A stretch of DNA of 32,361 nt, taken from assembly GCA_964457215.1 (NCBI GenBank), contig CAYWGE010000003.1, positions 1 through 32,361 of the forward strand, given 5' to 3'. A program made the position numbers and the translations under genes. A model generated the notes under the pieces. The model worked only from the letters and a program-made list of their open reading frames with translations. It did no database searches and was not told the origin of the DNA. Position 1 is the first letter of the stretch. Each line of letters starts with the position of its first letter. Origin of the DNA: an uncultured Pseudomonadota bacterium. Its GTDB lineage: Bacteria; UBA10199; JADFYH01. Shown here piece by piece: positions 1 through 32,361 of this stretch.

Positions 1-1099
1 AAAAATTAGAGGTAATGTGTCGCCCGTAAATCGAGCTCGAGGCCCGACGATCGGCCTCACAATAATTGAAGTCGGTATCTGTTTCCCAAGTCACTAAAAA
101 GCCATCCCCATCCATATTGGGAGCGACGCGAGGACGCGTGTGTAAAGTCCAAAAAATATCGGAATCTTGAACGATGGTACGAGGGGGCGTGGTCGAATAC
201 ATGGCCCGCTCTGCTTCCCAACTCACAATTGGGCCTGGAGAACCTGAAATTAAAATGCCCTCTTCCCAATTAGGAGAAACTACCGCTAAATTTGTGGCAT
301 TCGCATCAATCAATTTGGCGATAATTCCTGAAAATCGGCTATTCGCGGGAGTAGTATTGGGAGTGCCCAACTCCCAGGTTACTAAGAAATGCCCATTATT
401 ATAAGCAACGGAAGGATTTTGCGCCACATTACACGTAGTAGGAATAGTTACTCTTGCCCATTGAGGATCGGAGTGAACCACATCGGCAAAACGGCTTGCG
501 AAGCACTGTTCCGTCATTCGCACCGTACTTAAAAGTTGGGGGGTACCTAAAGGGGCGCCATCTACGGGTACCAACTGACCATAAACATTTTTTGCACCGC
601 CAGCCTCTTCTTGATCCCAAACTACCAAATAACGATGATGATCGGGGTCATAAGCAATCGCTGGATGTGACGCATTAGAACGATCGGGCGAAATATCCGC
701 ATGCAACATCCCTTCTCCCTCATGAAATCGTGCGATTCCACCGCCGGGCAATACCCGACCACCAGTTAAAATTTCACGAATTACATCAGGACTGAGTTCG
801 ATCACTCCGCCTTGAAAGGGGGTGAGAGGATTCGCCGGACGAGTTCCTTGGGGAATGCGCGTTCCGTCGGTGGGAAGATTTGTCGCAGGATTGGTCGTAT
901 CTGTGGCTGTATTTTGTTGCTCGAGATTGACAGAGCCAATCTGTGCCTGAAAATAATTTTTAAGCTTTTGATATAAAGTGGAGTTTGCTTGCTTCGCGTT
1001 TGAGGCTACGGCACTAGAGGTATCCGCATGGGCGGCCGGCACCAAAAACAAGTTAAGACAAAACACGAATAGAGCAAAATAACGCTTAGATGAATTCAT
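1..1099 (-). CDS. Secreted repeat protein, C-terminal part cut off by the window edge
   Basis: Minus-strand frame is open from ATG 1099-1097 to the window edge. It is missing from the ORF track because it has no stop in the window. GGAGGA lies ~7 nt upstream of the ATG. The N-terminus MNSSKRYFALFVFCLNLFLVPAAHA looks like a Sec signal peptide. Three copies of a motif occur: AIAYDPDHHRYLVVWD, SVAYNNGHFLVTWE, RVAPNMDGDGFLVTWE. Confidence 0.6.
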   Translation of the reverse strand, partial: MNSSKRYFALFVFCLNLFLVPAAHADTSSAVASNAKQANSTLYQKLKNYFQAQIGSVNLEQQNTATDTTNPATNLPTDGTRIPQGTRPANPLTPFQGGVIELSPDVIREILTGGRVLPGGGIARFHEGEGMLHADISPDRSNASHPAIAYDPDHHRYLVVWDQEEAGGAKNVYGQLVPVDGAPLGTPQLLSTVRMTEQCFASRFADVVHSDPQWARVTIPTTCNVAQNPSVAYNNGHFLVTWELGTPNTTPANSRFSGIIAKLIDANATNLAVVSPNWEEGILISGSPGPIVSWEAERAMYSTTPPRTIVQDSDIFWTLHTRPRVAPNMDGDGFLVTWETDTDFNYCEADRRASSSIYGRHITSNF

Positions 1100-1321
1100 A
1101 ATTTACATCCTCCACTCTCTTTAAAAAAAAGGAGTTAACTTTTTGAACTTATTTAATATTTTGTGTTTTTGCCTGAGAAAAATACCTAGAATTCCCTATT
1201 TAATTTTCCCTTGAAAAGCAAACGAATTTAGAGAGTTCTCGGCCGAACTTGGAAAAAGTTGCGTGGTATTTAACTGTCTTAATTTAGGGTTAAAAACAGA
1301 AGAAACTAGACGCTTTATGGC

Positions 1322-2980
1322 TTACTTGATTCCGTAGGATTTTAGCTTCTCATATAAAGTGGATTTCGCAATTCCCAAGGCTCTTGCAGCCGCTTGACGA
1401 TTTCCCTCGTGAACACGAAGTTCTCGTAAAATCATCTCTTTTTCTAGGTTTTGGAGATTGGATTGAGTGGGAATAGAATTTAAAGGAAAAGAGCTTAACG
1501 CTTCTTCAGGTTCGGGAAAAAGTGAGGCGGGTGATTCAAGTTCTTTTTTTCCTATTTCCGGGCCAGTAGCCAATACAATCGCCCGTTGGACAATATTCTT
1601 AAGTTCTCGAACATTTCCTCTCCAAACCTGCGATTCTAAATAACGATTGGCTTCTTCGTTAAAACGTAATTTTTTACCCGCCGGAAGCATAGTTTTCAGA
1701 AAATGTTGGGCTAAGAGTATGATGTCTTCTTTTCGTTCTCGCAGTGGAGGAATCAAGACAGGAAAAACATAAAGACGAAAAAACAAGTCTTCTCGAAAAG
1801 CACCTTCTTTGACTTTCAACGATAAATCCCGATGCGTGGCACAAACCACTCTTACGTCAACTGAAACATCTTGATTGCCCCCTACCCTCCTTAATTTCCC
1901 CGTTTCTAAAACGCGTAACAAGGTGGCTTGAAGATCTAAAGGCAACTCTCCAATTTCGTCTAAGAATAAAGTTCCGCCTTTGGCTTGCTCAAATACACCT
2001 ATTCTTTGTTGCTGCGCCCCGGTAAAAGCACCTTTTTCATGGCCAAATAATTCACTTTGAATAAGCTCCCGAGAGATAGCCCCACAATTAATAGCAACCC
2101 AGGGTTTTAAATGACGAGGAGATAAGTCGTGAATAGAACGAGCGACTAATTCTTTTCCTGTTCCAGTTTCTCCCAGAATACAAACGGTGGCTTCGGTAGG
2201 AGCGACTTGTAACAATACACGATAAAGCTCCCGCATACTCGGGGAGCTCCCCACAATCGAACCTAGAAAATTTTCTTTCGTGGGCTCAAGCGTTTTAGTT
2301 TCGGAGAGATAGTGTAAACACAGCTGTGTTTTTCCGATTATGAGCGTACTTCCTTCTTCAAGCTGTGCCTCCCGGACTTTTACGCCATTTACCAAAGTTC
2401 CATTAGTAGAACCCAAATCGAGTAGAGAAAGATGGTTTTCTTTCACAACGATCTTGGCATGAACTTCTGAGGCATAAGAATCTTCTAAAACCAAATCACA
2501 ACTGCGCCCTTTACCCAGAGTTGTTACGGGTTGAGTAATGCGATACCGTCGTTCGGTTTTCTGTGGCTCTTTGACTAAAATTTCTAGCTGATCTGCCGTA
2601 TAAGTCTTTGCATGACTTAAGTAAGAAGCATTCACCACTAAAGTATTTTGGCCTGCGGCTTGTGAGACATAAGTCTCTTCTACTAAATTATTTTCAAGAG
2701 AAGCAGAATAAGTGAGTTGCCAGGGGCCAACTTCGAGGGAAGTGCCCTCCTGAAAAGGGGAAGACTCCACCGGTTTTCCTTTTACAATAAGAGGGAGTTG
2801 CCCCATGTTTTTAGCAAAATAAATTCCTTCGGATTGATAAATGATTAACTGAACACGAGAGATGGCTTCATCCGTTAAAATAATATCACATTCTGCACTT
2901 CGCCCAACTTTAAGGGTAGTTTGACGCAAAGGAAAACGAAGCAGGGTCTGACCACCCTGGGAAAGTAAAATTTCCGCCAT
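1322..2980 (-). CDS. Sigma54-dependent transcriptional activator (bEBP) with two N-terminal FHA-like domains
   Basis: ORF 1322..3130 trimmed to ATG 2980 (MAEILLSQ...), with GAGGGA ~7 nt upstream. FHA 1 is divergent ([22 protein letters not shown]). FHA 2 is canonical ([30 protein letters not shown]). The AAA+ core has Walker A GETGTGKE, the [13 protein letters not shown] (GAFTGA) loop and FLDEIGE. The C-terminus has a Fis-type HTH ([18 protein letters not shown]). Confidence 0.9.
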
Positions 2981-3136
2981 AATGCATCCCTCTCTCTCGA
3001 TTACAAATACGGTAGGTAAAAATCGACTAACGATAACCTCTGCGATTGTCAAACACTTCGCAGGGGGCGTTTTCATATTAAAGCAGAAAATATGCCAGCG
3101 GGAGAATGGGCCTAAAAAGAGAATAAACAAGAAAAA

Positions 3137-3186
3137 GTGTCCGACTTTCGGACGCTTTAAAAAAAATGTGTCCGGTTTCCGGACGC
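3137..3186. promoter_or_regulatory. Two tandem palindrome-containing 19-nt sites, candidate enhancer (UAS) for the adjacent sigma54 activator
   Basis: The sites are GTGTCCGACTTTCGGACGC (3137-3155) and GTGTCCGGTTTCCGGACGC (3168-3186). Each contains a 6+6 inverted repeat (GTCCGA/TCGGAC and GTCCGG/CCGGAC). They are offset by 31 bp, about three helical turns. The second site is ~60 bp upstream of the -24 element at 3238. Confidence 0.5.
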
Positions 3187-3236
3187 CCCCTCACTCCTAT
3201 TTATCCCTATTCCTTAATAAAGATAGAAAAACAGTT

Positions 3237-3252
3237 TGGCATAGTTCCTGCT
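3237..3252 (+). promoter_or_regulatory. Sigma54 (-24/-12) promoter
   Basis: TGGCATAGTTCCTGCT has GG at 3238-3239 and GC at 3250-3251, spaced exactly as in the TGGCAC-N5-TTGCW consensus. It lies in the divergent region next to a sigma54 activator gene. The predicted +1 is near 3263, only ~2 nt before ATG 3265. Confidence 0.55.
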
Positions 3253-3264
3253 TTGTTTTCGTTC

Positions 3265-4323
3265 ATGGAAACAAAAATCGAAAAAACAAATCCACTTTCT
3301 AGACTATTCCCCCATTTACATACTCCTTTTGATAAAGTGCTCCCAAAAGAAAACGTAAAACTTCTTGCGCACGAAAGCAGGCTTAAACTTTCTCAACTCG
3401 AAAAGCGGCATTCTTTTACTTCAGATATTTCTTTTGAAATTAATCCTCCCCTTAAAAAATCTTTCGGTGATCGTGGAGGTGATTTTCTAAAAGGACTTGC
3501 CTGGGATGGGCCTAAAGAGATGGTTAGCGGGCTGATACAATTAAGTCCCTTCGATAATATCGCCCGACATGTCTCACAAGAATGGCAAGAGCCTGGATAT
3601 CATTGGAATAAATTACAAAGCGCTGAAGGTCGTAGAGAACTTTCAAAGGAACAAATGCGAGCGACTCCGGGAGTCGAAGCGGCAGAAGCTTTGGCTACCT
3701 TTGTTTTTCGCCCTATTCAAACTTTCAATGCCGCAAAAGAACATTGCAAAACGAACTGGCAGAGTGATGAGGGTAAAGGGAAAATGGCATTTGATGTAGT
3801 GAGTAGTATTTTGCCCCTCCTAAAATGGGAGAAAATAGGAAAATTAGTTCAAATTCGAAAACTAGCGTTCCCAGATCTAACTTATTTATCTCTTGAATCC
3901 AAAGTTTCAAAAATTCCCTCAGGATTTAAAAATTTAGAAGAATTTAAAGAAATAGGTTCCCAAATTTATCAAACTTTGGAAAAAAATGGTTTCCCTGATT
4001 CACAAGTCCATATTCGTGGAAGTGCTGTTACTGGAATAAACTGGAAAACAGGGAATCCTTTTGACTTTGAAAGACGAAGTGACTTTGATATCGCCATATC
4101 TAGCCCTCAGCTCTTAGGAAAAACGCAAGAAACCGGGATTATACTTCTAAACGAGCACAGAACTTGGCCTATTAAACAGACCGGTCAACTCAAAAAATTA
4201 GGCCTTTACGAATTAACTCAAACACTTCGACAACAAACTCAAAGAAAAATAAGCTTTGTTATTTACGATTCAGAGCAAACAATAACGAAACGAGGACCAC
4301 ATCTTCGTTTTCCAAAGGAGTAG
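3265..4323 (+). CDS. Hypothetical 352-aa protein with a C-terminal Pol-beta-type minimal nucleotidyltransferase signature
   Basis: ORF 3166..4323 trimmed to ATG 3265 (METKIEK...), because 3166-3264 holds the palindromes and the -24/-12 element. The C-terminal ~120 aa carry VHIRGSAVTG-x14-SDFDIAISS (GS...DxD followed by a hydrophobic strand) and a later ISFVIYDSE, a candidate third acidic residue. No signal peptide. I do not recognise the N-terminal ~230 aa. The start is uncertain because there is no SD. Confidence 0.65.
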   Translation: METKIEKTNPLSRLFPHLHTPFDKVLPKENVKLLAHESRLKLSQLEKRHSFTSDISFEINPPLKKSFGDRGGDFLKGLAWDGPKEMVSGLIQLSPFDNIARHVSQEWQEPGYHWNKLQSAEGRRELSKEQMRATPGVEAAEALATFVFRPIQTFNAAKEHCKTNWQSDEGKGKMAFDVVSSILPLLKWEKIGKLVQIRKLAFPDLTYLSLESKVSKIPSGFKNLEEFKEIGSQIYQTLEKNGFPDSQVHIRGSAVTGINWKTGNPFDFERRSDFDIAISSPQLLGKTQETGIILLNEHRTWPIKQTGQLKKLGLYELTQTLRQQTQRKISFVIYDSEQTITKRGPHLRFPKE

Positions 4324-4325
4324 TT

Positions 4326-4658
4326 ATGCGAGTAGATGATTTATACGGATTAAAGACAGGAAACTTTGAGAAAATCCGCAAACAACTTGAACGATTTTTA
4401 AGGATTACTTTTATTGCCAGAGAAAGTGAATACGATGGCAATTATTACTCTTTAGACTTCAAACAAGGTGACGAACTTATTTTTCAAACCAATTATTGTT
4501 TTGTAAATGAAAATCAGGAAGAAGAGTGGTCGGAACCTGATTTTAAAGAATTTAACATTTTGATTCGTATCGAAAATACTGAGCGTTCTGGCGAATGGGA
4601 ACTTTTCCTTAAAACAAATTTCCCAAATTTTATACTACTTAGAAAAGAGAATTATTAA
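4326..4658 (+). CDS. Small acidic, histidine-free partner protein (candidate immunity/antidote or regulatory subunit)
   Basis: The ATG lies 2 nt after the upstream TAG stop. AAGGAG (4315-4320) sits 5 nt upstream, inside the end of the preceding gene. 110 aa, rich in E/D/N/F, with no His, so no HEPN Rx4-6H motif. I recognise no family. Confidence 0.65.
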   Translation: MRVDDLYGLKTGNFEKIRKQLERFLRITFIARESEYDGNYYSLDFKQGDELIFQTNYCFVNENQEEEWSEPDFKEFNILIRIENTERSGEWELFLKTNFPNFILLRKENY

Positions 4659-4677
4659 AAATAAAAGATTATGAATG

Positions 4678-5475
4678 TTAATCAACATTCCCTGCCAACT
4701 CTTCAGCCTGGGCAATCAACTCCGGGCTCGCCTGAGCATATTCTTTAAGATAAGAAAGATCATGGCTAACTTGATCCATGCGTCCCATACTTTTCATGAG
4801 ATTCATGTGTTGAACAACGGCTTGTCCCCAATGCGAATAATCTAAGTGCTGAGTGATGAGTTGATTTAAAACCTGCTCAGCTCGGGCATAGTCCTTATCA
4901 ATCAAATGACGAAGAGCAATTTGATGTTGAAAAGAAGCGACGGCTTCAATGGTAGATTGCTCAATGCCTGCCACATCGACGTGTCGTAAAACGGGTCGTT
5001 CAAGATCCGGAATCACACTTAAAGCCGTATTCCAATCAGCCATGCGATAGTTCAAAAAAGCATTTTTCACAGCAGGAGAATTTTGGACAGAAAAACTCCC
5101 AGCCGGCCCAAAAGCTTCGTGAGTTTGTTGGCTACCCAAGCGTAAGGTGGGAAGTTCATTTTTAAAATAAAGAGCTCCCCCTAAAGTGATTGTAAAAACA
5201 GTCAAGCCGACCAAAGCGGGATGTAAAAAAGCGGCAGAAATACGCTTAAATAAAGAGATTTTGGGCTCCACTAATTTTAGAACTTTTTCATTGAGATGAG
5301 CGGGAGGATAAACATCAGGAAGATTGCGATAAAAGAGAGCTTGAGTGCTTTGAAAACCTTGAAGGGTACTTTCACAGTCGGCGCACTGAGCCAAATGAAT
5401 TTGAAGCTCTGGAGAAGAGACTTCATCTTCATAGAGTAAACTGACCAATTCGTCTTTAAAATTTTCACAATTCAT
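4678..5475 (-). CDS. Membrane-spanning zinc-binding (ZAS-type) anti-sigma factor
   Basis: N-terminal HLAQCADC (H-x3-C-x2-C) zf-HC2 motif. Single TM segment AAFLHPALVGLTVFTITLGGALYF. Starts 11 nt downstream of the ECF sigma gene. Confidence 0.8.
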   Translation of the reverse strand: MNCENFKDELVSLLYEDEVSSPELQIHLAQCADCESTLQGFQSTQALFYRNLPDVYPPAHLNEKVLKLVEPKISLFKRISAAFLHPALVGLTVFTITLGGALYFKNELPTLRLGSQQTHEAFGPAGSFSVQNSPAVKNAFLNYRMADWNTALSVIPDLERPVLRHVDVAGIEQSTIEAVASFQHQIALRHLIDKDYARAEQVLNQLITQHLDYSHWGQAVVQHMNLMKSMGRMDQVSHDLSYLKEYAQASPELIAQAEELAGNVD

Positions 5476-5486
5476 AAAACAGACCT

Positions 5487-6110
5487 TTACTTTATAAACG
5501 AACGCTCTTTTAAAGGATTAAGTTCTTTAAACCTTGATTTTTCTATATATTTTCTTAATGCCTCCATGGCATAGCGCATACGACTTTTAACAGTGTTTAC
5601 CGATACCCCTAAAATTTCAGCAATTTCTTCAAATTTTAAGCCCGATTTTTCACGCATTAAAAAGACTTCTCGTTGGTCATCGTTGATGGTTTTTAGGGCT
5701 TCTTCCAAAATTTGACGGATCTGAGCATCCGAATTTTTTTCATCGGCACCACTTCCTTCGAAGGCAATCGTATCATGTAGCGTGCGATCGGAATCTTCCC
5801 CAAAAGTATCATCCATCGACACATTTTTTCGTAAACGCTGTTTGCGGTGATGGTCGATACAAAGATTACGAACAATGGTAAAAAGCCAGGTAGAGAATTT
5901 TGCAGTGGGTTGCCAAGTCGGAGTAGCACGATGCATTTTTACAAAAACATGCTGGAAGATTTCTTCGCTATCTTGTTCATTGCCTGTATAACGTAAAATG
6001 TAAGAAAAGACGCTCTTTTTATAACGGCGAAAAATCTCTTCGAAGGCGATAGCCTGCCCTTGTTGGTATGCGCGCATTACTTCTTCATCGGAATTTGCAA
6101 GATAGTTCAT
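5487..6110 (-). CDS. ECF-type RNA polymerase sigma factor (sigma-70 group 4)
   Basis: Region 2 (FSTWLFTIVRNLCIDHHRKQ) and region 4 HTH (FEEIAEILGVSVNTVKSRMRYA). Its ATG (6110-6108) overlaps the trpA TGA (6109-6107). Confidence 0.9.
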   Translation of the reverse strand: MNYLANSDEEVMRAYQQGQAIAFEEIFRRYKKSVFSYILRYTGNEQDSEEIFQHVFVKMHRATPTWQPTAKFSTWLFTIVRNLCIDHHRKQRLRKNVSMDDTFGEDSDRTLHDTIAFEGSGADEKNSDAQIRQILEEALKTINDDQREVFLMREKSGLKFEEIAEILGVSVNTVKSRMRYAMEALRKYIEKSRFKELNPLKERSFIK

Positions 6111-6904
6111 GAAAGTACTAAAGCCTTTTTGAGTTTTCTTACCTCAGCTTCTAAAGCCTGAATAGCCTTAGTTCCTTTTTTCTTCTCCAACAAAGAAACC
6201 AGCATAGACCCCACAACTACTCCATCGCTTGCTGAAGAAAGATTTTTTGCATCGTCCGCACTCCGGATTCCAAAGCCAATGCAGAGCGGAAGAGAAATGC
6301 TCTCTTTAATTTTCGCCACATGAGTGCGAATGTCTTTTAAAGCTTGAAGACGAGTTCCCGTAATTCCCGTAACCGAAACATAATAGACAAAACCCGAAGC
6401 TTTTTGTTTAACCAAACGAATTCGACTGGCATTGGCGGTAGGAGTTAAAAGATAAATCAAATCTAAACCATTCTGATGAGCTGGTTTGTGTAGTTCATCA
6501 GACTCTTCAGGTGGGAGATCCACCACAATCAAACCGTCCACTCCGGCTTTTGCAGCCTGATGACAGAAAGACTCCAAACCAAACTGCAAAATAGGATTAT
6601 AATATCCCATTAAAATAATGGGGATTTGGGTCTTTTGTCGAAGTTGTTGAACGAGTTTCAAGATCTCTTTCAAACCTACTTGATGTTTTAAAGCGCGATC
6701 AGAAGATCTTTGAATAATGGGACCATCTGCCATGGGATCTGAAAAAGGCACTCCTAATTCGATTAAATCCGCTCCAGCTTTTTCTAAAGAAAGCACTATT
6801 TTTTCGGTGGCAGTAAGGGTGGGATCACCTGCCGTCACAAAAGTAATCAACCCTTTTTCATTTCGTTGTTTTAATTCTTTAAATTTCTTTTGAATACGAT
6901 TCAT
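6107..6904 (-). CDS. trpA: Tryptophan synthase alpha chain
   Basis: Typical TrpA sequence (ELGVPFSDPMADGPIIQ, GFVYYVSVTGITG). Last gene of the trp cluster. Confidence 0.95.
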   Translation of the reverse strand: MNRIQKKFKELKQRNEKGLITFVTAGDPTLTATEKIVLSLEKAGADLIELGVPFSDPMADGPIIQRSSDRALKHQVGLKEILKLVQQLRQKTQIPIILMGYYNPILQFGLESFCHQAAKAGVDGLIVVDLPPEESDELHKPAHQNGLDLIYLLTPTANASRIRLVKQKASGFVYYVSVTGITGTRLQALKDIRTHVAKIKESISLPLCIGFGIRSADDAKNLSSASDGVVVGSMLVSLLEKKKGTKAIQALEAEVRKLKKALVLS

Positions 6905-6907
6905 GGT

Positions 6908-8098
6908 TTAGAGTTTTACCCCTTTGAGCGCAGCCACAGTTCCCATATCTTTGTCGCCACGGCCTGAGAGATTGACGACTACAATTGCCCCGGTAGGAAA
7001 CTCTTTTGCATGCTTTTTTAAATAACCAATCGTATGGGCTGATTCAAGGGCAGGAATAATTCCTTCATAACGGGTGAGTAGATCAAATCCTTCCATCGCT
7101 TCCCGGTCGCTAATGGCAACGTAACGGGCACGTTTGGTCTCGTACAAATAGCTGTGTTCCGGGCCCACTCCTGGATAATCTAATCCGGCTGAGATAGAAT
7201 GTGTTGGTTTTACCTGGCCCTGCGCATCTTGTAATAAATAAGACTTAGCACCATGTAAAACGCCCACACCGCCACCTACTAAAGTTGCTGCGTGTAAGCC
7301 CGTATGGACACCTGACCCACCTGCCTCCACCCCAACCATTTTTACTTTTTCATCTTTTAAAAAAGGATAAAAAAGTCCCATGGCGTTAGAGCCTCCACCC
7401 ACACAGGCCACGAGAAGATCCGGTAAACGTCCTTCCGATTTTAAAATCTGTTTTCTTACCTCAGCACCGATGATCGCTTGGAAATCACGGACCATCATGG
7501 GGTAAGGATGAGGGCCTGCAACCGAGCCAATACAATAATAAGTATTTCGAATGTTGGTAATCCAATCACGCAAGGCCTCATTTAAAGCGTCCTTCAACGT
7601 TTTAGTTCCACTATTAACGGGGATAACTTTTGCGCCCAAAAGCTTCATCCGAAAAACATTTAAAGATTGGCGGTGGACATCTTCTTCACCCATATACACT
7701 TCGCACTCCAAGCCCCTGAGCGCACAAAGTGTGGCTGTGGCCACTCCATGCTGCCCTGCTCCGGTCTCGGCAATGATCCGCGGTTTTCCCATTCTCTCCG
7801 CGAGTAAAATCTGCCCTAAAGTATTATTCACTTTATGCGCGCCGGTATGGCACAAATCTTCGCGTTTTAAGTAGATGCGAAATTTTCCTAATTTTTTTGA
7901 TAAACGTTCTGCAAAATAAAGAGGAGTGGGGCGTCCGATGTAATCTTGGGCCAGTTTTTTAAATTCTTTCTTAAAAGAAGCATCTTTCTTAATTTTCTTA
8001 TAGGCTTCTTCAAGTTCTAATAAGGCAGGCATTAAGGTTTCTGCCACATAACGGCCACCGAATTGAGCAAAATGTCCTTTTTTATTGGGTAATGACAT
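6908..8098 (-). CDS. trpB: Tryptophan synthase beta chain
   Basis: [18 protein letters not shown], the PLP-lysine context [11 protein letters not shown], and GGGSNAMG. Start placed at ATG 8098 (MSLPNKKG...). The track start at 8134 is a TTG and would overlap trpF by 8 nt. Confidence 0.93.
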
Positions 8099-8126
8099 AA
8101 TTTTTTTCTGGGCAAGGCCCGTAATC

Positions 8127-8762
8127 CTAAACAATTCTTAGGTGGACCGCCTTTGCCTTGGTAATAAACTCTTCCATCTTTGCCAAATCTTTTTTACCAG
8201 GCATTTTTTCAATGCCACTCGCCACATCCACTGCATAAGGCTGAACCGTCGCAATGGCCAATTGTACATTTTCTGGTTTTAAGCCCCCTGCTAGAAAAAC
8301 CTTTTTGCCATAATCTTTTGCGCGACTGGCTAAGTCCCAATTGGGTCTTAACCCTGTTCCACCATATTGTCCAGGAACGTAGGAATCTAAAAGAATATAT
8401 TCTGTAGGATAGAGAGAAATTTTTTCAAGGTCCGCTTCTGAATCGATGCGAATTGCCTTCATCCATTGGCGCCCGAGCTTTTGGCAAAACTCAGGATTTT
8501 CGTCTCCATGAAGTTGAATCATGTCGAGATTCAAAAACTGTCCGTAATCAATGAGAGTTTGGTAGTCTGGGTTCACAAAAACCCCTACTTTGGGAATATT
8601 GGGAGGGATCTCTTCAAAGATGCGTTCAGCCTCTTCAAACTCTAAAAAACGGGGAGATTCAGGATAGAAATTAAACCCGAGATAATCAGCCCCCATCTCA
8701 ATGGCTGCAAGCGTATCTTCTAAATTAGTGAGCCCACAAATTTTAACAAGCGTCGTATCCAT
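8127..8762 (-). CDS. trpF: Phosphoribosylanthranilate isomerase
   Basis: VKICGLT...[16 protein letters not shown] is typical of PRAI. Position in the trp cluster supports the call. Confidence 0.9.
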
Positions 8763-9578
8763 TTAGATCCCGATCATTTCCCTAAACTTACCTTTTAAAT
8801 CTGCATGGCGTAGTAAATGCTCTCCAATTAAAAAGCCTTTTACGCCAGTTTTTTTCATTCTGACAAGATCCTTATGCGTTTTGAGTCCGGACTCAGAAAT
8901 AACCAGAGTATTGGGAGGCACAAAATTCATGAGTTGCTCGGTAGTGCCCAGATCCGTCACCAAAGTTTTTAAATTACGATTATTAATCCCCAAAAAAGAA
9001 AGAGGATTTTTAGGGATAAGATTTAATGCGATATCTAATTCTGTTTTGTCATGCACCTCTACCAAGCTTGCCATGCCTAATTCTGCTGCAAGCCCTATAA
9101 AATCCTCTAATTTGCTTTTTTCAAGGATCGCGACAATGGCCAAAATACAATCGGCTCCCACTGCTCTCGCTTCATAAATTTGATAAGGATCAATCGTAAA
9201 ATCTTTTCGAAGGATGGGCCTGTGGCTGATGGCTCGCACTGCTTCTAAATCTGCAAGGGAGCCTTGAAAATAAACCGAATCGGTGAGCACCGAAAGGGCA
9301 GCCGCTCCCGCGTTTAAATAATCTTCTGCGATTTTCTTGGGATCATATTTTGCGCGGATGAGCCCCCCAGAAGGAGACGCTTTTTTGACCTCTGCAATCA
9401 CGCGCAGTTCAGGGAGATTGGTAACTTTTTTCAAATCAAAAACATCTAAAACAGAAAGCGCCGGAGGGGCATCTTGAGCACGACTGCGAATATCTTTCAG
9501 CGGAGATTTCGATTTCGCGTGAGAGACTTCTTCTTTTTTAGTGGCGACAATTTTATCGAGGATATGGGGCTTTGACAT
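8763..9578 (-). CDS. trpC: Indole-3-glycerol phosphate synthase
   Basis: IAEVKKASPSGGLI, LSVLTD..YFQGS, and GINNRNLKT are typical of IGPS. The stop abuts the trpF start. Confidence 0.95.
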   Translation of the reverse strand: MSKPHILDKIVATKKEEVSHAKSKSPLKDIRSRAQDAPPALSVLDVFDLKKVTNLPELRVIAEVKKASPSGGLIRAKYDPKKIAEDYLNAGAAALSVLTDSVYFQGSLADLEAVRAISHRPILRKDFTIDPYQIYEARAVGADCILAIVAILEKSKLEDFIGLAAELGMASLVEVHDKTELDIALNLIPKNPLSFLGINNRNLKTLVTDLGTTEQLMNFVPPNTLVISESGLKTHKDLVRMKKTGVKGFLIGEHLLRHADLKGKFREMIGI

Positions 9579-9585
9579 AAAATTA

Positions 9586-10593
9586 TTAATGAGCGAGAGA
9601 AAAGTCTCTCAATTTTTGTAAAACTTCATACGCTTTACCGGAATTCACAGAATGCTCTGCTCGTGCATACGATTCTTGAAGAGAAAAATTAGAATGAATT
9701 CTCAAAACCGCTGCTGCATTCAATAAGGCAACGTCTCTCCGAGCCCCCTTCTCTTTTCCACGTAAAATAGATTCAATAAGTTGAGCGTTTTTTAAGGCAT
9801 CTCCCCCCAACAAATCCTCCACACGACAAGGATTCAATTTTAAATCGGACGCCTCAAAGGTTTTTTCTTCAATTCCTTTTGGACTCACTTCGTGAATCCA
9901 ATTTTTCCCGGTTAAGGAAAACTCATCTAGACCTTGTTCATTATAAACCACCCAGTAATGCCGAACTTTTTCTTCGAATAAAACCTGGCTCAAAAGAGCG
10001 AGATCTTTTTTACTACTCACGCCCACCAAACCTTTAGACGTATGCGCAGGATTCGCAAGAGGCCCTAGTAAATTAAAAATTGTTTTGACCCCTAACTCTT
10101 TCCGAAGTTTTGCGACTTGTTTCAAAATAGGATGATAAAGAGGAGCAAACAAAAAGACAAAATTCGTTTCTTGAAAACATTTTTGAGCTATATCGGGAGA
10201 AAAATCTACTTTTATACCTAAGGCCTCTAAAACATCTGCACTACCACATTGAGAACTTGCCGCACGGTTTCCGTGTTTTATAATAGGGATACCTGCTCCT
10301 GCCGCAATCAATGCGGCACAAGTTGAAATGTTAAAAGTCCCTGCGCCATCGCCTCCGGTCCCACAAATATCAAGACCTTCCGCACCGGATATAAAGGGGA
10401 TTTCATGGATACGCAAGACCTGTAACAATGCTCGGATATCTTCCGACAAAACTCCTTGAGTATTTAAATGGAGTAAGAATTTCTTAGATTCTTCGGGATC
10501 AAACGAGGCAGAGATTAAGGCTTCAAAACATTCTTTTCGTTCGGCGAAGGAAGGACTTTTATTCTTAAGAATTTTTGCCAAAGAAGAGTTCAT
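9586..10593 (-). CDS. trpD: Anthranilate phosphoribosyltransferase
   Basis: DICGTGGDGAGTFNIST and KHGNRAASSQCGSADVLEALG motifs. Confidence 0.95.
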   Translation of the reverse strand: MNSSLAKILKNKSPSFAERKECFEALISASFDPEESKKFLLHLNTQGVLSEDIRALLQVLRIHEIPFISGAEGLDICGTGGDGAGTFNISTCAALIAAGAGIPIIKHGNRAASSQCGSADVLEALGIKVDFSPDIAQKCFQETNFVFLFAPLYHPILKQVAKLRKELGVKTIFNLLGPLANPAHTSKGLVGVSSKKDLALLSQVLFEEKVRHYWVVYNEQGLDEFSLTGKNWIHEVSPKGIEEKTFEASDLKLNPCRVEDLLGGDALKNAQLIESILRGKEKGARRDVALLNAAAVLRIHSNFSLQESYARAEHSVNSGKAYEVLQKLRDFSLAH

Positions 10594-10595
10594 AC

Positions 10596-11159
10596 TTAGA
10601 TTTCAAGAAAATTTTGCAGTAGTTTTTTTCCTTCGAGGGTTAAAATCGACTCAGGATGGAACTGCACCCCTTCTACTGCATATTGCTTGTGCCGCACTCC
10701 CATAATTTCATTATTACTAGTCTTAGCGCTCACTTCTAAACAGGCCGGAAGTGAGGATGGTTCAATGATTAGAGAATGATAGCGTGTAGCTACAAAAGGA
10801 TTCGACACTCCCTGAAAAATCGTTTTGCCATCGTGAAAAATCTCAGAAGTTTTGCCGTGCATGATCTGCGGTGCCCGTACAATTTTTCCTCCAAACGCTT
10901 GCCCGATCGCCTGATGGCCTAAGCAAACTCCCAAAATAGGAATTTGCCCGGCAAACTGTTTTACAAGCTCCAATGAGATTCCTGCCTCGTTGGGAGTGCA
11001 GGGCCCCGGAGAAATCACTAAACGTGTAGGTTGGAGAGCTTGAATTCCTTTTAAGTCAATCTGATCATTGCGAAAAACTCGCACTTCTTCGCCCAACTCT
11101 CCAAAATATTGGACAAGATTATAAGTAAAAGAATCGTAATTATCGATTAAAAGTAACAT
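10596..11159 (-). CDS. trpG: Anthranilate synthase component II (glutamine amidotransferase)
   Basis: Class I GATase: [22 protein letters not shown] catalytic Cys, VQFHPES. Located between trpE and trpD. Confidence 0.9.
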
Positions 11160-11162
11160 AAA

Positions 11163-12635
11163 TTAAACTTGCTTGATCGCTTCCATCACAGCCTTGGCCT
11201 TATTTTCACATTCTTGATATTCCGAGGAGGGAACCGAATCTTGAACAATCCCTGCACCCGCCTGCACCGCAATAAACTTTTTACCTAAGGCAACAGAACG
11301 AATCGTAATCGCCATATCCATATTGCCTGCAAAATCGATATACCCGACACACCCCCCGTAAGGCCCACGTTTGACGGGTTCGAGCTCTTCGATAATTTCC
11401 ATAGCGCGAATTTTGGGAGCTCCCGAGAGCGTGCCCGCCGGAAAAGTCGCTTTCAACAAATCAAAGGCATTATAGTTTTTTTGCAACTGCCCTTCCACAT
11501 TCGAAACCAAATGCATCACATGCGAATAGCGCTCAACCTTCATGAGTTCACTCACCTGAACAGAACCGGGCTCGCAAACTCTTCCTAAATCATTGCGCCC
11601 TAAGTCTACCAACATAATATGCTCCGCTCTCTCTTTAGGATCTGCCAACATTTCCTTGCTTAACGCTTCGTCCTTTTGAATATTTTCTCCTCTTTTTCGA
11701 GTGCCCGCAATAGGACGAACAGTGGCCTTACTTCCTTCCAAACGCACTAAAACTTCTGGGGAGGAGCCCACCAACGCTTCTTCTCCCATTTTTAAACAAA
11801 AAAGATAAGGAGAAGGATTTAATAGACGAAGTTTACGATAGAGCTCAAATGCATCTAATTTCCCTGGTGCCTCCCAACGCGTCGAAAGCACCACCTGAAA
11901 AATATCCCCTGCGCGGATATATTCTTGCGCACACAAAACCGCTTCTTGATATTTTTTGGAAGACATCGAACTTTTCCAACTCAGCGGTTTCGATGTTTTT
12001 TTCTTTTTTACAGACAATTTCAAAGGAGTTTGAACCTGCCGCAGCGTTTTTTTCAAATCGTTCACGGCTGCTTCATAAGTTTTTTTAAGAGAAACTCCCG
12101 CTTCTACACAAGCATTCACCACCACATAATAGCAGTGTTTTAAATTATCAAAAATGAGAAGGCGATCGTAAACGCCAAAACAAAAATCGGGAAAATCGAG
12201 CTTGGGCTTTTGGGAGCTCGGTAATCGCTCAAAATCTCCAACTAAATCATAAGCCAAATACCCAACGGCACCCCCGCAAAGCTTAGGCAATTCTTCATCT
12301 GCCACGAGCTTCACATCCTTGAGCTCTTCTTCTAAAATTTTAAGGGCCTGACCTTCTCCCGCTCTTGTCTTTTTTAAATGCAGTCCTTTGCGCTGAAATA
12401 GTTCCCATTTTCTTTCAGAGGAACGAAGCACCAAACGAGGACCAATACCTAAAAAAGTATACCGTCCCCAATGCTCTCCGCCCTCCACACTTTCAAATAA
12501 AAACAGATAGGGTTCTTTCGAGAATTTTAATAATGCCGCTACGGGCGTCATTAAATCGGCAGGAACTTTTTCAAATAATGAAATATAGTTTCCACGCTTT
12601 GCTAAATTTTGAAATTCTTGGAAAGAAATGGGCAT
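11163..12635 (-). CDS. trpE: Anthranilate synthase component I
   Basis: Chorismate-binding signature (FPAGTLSGAPKIRAMEIIEELE, RGPYGGCVGY). Start trimmed to ATG 12635 (MPISFQEF...). The track extension to 12680 runs into the repeat element. Confidence 0.93.
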   Translation of the reverse strand: MPISFQEFQNLAKRGNYISLFEKVPADLMTPVAALLKFSKEPYLFLFESVEGGEHWGRYTFLGIGPRLVLRSSERKWELFQRKGLHLKKTRAGEGQALKILEEELKDVKLVADEELPKLCGGAVGYLAYDLVGDFERLPSSQKPKLDFPDFCFGVYDRLLIFDNLKHCYYVVVNACVEAGVSLKKTYEAAVNDLKKTLRQVQTPLKLSVKKKKTSKPLSWKSSMSSKKYQEAVLCAQEYIRAGDIFQVVLSTRWEAPGKLDAFELYRKLRLLNPSPYLFCLKMGEEALVGSSPEVLVRLEGSKATVRPIAGTRKRGENIQKDEALSKEMLADPKERAEHIMLVDLGRNDLGRVCEPGSVQVSELMKVERYSHVMHLVSNVEGQLQKNYNAFDLLKATFPAGTLSGAPKIRAMEIIEELEPVKRGPYGGCVGYIDFAGNMDMAITIRSVALGKKFIAVQAGAGIVQDSVPSSEYQECENKAKAVMEAIKQV

Positions 12636-12643
12636 GATAGTGA

Positions 12644-12784
12644 GTAGCGGGTCTGTGTTTTTGAAGCAAACACAAAGCAAGCCGAATAATCATTATTTTG
12701 AAAACAGCAATTTTTTGAATCCTCTATAAAACATTGTTGTTTACGGCGAATTTTGTGTGCGCTAAAAAAATACAGACCTGCTAC
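12644..12784. repeat. Hairpin element A (141 nt), homologous to element B
   Basis: The outer arms GTAGCGGGTCTGTGTTTTT (12644-12662) and AAAAATACAGACCTGCTAC (12766-12784) pair with two G-T wobbles when read on the plus strand. Inner stem: ACACAAAG (12670-12677) with TTTTGTGT (12751-12758). It shares the 15-nt core ATTTTGAAAACAGCA (12695-12709) and TTACGGC (12741-12747) with element B. Confidence 0.7.
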
Positions 12785-12789
12785 ATTAT

Positions 12790-13137
12790 TTAGGAGGATA
12801 ACTTTTGAATAAACTCACAACCCGAAATGGATTGAGCTTTCTTTAAATCCTCACAACCTGCTTTTTCGATGTTTTGAAGACAATTTTTTAAAGCCGCATC
12901 ATCTAACTGAACTTTAGAATCCTTCGGAAGCCGATCATTACTTCCTTGAAATAAATCATTCATCTCTTTGGCGCATTGATTCTGAGGTATTTTCTGACTT
13001 GCACACTCTTCCATCTTCTTACAAAAAACCTCCGAAGTTTTGCTCGACACTTCTTTAAAAGGTAGGGGCTGAGCCGCGCTCACTAAGCCCGAAACAAAAA
13101 GTGAAACAATCATCAAAGAAATAGTTTTTATTTTCAT
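12790..13137 (-). CDS. Small secreted Cys-rich protein (115 aa)
   Basis: Signal peptide MKIKTISLMIVSLFVSGLVSAA. Six Cys in the mature part. AAGAGG SD ~5 nt upstream of the ATG. I recognise no family. Confidence 0.6.
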   Translation of the reverse strand: MKIKTISLMIVSLFVSGLVSAAQPLPFKEVSSKTSEVFCKKMEECASQKIPQNQCAKEMNDLFQGSNDRLPKDSKVQLDDAALKNCLQNIEKAGCEDLKKAQSISGCEFIQKLSS

Positions 13138-13182
13138 AAGAACCTCTTGATTAAAATCACTCTCCTTTAATTAATAATTATT

Positions 13183-13325
13183 TGTAGCAGGACCCCATTT
13201 CTGAAGAGAAGACAAAAGTGCCTAACTTATCTATTTTGAAAACAGCACTTTTTCGATCTCTTTAAAAAAATACTTTTCCTTACGGCATATTTTTGTCTGA
13301 ACGGAAGAAATGGGGTCCTGCTACA
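13183..13325. repeat. Hairpin element B (143 nt), homologous to element A
   Basis: Perfect 19-bp outer arms: TGTAGCAGGACCCCATTTC (13183-13201) and GAAATGGGGTCCTGCTACA (13307-13325). Inner stem: AGACAAAAG (13210-13218) with TTTTTGTCT (13290-13298). Same core ATTTTGAAAACAGCA (13233-13247) and TTACGGC (13280-13286), in the same orientation as element A. Confidence 0.7.
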
Positions 13326-13344
13326 ATCATTTTTAAACATAAAA

Positions 13345-14244
13345 TTATTCTGAGCTCAAGCCTTCAAATACACGGTAAGCGCACCCCATGACTCCCGCCC
13401 TATTTCCCAGCTTTGCCTTCTGAATTTTTACCCGCTTGGCAGTATGCGCATATAAATGATTTTTTATTGATTGGTGCATGCTTTGGTTAAAATAATTCCA
13501 AGCTCCTGAAAGGCCACCACCAATCAAAATAGTTTCAATATCTAAAGCATTGACGATACTAGCGACGCCCACACCTAAGGCTTCTCCAAACTTTTTCCAC
13601 TCTTGTAACGCGAACCTATCACCTTCTTTTGCGAGCTGATACATTTGCTCAGGATCTTTTTTGAAAACTTCAGAGGAAGCATATTTCTCTAAACAACCTT
13701 TTCCTCCGCAATTACAAGACTTCCCTTTTTTTTCAATGACCAGATGCCCTAACTCTCCTGCAAATCCAGAGTCACCCTGCCAAAGCTTTCTATTGAGAAT
13801 AATCCCTCCGCCGATTCCTGTACCCAAAGTGAGCAAAATAAAGTTTTTTTTGTTTTTTCCAGCTCCTTGCCAGAGCTCTCCCAATGCAGCGTGGTTTGCA
13901 TCATTATCGACCCAAATTGGAAATGCCAATTTCTGTTTGAGTTTTTTTAAAACGGGATAATTTTTCCAGGTTAAAAAATGGGGGGACTGCCGCACGATTC
14001 CATGCGGATGCTGCACAATTCCGGGAACTCCTAGACCTATCCCTGCGACTCTGTAGCCGTGGTCAGTAGCCCAAGCCTCCTCTTCTTTGAGATGAAAGAG
14101 AAGGTTTTCTAAAATAATCGAAGATTTTTTTTGCGAAAGCGAAGAGACTTGATGTTGATGGAGAATTTTTCCTGCGGAATTCACCACCGCACATTTTAGA
14201 TGAGTGCCTCCCACATCGATACCAATGGCCACTTGATTTTTCAT
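13345..14244 (-). CDS. ROK-family sugar kinase (glucokinase-like)
   Basis: VAIGIDVGGTHLKCAVV ATP-binding start, DNDANHAALGE, and the ROK Cys cluster CNCGGKGCLE. Start trimmed to ATG 14244, which overlaps (ATGA) the stop of the upstream Yip1-like gene. Confidence 0.85.
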   Translation of the reverse strand: MKNQVAIGIDVGGTHLKCAVVNSAGKILHQHQVSSLSQKKSSIILENLLFHLKEEEAWATDHGYRVAGIGLGVPGIVQHPHGIVRQSPHFLTWKNYPVLKKLKQKLAFPIWVDNDANHAALGELWQGAGKNKKNFILLTLGTGIGGGIILNRKLWQGDSGFAGELGHLVIEKKGKSCNCGGKGCLEKYASSEVFKKDPEQMYQLAKEGDRFALQEWKKFGEALGVGVASIVNALDIETILIGGGLSGAWNYFNQSMHQSIKNHLYAHTAKRVKIQKAKLGNRAGVMGCAYRVFEGLSSE

Positions 14245-14912
14245 TTCGAACTTAACCCAATTGCCATCAAAATTAAAGCGATTAGGCTCATCGCAAAAAA
14301 CAGTGTTAAACCGCATAGCAAGACAAAAGGGAGAAAAACCGTCGCTAAAGATTGTCCCAGACTTGCTTCCTGAACTTTTCGAAATCCAATAATAAGTAAA
14401 ACATATTGCCAAACCATCGCCGCTAACCCACCAAAGATAGGTACGAGTAAGAAAATCTGCGGACCTTGGGAATAGGCTACCACTCTAAAACTGGCTTCAA
14501 AACCTTTGCGGTCGCCCCCTAGCATCCACAAAAAAGCGTGGTAGACTCCCGCTTGAAAAAAAAGATGAATCAAACTAGCAAACGGCGCCACAATGACGCT
14601 GCCTGCTGCAATCAAGAAATAAAATCCCGTCGTTAATGCAAATTCGGGCATTGAATGATTAAACGCTAACCCAATGAAGCCAAACAAAGCTTGAAACATC
14701 AACTGATATAAAGTGCCCGCAATCAACCCGAGCGACATACAAATAAGCGCATAATAAAGGGGCCCTTCATAGCCTGCACAGACCGGAATACTTTCATAGA
14801 AACGCCCTGGCTCAAGCAAAGAAGTCCTTAAAGTTTTCCAAAAGGCCTTAAACCATCCTATTTCATTACGATTTTCCCACATTTTACGATAATCTCCTGA
14901 GATTGATTGCAT
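14241..14912 (-). CDS. Yip1-like multi-pass membrane protein
   Basis: 223 aa with about five hydrophobic segments after a short cytoplasmic N-terminus (WFKAFWKTLRTSLLEPGRFY). This resembles Yip1/DUF1282-type proteins. The family call is tentative. Confidence 0.6.
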   Translation of the reverse strand: MQSISGDYRKMWENRNEIGWFKAFWKTLRTSLLEPGRFYESIPVCAGYEGPLYYALICMSLGLIAGTLYQLMFQALFGFIGLAFNHSMPEFALTTGFYFLIAAGSVIVAPFASLIHLFFQAGVYHAFLWMLGGDRKGFEASFRVVAYSQGPQIFLLVPIFGGLAAMVWQYVLLIIGFRKVQEASLGQSLATVFLPFVLLCGLTLFFAMSLIALILMAIGLSSK

Positions 14913-14981
14913 TAAGAACTCTAATCATGGCAGAAAAATAGAGTATTTCAACTTTTAATGAGTACTGCGGATTTTGAAACC

Positions 14982-15734
14982 ATGAAACTTTTTTGGATCG
15001 AGCCTCAGCAAATACACGATAACGTAGCCACTTTAACCTCCAAAGATTCCTATCATCTGGCCCGTGTGCTTCGCTACCAAGAGGGAGATTGCCTAGAGCT
15101 GACCGATGGTAATGGCCATATATTTTCTGCTGAAATATCGAGCATTTCAAAAGATAAACTTCAAGTTATTGCAAAAGTTTTAAGTTCCCGCGAAGCAAAA
15201 GGGCTCCTCCTTCCTCAGCTTCATTTAGCTCCGGCTCTTTTCAAAGGGCCCCGAATGGATTGGATGATTGAAAAAGTCAGTGAATTGGGGGTTCATCAAA
15301 TCCATCCCATCTTAACCGAGCATTCTGTTATTAAAATTCATTCTCCTGCTGAAAACTTAAAAAAAGTGCAGCGCTGGCAATCACTCACCCAATCCGCCCT
15401 CAAACAATCAGGCCAAGGCTGGCTTCCTCAAATCGAATCGATTCTAAAATGGAACGATTTTTTGCAGCAGTGCTCATCTTATGCCGGGCCTAAATTACTT
15501 TTTACACCCGAAAGCAAAAAACCTTTTCCCGAATGGGAAAAAATACTTCTCGAATCAAAAGCGGATCGTTGGCTGGCCTGCATAGGACCCGAAGGAGGAT
15601 TCTCCCCCACCGAAATAAAAGCGGCTAAGCAAAATGGATTTATCACTTGTTCGCTGGGTCAATCCACGTTAAGAGCCGAAACAGCATCGATTGTTGCTTT
15701 AACTCTTTTAAATTCTCTCAAACAGAAAATATGA
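14982..15734 (+). CDS. rsmE: 16S rRNA (uracil1498-N3)-methyltransferase
   Basis: RsmE-like N-terminus (MKLFWIEP...SYHLARVLRY) and C-terminal IGPEGGFSPTE motif. An alternative ATG lies at 14958. Confidence 0.85.
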   Translation: MKLFWIEPQQIHDNVATLTSKDSYHLARVLRYQEGDCLELTDGNGHIFSAEISSISKDKLQVIAKVLSSREAKGLLLPQLHLAPALFKGPRMDWMIEKVSELGVHQIHPILTEHSVIKIHSPAENLKKVQRWQSLTQSALKQSGQGWLPQIESILKWNDFLQQCSSYAGPKLLFTPESKKPFPEWEKILLESKADRWLACIGPEGGFSPTEIKAAKQNGFITCSLGQSTLRAETASIVALTLLNSLKQKI

Positions 15735-16462
15735 CTTTAATCATTGCCCATCGTGGAGCAAGCCGTGTTGCTCCTGAAAATACTCTTTGTGCTTTTGAAA
15801 AAGCCCTTGAAATGGGGGCACACGGGATCGAACTCGATGTCCTTTGTTCAAAAGATGGTCACTTAGTTGTGACACACAACGAAACATTAATCGAATTCAC
15901 CGGAGTCAAAGAACGCGTTGAAAATTGCAATTTAGAAGAATTGAAAAGTTTGGATTTTGGTTCTCATTTCTCTTCTCAATTCCGTGGAGAAAAGCTCCCC
16001 ACTTTAGAAGAAGTATTTGACCTTGTGGGGAATAAGGCTTGGATAAATATCGAGATTAAAGGAAAAAAAATCTTAGACGAAGGCTGGGAGAAAAAACTCT
16101 TAGAACTTCTTCAAAAATGGGGACTCGGTGAAAAAATCGTTGTCTCCTCATTTAATATTTTTGCGCTCAAACGGCTCCAACAATTGGCCCCCGAAATTAA
16201 ACGCGGTTATCTCTATTACGAAAAACAAGATCCATTTTCTAAAAAAGCAGGCTTTGCGGGGTGGATTCAACCTTTTTCGCTGCATCCCTCCAAAGAGCTA
16301 ATTTTAGAAAACACCATCGACGAATATCATCAAAAAAGCTACCAGTGCTGGGCCTGGACCGTAAATGAAGAAACAGAGATGAAAAGCCTGATTGAGCGCA
16401 AAGTAAATGCCTTAATTACAGACGTGCCAGATCTTGCTCTAAAAGTCCTTTCCTCTAAATAA
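15731..16462 (+). CDS. Glycerophosphodiester phosphodiesterase (GDPD family)
   Basis: MTLIIAHRGAS..APENT...GIELDV are GDPD catalytic motifs. ATG 15731 overlaps the rsmE TGA (ATGA). No signal peptide, so the protein is probably cytoplasmic. Confidence 0.9.
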   Translation: MTLIIAHRGASRVAPENTLCAFEKALEMGAHGIELDVLCSKDGHLVVTHNETLIEFTGVKERVENCNLEELKSLDFGSHFSSQFRGEKLPTLEEVFDLVGNKAWINIEIKGKKILDEGWEKKLLELLQKWGLGEKIVVSSFNIFALKRLQQLAPEIKRGYLYYEKQDPFSKKAGFAGWIQPFSLHPSKELILENTIDEYHQKSYQCWAWTVNEETEMKSLIERKVNALITDVPDLALKVLSSK

Positions 16463-16540
16463 AGATGGTAAAACCAAGAACTTAGCTCTTAAAAAACATT
16501 TCTTCCCATCCCTTTCATTTACGGATATTCTATTGAAACC

Positions 16541-18190
16541 ATGGCCTTAGATTGGAATGAAGAAGACGATGACGATTTAACCGTATTAGAAACTAAGCCG
16601 GCCCAAACACGGCCGCATCTAGATGATTATGCGCCCGATGAAACGGTTCCTTATACGCGGAGTGCTCAATACTTATTGAAAGAGCTTGAAGCCGAATCTC
16701 CCTACAAACCTCTGCATAGTCTCATGCCCTTTTCTTCGCACCGCATTCCCCTTCAAGCGGCTCTGCCCCGCGACCGTTTTGCGGCCTGTTTACTTGATAC
16801 GATTTTAATCCTGTATTTAAATTTAATGGCCGGGCGTATTTTATGGTTGGCGATTTTTCACAAGCCCTGGTTTAGCGCGTTTCAACATTTTGAACTTCCC
16901 ATCCGCATCATTGCCTTTTTAGCTTTAGCGCTTATTTATTATGTAGTTTTTGAAGCGACTATTGGCGCGACCCCTGGCAAGCTCTTATGCCGTTTACGTG
17001 TGGTAGATTTAGAGGGCCTAACCCCTCCGTTAGCCAATATTTTTCTTCGCAATCTTTGCCGTTTGTTTGATTACCCACTCGCCTTTATTGTGGCGTTGCT
17101 TTCGATGGAAAGCTCTCATTTCTTTCAAACTTTAGGGGACCGGGCGGCGCATACGATCGTCATCAAAAAATCACGCCAACGCTTAAAGGCAATTGATCTA
17201 AGAAATGTGGCGGTAAGCTCTACCTTTATTCGACTCCTTTCCTTCTTGGCGGACGTGAGTATTTTTATCCTTTTCCTTTGGCTCTACGCACGCATCATGC
17301 CCTACGGGCATCCTGGCCTGTTTCGGATTTTATTTTGGCTCTTTCCCTTTTTATTCTGTTTTTATTTTGCCATCTTCGAGTTTGCGATCTCTACCACCCC
17401 TGGCAAATTCTTATTCTCACGACAAGTGGTACTCGATAATGGAGAGCCCCTGGATGCCACGGCTGCCATCCTACGAAATCTTTTTAGGCCTTTGGATGTT
17501 TTCGTGGCCTACCCTCTTTTGGCGCTCACTCGCAAAAAACAACGTTTAGGAGACTTAGTCGCCGATACTTTAGTGATTAAGTACCCGCGCCAACGCCGTG
17601 GATTTATCGCCTTAGGAAGTTTAGCGTTTATCATGTTGGTATTAGCTTATCTGGGGAGTCAAAATCCTTACCGCAATCGTTTTCAACAACAACTCAATAC
17701 CCTCTTTCATTCGGTTCAGATTATACACTCCCCCACACCGAGTCTTTTTCAAGAGCCACTTCCTCCTTCTTCAAATAATACATCTCCTCCCAGTGCACCC
17801 AATCCTTCTGGTACGGATTTACAAATGAATGAATTTTATTTTGCGGCCGGGGCAGACCCTACGGCTATTCGAGCGGATGGAGTTTTTCGTCGAGGCGATT
17901 TAATTTTTTTATTCTTTAAGGTTTCGGGCTTTCAAAAAAATGAATCGGGCGGGGTGAGTTTGAGCGAAGGAGTAGAAGTAATCGATCCTGCGGGAAAACG
18001 AGTTTATCGTTCTCCCGACACAACGAGTTTTACCCAAGCCGTCTCCCCCGGTACTCAAAGCATCCTTTTTGCCAATCAAATCAACCTTCTCCCTAATAGT
18101 CCTTTAGGAAACTACCGACTAATGATTACCTTACAAGATGGCTTAAATGGGACTCGAGCTGTTTTTGAAAAAACATTTTCTTTGCAATGA
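16541..18190 (+). CDS. Membrane protein with two RDD domains and a C-terminal extracytoplasmic domain
   Basis: Two RDD-like modules (..ATIGATPGKLLCRLRVVD..RNLCRLFDY.. and ..AISTTPGKFLFSRQVVL..RNLFRPLD..). An acidic N-terminus. A final TM, then a Pro/Ser linker and a ~130-aa beta-rich C-terminal domain. Confidence 0.8.
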   Translation: MALDWNEEDDDDLTVLETKPAQTRPHLDDYAPDETVPYTRSAQYLLKELEAESPYKPLHSLMPFSSHRIPLQAALPRDRFAACLLDTILILYLNLMAGRILWLAIFHKPWFSAFQHFELPIRIIAFLALALIYYVVFEATIGATPGKLLCRLRVVDLEGLTPPLANIFLRNLCRLFDYPLAFIVALLSMESSHFFQTLGDRAAHTIVIKKSRQRLKAIDLRNVAVSSTFIRLLSFLADVSIFILFLWLYARIMPYGHPGLFRILFWLFPFLFCFYFAIFEFAISTTPGKFLFSRQVVLDNGEPLDATAAILRNLFRPLDVFVAYPLLALTRKKQRLGDLVADTLVIKYPRQRRGFIALGSLAFIMLVLAYLGSQNPYRNRFQQQLNTLFHSVQIIHSPTPSLFQEPLPPSSNNTSPPSAPNPSGTDLQMNEFYFAAGADPTAIRADGVFRRGDLIFLFFKVSGFQKNESGGVSLSEGVEVIDPAGKRVYRSPDTTSFTQAVSPGTQSILFANQINLLPNSPLGNYRLMITLQDGLNGTRAVFEKTFSLQ

Positions 18191-18293
18191 GGCATAAAGT
18201 TTTTCTTGAGCCCTCTTCTTCACTTTGTTACAGCTAAAGCTTCAGTAATCGCCCTGTTTGTATCGATAGAAATTATTTTTTTAAGGAGTTTTT

Positions 18294-19046
18294 ATGTCCG
18301 GTCACTCAAAGTGGGCAACCATTAAACGCAAAAAAGGAGCTGCGGATGCGAAACGCGGCCAAGTCTTCACCAAACTTATTAAAGCCATCACTGTAGCAGC
18401 ACGTATGGGGGGCGGAGATCCTAACGGCAATCCTCGCCTTCGAAAAGCGGTAGATGATGCCAAAGCACAATCTATGCCCATGGATAACATTCAACGTGCG
18501 ATTAAAAAGGGAACGGGCGAACTTGAAGGCGTTAGCTACGAAGAGATTATTTATGAAGCCTATGGCCCTGCAGGCGTTGCCTTGATGATTGAGTCTTTAA
18601 CAGATAATAAAAATCGTACAGTCTCCGAACTGCGCAACATTCTCTCGAAACAAGGTGGGAATATGGGAGAATCCGGCTCAGTGGGCTGGGTCTTCGAGAA
18701 AAAGGGCGTCTTTTATTTTGAAAAAGACAAAGTAAGCGAAGAAAAGCTCATGGAGCTTGCCTTAGAAGCCGGGGCAGATGATGTGCAAGAAGGCGAAGAC
18801 GATTTTCAGGTGAGCTCTTCTACCGAGGCCTACGAAGGGGTAAAAGCTGCTCTAGAAAAGGCAGGCCTTAAACCCAGTCATTCCGAAGTGGGACTTATTC
18901 CTAAAAATACAATTAAATTAGGCGAAGACGATGCCCGAAAAATGCTGAAGTTGATGGAAGCTTTAGAAGAACACGACGATGTTCAAAAGGTTTTTGCGAA
19001 TTTTGATATTCCCAATGACATACTCAATAAAATAGCGAATGAGTAA
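18294..19046 (+). CDS. yebC: YebC/PmpR-family transcriptional regulator
   Basis: MSGHSKWATIKRKKGAADAKRG is the hallmark N-terminus. AAGGAG SD upstream. Confidence 0.95.
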   Translation: MSGHSKWATIKRKKGAADAKRGQVFTKLIKAITVAARMGGGDPNGNPRLRKAVDDAKAQSMPMDNIQRAIKKGTGELEGVSYEEIIYEAYGPAGVALMIESLTDNKNRTVSELRNILSKQGGNMGESGSVGWVFEKKGVFYFEKDKVSEEKLMELALEAGADDVQEGEDDFQVSSSTEAYEGVKAALEKAGLKPSHSEVGLIPKNTIKLGEDDARKMLKLMEALEEHDDVQKVFANFDIPNDILNKIANE

Positions 19047-19170
19047 TTGAACTCTCTTCCCCTGGTGTCATTCCCCGACTCGATCGGGGAATCCAAAAAC
19101 ACCTGTTAAACATGGATCCCCCGGTCCCTCCCAAGGCGGGCAGGCAAGCCGGAGGATGACAGGTTTCTCT

Positions 19171-19668
19171 ATGAAAATTCTTGGTATCGATCCCGGCAGC
19201 CGTATTACCGGATACGGCCTTGTCGAAAGGCAAAGAACCAAACTCCTCCATATCGATAACGGAGGGATTTTCACTAATCCTCAAGACAACTTAGCTCAAA
19301 AAATTCACGCTTTATTTCGAGGAACCTTTGATCTAATCGAGAAATTCTCTCCCGATGCTCTAGCCTTAGAAAACATTTTTTATGCCAAAAATGTAAGGAG
19401 TGCCTTGATTTTAGCCCATGCCCGAGGGGCCATTATGGCAGCGGCCCTCGAAAAACAGATTCCCGTTCATGAGTATAGCCCCCTCGAAGTAAAGCAGGCC
19501 TTAGTGGGTTATGGAAGAGCGAGTAAAGAGCAAGTCCAAACGATGGTAAAACAGATATTGAAACTTCCTGAAAAAACCTATTTTGATGCCTCGGATGCCT
19601 TAGCGGTTGCGATTTGCCACTTGAATTCTTATACACTTCAGCAGAAAATCCAAAAAGTCGTATCTTAA
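19171..19668 (+). CDS. ruvC: Holliday junction resolvase RuvC
   Basis: MKILGIDPGSRITGYG is the typical RuvC start. The track ORF begins 15 nt earlier (19156). GGAGGA lies at 19151-19156. Confidence 0.9.
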   Translation: MKILGIDPGSRITGYGLVERQRTKLLHIDNGGIFTNPQDNLAQKIHALFRGTFDLIEKFSPDALALENIFYAKNVRSALILAHARGAIMAAALEKQIPVHEYSPLEVKQALVGYGRASKEQVQTMVKQILKLPEKTYFDASDALAVAICHLNSYTLQQKIQKVVS

Positions 19669-19695
19669 ATTCAATGTGCTAGAAAGAATCTACAG

Positions 19696-20298
19696 ATGAT
19701 AGCTCAACTCACGGGTGAAATTTCAGAAATTTGCGACGACTCCTTAATCTTAAATGTCCAAGGAGTGGGCTATGAAATTTTTTTATCCTCCACTTCTCTC
19801 GAAAAATTAAAAACTCATCAAGGCTCTCTAAGTTTAAGTATTTATACCGCTGTTCGTGAGGATGCGATTACGCTCTATGGCTTTTTATCGCGCAGCGTCC
19901 GTGAATTATTCGTGAGACTTCTCCGCGTTTCAGGGATTGGCCCTAAGCTGGCTTTGAATATTCTCTCAGGTATCGGTTCTCAAGATTTAATTGCCGCCAT
20001 CCATCAAGAAGATTTAGTGCGCTTAACTTCAATCTCCGGTATTGGCAAAAAGACTGCGGAACGCATGATTGTTGAGTTAAAAGATAAACTCTTAGATTTG
20101 TTAGATCAGTCTTCTCTTAAAGAGACATCTGCCCTGAAAACAAAAAATCAGATTGAGCGCGATGTGTTATCGGCCCTCTTAAACTTGGGTTATAATCGCC
20201 ATGAAATTGAGAAAACTTTAGAACGCATCTCTTTCAAAGAAAATATAGCCTTTGAACAGGCGCTCAAAGAATCACTTCAAACTCTATCGAAAGCGTAA
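19696..20298 (+). CDS. ruvA: Holliday junction DNA helicase subunit RuvA
   Basis: MIAQLTGEI..., HhH motifs (VSGIGPKLAL, ISGIGKKTAERM). Sits between ruvC and ruvB. Confidence 0.95.
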   Translation: MIAQLTGEISEICDDSLILNVQGVGYEIFLSSTSLEKLKTHQGSLSLSIYTAVREDAITLYGFLSRSVRELFVRLLRVSGIGPKLALNILSGIGSQDLIAAIHQEDLVRLTSISGIGKKTAERMIVELKDKLLDLLDQSSLKETSALKTKNQIERDVLSALLNLGYNRHEIEKTLERISFKENIAFEQALKESLQTLSKA

Positions 20299-20307
20299 GT
20301 TTTTATT

Positions 20308-21339
20308 ATGTCGATCCGATCTAATCAAGAAATTGAAACTCTCCCTCTCGAAATCGAAGAGGTTGAAATTGAGCAATCGCTCCGTCCTAAAAATTTGAAT
20401 GAATACATTGGCCAAGAAAAAGTAAAAGAAAAACTCAAAATCTTTATCGAGGCAGCCCTTAAACGCAAAGAGGCTTTAGATCATTGTTTGTTTTATGGCC
20501 CTCCTGGATTGGGTAAGACCTCTCTCGCCCACATTCTGGCTAATGAGTTAAAAGTAGGTATTAAAAGTACCTCGGGTCCAGTCATTGAACGTCCAGGCGA
20601 TCTTGCTGCAATCCTCACTAATCTTGAAGCAGGCCAGGTTCTTTTTATCGATGAGATTCACCGGCTCAATACCACGGTCGAAGAGATTCTTTACCCCGCA
20701 ATGGAAGACTACAAACTCGATATTTTAATTGGCCAAGGTCCGTCTGCCAAAACCATTAAACTTGATCTGCCTCGCTTCACTTTAGTGGGGGCGACCACCC
20801 GTGCAGGCTTGCTCACCTCCCCTTTGCGCGATCGATTTGGAGTAGTTGCACGCCTCGATTTTTATAAGCCTGAAGAGCTGCAAACCATAGCTCTACGCTC
20901 TGCACAGCTTTTGGGAGTACAGATCGATAAAGAAGGCGCTTTAGAAATCGCGAAACGTTCACGCGGCACTCCGCGTATTACCAACCGGCTTTTGCGCAGA
21001 GTCCGTGATTTTGCCGAGGTCAAAGCCTCTGGCCATATTACTCAAAAAGTGGCTCAAGATGGTTTGACTTTACTCGAAGTCGACTCCCAGGGCTTTGATC
21101 ATATGGACCGAAAAATCTTACTTACCATCATCGAAAAATTTTCAGGGGGGCCTGTTGGAATTGAAACACTCTCCAGCGCTATCAGCGAAGAAAAAGATAC
21201 CTTAGAAGATGTCTATGAACCTTACCTCATTCAAAGCGGTTTTATTCATCGCACTCCTCGCGGCAGAGTAGCAACTGATCTCGCTTATCAGCATTTAGGA
21301 ATTCCAAAAACTAAGTCGGATCAATCTCAACTCTTTTAA
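20308..21339 (+). CDS. ruvB: Holliday junction DNA helicase RuvB
   Basis: [12 protein letters not shown], Walker [10 protein letters not shown], Walker [16 protein letters not shown]. Confidence 0.97.
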
Positions 21340-21442
21340 GAAATTAACAAAATTTTAGTTTTTATTTTCCAATTCTACGCTGCACTGTGATAAGCTTAAA
21401 CGCGGTGACTATTTTACTAATTATTCATTTTTTATAAAAACA

Positions 21443-21769
21443 ATGGCGAGCTATAAAAAAACAAAAAGAAAATTATTTGGACTGATCAGTCTAGGCCTTT
21501 TGGGTTTTTTTACTATCCTCACTGCTTTTGGAGATGAAGGTTTACTGAAATTAAGAAAATTTTATCTCCTTCGCAATAAAATCCATGCCGAAAATCAAGA
21601 GCTTTTCAAAACCAATCAGCGCTTAAATCAAGAAATCAACCTTCTTAAAGAGCCGCTCTACACCGAACGCCTCATTCGTGAAAAACTGGGATATGTGAAA
21701 CCGAAGGAATTAGTTCTGATTTTAGATACCCCTGCTCCCTCGGAGCATGCGAATCCCCAACACAATTGA
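21443..21769 (+). CDS. Septum formation initiator (FtsB/DivIC family)
   Basis: N-terminal TM (LFGLISLGLLGFFTILTAF), then a coiled coil and REKLGYVKPKELV, typical of the family. Confidence 0.75.
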   Translation: MASYKKTKRKLFGLISLGLLGFFTILTAFGDEGLLKLRKFYLLRNKIHAENQELFKTNQRLNQEINLLKEPLYTERLIREKLGYVKPKELVLILDTPAPSEHANPQHN

Positions 21770-21983
21770 TCTCATGGGGAGAAACTTTAAAAACCCTGAA
21801 TTAAGGTTTGACTTTACCCCCCAAACTCTTTTAGCCTCTCTGATCTGAATTCACCGTAATAAGTAATATTAGGGTATCATGCACCTTTTACCTTCTTTTT
21901 TAAGGAAAGGTGAATTCATCAAGAAGTATCCTTAAAAAGAAAAAAGTATAAGGGGAGGTACCAATCCTTTAAGGAGGAATTTT

Positions 21984-22190
21984 ATGGCTCGTAGTAAAGG
22001 CCGCGTTAAGTGGTTCAACGATAACAAGGGTTTTGGTTTCATCGAACAAGAAAACGGACAAGATGTGTTCGTTCACTATTCGGCAATTTCTGGCGATGGC
22101 TACAAATCATTAGCCGAAGGCCAAACCGTTGAATTTGAAATCACTGAAGGTGCCAAAGGATTGCAAGCAACAGACGTAATCAAAGTATAA
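21984..22190 (+). CDS. cspA: Cold-shock protein (CspA family)
   Basis: [15 protein letters not shown] (RNP1) and VFVHYS (RNP2). AAGGAGG SD. Long 5' untranslated region. Confidence 0.95.
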
Positions 22191-22212
22191 GTTAAGACTT
22201 GGCAAAAAATAG

Positions 22213-22249
22213 CCCTCTTCGATTAAATTCGGAGAGGGTTTTTTATTTT
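22213..22249. terminator. Bidirectional rho-independent terminator (cspA / cupin gene)
   Basis: Stem CCCTCTTCGA (22213-22222) pairs with TCGGAGAGGG (22229-22238), with one T-G wobble and loop TTAAAT. TTTTTTATTTT follows on the plus strand and an A-run precedes it. Confidence 0.75.
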
Positions 22250-22277
22250 GACACACCCACACAATGTAGAGGCAATT

Positions 22278-22628
22278 TTAAATTCTTCCGTAATCATCGT
22301 TAAACCGCTCAATATCATCTTCGCCGAAATACTTTCCGGTTTGAATCTCAATGATTAATAAATTTTCTGTGCCTCGGTTTTGGAGTCGATGTTTTGTGCC
22401 TATAGGAATATCCACCGCTTGTCCGGGACGAAGCATGATCTCTTCTTGATTAAGCGTCACACAGGCCTCCCCTTGAAGCACATACCAATGCTCCGATCTT
22501 TTTTGATGGCTTTGCAAACTCAATCTTCTGTCCGGATAAACGCACAGACGCTTGATTTTATGATCGAGTTCATCGGCTAAGACCTGATAATAGCCCCAGG
22601 GTCGGTGTTCGGTGAGAGGGGAAGACAT
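22278..22628 (-). CDS. Stand-alone cupin, mannose-6-phosphate isomerase type II C-terminal-domain-like
   Basis: RPWGYYQVL...KRLCVYPDRRLSLQSHQKRSEHWYVLQGEA...H matches the PMI type II cupin pattern. AAGGAG SD upstream. Confidence 0.8.
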   Translation of the reverse strand: MSSPLTEHRPWGYYQVLADELDHKIKRLCVYPDRRLSLQSHQKRSEHWYVLQGEACVTLNQEEIMLRPGQAVDIPIGTKHRLQNRGTENLLIIEIQTGKYFGEDDIERFNDDYGRI

Positions 22629-22730
22629 ACAGAGCTCCTTTTACGGATGGAGTTCGTTTTTGGTTTAATGATACTCCATTTACCAATGGGGGTGGTCATA
22701 GGGAGCAACAGCGTGCTCTCCATGACTTTA

Positions 22731-22757
22731 GCCCCGATAAACTTTGTTTATCGGGGC
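22731..22757 (-). terminator. Strong hairpin immediately 3' of tRNA-Ala (terminator- or processing-like, no U-tract)
   Basis: GCCCCGATAAAC-TTT-GTTTATCGGGGC forms a perfect 12-bp stem. It starts 4 nt after the tRNA 3' end on the minus strand. Confidence 0.4.
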
Positions 22758-22760
22758 GAA

Positions 22761-22833
<73 letters not shown>

Positions 22834-22919
22834 TAAAATTTGGTAGCACCAAATTTTTCCGAATTACGAACTCTTGCTACCAAATTTCGTTCTTCAGAAA
22901 AAATCGCGCCACCACCCAC

Positions 22920-23180
22920 CTACTTCTTTTCCAACTCTTCAATTTTTGCACTCAAGCGTTCGATTTGAGTGCTTAAACGCTTTATCTCTGCATCTTTAGT
23001 AGGATGCTTTTGGAACCAATGAAAAGAGATTTTTCCGAGCTTAATAAAAATTTTCGCTTGTTCTTGCTTTAAAAATGCTCGATCGATTTGTTTCTTACCT
23101 GCTTGAGAAATTCGGACCACCTCTTCACGGAGTTGTCCTAAAAGACGAGATGTATTTTTCAAGGGTTGAAGAAAACGCAT
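22920..23180 (-). CDS. Hypothetical small Lys-rich coiled-coil protein (86 aa)
   Basis: ATG-initiated ORF with a heptad-like C-terminus (AEIKRLSTQIERLSAKIEELEKK). No clear SD. I recognise no family. Confidence 0.4.
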   Translation of the reverse strand: MRFLQPLKNTSRLLGQLREEVVRISQAGKKQIDRAFLKQEQAKIFIKLGKISFHWFQKHPTKDAEIKRLSTQIERLSAKIEELEKK

Positions 23181-23360
23181 GTAATTTAGACAGCTCAGGT
23201 AACAAAACGTTTAAAAAAAGTCAACGTCTGATCCAGATTTCTAGCGGGGTTCCCTTGACAGAACTTTATAGCTTAGTTAAGAACCGGTCTTATGACTGAG
23301 TCCGGGTACCCAGCAAAGCTGGGTGGACGACGAAATGGTTGGAAACGGGAGTTGTAAACC

Positions 23361-23717
23361 ATGATACGCAGCATGCTTAAATCAAAGATCCACCGAGCGA
23401 CCGTTACCGATGCAGATCTTCATTACGAAGGCAGTGTTACCATTGATGAAAATTTGCTCAAAGCCGCTAATATACTCCCCAATGAACATGTTCATATTTG
23501 GGATGTGACGAACGGCAATCGCTTTGAAACTTATACAATCCTGGGCAAAAAAGGTTCGGGTTGTATCTGCATTAACGGAGCCGCTGCGCATTTAGCTAAA
23601 AAAGGGGATATCATTATTATCACCAGTTTTGGCATTTATACTGAGAAAGAGCTAAAAAATCATAAAACTAAAGTCGTTTTGGTTGATTCTAAAAACCAGA
23701 TCATTTCGAAGAAATAA
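23361..23717 (+). CDS. panD: Aspartate 1-decarboxylase
   Basis: MLKSKIHRATVTDADLHYEGSVTID contains the Gly-Ser self-cleavage site. Confidence 0.95.
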   Translation: MIRSMLKSKIHRATVTDADLHYEGSVTIDENLLKAANILPNEHVHIWDVTNGNRFETYTILGKKGSGCICINGAAAHLAKKGDIIIITSFGIYTEKELKNHKTKVVLVDSKNQIISKK

Positions 23718-24222
23718 GAGAATCGATCTTACTAATCCACTTCTCTCTGGCCCAGTCTTGAGGGCCTAAAATTTTCTCCACCACATTTCCTTGTGCATCA
23801 ATTAAATAAGTTTCGGGTACTTTATAGGTTCCGTATAAATCAGCAATTTTCATTTCTTGATCGAGTAGAATAGGAAAAGTAACTGGATTATTTTTCAGAA
23901 ATTGCTCAATCGATTTCCATCCTTCATCATCCAAGCTAATAGCTAAAGCCGTGAAGTTCTTGCCTTGGAAATGTTGAGACAACTTCTCTAAACTTTCCAT
24001 CTCGGACACACACGGACCACACCAAGTCGCCCAAAAATTAAGAAGTACAACCTTCCCTTCATAATCTTTCAAAGTTTTAAGTTGATTGCTAGCATTCGGA
24101 AGGGAAAATTCAGGAGCTTTTTTCCCCTCGAGTGAAGAGGGAGTATAAGAACGCGTTGTCCACCAAAGGCTGGATACAATAACTACAACAAGCCCTAAAA
24201 TGAGCCAAGCACGCAAATTCAT
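23701..24222 (-). CDS. TlpA/ResA-like membrane-anchored thiol:disulfide oxidoreductase
   Basis: N-terminal signal anchor. Thioredoxin fold with the WCGPC active site (LLNFWATWCGPCVSEM). Its 3' end overlaps the panD 3' end by 17 nt (convergent). Confidence 0.85.
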   Translation of the reverse strand: MNLRAWLILGLVVVIVSSLWWTTRSYTPSSLEGKKAPEFSLPNASNQLKTLKDYEGKVVLLNFWATWCGPCVSEMESLEKLSQHFQGKNFTALAISLDDEGWKSIEQFLKNNPVTFPILLDQEMKIADLYGTYKVPETYLIDAQGNVVEKILGPQDWAREKWISKIDSLISSK

Positions 24223-24226
24223 TTTT

Positions 24227-24306
24227 TAGTTATCAGTTGCCAGTTGTTAGTTGTCAGTTAACAAAATACCTTTTTCTAGAAACTGATCACCGGTAACTGA
24301 CAACTG
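24227..24306. repeat. Inverted arrays of heptanucleotide repeats (YAGTTRN)
   Basis: The plus strand has TAGTTAT CAGTTGC CAGTTGT TAGTTGT CAGTTAA (24227-24261, 5 x 7 nt). The reverse complement of 24281-24306 reads CAGTTGT CAGTTAC CGGTGAT CAGTT. AGTTGTCAGTTA (24249-24260) pairs perfectly with TAACTGACAACT (24294-24305). TTTTT follows on the plus strand. Confidence 0.6.
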
Positions 24307-24310
24307 TTTT

Positions 24311-24787
24311 TCAAGCCGCTTTTGAAGCAGATTTCTTTTTCGGGGCTTTGGCTTTAGTCGCTTTTTTTTCTACTTTTTTAGGATTCGATGCTTTTTTGGA
24401 CTTCTCAGTCTCTTTTTTCGCATTCTTAGGTACAAAATCGACATATTCCACAAGGGCCATCGGAGCGCCGTCTCCATGGCGATAGCCTAATTTTAAAACA
24501 CGAGTATAACCGCCCGCTCTTTGTTTGAAACGCTCTGCTAAATCGGTAAATAATTTTGAAACAGCACTCTTTTTACGAACCACTTGTAAAGCGCGTCTCC
24601 GAGCTTCGAGAGTACCTTTTTTACCCAGAGTGACCATGCGGTCGGCCAAGCTTTTTAATTGCTTTGCTTTTGGAAGAGTGGTTTCGATTCTTTCCGCTTC
24701 AATGAGTGAAGTGACCATATTTCTAAACATCGCCACGCGATGAGAAGTAGGACGGGAAAACCGAACTTTTGCAACGTGATGTCTCAT
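24311..24787 (-). CDS. rplQ: 50S ribosomal protein L17 with a Lys/Ala-rich C-terminal tail
   Basis: MRHHVAKVRFSRPTSHRVAMFRNM is the typical L17 start. About 40 extra C-terminal residues (KKETEKSKKASNPKKVEKKATKAKAPKKKSASKAA). Confidence 0.95.
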   Translation of the reverse strand: MRHHVAKVRFSRPTSHRVAMFRNMVTSLIEAERIETTLPKAKQLKSLADRMVTLGKKGTLEARRRALQVVRKKSAVSKLFTDLAERFKQRAGGYTRVLKLGYRHGDGAPMALVEYVDFVPKNAKKETEKSKKASNPKKVEKKATKAKAPKKKSASKAA

Positions 24788-24796
24788 AATTAATTC

Positions 24797-24874
24797 AGTG
24801 TTGAGTGCTTAGTGGTGAGTGCTGAAATTAAGGACTTCTTAAATTCAAAACTCAAAATTTAAAACTCAAAACCG
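24797..24874. repeat. Two heptanucleotide tandem arrays forming an imperfect long hairpin
   Basis: AGTGTTG AGTGCTT AGTGGTG AGTGCTG (24797-24824) and AAAACTC AAAATTT AAAACTC AAAACCG (24847-24874). GAGT and ACTC blocks are complementary. The central TTAAG-GACTT-CTTAA is a palindrome. Confidence 0.55.
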
Positions 24875-24878
24875 CAGT

Positions 24879-25895
24879 TTAAGCTTCTTCTTTTTTGCTT
24901 TCTTCTTCCATGGGAGCAAGCCAGCCATCTAACTTCATTCCTAAGCCTAATCCCATATCGGTTAAGATTTCTTTAATTTCATTTAAAGATTTACGACCAA
25001 AATTTTTGGTCTTAAGCATTTCAGCTTCAGAACGTTGAACCAATTCACCAATAAATTTAATATTTGCATTTTGTAAACAATTGGCAGAACGAACCGAGAG
25101 TTCTAATTCATCTACACGCTTATTTAAATGCTCATTAATTCCAGGTTCTTCAAGAATGATTTCTTCAATGGGCTCGGGTTCTTCTTGGAAATTGATAAAT
25201 AAAGAAACCTGATCTTTCAAAATCTTTGCGGCATAGGCCACTGCATCTTCAGGACTCACGGAACCGTCTGTCCAGACTTCAAGAGTTAAACGATCATAAT
25301 CGGTGGCTTGTCCAACACGCGCATTCGTTACATTATAATTTACACGGGTAATCGGAGAAAAAATGGAATCAATAGGAATCACACCGATTGGGTCCTTTTC
25401 ACTTTTATTTTTTTCAGCAGAAACATAACCCTTACCCAACTTTACGTTTAATTCCATGCGAAGTTTGGCATCGGCACCTAAAGTGGCGATATGAAGTTCT
25501 GGGTTTAAGATTTCTACACTCGGAGGAGTGATGATATCGCCAGCAGAAAGCTCCTTTTCGCCACTTGCATCGATCTTAATAACTTCATGATCAACCCCAT
25601 GAAGCTTCAAACGAAGCTGTTTCACATTCAAGATGATATCCGTAATATCTTCTTTCACGCCTGGGACTGTAGAGAACTCATGCAACACGCCTTCGGTTTT
25701 AATACTCGTTACAGCTCCTCCTTGTAAGGAAGAAAGCAGAATACGGCGTAAACTATTTCCGAGGGTAATCCCAAAACCTCTTTCTAACGGACGAGCGACA
25801 AACTTTCCGTAATTTGCCGTTTTTGATTCTTTTTCAACTTCCAGAATCTTAGGGCGAATTAAACTCCTCCAATTTTTCGAAACTAAATTTTGCAT
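24879..25895 (-). CDS. rpoA: DNA-directed RNA polymerase alpha subunit
   Basis: [17 protein letters not shown] and C-terminal domain [20 protein letters not shown]. Confidence 0.97.
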
Positions 25896-25910
25896 GTTTC
25901 CTCCAAAGGA

Positions 25911-25960
25911 CCCCTCCCCCTCACCCCCTCCCTCGAGGGGAGGGGGGATGGGGGTGGGTG
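25911..25960. repeat. GC-rich 50-nt palindromic repeat, copy 1 (rpsD-rpoA spacer)
   Basis: CCCCTCCCCCTCACCCCCTCCCTCGAGGGGAGGGGGGATGGGGGTGGGTG is an imperfect palindrome centred on CTCGAG. It is 48/50 identical to 27809-27858. Confidence 0.85.
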
Positions 25961-25963
25961 ATA

Positions 25964-26590
25964 TTATTTCGAGTACAATTCGACGATTAATTGCTCATTA
26001 ATGGGCATCGTGAGATCGGAGCGCGCAGGAACTGTTTTATAAACACCTTTAAAACCTTGTTTATCTAATTCCAACCAGGTAGGCACGCCTCGGCGATCAA
26101 CGGCTTCAACTGCTTGAGCAATACGGGGAACCTTTCGGCTATTTTCCCGCACTTCTACGACATCTCCGGGCTTACAAGTATATGCGGGGATATTTACCGC
26201 CTTATTATTCACACTGAAATGGCCATGTCTTACCAACTGACGAGCTTCAGCGCGTGAATTAGCGAATCCAAAACGATAGACCATATTATCCAGACGAGAT
26301 TCTAAACTTGTTAAGAGGTTCTCACCGGTAATTCCCTTTTTACGATCTGCTCCCGCAAAAAGAAGACGAAATTGGCGTTCTAAGACTCCATAAATACGTT
26401 TTACTTTTTGTTTTTCTCGTAATTGAGTTCCGTATTCTGAGAATTTATTTCTCGCCTGACCATGTTGGCCTGGGGCATAAGCTCGGCGATCGATGGCACA
26501 TTTTTCTGTGTAACAGCGATCTCCTTTTAGAAAAAGCTTTAAGCCTTCTCGGCGACAAAGTTTACAAACTGAATCTTTATACCTAGCCAT
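25964..26590 (-). CDS. rpsD: 30S ribosomal protein S4
   Basis: [16 protein letters not shown] is the typical S4 start. ATG 26590 overlaps the rpsK TAA by 1 nt (TAATG). The track extension to 26620 is rejected. Confidence 0.95.
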
Positions 26591-27030
26591 TAGACTCTTC
26601 TCCTTTTCGGGGGACGGCATCCGTTATGAGGAATTGGGGTTACGTCCCGAATCATACTTACTCGTAATCCTGCCTGAGCAACAGCTCGAAGCGCAGACTC
26701 GCGGCCTGCTCCAGGACCTTTTACAAAAACAGTTACACTTTTCATACCTTGATCAACAGCTTTTCGTGCTGCATCTTCAGCAGCCAGCTGAGCCGCAAAA
26801 GGAGTGCTTTTACGTGATCCTTTGAACCCTTTTGCACCCGCAGAGGACCATGCCACGACATTCCCGGACATATCGGTAATAGTGATGATGGTGTTATTGA
26901 AAGAAGATTGAATGTGCACAAGACCTAACGGAACTTGCTTACGACTCTTCTTCTTTTTAACTTTTTGAGTCGCTTCTTTTTTCTCTTCGGGAAGTCCCGA
27001 ATTTACTTCTTGGGTTTTGGTGGATCCCAT
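26590..27030 (-). CDS. rpsK: 30S ribosomal protein S11 (Lys-rich N-terminal extension)
   Basis: [40 protein letters not shown]. Confidence 0.95.
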
Positions 27031-27039
27031 TTTTACTCC

Positions 27040-27423
27040 TTATTTACCCGTAGGGGCTTTCTTTTTACCCGCTACTGTTTTACGAGGACCTTTACGAGTT
27101 CTTGAATTAGTTTTGGTACGCTGCCCCCTCACCGGTAAAGACTTACGATGTCGACTTCCGCGGTAGGTGCCTAAATCCTGCAAACGCTTAATACTCATTC
27201 CTACATCTCGACGCAAATCTCCTTCTACTTTGAAGTGAGCATCGATGTATTCACGAATACGTGCCGCGTCCGCTTCTGTTAATTTATCAGCCCTTAAATC
27301 GGGGCTAAGTCCCATAGCTTCTAAAATTTCTTTTGATCGGGACCAACCTACTCCATAAATATAAGTAAGCGCGACCTCGAGTCTTTTTTTGGAGGGAACA
27401 TCCACTCCTGCAATTCTTGGCAT
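27040..27423 (-). CDS. rpsM: 30S ribosomal protein S13
   Basis: [26 protein letters not shown]. Confidence 0.96.
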
Positions 27424-27428
27424 AAATT

Positions 27429-27542
27429 TTATCCTTGCTTTTGCTTATGGCGTGGATTTTCACAAATCACACGCAAAACTCCCGCCCGACGAATGACTTT
27501 ACATTTCGGACAGATTTTTTTGACAGAACTTCTTACTTTCAT
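27429..27542 (-). CDS. rpmJ: 50S ribosomal protein L36
   Basis: Not in the ORF track (37 aa). Hand translation of the minus strand gives [37 protein letters not shown]. It sits between infA and rpsM as expected. Confidence 0.9.
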
Positions 27543-27584
27543 AACAACCTCTTTTACAATGACTGACCTTTAAAAAATAAAACT

Positions 27585-27803
27585 TTACTTAGCTCGAAAA
27601 GTAATCCTTCCGCGAGTAAGATCATAAGGCGATAATTCTATTTTTACTCGATCTCCCGGAAGAATCTTAATAAAATGCATTCTCATCTTGCCCGAAATAT
27701 GGGCTAAAATTTTATGACCATTATCGAGTTCCACCCGAAACATGGCATTCGGTAATGGTTCTTTCACAACTCCTTCAACTTCAATACAATCTTCTTTGCT
27801 CAT
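27585..27803 (-). CDS. infA: Translation initiation factor IF-1
   Basis: [36 protein letters not shown]. Confidence 0.97.
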
Positions 27804-27808
27804 ATTAC

Positions 27809-27858
27809 CCCCTCCCCCTCACCCCCTCCCTCGAGGGGAGGGGGGACGGGGGCGGGTG
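27809..27858. repeat. GC-rich 50-nt palindromic repeat, copy 2 (map-infA spacer, overlaps the infA SD)
   Basis: CCCCTCCCCCTCACCCCCTCCCTCGAGGGGAGGGGGGACGGGGGCGGGTG differs from copy 1 only by two T-to-C changes. It ends 5 nt upstream of the infA ATG on the coding strand. Confidence 0.85.
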
Positions 27859-27864
27859 AAGCTT

Positions 27865-28614
27865 TCATAATAATGTTAATATTTCTGGTCCTTTTTCAGT
27901 GATGAGTATTGTGTGCTCAAAATGCACCGAAAGCTTTCTATCTTTTGTAACTACAGTCCATCCATCGGACAAAAGTTGAACCTCTTGAGTTCCTTCATTT
28001 ACCATTGGTTCAACCGCAAAAATCATTCCCGGCTTCAAACGAAAACCTGTATTCGGCTCACCAAAATTAGGCACTTGGGGCTCTTCATGAAGTTTTGTCC
28101 CAATGCCGTGCCCCACATAATCTCGAACAACTGAATACCCTTCTGCTTCTACATAGCTCTGAATCGCAGCACCAATATCATAGAGCCTTTTATCTGGAAT
28201 CATTTGAGAGATTCCCCGCTTTAAACTTTCTTCTCCCACTTCAAGAAGGCGTTTGGCCTTGCTATCGACTTTTCCAACTGGAAAAGTAAAAGCAGAGTCA
28301 CCATAATAACCTTCGTAAATCGCTCCGCAATCGACACCAATAATATCGCCCTCTTTCAAAACTCGTTTTGGCGACGGAATACCATGAACGACCTCTTCAT
28401 TAATCGAGGTACAGAGTGTTGCTTGGTATCCTAAGTAACCTTTAAAAGCAGGAATTCCACCCGCTTTTTTAATTTCATCTTCTGCCAAACGATCTAAATC
28501 TAAAGTGCTTAAGCCTGGCCGAATGATTTCTTTAATTTTTGAAAGAACCTGAGCCACAATACGGCTCGCCTGCTTCATCTTTTTTATTTCTTCCTGGGAC
28601 TTGATTGTAACCAT
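27865..28614 (-). CDS. map: Methionine aminopeptidase type I
   Basis: MVTIKSQEEIKKMKQASRIV, metal ligands in DIIGVDCGA / GHGIG / FAVEPM / FEHT. The 5' end overlaps the adk 3' end by 31 nt. Confidence 0.95.
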   Translation of the reverse strand: MVTIKSQEEIKKMKQASRIVAQVLSKIKEIIRPGLSTLDLDRLAEDEIKKAGGIPAFKGYLGYQATLCTSINEEVVHGIPSPKRVLKEGDIIGVDCGAIYEGYYGDSAFTFPVGKVDSKAKRLLEVGEESLKRGISQMIPDKRLYDIGAAIQSYVEAEGYSVVRDYVGHGIGTKLHEEPQVPNFGEPNTGFRLKPGMIFAVEPMVNEGTQEVQLLSDGWTVVTKDRKLSVHFEHTILITEKGPEILTLL

Positions 28615-29252
28615 GTGTTTAAAACACCTACGATATTCTTAAAAATTTCATCGACTGTCCCAGAGCCACTGATAGTCGTTAACAAATTCTCTTTTTTATA
28701 AAATTCAATTAAAGGCGCTGTCATTTCTTGATAAACTTTTAATCTTGCCCGAATTGTGTCCTCTTTATCGTCATTTCTCTGAAAAAGTTTCCCCTTACAC
28801 CGATCACAAATTCCTTCTTCTTGAGGGGGAGCAAATTGCAAATGATACCCTTGGGAGCACTTTTCACACTGTCTTCGCCCAGTTAGGCGCCCTACCAAAG
28901 AGTCTTCACTTACCTCAATATTTACCACTTTATCAATACTTCCCTGATCTTTAAGCATTTCTGCTAAAGCCTGCGCTTGGGGAAGCGTTCTCGGAAAACC
29001 ATCTAATATGTAACCTTGTTTACAATCCGCTTGGCCTAACCTCTCTTGAATTAAACCAATCACTACTTCGTCGGGAACCAGCTTGCCTGCGACCATATAG
29101 GACTCTGCTAAAAGCCCTAAAGGAGTTTGGGCAACTCGAGCTGCCCGAAGCATATCCCCTGTCGAAATCTTAGGAATATGAAAAAAATCTTGGATCTTTT
29201 GAGCCTGAGTCCCTTTGCCAGCCCCGGGTGCCCCCAGCAAAATCAAATTCAA
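28584..29252 (-). CDS. adk: Adenylate kinase (zinc-lid type)
   Basis: NLILLGAPGAGKGTQ P-loop. Lid with CEKC...CDRC. The initiation codon is TTG (29252-29250), with AAGGAG upstream and an in-frame TAA 15 nt upstream. It overlaps the secY TGA. Confidence 0.95.
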   Translation of the reverse strand: MNLILLGAPGAGKGTQAQKIQDFFHIPKISTGDMLRAARVAQTPLGLLAESYMVAGKLVPDEVVIGLIQERLGQADCKQGYILDGFPRTLPQAQALAEMLKDQGSIDKVVNIEVSEDSLVGRLTGRRQCEKCSQGYHLQFAPPQEEGICDRCKGKLFQRNDDKEDTIRARLKVYQEMTAPLIEFYKKENLLTTISGSGTVDEIFKNIVGVLNTWLQSSPRKK

Positions 29253-30556
29253 GCCCTTCTCCTTCCCTTAAATCGGCCTGCTCGCTGTCCTAAAAATCCT
29301 TCATAATGGTGGGACAGTAAATGTCCTTCCATCTGAGCAATGGTATCCATTGCCACACCCACAACGATTAAAAGAGAAGTACCACCAAATACCGAAGCGA
29401 TAGTTCCCGGCACATGTGCACGCGTTGTTAAAAGCTCCGGGAGTACGCAAATCGCCGCTAAATAAAACGCTCCGCCTAAAGTAATTCGAGTTAAGATCCG
29501 ATCTAGATAATCGGAGGTTGGTTTTCCTGGACGAATTCCAGGCACAAAGCCTCCATATTTACGGATATTTTCCGCAACATCCACCGGATTGAAACTGACT
29601 GCCGTATAGAAATAACAAAAGAAAATAATAAAAGTGACGTACAAGAAAGTATGCAACCAACCGCCTACCAGCAAAGATGAAAGCTCTTGAACGTGGGGGT
29701 TTTTCCAAAATTGCGCTACGGTTGCTGGAGCTAAAATAATCGCGGAGGCAAAAATAGGAGGAATAACGCCCGCTGAGTTAATCTTTAAGGGAAGATGACT
29801 CGATTGCCCACCATATAACTTTCGCCCAACTACCCGTTTAGCATATTGAATTGGCACACGACGTTGACCCCGCTCACAATAAATAATCGCGCCAATCACA
29901 AAAACGATAAAAGCCAAAAGAACGATAAAACCTAAAAAATCCCCATACTGTTCTTTAGTCCTCCAGGCATCTCGAAATGCACCCGGAATACGAGTGACAA
30001 TACCTGCGAAGATAATAAGAGAGATTCCATTACCGATCCCTCTTTCAGTAATCTGCTCACCCAGCCACATAATAAAACTCGTTCCGGCCGCTAAAGTAAT
30101 CATAGTGGTGAGAATAAAACTCATCCCTCCCACGCCAGGTAATAAAACTCCCTGTTGCTGCAATCCCACACTAATCCCTAGAGCTTGAAGCAAAGATAAA
30201 ATCACGGTGCCATAACGCGTATACTGAGTTATCTTCTTTCGGCCTTGTTCTCCTTCTTTAGATAGTTTTTCTAAAGTAGGGCTGACGACCGTAAGAAGCT
30301 GCAGAATAATTGAAGCGCTAATGTAAGGCATAATTCCCAGTGCAAAAACCGAGAATTTTTCAAGAGCGCCTCCTGAAAACAGATTAAAAATTTCAAAGAC
30401 CGTACCTTTTGAAACAATATTTTTTAGTGCATCAACATTAATACCGGGAGTAGGAACAAAAACGCCTAAACGATAAACACCCAACATTAAGAGTGTAAAA
30501 ACTAAACGTTTTCGAAGTTCGGGAATTTTTGCAATATTTCCTATGCTATTAGCCAA
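29249..30556 (-). CDS. secY: Preprotein translocase subunit SecY
   Basis: ELRKRLVFTLLMLGVYRLGVFVPTPGI and a 10-TM profile. TTG start at 30556-30554, preceded by GGGGAG and an in-frame TGA 12 nt upstream. Confidence 0.96.
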   Translation of the reverse strand: MANSIGNIAKIPELRKRLVFTLLMLGVYRLGVFVPTPGINVDALKNIVSKGTVFEIFNLFSGGALEKFSVFALGIMPYISASIILQLLTVVSPTLEKLSKEGEQGRKKITQYTRYGTVILSLLQALGISVGLQQQGVLLPGVGGMSFILTTMITLAAGTSFIMWLGEQITERGIGNGISLIIFAGIVTRIPGAFRDAWRTKEQYGDFLGFIVLLAFIVFVIGAIIYCERGQRRVPIQYAKRVVGRKLYGGQSSHLPLKINSAGVIPPIFASAIILAPATVAQFWKNPHVQELSSLLVGGWLHTFLYVTFIIFFCYFYTAVSFNPVDVAENIRKYGGFVPGIRPGKPTSDYLDRILTRITLGGAFYLAAICVLPELLTTRAHVPGTIASVFGGTSLLIVVGVAMDTIAQMEGHLLSHHYEGFLGQRAGRFKGRRRA

Positions 30557-30729
30557 GCTCGCTCCCCATCATTAGCTCTCTTGCACAACTTACTGCGCAG
30601 ACCAATTACTGCGTTGCGGTTTCCAAAAAATCCTCACGTACAATTTGTACATTCCGGTTTTTTGGCCCCTCCGCGCCTTGCACTTGATCTGCTCGTAACA
30701 GTTCTACAAGAGATCTATTTAACAAAACA

Positions 30730-31179
30730 TTAAGAAATTACTTCTGCTTTACCGCCAGCTTTTTCAATTTTTTCTACTGCGCTCTTAGAAAAACGATGTG
30801 CTTTGACAGTAATTCCCACACTCAAATCGCCATTTCCTAAAATCTTTAAAGGCTTCTTTCTTCGTGATACCAAACCCTTTTCTTGAAGAACTGCGGAATC
30901 AACTACCGTTCCGGATTTAAACTCCGAAAGATCACTCACATTTACTACTTCGTAAACTTCACGGAAAATATTGGTAAAACCACGCTTGGGAATACGACGA
31001 ATTAAAGGCATTTGTCCGCCTTCAAATCCAAGTTTGTGGTACCCGCCGGCTCGCGCCCGTTGACCTTTATGACCTTTTGTAGAAGTGCCTCCGTGTCCGC
31101 TAGCGTCGCCTCGCCCAAGGCGCTTCTTCTTTTTATTTGCAGCACGGGGTCTTTCTATTCTTGAAAGAAACGAACTCAT
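30730..31179 (-). CDS. rplO: 50S ribosomal protein L15
   Basis: KKRLGRGDASGHGGTSTKGHKGQRARAGG. ATG overlaps the rpmD TGA (ATGA). Confidence 0.95.
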   Translation of the reverse strand: MSSFLSRIERPRAANKKKKRLGRGDASGHGGTSTKGHKGQRARAGGYHKLGFEGGQMPLIRRIPKRGFTNIFREVYEVVNVSDLSEFKSGTVVDSAVLQEKGLVSRRKKPLKILGNGDLSVGITVKAHRFSKSAVEKIEKAGGKAEVIS

Positions 31180-31586
31180 TTTGCTTTAACCTTTTTTGAA
31201 GTTGAACTTTTCTTAACAGCCTTAGGAGCTGTTTTCTTTTGAACCGGTTTTTTAGAGACTTTAGATTTGCTAGACTGAGCAGTTTTTCCGACATTTTCTG
31301 TCGGCGCTTTACGTTCCTTTTTTGGCTTTTCTACTTTTGGACGTACGGCACCGAGCTGATATTCATTTTTCTGACCAAAAGGATTTTTTTCCTTTTTATC
31401 AGTAGGGTTTTGATCGAGCGTCACTAAATGACATACTTTTTTTGCCATTCCAATGATTGCTGGATTATTTTTAAGTAAACGACTCGCTTGGCGATATTTA
31501 AGCCCCAATCCCAATACAGTCTGCTTTTGTCGCTCAGTCGTCGCGATCACCCCTTGTTTTAAACTGACTCGAATCATACCTTGCAT
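31176..31586 (-). CDS. rpmD: 50S ribosomal protein L30 fused to a ~77-aa Lys-rich C-terminal tail
   Basis: L30 core IRVSLKQGVIATTERQKQTVLGLGLKYRQASRLLKNNPAIIGMAKKVCHLVTL, then a low-complexity K/P/S/A tail. Start set at ATG 31586, with AAGGGA ~7 nt upstream. The track start at 31607 is a TTG. Confidence 0.85.
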   Translation of the reverse strand: MQGMIRVSLKQGVIATTERQKQTVLGLGLKYRQASRLLKNNPAIIGMAKKVCHLVTLDQNPTDKKEKNPFGQKNEYQLGAVRPKVEKPKKERKAPTENVGKTAQSSKSKVSKKPVQKKTAPKAVKKSSTSKKVKAK

Positions 31587-31641
31587 AAAATTTCCCTTAA
31601 CTTTCAATCTGTAAAAAATTCAAAAGATGTCTTTTGATTTC

Positions 31642-32130
31642 TTAACTCACTCTTTTCATAGCGTTATAAATTTCAGGAACCCTTAAGCGAGTTAATCCAC
31701 TTAAGGTTGCCTTCACCACGTTATGAGGATTATCGGTCCCAATACATTTTGTTAAAATATCGTGAATCCCCGCCGATTCAACAACTGCACGAACCACGCC
31801 TCCTGCGATAACTCCAGTTCCCGGAGAAGCAGGCTTGAGTAATACTTTTGCAGAACCAAAACGTCCTAAAATTTCATGCGGAATCGTTCCTTTACTGACT
31901 GGAATAGTCACTAAATAACGTCGTGCTTGCTCAGTCGCTTTACGGATAGCCTCAGGAACTTCTTTGGCTTTTCCAAGTCCTACTCCGACCTGGCCTTTTC
32001 CATTTCCTACGACCACGAGAGCACTAAAACTAAATCGACGTCCACCTTTAACAACTTTTGCAACACGATTAATGTTGATAATACGTTCGGTGAGATCTGA
32101 TTCTGTCGCATTATTTTTTTCACGCGCCAT
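31642..32130 (-). CDS. rpsE: 30S ribosomal protein S5
   Basis: [44 protein letters not shown]. Confidence 0.97.
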
Positions 32131-32154
32131 AATTTTTATTCCTTATTTTCTATC

Positions 32155-32361
32155 TTAAAACTGAAGTCCGGATTCTCGTGCGGCATCTGCCAACGCTTGC
32201 ACACGTCCGTGATATCGGTAACCACCTCGATCAAAAACAACTTTTTTAATTCCTTTTTTAATTGCTTCTTCTCCTACCCGCTTGCCCACTTCTTTCGCTC
32301 CTTGGACATTTCCTCCAGAGCCTCCAAATTCTTTAATTGCAGAAGAGGCGGCCGCGATAGT
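32155..32361 (-). CDS. rplR: 50S ribosomal protein L18, C-terminal 68 codons (5' end outside the window)
   Basis: Hand translation gives ...[30 protein letters not shown]-stop. Open frame to the window edge. Not in the ORF track. Confidence 0.88.

Follow-up and report, generated by a model that had tools for sequence, protein, structure and literature searches.

A putative toxin-immunity operon of the polymorphic-toxin kind, with a nucleotidyltransferase-like toxin domain and a divergent sigma-54/FHA activator

Our analysis concerns a stretch of 32,361 nucleotides of DNA from an uncultured Pseudomonadota bacterium (the window), in which the gene for a sigma-54 activator lies divergent from a two-gene cassette, gene 1 and gene 2 (Table 1). 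Both cassette proteins have homologues, so neither gene is a chance open reading frame. The cassette is chromosomal and sits among housekeeping genes. It had been judged AT-rich by eye and of accessory origin, and its composition agrees with this to a modest degree, the GC content being 0.385 in gene 1 and 0.312 in gene 2 against 0.419 in the whole window; the shift is clearest in the toxin domain and gene 2. The lower GC3 of the two genes (0.27 and 0.26, with 0.31-0.42 in neighbouring genes) fits acquisition of the cassette.

Table 1. Features of the activator gene, the intergenic region and the cassette, with the basis of each assignment.
Feature	Position	Strand	Basis
Sigma-54 enhancer-binding protein, 552 aa, FHA1-FHA2-AAA+(GAFTGA)-HTH_8	1322..2980	-	Pfam matches; 552-aa gene call on near-identical JGI contig L002
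Fis-type HTH_8 DNA-binding domain	1334..1453	-	PF02954, E=2.8e-10
AAA+ sigma-54 interaction domain with GAFTGA	1757..2257	-	PF00158, E=2.1e-69, residues 292-458 of 602-aa ORF
FHA domain 2	2333..2524	-	Best FHA stretch, residues 203-266 of 602-aa ORF; motifs from translation
FHA domain 1	2708..2914	-	Two FHA / Yop-YscD_cpl stretches in Pfam; boundaries and motifs read by eye from translation
Sigma-54 (-24/-12) promoter TGGCATATTTTCTGCT, toward activator gene	3082..3097	-	Exact TGGCAY-N5-YTGCW match
Palindrome GTCCGACTTTCGGAC, candidate activator binding site UAS 1	3139..3153	.	Exact motif match
Palindrome GTCCGGTTTCCGGAC, candidate activator binding site UAS 2	3170..3184	.	Exact motif match
Sigma-54 promoter TGGCATAGTTCCTGCT, putative toxin-immunity operon	3237..3252	+	Exact TGGCAY-N5-YTGCW match
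Gene 1, 352 aa, putative stand-alone toxin: variable head, N-domain, C-terminal toxin domain	3265..4323	+	Sequence, homologues
Conserved N-terminal domain, residues ~64-200	3454..3864	+	Common only to P0004-P0007
C-terminal toxin domain, residues ~214-352, NTase-like	3904..4320	+	Family alignment, C-terminal position, AlphaFold model
Shine-Dalgarno AAGGAG for gene 2, inside gene 1	4315..4320	+	Read from sequence
Gene 2, 110 aa, acidic (pI 4.7), putative cognate immunity protein	4326..4658	+	Homologous to ORF directly downstream of toxin domain, 55/63 loci

The activator lies within an open reading frame of 602 aa on the minus strand (1322..3130), which matches the Pfam models Sigma54_activat (E = 2.1e-69), FHA (two stretches, 7.4e-25), Yop-YscD_cpl (also two stretches), AAA_lid_14 and HTH_8; NCBIfam and PADLOC match its AAA+/HTH core only. 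These domains and the GAFTGA loop bear out the initial annotation of a double-FHA sigma-54 activator divergent from the cassette. We place its true start at the ATG at 2980, because the gene call on the near-identical JGI contig agrees and because the minus-strand sigma-54 promoter falls downstream of the TTG that opens the longer frame. FHA domain 1 is degenerate, keeping GR, with SRVQ in place of SxxH and no NG; FHA domain 2 is canonical and carries the phosphothreonine-binding motifs GR, SEVH and STNGT.

Two sigma-54 promoters flank a pair of palindromes in the intergenic region and point outward. They are the only exact matches to TGGCAY-N5-YTGCW in the 32-kb window (chance expectation 0.07), and the palindromes, with centres 31 bp apart, are likewise its only two exact matches to GTCCG-N5-CGGAC, for which 0.33 would be expected by chance with one-mismatch sites included. 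Read on the minus strand, both palindromes also score as terminator-like, with a hairpin and a T-run behind it. The promoter before the activator gene predicts an mRNA leader of ~90 nt and implies positive autoregulation. The gene-1 promoter has the C of its -12 GC at 3251, which puts that base 14 nt ahead of the ATG; transcription is predicted to start at ~3263, 2-3 nt before the same ATG.

A promoter of the gene-1 type is found 14-15 nt before the ATG at four homologous loci (L065, L067, L068 and L069), a spacing that predicts near-leaderless transcripts; with the window this makes five independent loci, whose proteins share ~40% identity, against a background of 0.011 per kb for the promoter pattern. 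Related palindromes lie 88-119 nt before the ATG at four of the five (the window, L065, L067 and L068), exact in L065 and degenerate in the other two homologues; the range for these three homologues is 90-110 nt, and in L069 the palindromes lie 217-249 nt upstream. A plus-strand T-run comes after the hairpin of L065, and the variant in L067, which depends on G-U pairs, can form only in RNA. Sigma-54 control of the cassette, as first suggested, is strongly supported by the two promoters, the two palindromes and the retention of the promoter at the four further loci. An adjacent activator is absent from those four loci, and it adjoins the cassette only in the species of the window.

Mechanical ORF calling and the JGI gene call begin gene 1 at 3166 (385 aa). 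We assign its start to 3265, because 3166 falls upstream of the promoter and because the N-termini of the homologues (MTQ.., MTL.., MNTQ..) agree with the later ATG. The ~230 N-terminal residues had been described as unrecognisable; they resolve into a variable head of ~63 aa and a conserved domain of ~137 aa, which has no relatives in Pfam or PDB and recurs in only four other protein clusters, in one of which (P0007) the toxin domain is missing. This lineage-specific domain presumably serves export or entry into target cells. Neither a signal peptide nor a known trafficking domain can be recognised in gene 1, and secretion-system genes are absent from the 32-kb window, which leaves delivery of its product to other cells a presumption.

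The C-terminal part of gene 1 has a far wider distribution. A phmmer search of 1.84 billion representatives (E<=1e-3) returned at least 600 proteins that match residues ~214-351 only, and among the best 151 matches the domain ends six residues or fewer from the protein C-terminus in 132. The carriers include proteins with RHS repeats, DUF6443, VWA or Laminin_G_3, a prePAAR-PAAR-Rhs protein in Serratia, a T7SS_signal-Rhs protein in an actinobacterium, proteins named 'filamentous hemagglutinin' by JGI and proteins bearing PT-TG. The domain also occurs in orphan cassette arrays, beside SUKH, Imm26 and CdiA_C neighbours and glutamine-deamidase toxin cassettes, and is patchily distributed across phyla. 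Such an extreme C-terminal position across varied secreted carriers is a hallmark of polymorphic-toxin C-terminal domains, and by these sequence relationships the C-terminus of gene 1 belongs to a widespread, unnamed toxin family found elsewhere on secreted antibacterial toxins. The family is absent from Pfam, NCBIfam, PADLOC and PDB sequences.

Gene 2 is closely tied to this domain. Its ATG follows the gene 1 TAG (4321-4323) by 2 nt and its Shine-Dalgarno sequence lies inside gene 1, which indicates translational coupling; the protein contains no His, so that the size, acidity, spacing and composition first reported for it are all present. A homologue is found directly downstream of the toxin domain at 55 of 63 fetched loci, from Proteobacteria, Actinobacteria, Bacteroidota, Chloroflexi, Planctomycetota and Firmicutes, and we assign gene 2 as the cognate immunity protein because of this arrangement. 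These homologues have 104-122 aa, and most of them begin within -3 to +15 nt of the end of the toxin gene; in the subfamily members L065 and L068 a different protein of ~155 aa follows. Toxin domains have a median pI of 9.4; that of the immunity family is 4.6, and this family has no relatives in Pfam or PDB and is also absent from NCBIfam and PADLOC. The initial annotation had left open a toxin-immunity, toxin-antitoxin or nucleotide-signalling defence pair; the first agrees with the conserved pairing, and the last was rejected, as neither gene matches PADLOC. Co-conservation likewise extends to gene 2 but not to the adjacent FHA activator. The view that this is not a classical MNT-HEPN pair stands, gene 2 having neither His nor a HEPN match and forming a family of its own.

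The nucleotidyltransferase (NTase) signature reported for gene 1 is present (HIRGSAVTG at residues 249-257, RRSDFDIAISS at 270-280, ISFVIYD at 329-335), and its GS...SDxD core is invariant across the family, the invariant residues being G252, S253, G257, F266, S272, D273, D275, R299 and R327. In an AlphaFold model of the toxin domain (pLDDT 93.3) the invariant positions G47, S48, G52, S67, D68 and D70 (domain-model numbering) include G47 and S48 at the end of strand 42-46, D70 on strand 69-74 and D68 just before it. Pol-beta-superfamily NTases make up 16 of the 17 top Foldseek matches in the PDB, among them TUT7, CutA, Pol mu, MNT SO_3166, DrrA and Cid1, but all are non-significant (best E-value 0.12, TM-scores 0.3-0.4). 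Matches in BFVD include several NTase-annotated proteins; the best E-value there (2.4e-3) is to an uncharacterised protein. Pfam NTP_transf_2 and Polbeta match below threshold in 8 and 3 of 40 family members, and all Pfam NTase models stay below their gathering scores. An hhalign alignment to a genuine MNT (P=0.0019) brings the GS and DxD motifs of the two into line. The spacing between the motifs, ~19 residues, is longer than in classical minimal NTases; no third carboxylate after DxD is conserved in the family alignment, the sole other conserved carboxylate being D62, before DxD. The DUF1814 and RelA_SpoT models give no sequence match to the toxin domain. A divergent Pol-beta-type fold is thus probable from the model, the invariant motif and the sub-threshold Foldseek and Pfam matches; the predicted fold resembles NTases, as foreseen, but no structural or Pfam match is significant.

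From these data we propose, with somewhat better than even confidence, that genes 1 and 2 form a toxin-immunity operon of the polymorphic-toxin kind, with an NTase-like toxin under the control of a sigma-54/FHA activator; we infer the target, the delivery route and the FHA signal. The toxin, fused to its small lineage-specific domain for presumed export or target-cell entry, would kill or arrest cells by Mg-dependent nucleotide transfer from an NTP onto an essential macromolecule, preferably the 3' end of RNA or tRNA, as for MenT-type toxins, or, as second choice, by protein AMPylation, and the gene 2 protein would neutralise it through 1:1 binding. The operon would be transcribed from the sigma-54 promoter just before the ATG. 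The activator may bind the two palindromes and so drive the operon, and the same sites would serve its own divergent promoter in a positive feedback. Its canonical FHA domain 2 suggests that a Ser/Thr kinase switches it through a phosphothreonine signal, the gating that had been proposed at the outset and that is conjecture as to the kinase input.

An intracellular toxin-antitoxin or abortive-infection-like module would also accord with several features: a signal peptide, secretion genes and a known trafficking domain all escape detection, the gene is chromosomal among housekeeping genes, and the regulation is dedicated and inducible. Gene 1 would then be a domesticated polymorphic toxin serving as a non-exported suicide or dormancy effector, gene 2 would be the antitoxin, and the FHA activator would induce gene 1 upon a signal of stress or infection. 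One homologous locus even adjoins a canonical MNT / NTase_sub_bind pair of toxin-antitoxin type. We nevertheless find this unlikely: in the great majority of other cases the domain forms the tip of a secreted carrier (Rhs, PAAR, CdiA-like, T7SS signal), PADLOC matches neither gene, and the N-domain, being conserved and not always accompanied by the toxin, behaves as a delivery module would. Co-transcription of both genes from one inducible promoter suits a weapon, whereas a toxin-antitoxin switch would require its two proteins to differ in stability. The pair might instead be a housekeeping or regulatory nucleotidyltransferase without toxicity and its small regulatory subunit, a reading that accords with the frequency with which minimal NTases modify partner proteins; it is very improbable given the C-terminal placement of the domain on Rhs, PAAR, CdiA-like and PT-TG proteins, the orphan toxin/immunity arrays, the patchy distribution across phyla and the low GC3 of the cassette.

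If the pair is a toxin with its immunity protein, the C-terminal domain might still have reached its GS...DxD by convergence and act as a nuclease, a phosphotransferase or a non-enzymatic binder. Every fold and profile similarity is below significance, the motif spacing is atypical with no third carboxylate, and nuclease toxins, too, are typically basic and have acidic immunity proteins. This too seems doubtful, because four independent weak signals agree on one superfamily and the invariant residues are the exact NTase catalytic motif, placed in the model at a strand end and the next strand. As to regulation, the palindromes could be terminators or insulators and the operon could be driven by another sigma-54 activator encoded elsewhere: this is favoured by their scoring as minus-strand hairpins with T-runs, by the T-run of L065 and by the RNA-only pairing of L067, and homologous loci retain the promoter without an adjacent activator. 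Yet the hairpins have no minus-strand gene ending upstream of them that they could terminate, and the two copies lie symmetrically between divergent sigma-54 promoters at classical enhancer distances, in a position relative to the promoter that is kept across homologues. Divergent activator-target pairs with shared sites are moreover the rule for sigma-54 activators, and we rate an unlinked activator as quite improbable.

The toxin-immunity arrangement that we favour is thus no new kind of module, contrary to the initial annotation: Rhs, CdiA and PT-TG carriers with a C-terminal toxin and a downstream immunity gene are known as polymorphic toxin systems (Zhang et al. 2012, PMC3482391). The shared traits are the extreme C-terminal toxin domain on carriers with many N-terminal trafficking parts, the cognate immunity gene immediately downstream, the orphan cassette arrays, the lower GC of the toxin and immunity part and the wide, patchy spread. 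In contrast, the protein of the window has only 352 aa, lacks a known carrier or trafficking domain and has its own conserved sigma-54 promoter, and neither family is among the Pfam families from that survey (PMC3482391), which also records RelA/SpoT-type domains as polymorphic-toxin tips. What is new is the toxin/immunity family and the regulatory variant; we found no curated family and no publication describing the module, in keeping with its designation as undescribed.

The small size of the toxin domain (~135 aa), the modelled placement of GS and DxD at a strand end and the next strand, the hhalign register and the SO_3166 match recall MNT (PF01909) of HEPN-MNT pairs, but the motif spacing is longer and Pfam-level membership is lacking. 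There the NTase is the antitoxin and HEPN the toxin, whereas here the NTase-like domain would be the toxin and its partner is an unrelated acidic protein without His. The MenT/AbiEii (DUF1814) nucleotidyltransferase toxins and the RelA/SpoT-like secreted toxins Tas1 and FaRel provide precedent for Pol-beta-fold enzymes as bacterial toxins, which block tRNA 3' ends or make toxic nucleotides; the domain of the window is much smaller than these and is paired with another neutralising protein family.

Sigma-54 activators of type VI secretion effector genes are known in V. cholerae (VasH) and P. aeruginosa (Sfa2/Sfa3), and Myxococcus xanthus has enhancer-binding proteins with FHA domains as sensory input. 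The locus resembles the former in pairing such an activator with putative antibacterial toxin genes that it would control, and the latter in the presumed use of FHA domains as input. It differs from all of them in a tandem-FHA activator divergent from a single toxin-immunity operon, with shared candidate enhancer sites, an autoregulatory sigma-54 promoter, a predicted near-leaderless target mRNA and no secretion-system genes nearby. Soluble bacteriocins of the colicin and S-pyocin type differ in turn, as the cassette has no lysis gene and no SOS or PrtN-type control, and gene 1 shows no homology to colicin translocation or receptor domains. The likeness is one of layout only: in both, an inducible protein that stands alone runs from a variable N-terminal head through a middle domain to a cytotoxic C-terminus, and a small acidic immunity gene comes directly after it.

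Our analysis suggests that the two-gene cassette divergent from the sigma-54 activator encodes a toxin-immunity pair of the polymorphic-toxin type, in which the C-terminal domain of gene 1 is the putative toxin and gene 2 its partner. Direct family searches with the two proteins gave no match in Pfam, NCBIfam, PADLOC or the PDB sequences, and a word-indexed homologue search returned two proteins for gene 1 (a near-identical copy and a 213-aa relative) and one for gene 2. The family surfaced only when 1.84 billion cluster representatives were scanned exhaustively with phmmer, where at least 600 proteins match gene 1 at E≤1e-3; in all but four of them the match is confined to residues ~214-351. 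This domain ends at most six residues from the protein C-terminus in 132 of the 151 best matches, which range in length from 103 to 3761 aa. Long carriers contain RHS repeats, DUF6443, Laminin_G_3 or VWA domains; several bear the JGI names 'filamentous hemagglutinin' or 'RHS repeats', and a pre-toxin PT-TG domain is present in one. At genome loci the domain is borne in Serratia ureilytica by a prePAAR-PAAR-DUF6531-RHS protein and in an actinobacterium by a T7SS_signal-RHS protein, and short copies occur in arrays with glutamine-deamidase toxin, SUKH/SMI1_KNR4, Imm26 and CdiA_C cassettes as neighbours. A C-terminal domain shared across diverse carriers is the defining pattern of polymorphic toxins (Zhang et al. 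2012, PMC3482391). The varied carriers, the extreme C-terminal position and the orphan arrays thus argue that the gene-1 domain is a polymorphic-toxin C-terminal domain, as judged from sequence.

In two unrelated arrays (L001 1129-2190 and L066 4324-5740) the nucleotidyltransferase-like toxin/immunity cassette lies beside a glutamine-deamidase (PF15644) toxin cassette; the second array is on the P. aeruginosa plasmid NZ_CP116719, in whose record the toxin fragment is without annotation. Some short toxin/immunity copies adjoin phage-like or GTA-like genes (Rcc01698_C, Glyco_hydro_108 and a Phage_portal-CdiA_C fusion; loci L071 7125-10601 and L072 2930-10452), which hints at phage-particle-associated delivery in some lineages.

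The tight coupling of gene 2 to gene 1 claimed in the initial annotation is borne out by a 2-nt gap and an AAGGAG located within gene 1, and the expectation that the two genes would be conserved together also held. In L001, the distant relative found first, the toxin is followed directly by an overlapping 112-aa ORF with 27% identity to gene 2 (E=8e-12). When one genome per species was scanned with a 6-sequence alignment as query, 62 toxin-domain loci were recovered, in hosts that include Pseudomonas, Burkholderia, Serratia, Gilliamella, Snodgrassella and Novosphingobium, as well as Amycolatopsis, Frankia, Bacteroidota, Chloroflexi, Planctomycetota and Turicibacter. An iterated HMM detected a gene-2 homologue directly downstream of the toxin domain, and co-varying with it, at 55 of 63 loci where the toxin domain was matched; these homologues are 104-122 aa long and start -3 to +15 nt from the toxin stop (alignment A5). 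The median pI is 4.6 for this family and 9.4 for the toxin domain. The downstream position in most loci and the pairing of an acidic protein with a basic toxin domain lead us to assign gene 2 as the cognate immunity protein, which is predicted to neutralize the toxin. Alignment profile searches recovered no relative of the immunity family in Pfam or the PDB, and RefSeq labels the homologue on the P. aeruginosa plasmid 'hypothetical protein'. In two members of the gene-1 subfamily, L065 and L068, the toxin domain reads SDWD and has a short insert of 5-6 aa, and a different protein of ~155 aa (MSYxLEA...) follows the toxin (L065 1699-1889, running off the contig end; L068 1232-1699). The two ~155-aa proteins are related to each other and are not gene-2 homologues; this branch suggests immunity switching, with the ~155-aa protein possibly an alternative immunity family.

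The toxin domain had been claimed to carry a Pol-beta-type nucleotidyltransferase (NTase) signature. The signature itself is invariant and NTases top the structural matches, but the fold and profile scores each fall below significance. In 40 diverse members P13, G37, G47, S48, G52, F61, S67, D68, D70, R94 and R122 (toxin-domain numbering) are invariant, and the motif residues in gene 1 (G252, S253, G257, F266, S272, D273, D275, R299 and R327) are all intact in the window. The hG[GS]...[DE]h[DE]h catalytic motif of Pol-beta NTases is therefore present, as G47, S48 and D68-x-D70; the GS-DxD spacing of ~19 residues is longer than the 9-13 residues of classical minimal NTases. No conserved acidic column that could supply the third catalytic carboxylate on a later strand follows D70 in the 40-member alignment; the D after FVIY is variable, and D62, before the DxD, is nearly invariant and the sole conserved extra acid. 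An AlphaFold model of the domain built with a 43-sequence alignment (pLDDT 93.3, pTM 0.87; pLDDT 37 for single-sequence prediction of full-length gene 1) places GS at the end of one strand, D70 on the next strand and D68 just before it, and its order of secondary-structure elements (alpha-beta-alpha-beta-alpha-beta) is consistent with the NTase core, at Foldseek PDB E≥0.12. Foldseek against the PDB gave nothing at E≤1e-3; of its top 17 matches, none significant, 16 are Pol-beta-superfamily NTases, with TUT7, CutA, TUT4, Pol mu, MNT SO_3166, DrrA and Cid1 at the top and CCA-adding enzymes and CdnG lower. Against BFVD the best match (E=2.4e-3) is an unannotated protein, followed by several annotated NTases. 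Among the 40 members sub-threshold matches were seen to NTP_transf_2 (8 members, best E 0.015) and Polbeta (3 members, best E 0.014), and none reaches the Pfam gathering score for Pol-beta NTases (PF01909/PF18765). In an hhalign comparison the GS and DxD motifs line up with those of a bona fide MNT encoded at locus L067 (P=0.0019), and the toxin profile has no credible match among PDB sequences (AF0614 NTase at E=0.53). We consider an NTase-like fold probable for the toxin domain, which would then be expected to perform NTase chemistry. Our first guess at its mechanism is nucleotidylation of RNA or tRNA, because the domain is basic and its structural neighbours include NTases that act on RNA 3' ends; our second is protein AMPylation.

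Other systems built on NTases were weighed against this assignment. A HEPN-MNT toxin-antitoxin pair would also couple an NTase to a small partner; gene 2 is without histidine, and hence without Rx4-6H, and matches neither HEPN nor NTase_sub_bind, in agreement with the initial view that this is not a classical MNT-HEPN pair. The proposal of a nucleotide-signalling defence pair did not stand up: PADLOC assigns no family to gene 1 or gene 2, which argues against CBASS/CD-NTase or other catalogued anti-phage defence, and its match to the activator covers only the generic AAA+/HTH core. Toxins of the MenT/AbiEii or RelA/SpoT type are likewise disfavoured by sequence, with neither DUF1814 nor RelA_SpoT among the Pfam matches listed for the window protein at E≤0.1 or for 40 family members at E≤1. 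Polymorphic toxin systems share with our pair the C-terminal toxin position, the carrier diversity and the adjacent immunity gene, but gene 1 differs from them in the trafficking feature: no known secretion or trafficking module and no signal peptide was seen in gene 1, and no secretion system or linked secretion genes were found within the 32-kb window. Neither the toxin family nor the immunity family has an entry in Pfam (2025), NCBIfam (2026) or PADLOC. Our literature search turned up no account of either family, and none of a polymorphic toxin with an NTase fold apart from the RelA/SpoT type; an earlier description under another name is possible.

The N-terminal 213 residues of gene 1 have no match in Pfam, NCBIfam or the PDB. 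Residues ~64-200 (alignment A6) form a conserved domain with motifs that include FxKG..GP.EM..G, HPGYH, EGR and W..DEGKG; it is common to only four other protein clusters (P0004-P0007), and a metagenome scan added one locus only. Profile searches with this N-domain, as with the immunity family, gave no credible match among PDB sequences, and the N-domain has no relative in Pfam. One of the clusters, P0007 (L069 10001-10717), combines the N-domain with a sigma-54 promoter and is without the toxin domain and the immunity gene, so that the locus is either decayed or carries an N-domain functional by itself. The initial observation that the cassette looks AT-richer than the flanking trp genes agrees with GC3 values of 0.24-0.26 for the toxin domain and gene 2, 0.29 for the N-terminal part (residues 1-205) and 0.31-0.42 for the neighbours. 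The toxin-free P0007 and this GC3 gradient fit a scenario in which the N-domain would be a resident module for delivery, to which a cassette of toxin and immunity parts would have been joined by recombination.

The ORF map and a Pfam scan confirm that a double-FHA sigma-54 activator is divergent from the cassette. It contains two FHA stretches, an AAA+ sigma-54 interaction domain (PF00158, 2.1e-69), AAA_lid_14 and HTH_8 (2.8e-10), and in translation GAFTGA is present and the canonical phosphothreonine-binding GR, SxxH and NG motifs are found in the second FHA domain only; it thus has the N-terminal FHA input, AAA+ core and C-terminal HTH of an FHA-type sigma-54 enhancer-binding protein. The window has just two exact promoter matches (0.07 expected), and both fall in the 284-bp intergenic region. 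The 352-aa gene 1 and the 552-aa activator were chosen because the starts of the longer ORFs, a 385-aa gene 1 (3166) and a 602-aa activator, lie upstream of their promoters.

Coordinates of the cassette, its activator and their control elements
Feature	Position	Strand	Remarks
Activator	start ATG 2980	-	552 aa; agrees with the gene call on the near-identical 185-kb JGI contig L002
Gene 1	3265-4323	+	352 aa, pI 9.4
Gene 2	4326-4658	+	110 aa, pI 4.7, no His
Sigma-54 promoter	3237-3252	+	faces gene 1; exact TGGCAY-N5-YTGCW
Sigma-54 promoter	3097-3082	-	faces activator gene; exact TGGCAY-N5-YTGCW
Candidate enhancer palindromes GTCCG-N5-CGGAC	3139-3153, 3170-3184		between promoters; the window's only two exact copies, centres 31 bp apart
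Conserved promoter-to-ATG segments	window 3237-3267; L065 644-674; L067 9972-10003; L068 356-386; L069 9972-10003
Laminin_G_3/fn3 protein	window 1-1098; L002 4051-7935; L067 3259-7503	- (window)	near toxin gene

The predicted layout is the classical one in which a sigma-54 activator uses one set of enhancer sites to drive both its own gene and a divergent target. Comparison with homologous loci lends strong support. A sigma-54-type promoter also precedes the gene-1 homologues of L065, L067, L068 and L069 (~40% identity), with the -12 C placed, like that of the window, 14 or 15 nt ahead of the ATG, and these sites make up 8 of the only 15 occurrences of the pattern in 1.37 Mb of fetched DNA. 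By sequence, the promoter has the -24 GG and -12 GC elements, their spacing, conservation in orthologues and upstream enhancer sites of a sigma-54-dependent promoter. The position of the -12 GC in these five independent loci would leave a leader of 2-3 nt or none, with no room for a Shine-Dalgarno sequence, and implies a near-leaderless sigma-54 transcript for gene 1. The window, L065, L067 and L068 have related palindromes 88-119 nt ahead of the ATG, and we propose that the activator binds them and responds to Ser/Thr-kinase input. The palindromes also score as hairpin-plus-T-run intrinsic terminators (in the window the T-run is on the minus strand) and may be either RNA hairpins or DNA binding sites. 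A T-run follows the L065 palindrome (556-570) on the plus strand, and the L067 palindrome (9904-9918, GTCTG-N5-CGGAT) pairs only as RNA, through G-U. Among the homologous loci examined the activator gene adjoins the cassette only in the window's species.

Our sequence and modelling results prompt a tentative model, which we regard as unlikely to hold in all its parts, of a widespread, hitherto unrecognised class of interbacterial toxin with a minimal NTase fold, whose chemistry would be new, for example the nucleotidylation of tRNA or of an essential target-cell protein. This lineage would deploy it as a small stand-alone, bacteriocin-like toxin, and a phosphothreonine-sensing double-FHA activator with positive feedback would trigger the near-leaderless transcript in a kinase-gated, switch-like 'fire the toxin' circuit. 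The nearest precedents are the FHA activators of Myxococcus and the control of T6SS genes through sigma-54 of the VasH/Sfa type; our literature search found no description of FHA-activator control of a toxin, and to our knowledge neither an FHA-FHA activator circuit nor a leaderless sigma-54 promoter has been described for toxin genes. A minimal Pol-beta-type NTase and a matching immunity family would join the interbacterial toxin catalogue. The family, annotated only as 'hypothetical protein', spans at least six phyla and has members in Pseudomonas, Burkholderia, Serratia and symbionts of the bee gut; its carriers include predicted T6SS (PAAR-Rhs) and T7SS (T7SS_signal-Rhs) proteins and JGI 'filamentous hemagglutinin' proteins. 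The compact circuit, with one FHA-FHA activator, two enhancer sites, two divergent promoters and a near-leaderless toxin mRNA, could show how Ser/Thr-kinase signalling sets the timing of toxin production and how sigma-54 transcripts are translated without a ribosome-binding leader.

The remainder of the window is core chromosome, and the cassette does lie among housekeeping genes: the trp operon, ruvABC and the genes for rpoA and ribosomal proteins are present, with one tRNA-Ala. A secreted protein of 1294-1414 aa (signal peptide, Laminin_G_3/fn3) is encoded near the toxin gene in the window's species and in the distant homologous locus L067; this protein, downstream of the activator, was rejected as part of the module, since it has a signal peptide and lacks a sigma-54 promoter. 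At the activator's position L067 has an HhH-GPD gene together with a canonical MNT and NTase_sub_bind pair. Beyond gene 2 (window 4678-6904), an ECF sigma factor gene (5487-6110) shares 4 nt with the start of trpA (6107-6904) and is followed by its anti-sigma gene; this arrangement suggests that trpEGDCFBA is transcribed as one unit with the genes for the ECF sigma factor and its anti-sigma factor, which is an unusual combination.

Follow-up and report, generated by a model that had tools for sequence, protein, structure and literature searches.

In the window, by which we mean the whole 32,361-nucleotide stretch of DNA analysed here, two short palindromic elements, A and B, are interspersed with a string of co-directional genes in the order Yip1-domain protein, ROK-family kinase, B, a 115-aa open reading frame (the small ORF), A, trpE, trpG, trpD, trpC, trpF, trpB, and trpA (Table 1). 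The neighbouring genes all lie on the − strand, so that the elements, in their family orientation (+), are antisense to every flanking gene. The spacers around the small ORF measure 153 and 207 nt, and A takes up 141 nt of the former, which separates the trpE ATG (12635) from the small-ORF stop (12790), as the initial annotation had stated; no obvious Shine-Dalgarno sequence for trpE was seen in any of the upstream regions read. The small ORF is Cys-rich with a hydrophobic, signal-peptide-like N-terminus, received no Pfam domain in a scan that covered the seven genes nearest the elements, and sits directly upstream of trpE throughout the clade in conserved synteny. Exact-sequence look-ups of the 115-aa protein and of a 552-aa protein of the window returned no record, the latter differing at 2 residues on the JGI contig Ga0172278_1621. 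The closest named relatives of the lineage are metagenome-assembled genomes (MAGs) labelled “Deltaproteobacteria bacterium”.

Table 1. Coordinates of the elements, their flanks, and neighbouring genes in the window.
Feature	Position	Strand	Description
trpE	ATG at 12635	-	downstream of A
A left flank	12636..12643		GATAGTGA, presumed decayed target duplication, 4/8 match to right flank
Element A	12644..12784	+	141-nt MITE-like imperfect palindrome between 115-aa ORF stop and trpE ATG
Best-conserved internal block in A	12736..12756	+	GTTGTTTACGGCGAATTTTGT
A right flank	12785..12792		ATTATTTA, overlaps 115-aa ORF stop codon
115-aa ORF	12790-13137	-	between A and B
B left target-site duplication	13176..13183		AATTATTT, 7/8 match to right copy
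Element B	13184..13324	+	141-nt copy, oriented as A, between ROK kinase stop and 115-aa ORF
Same conserved block in B	13276..13296	+	TTCCTTACGGCATATTTTTGT
B right target-site duplication	13325..13332		AATCATTT
ROK-family kinase gene	13345-14244	-	neighbour of B
Empty C target site	9579..9585		AAAATTA, 7 nt between trpC ATG and trpD stop

Each element is bounded by GTAGCRGG and CCTGCTAC, and the pattern GTAGCRGG-N(100-130)-CCTGCTAC occurs just twice in the 32-kb window, at A and at B, with 0 occurrences expected from shuffled sequence. The bounds originally given for A were exact, whereas those given for B (13183-13325) had taken in one flanking base on each side of the core. The two do belong to a single homologous family, with a common orientation, common termini, and shared core blocks, namely TATTTTGAAAACAGCA (16 identical nt, one more than first counted) and TTACGGC. 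Aligned to each other, A and B have a mean column identity of 82%, and the most conserved internal block of the family reads TTCCTTACGGCGnnTTTTT as a consensus in the copies other than A. The inverted arms of A and B span 33-47 nt at a complementarity of 77-82% and thus constitute terminal inverted repeats, within a family architecture of 141-146 bp in which arms of ~45 nt flank an asymmetric core of ~55 nt; past the first 3-8 nt, the arms diverge between copies at about one-third of positions. A and B have no ORF in common: those of 20 aa or more that overlap them begin in flanking sequence, on different strands and in different frames. As RNA, the + strand of each element folds into one long rod of −57.8 (A) and −58.0 (B) kcal/mol, with z-scores against shuffled sequence of −9.9 and −9.5, compared to −6.0 and −8.3 for the − strand, and DNA parameters gave the same outcome.

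Related loci were retrieved by exact-protein look-ups and range from strains to distant relatives. A near-identical strain is represented by contig Ga0172278_1621 (L004, L075, and L083; 99.5% identical to the window), and a Logan assembly (L076) is 99.2% identical. A more diverged lineage (L009, ENA ERZ27275549) encodes a small ORF that is 92% identical, and two sister-species loci, L007 (GCA_964384365.1) and L069 (Ga0172278_1718), have a small ORF that is 77% and a TrpE that is 83% identical; both JGI contigs, Ga0172278_1621 and Ga0172278_1718, come from JGI 3300013121. The TrpE of three distant relatives (L070, L077, and L080) is 59-64% identical. The Yip1-ROK-small ORF-trpE synteny is kept in L007, L069, L077, and L080, and L070 has only the small ORF-trpE part.

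Orthologues of A are present in L004, L075, L076, and L009, and the orthologue of B in L004 and L076. The A of L009 is 92% identical to that of the window. The left arm of its B, at L009:1-40, is far more diverged (GTAACGGACTCGTATTTCAT vs GTAGCAGGACCCCATTTCTG), and the contig ends inside the element; GTAACGGACTCGT is the sequence that a co-evolving right arm would match. This right arm was sought through ROK homologues, among whose matches the L009 lineage did not figure.

In the sister species, the A site is empty, with 9 nt (L007) or 8 nt (L069) between the small-ORF stop and the trpE ATG, and in L080 the two genes are 41 nt apart, the spacers at its A and B sites measuring 41-46 nt. The B site of L007, L069, and L080 likewise holds other sequence or a short spacer without B. 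A covariance model (R1) trained on A and B only recovered a third copy, C, in L007 (L007:13414-13561; 55.6 bits, E = 6e-11). This copy lies between trpD and trpC, in the same orientation relative to the genes as A and B, at a site that is empty in both the window (Table 1) and L004, and excising C together with one flanking repeat from L007 leaves an 8-nt spacer resembling that of the window. The rod fold and the terminal inverted repeats are found in all three copies. Copies of the family have been gained at different sites in closely related species. The three known insertion sites all lie in or beside the trp operon, a clustering that is largely an ascertainment effect because all fetched loci were centred there, with the exception that A and B lie ~540 nt apart within 58 kb.

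The flanks of the copies carry the signature of insertion by target duplication. Copy C is bordered on both sides by a perfect 8-bp direct repeat, AATAAATT, and the flanks of B match at 7 of 8 positions. By chance, correctly spaced 8-mers agree in 7 or more bases at 0.1% of positions, and in 0.67% of cases if they are AT-rich; agreement in all 8 bases was reached in none of 1190 AT-rich trials. The flanks of A match less well in the window, and at 5 of 8 positions in L009. We conclude that members of the family enter intergenic spacers at A+T-rich targets of 8 bp, which are thereby duplicated.

[quoted passage not shown] We base this assignment on the small size, the terminal inverted repeats, the 8-bp target duplications, and the filled and empty sites, and MITEs are defined by terminal inverted repeats, target duplications, the absence of a transposase gene, and a long stem-loop (PMC3184786). 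At 141-146 nt, the copies are small (< ~400 bp) and have no conserved ORF, and they occupy three unrelated sites that are filled or empty among relatives. The initial annotation had set the elements apart from MITEs, a contrast that did not survive these hallmarks (a target duplication of 8/8 at C and 7/8 at B, and filled versus empty sites). Several observations fit the MITE assignment less well: no transposase was seen in the DNA read and copies are few there, the flanks of A match at only 4 of 8 positions, the arms diverge more than would be expected if one sequence-specific transposase bound repeats of 20-30 bp, and the one-sided changes in the helices invariably give G·T on the same strand, a pattern that would not be expected of a purely double-stranded mechanism.

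Among known families, Correia/CREE of Neisseria, ERIC of enterobacteria, RUP of pneumococcus, and Nezha of cyanobacteria are alike in their size of ~100-170 bp, the absence of a transposase gene, terminal inverted repeats, and a target duplication; they too are intergenic, often inside operons, form one long stem-loop (PMC3184786), and occupy filled and empty sites between close relatives. Unlike them, however, the elements described here duplicate 8 bp of A+T-rich target rather than TA, appear to have a low copy number, and have arms that are strongly diverged between copies yet still complementary. They also have no sequence similarity to these families, and no match in Rfam or in a plasmid collection.

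No transposase was found in ~58 kb of the window species (the window, L066, and L083) or in the related loci, and movement would need a transposase supplied in trans and making 8-bp staggered cuts. The 7-base termini, GTAGCGG (A), GTAGCAG (B), GTAAAGG (C), and GTAACGG (B in L009), match the IS66 terminus GTAAGCG at 4-5 of 7 positions, and A matches at 6 of 6 after deletion of one base. Insertion sequences of the IS66 family have inverted repeats starting with GTAAGCG and generate 8-bp direct repeats (PMC11946415), and the elements resemble them in their 8-bp direct repeats and GTAG/GTAA starts. Unlike IS66-family members, they have no tnpA, tnpB, or tnpC, and their agreement with the consensus is confined to the first 3-4 bases and some of those that follow. 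The combination of GTAG/GTAA termini and 8-bp duplication suggests that the mobilising enzyme may be IS66-family-like, and we regard this link as a lead, not proof.

Covariation was assessed in an alignment of six sequences (three of A, two of B, one of C), representing three independent copies, across 27 long-range pairs, namely 19 in the outer, 6 in the middle, and 2 in the inner helix. On the + strand, all 161 cells of these pairs form standard pairs, the outer 19 pairs being 100% paired in the 6 sequences, and 11 of the 27 pairs have changed on both sides. None of 500 shuffles reached these pairing and covariation values, and slid controls were 40-58% paired. The outer-stem differences between A and B are thus compensatory, each copy staying self-complementary, and the C-G to G-C swap reported in the inner stem was confirmed. 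Another compensatory change, T-A to C-G, is seen in B at strain level (GTGCC...GGCAT vs GCGCC...GGCGT). Hence, the earlier claim that selection acts on the pairing, in a way not expected for MITEs, stands as far as pairing is kept through compensatory changes and fails where it separates the elements from MITEs. Kept pairing does not distinguish these elements from mobile DNA, because MITEs classically form long stem-loops (PMC3184786), and REPINs as well retain their hairpin despite a variable interior, often through compensatory changes (PMC3116915, PMC3337134). The arms may have stayed complementary because a folded single strand is under selection or because one arm is corrected against the other, e.g., by template switching.

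An explanation of the pairing without selection, which we consider possible while thinking it more probably wrong than right, is that template switching or gene conversion within the molecule homogenises the arms, or simply that both ends must match one transposase. Replicative template switching is able to generate perfect hairpins and to preserve them, in a way that mimics compensatory substitution (PMC8794818). Where several adjacent bases have changed (TCTGTG vs ACCCCA vs CCAGCG), the other arm mirrors the run exactly. Although the window and L075/L076 are 99.2-99.5% identical overall, 8 of the 141 positions of B and 4 of the 141 of A differ between them, compared to 4 of 348 for the intervening ORF, which suggests an elevated local turnover. 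Neither homogenisation nor the need to match one transposase predicts, however, that the remaining one-sided differences are without exception G·T on the same strand, A·C and transversion mismatches being absent.

This strand-specific bias had been noticed for four pairs in the initial annotation, and it extends to the whole alignment. The non-Watson-Crick pairs of the helices are all G·T on the + strand (11 cells) and none is G·T on the − strand, where the same 11 cells become A·C and leave 93.2% of cells paired; across the six sequences, the + strand helices contain no A·C or transversion mismatch. In 5 of 6 copies, the + strand is also the better folder of the two. The 11 one-sided G·T cells go back to at least 5 independent changes, and 3 of the one-sided changes are recent strain-level C-to-T changes. 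With 5-7 events in three independent copies, the two-sided p of the bias is ~0.06-0.016 if only transitions are considered and ~0.008-0.001 if transversions are allowed. Deamination biased toward the leading strand and the non-transcribed strand would give the opposite asymmetry here. The + strand of the window has a negative GC skew throughout and is C-rich, the composition of a lagging strand, and for this reason replication skew predicts the opposite asymmetry as well. The wobble pairs are therefore biased by strand in a manner that no explanation tried matches, and we grade this bias as suggestive because the estimate rests on three independent copies.

One reading of the bias, which we think unlikely and which could coexist with mobility, is that the functional unit is formed by the + strand, either as a structured non-coding RNA or as a hairpin of single-stranded DNA specific to that strand, with selection acting on its pairing. 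The complete pairing of the 161 cells, the 11 two-sided changes, and the 500 shuffles that fell short would all follow from it, as would the restriction of one-sided cells to G·T with no transversion mismatch, the better fold in 5 of 6 copies, and the direction of the bias, opposite to that expected from replication skew. Against it, a + strand unit would be antisense to each flanking gene, the copies have no conserved promoter or terminator and no Rfam match, sister species keep the operon without the elements, and the bias itself comes from only three independent copies, with p ~0.06-0.016 or ~0.008-0.001 as above. At gathering thresholds, the sole Rfam match in the whole window is a tRNA, and with E up to 10 only generic plant and animal miRNA-hairpin models appear, scoring 15-30 bits against thresholds of 94-211. 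A search for a conserved promoter or terminator inside the copies gave only weak 9/12 matches in AT-rich DNA, and comparison by eye with the IHF consensus gave only weak, non-conserved matches. The novel structured, plus-strand antisense RNA put forward in the initial annotation accordingly gained no independent support, whereas its observation that the region upstream of trpE has neither a leader nor a T-box was upheld and, with Rfam, extended to 6S RNA. Nor are the elements a trp regulator, since sister species with the same operon do without them.

The strand bias and the target duplications could also be reconciled in a hybrid mobile element, which we hold to be decidedly unlikely. Such an element would make 8-bp duplications like a DDE transposon and, in addition, depend on an obligatory, perfect + strand rod, as a single-stranded transposition intermediate or substrate or as a functional antisense RNA, with purifying selection tolerating only changes compatible with G·U or G·T pairing.

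It appears quite improbable that the elements are REPIN-like, i.e., two inverted GTAG-tagged REP units forming a hairpin and moved as single-stranded DNA by a RAYT, an IS200/IS605-like tyrosine transposase. The outer ends of A and B carry GTAG, as in head-to-head dimers of GTAG REPs with spacers of 20-100 bp (PMC3733652), a hairpin doublet of up to ~150 nt with outward GTAG ends is a shared likeness, the variable spacer, kept hairpin, and common compensatory changes noted above for REPINs would fit, and recognition of a single strand would explain the strand-specific wobble bias. REPIN movement has been modelled on IS608/IS200-type single-strand transposition (PMC3116915). The 8-bp target duplications at C and B do not fit this reading, and neither does the start of C, which is GTAA rather than GTAG, or the covariation, which favours the long-range helix. 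To our knowledge, an IS200/IS605-type single-strand mechanism makes no target duplication. While REPINs typically number hundreds of copies, the elements do not appear in such numbers, and the loci read showed no RAYT gene. A local palindrome of the REP type within the arm is not conserved, with 7 bp in A, ~5 in C, and ~3 in B (A6 alignment).

Two further candidates were rejected. Integron attC sites are alike in their conserved ends, variable self-complementary interior, strand-specific folding, and similar size, and the two copies in the window bracket one small ORF. The ends of the elements read GTAGC...GCTAC, however, and not RYYYAAC...GTTRRRY, the bracketed ORF is ancestral at this position in relatives devoid of the elements, target duplications are present, and no integrase-like ORF was noticed among the ORFs of the window (the Pfam scan covering the seven nearest genes). 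A composite transposon or cassette carrying the 115-aa ORF was discarded on the grounds that this ORF is syntenic in relatives that do not have the elements; with the Yip1-ROK-small ORF-trpE synteny kept in these relatives, the ORF is a resident and not cargo.

Finally, the hairpins could in principle be intrinsic terminators, attenuators, a trp leader, or another ordinary part of the operon rather than a repeat family, as their intergenic position in a co-directional gene string and the placement of A directly upstream of trpE might suggest, but the elements contain no terminator-like site, the searches gave no leader, T-box, or other Rfam match, one family occupies three unrelated spacers, and the third copy with its target duplication together with the empty sites refutes this reading, which we give next to no credence.

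Returning to the MITE assignment, the family appears to be sparse. Of the readable DNA, the ~58 kb from the window species contain 2 copies, the 20 kb from L007 contain 1, and the 21 kb from L069 contain none, and searches with the R1 model and a scanner for GTA...TAC hairpins gave no further copies in L066, L069, L070/71, L077, L080/81, and L083, the weak matches of both being other hairpins or coding sequence. A scan of a genome collection with TTTTGAAAACAGCA-N58-78-CCTGCTAC returned only 3 unrelated chance matches, and a metagenome scan with the core plus TTACGGC returned 56 loci, none of them element-like by blastn, both with patterns that predate the recognition of the best-conserved block. 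Viral contigs scanned with TTCCTTACGGCGnnTTTTT gave 3 chance matches, and a plasmid collection searched in distant mode with A and C as queries gave no match. This is a previously undescribed, apparently low-copy MITE family of an uncultured lineage.

Other palindromes were observed in the same genomes. A second intergenic family, built of the tandem heptamers CAGTTAT / CAGTTGY and their complement, occurs in the window at 24229-24304 and at L066:4636-4713, one of them between an AhpC-like gene and rplQ and another between rplB and rpsS. At 22840-22890 of the window, a hairpin TTTGGTAGCAcc...cttGCTACCAAA adjoins a tRNA gene (22761-22833, − strand) and contains GTAGCA/TGCTAC, as do the termini of A and B, a likeness that may be coincidental or may mark the hairpin as a mini-derivative. 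In the sister species, the spacer between the ROK gene and the small ORF holds a different, composite element (L007:9852-9948, L069:9504-9599), made of two G+C-rich hairpins (e.g., CCTCCTCTTCAGATGAAGAGGAGG ... CCCCCTCTTAATCTTAAGAGGGGG) with GGTTAGGRGG and GTGATC between them, and a similar composite lies just upstream of trpE in a distant relative (L077:9885-9994). The trpD/trpC junction of L069 (L069:13056-13108), which corresponds to the C site of L007, contains an unrelated insert of ~45 nt with the hairpin CCTCGTGcagcaaggtCACGAG. The same operon spacers are repeatedly invaded by different small palindromic elements.

As MITE insertions, A and B would be passengers in the ROK - small ORF - trpEGDCFBA string, probably co-transcribed as long hairpins. 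For annotation, this means that the 153-nt and 207-nt spacers are transposon insertions rather than regulatory leaders of trpE or a trp attenuator. In the relatives L007 and L069, trpE begins 8-9 nt past the preceding ORF, and in the window species A interposes a hairpin of −45 to −58 kcal/mol. On a small scale, the locus shows cleanly how an essential biosynthetic operon in an uncultured lineage has gained MITEs and, if the G·T pattern is upheld with more copies, it would point to a single-stranded form of a duplication-making MITE being under selection.
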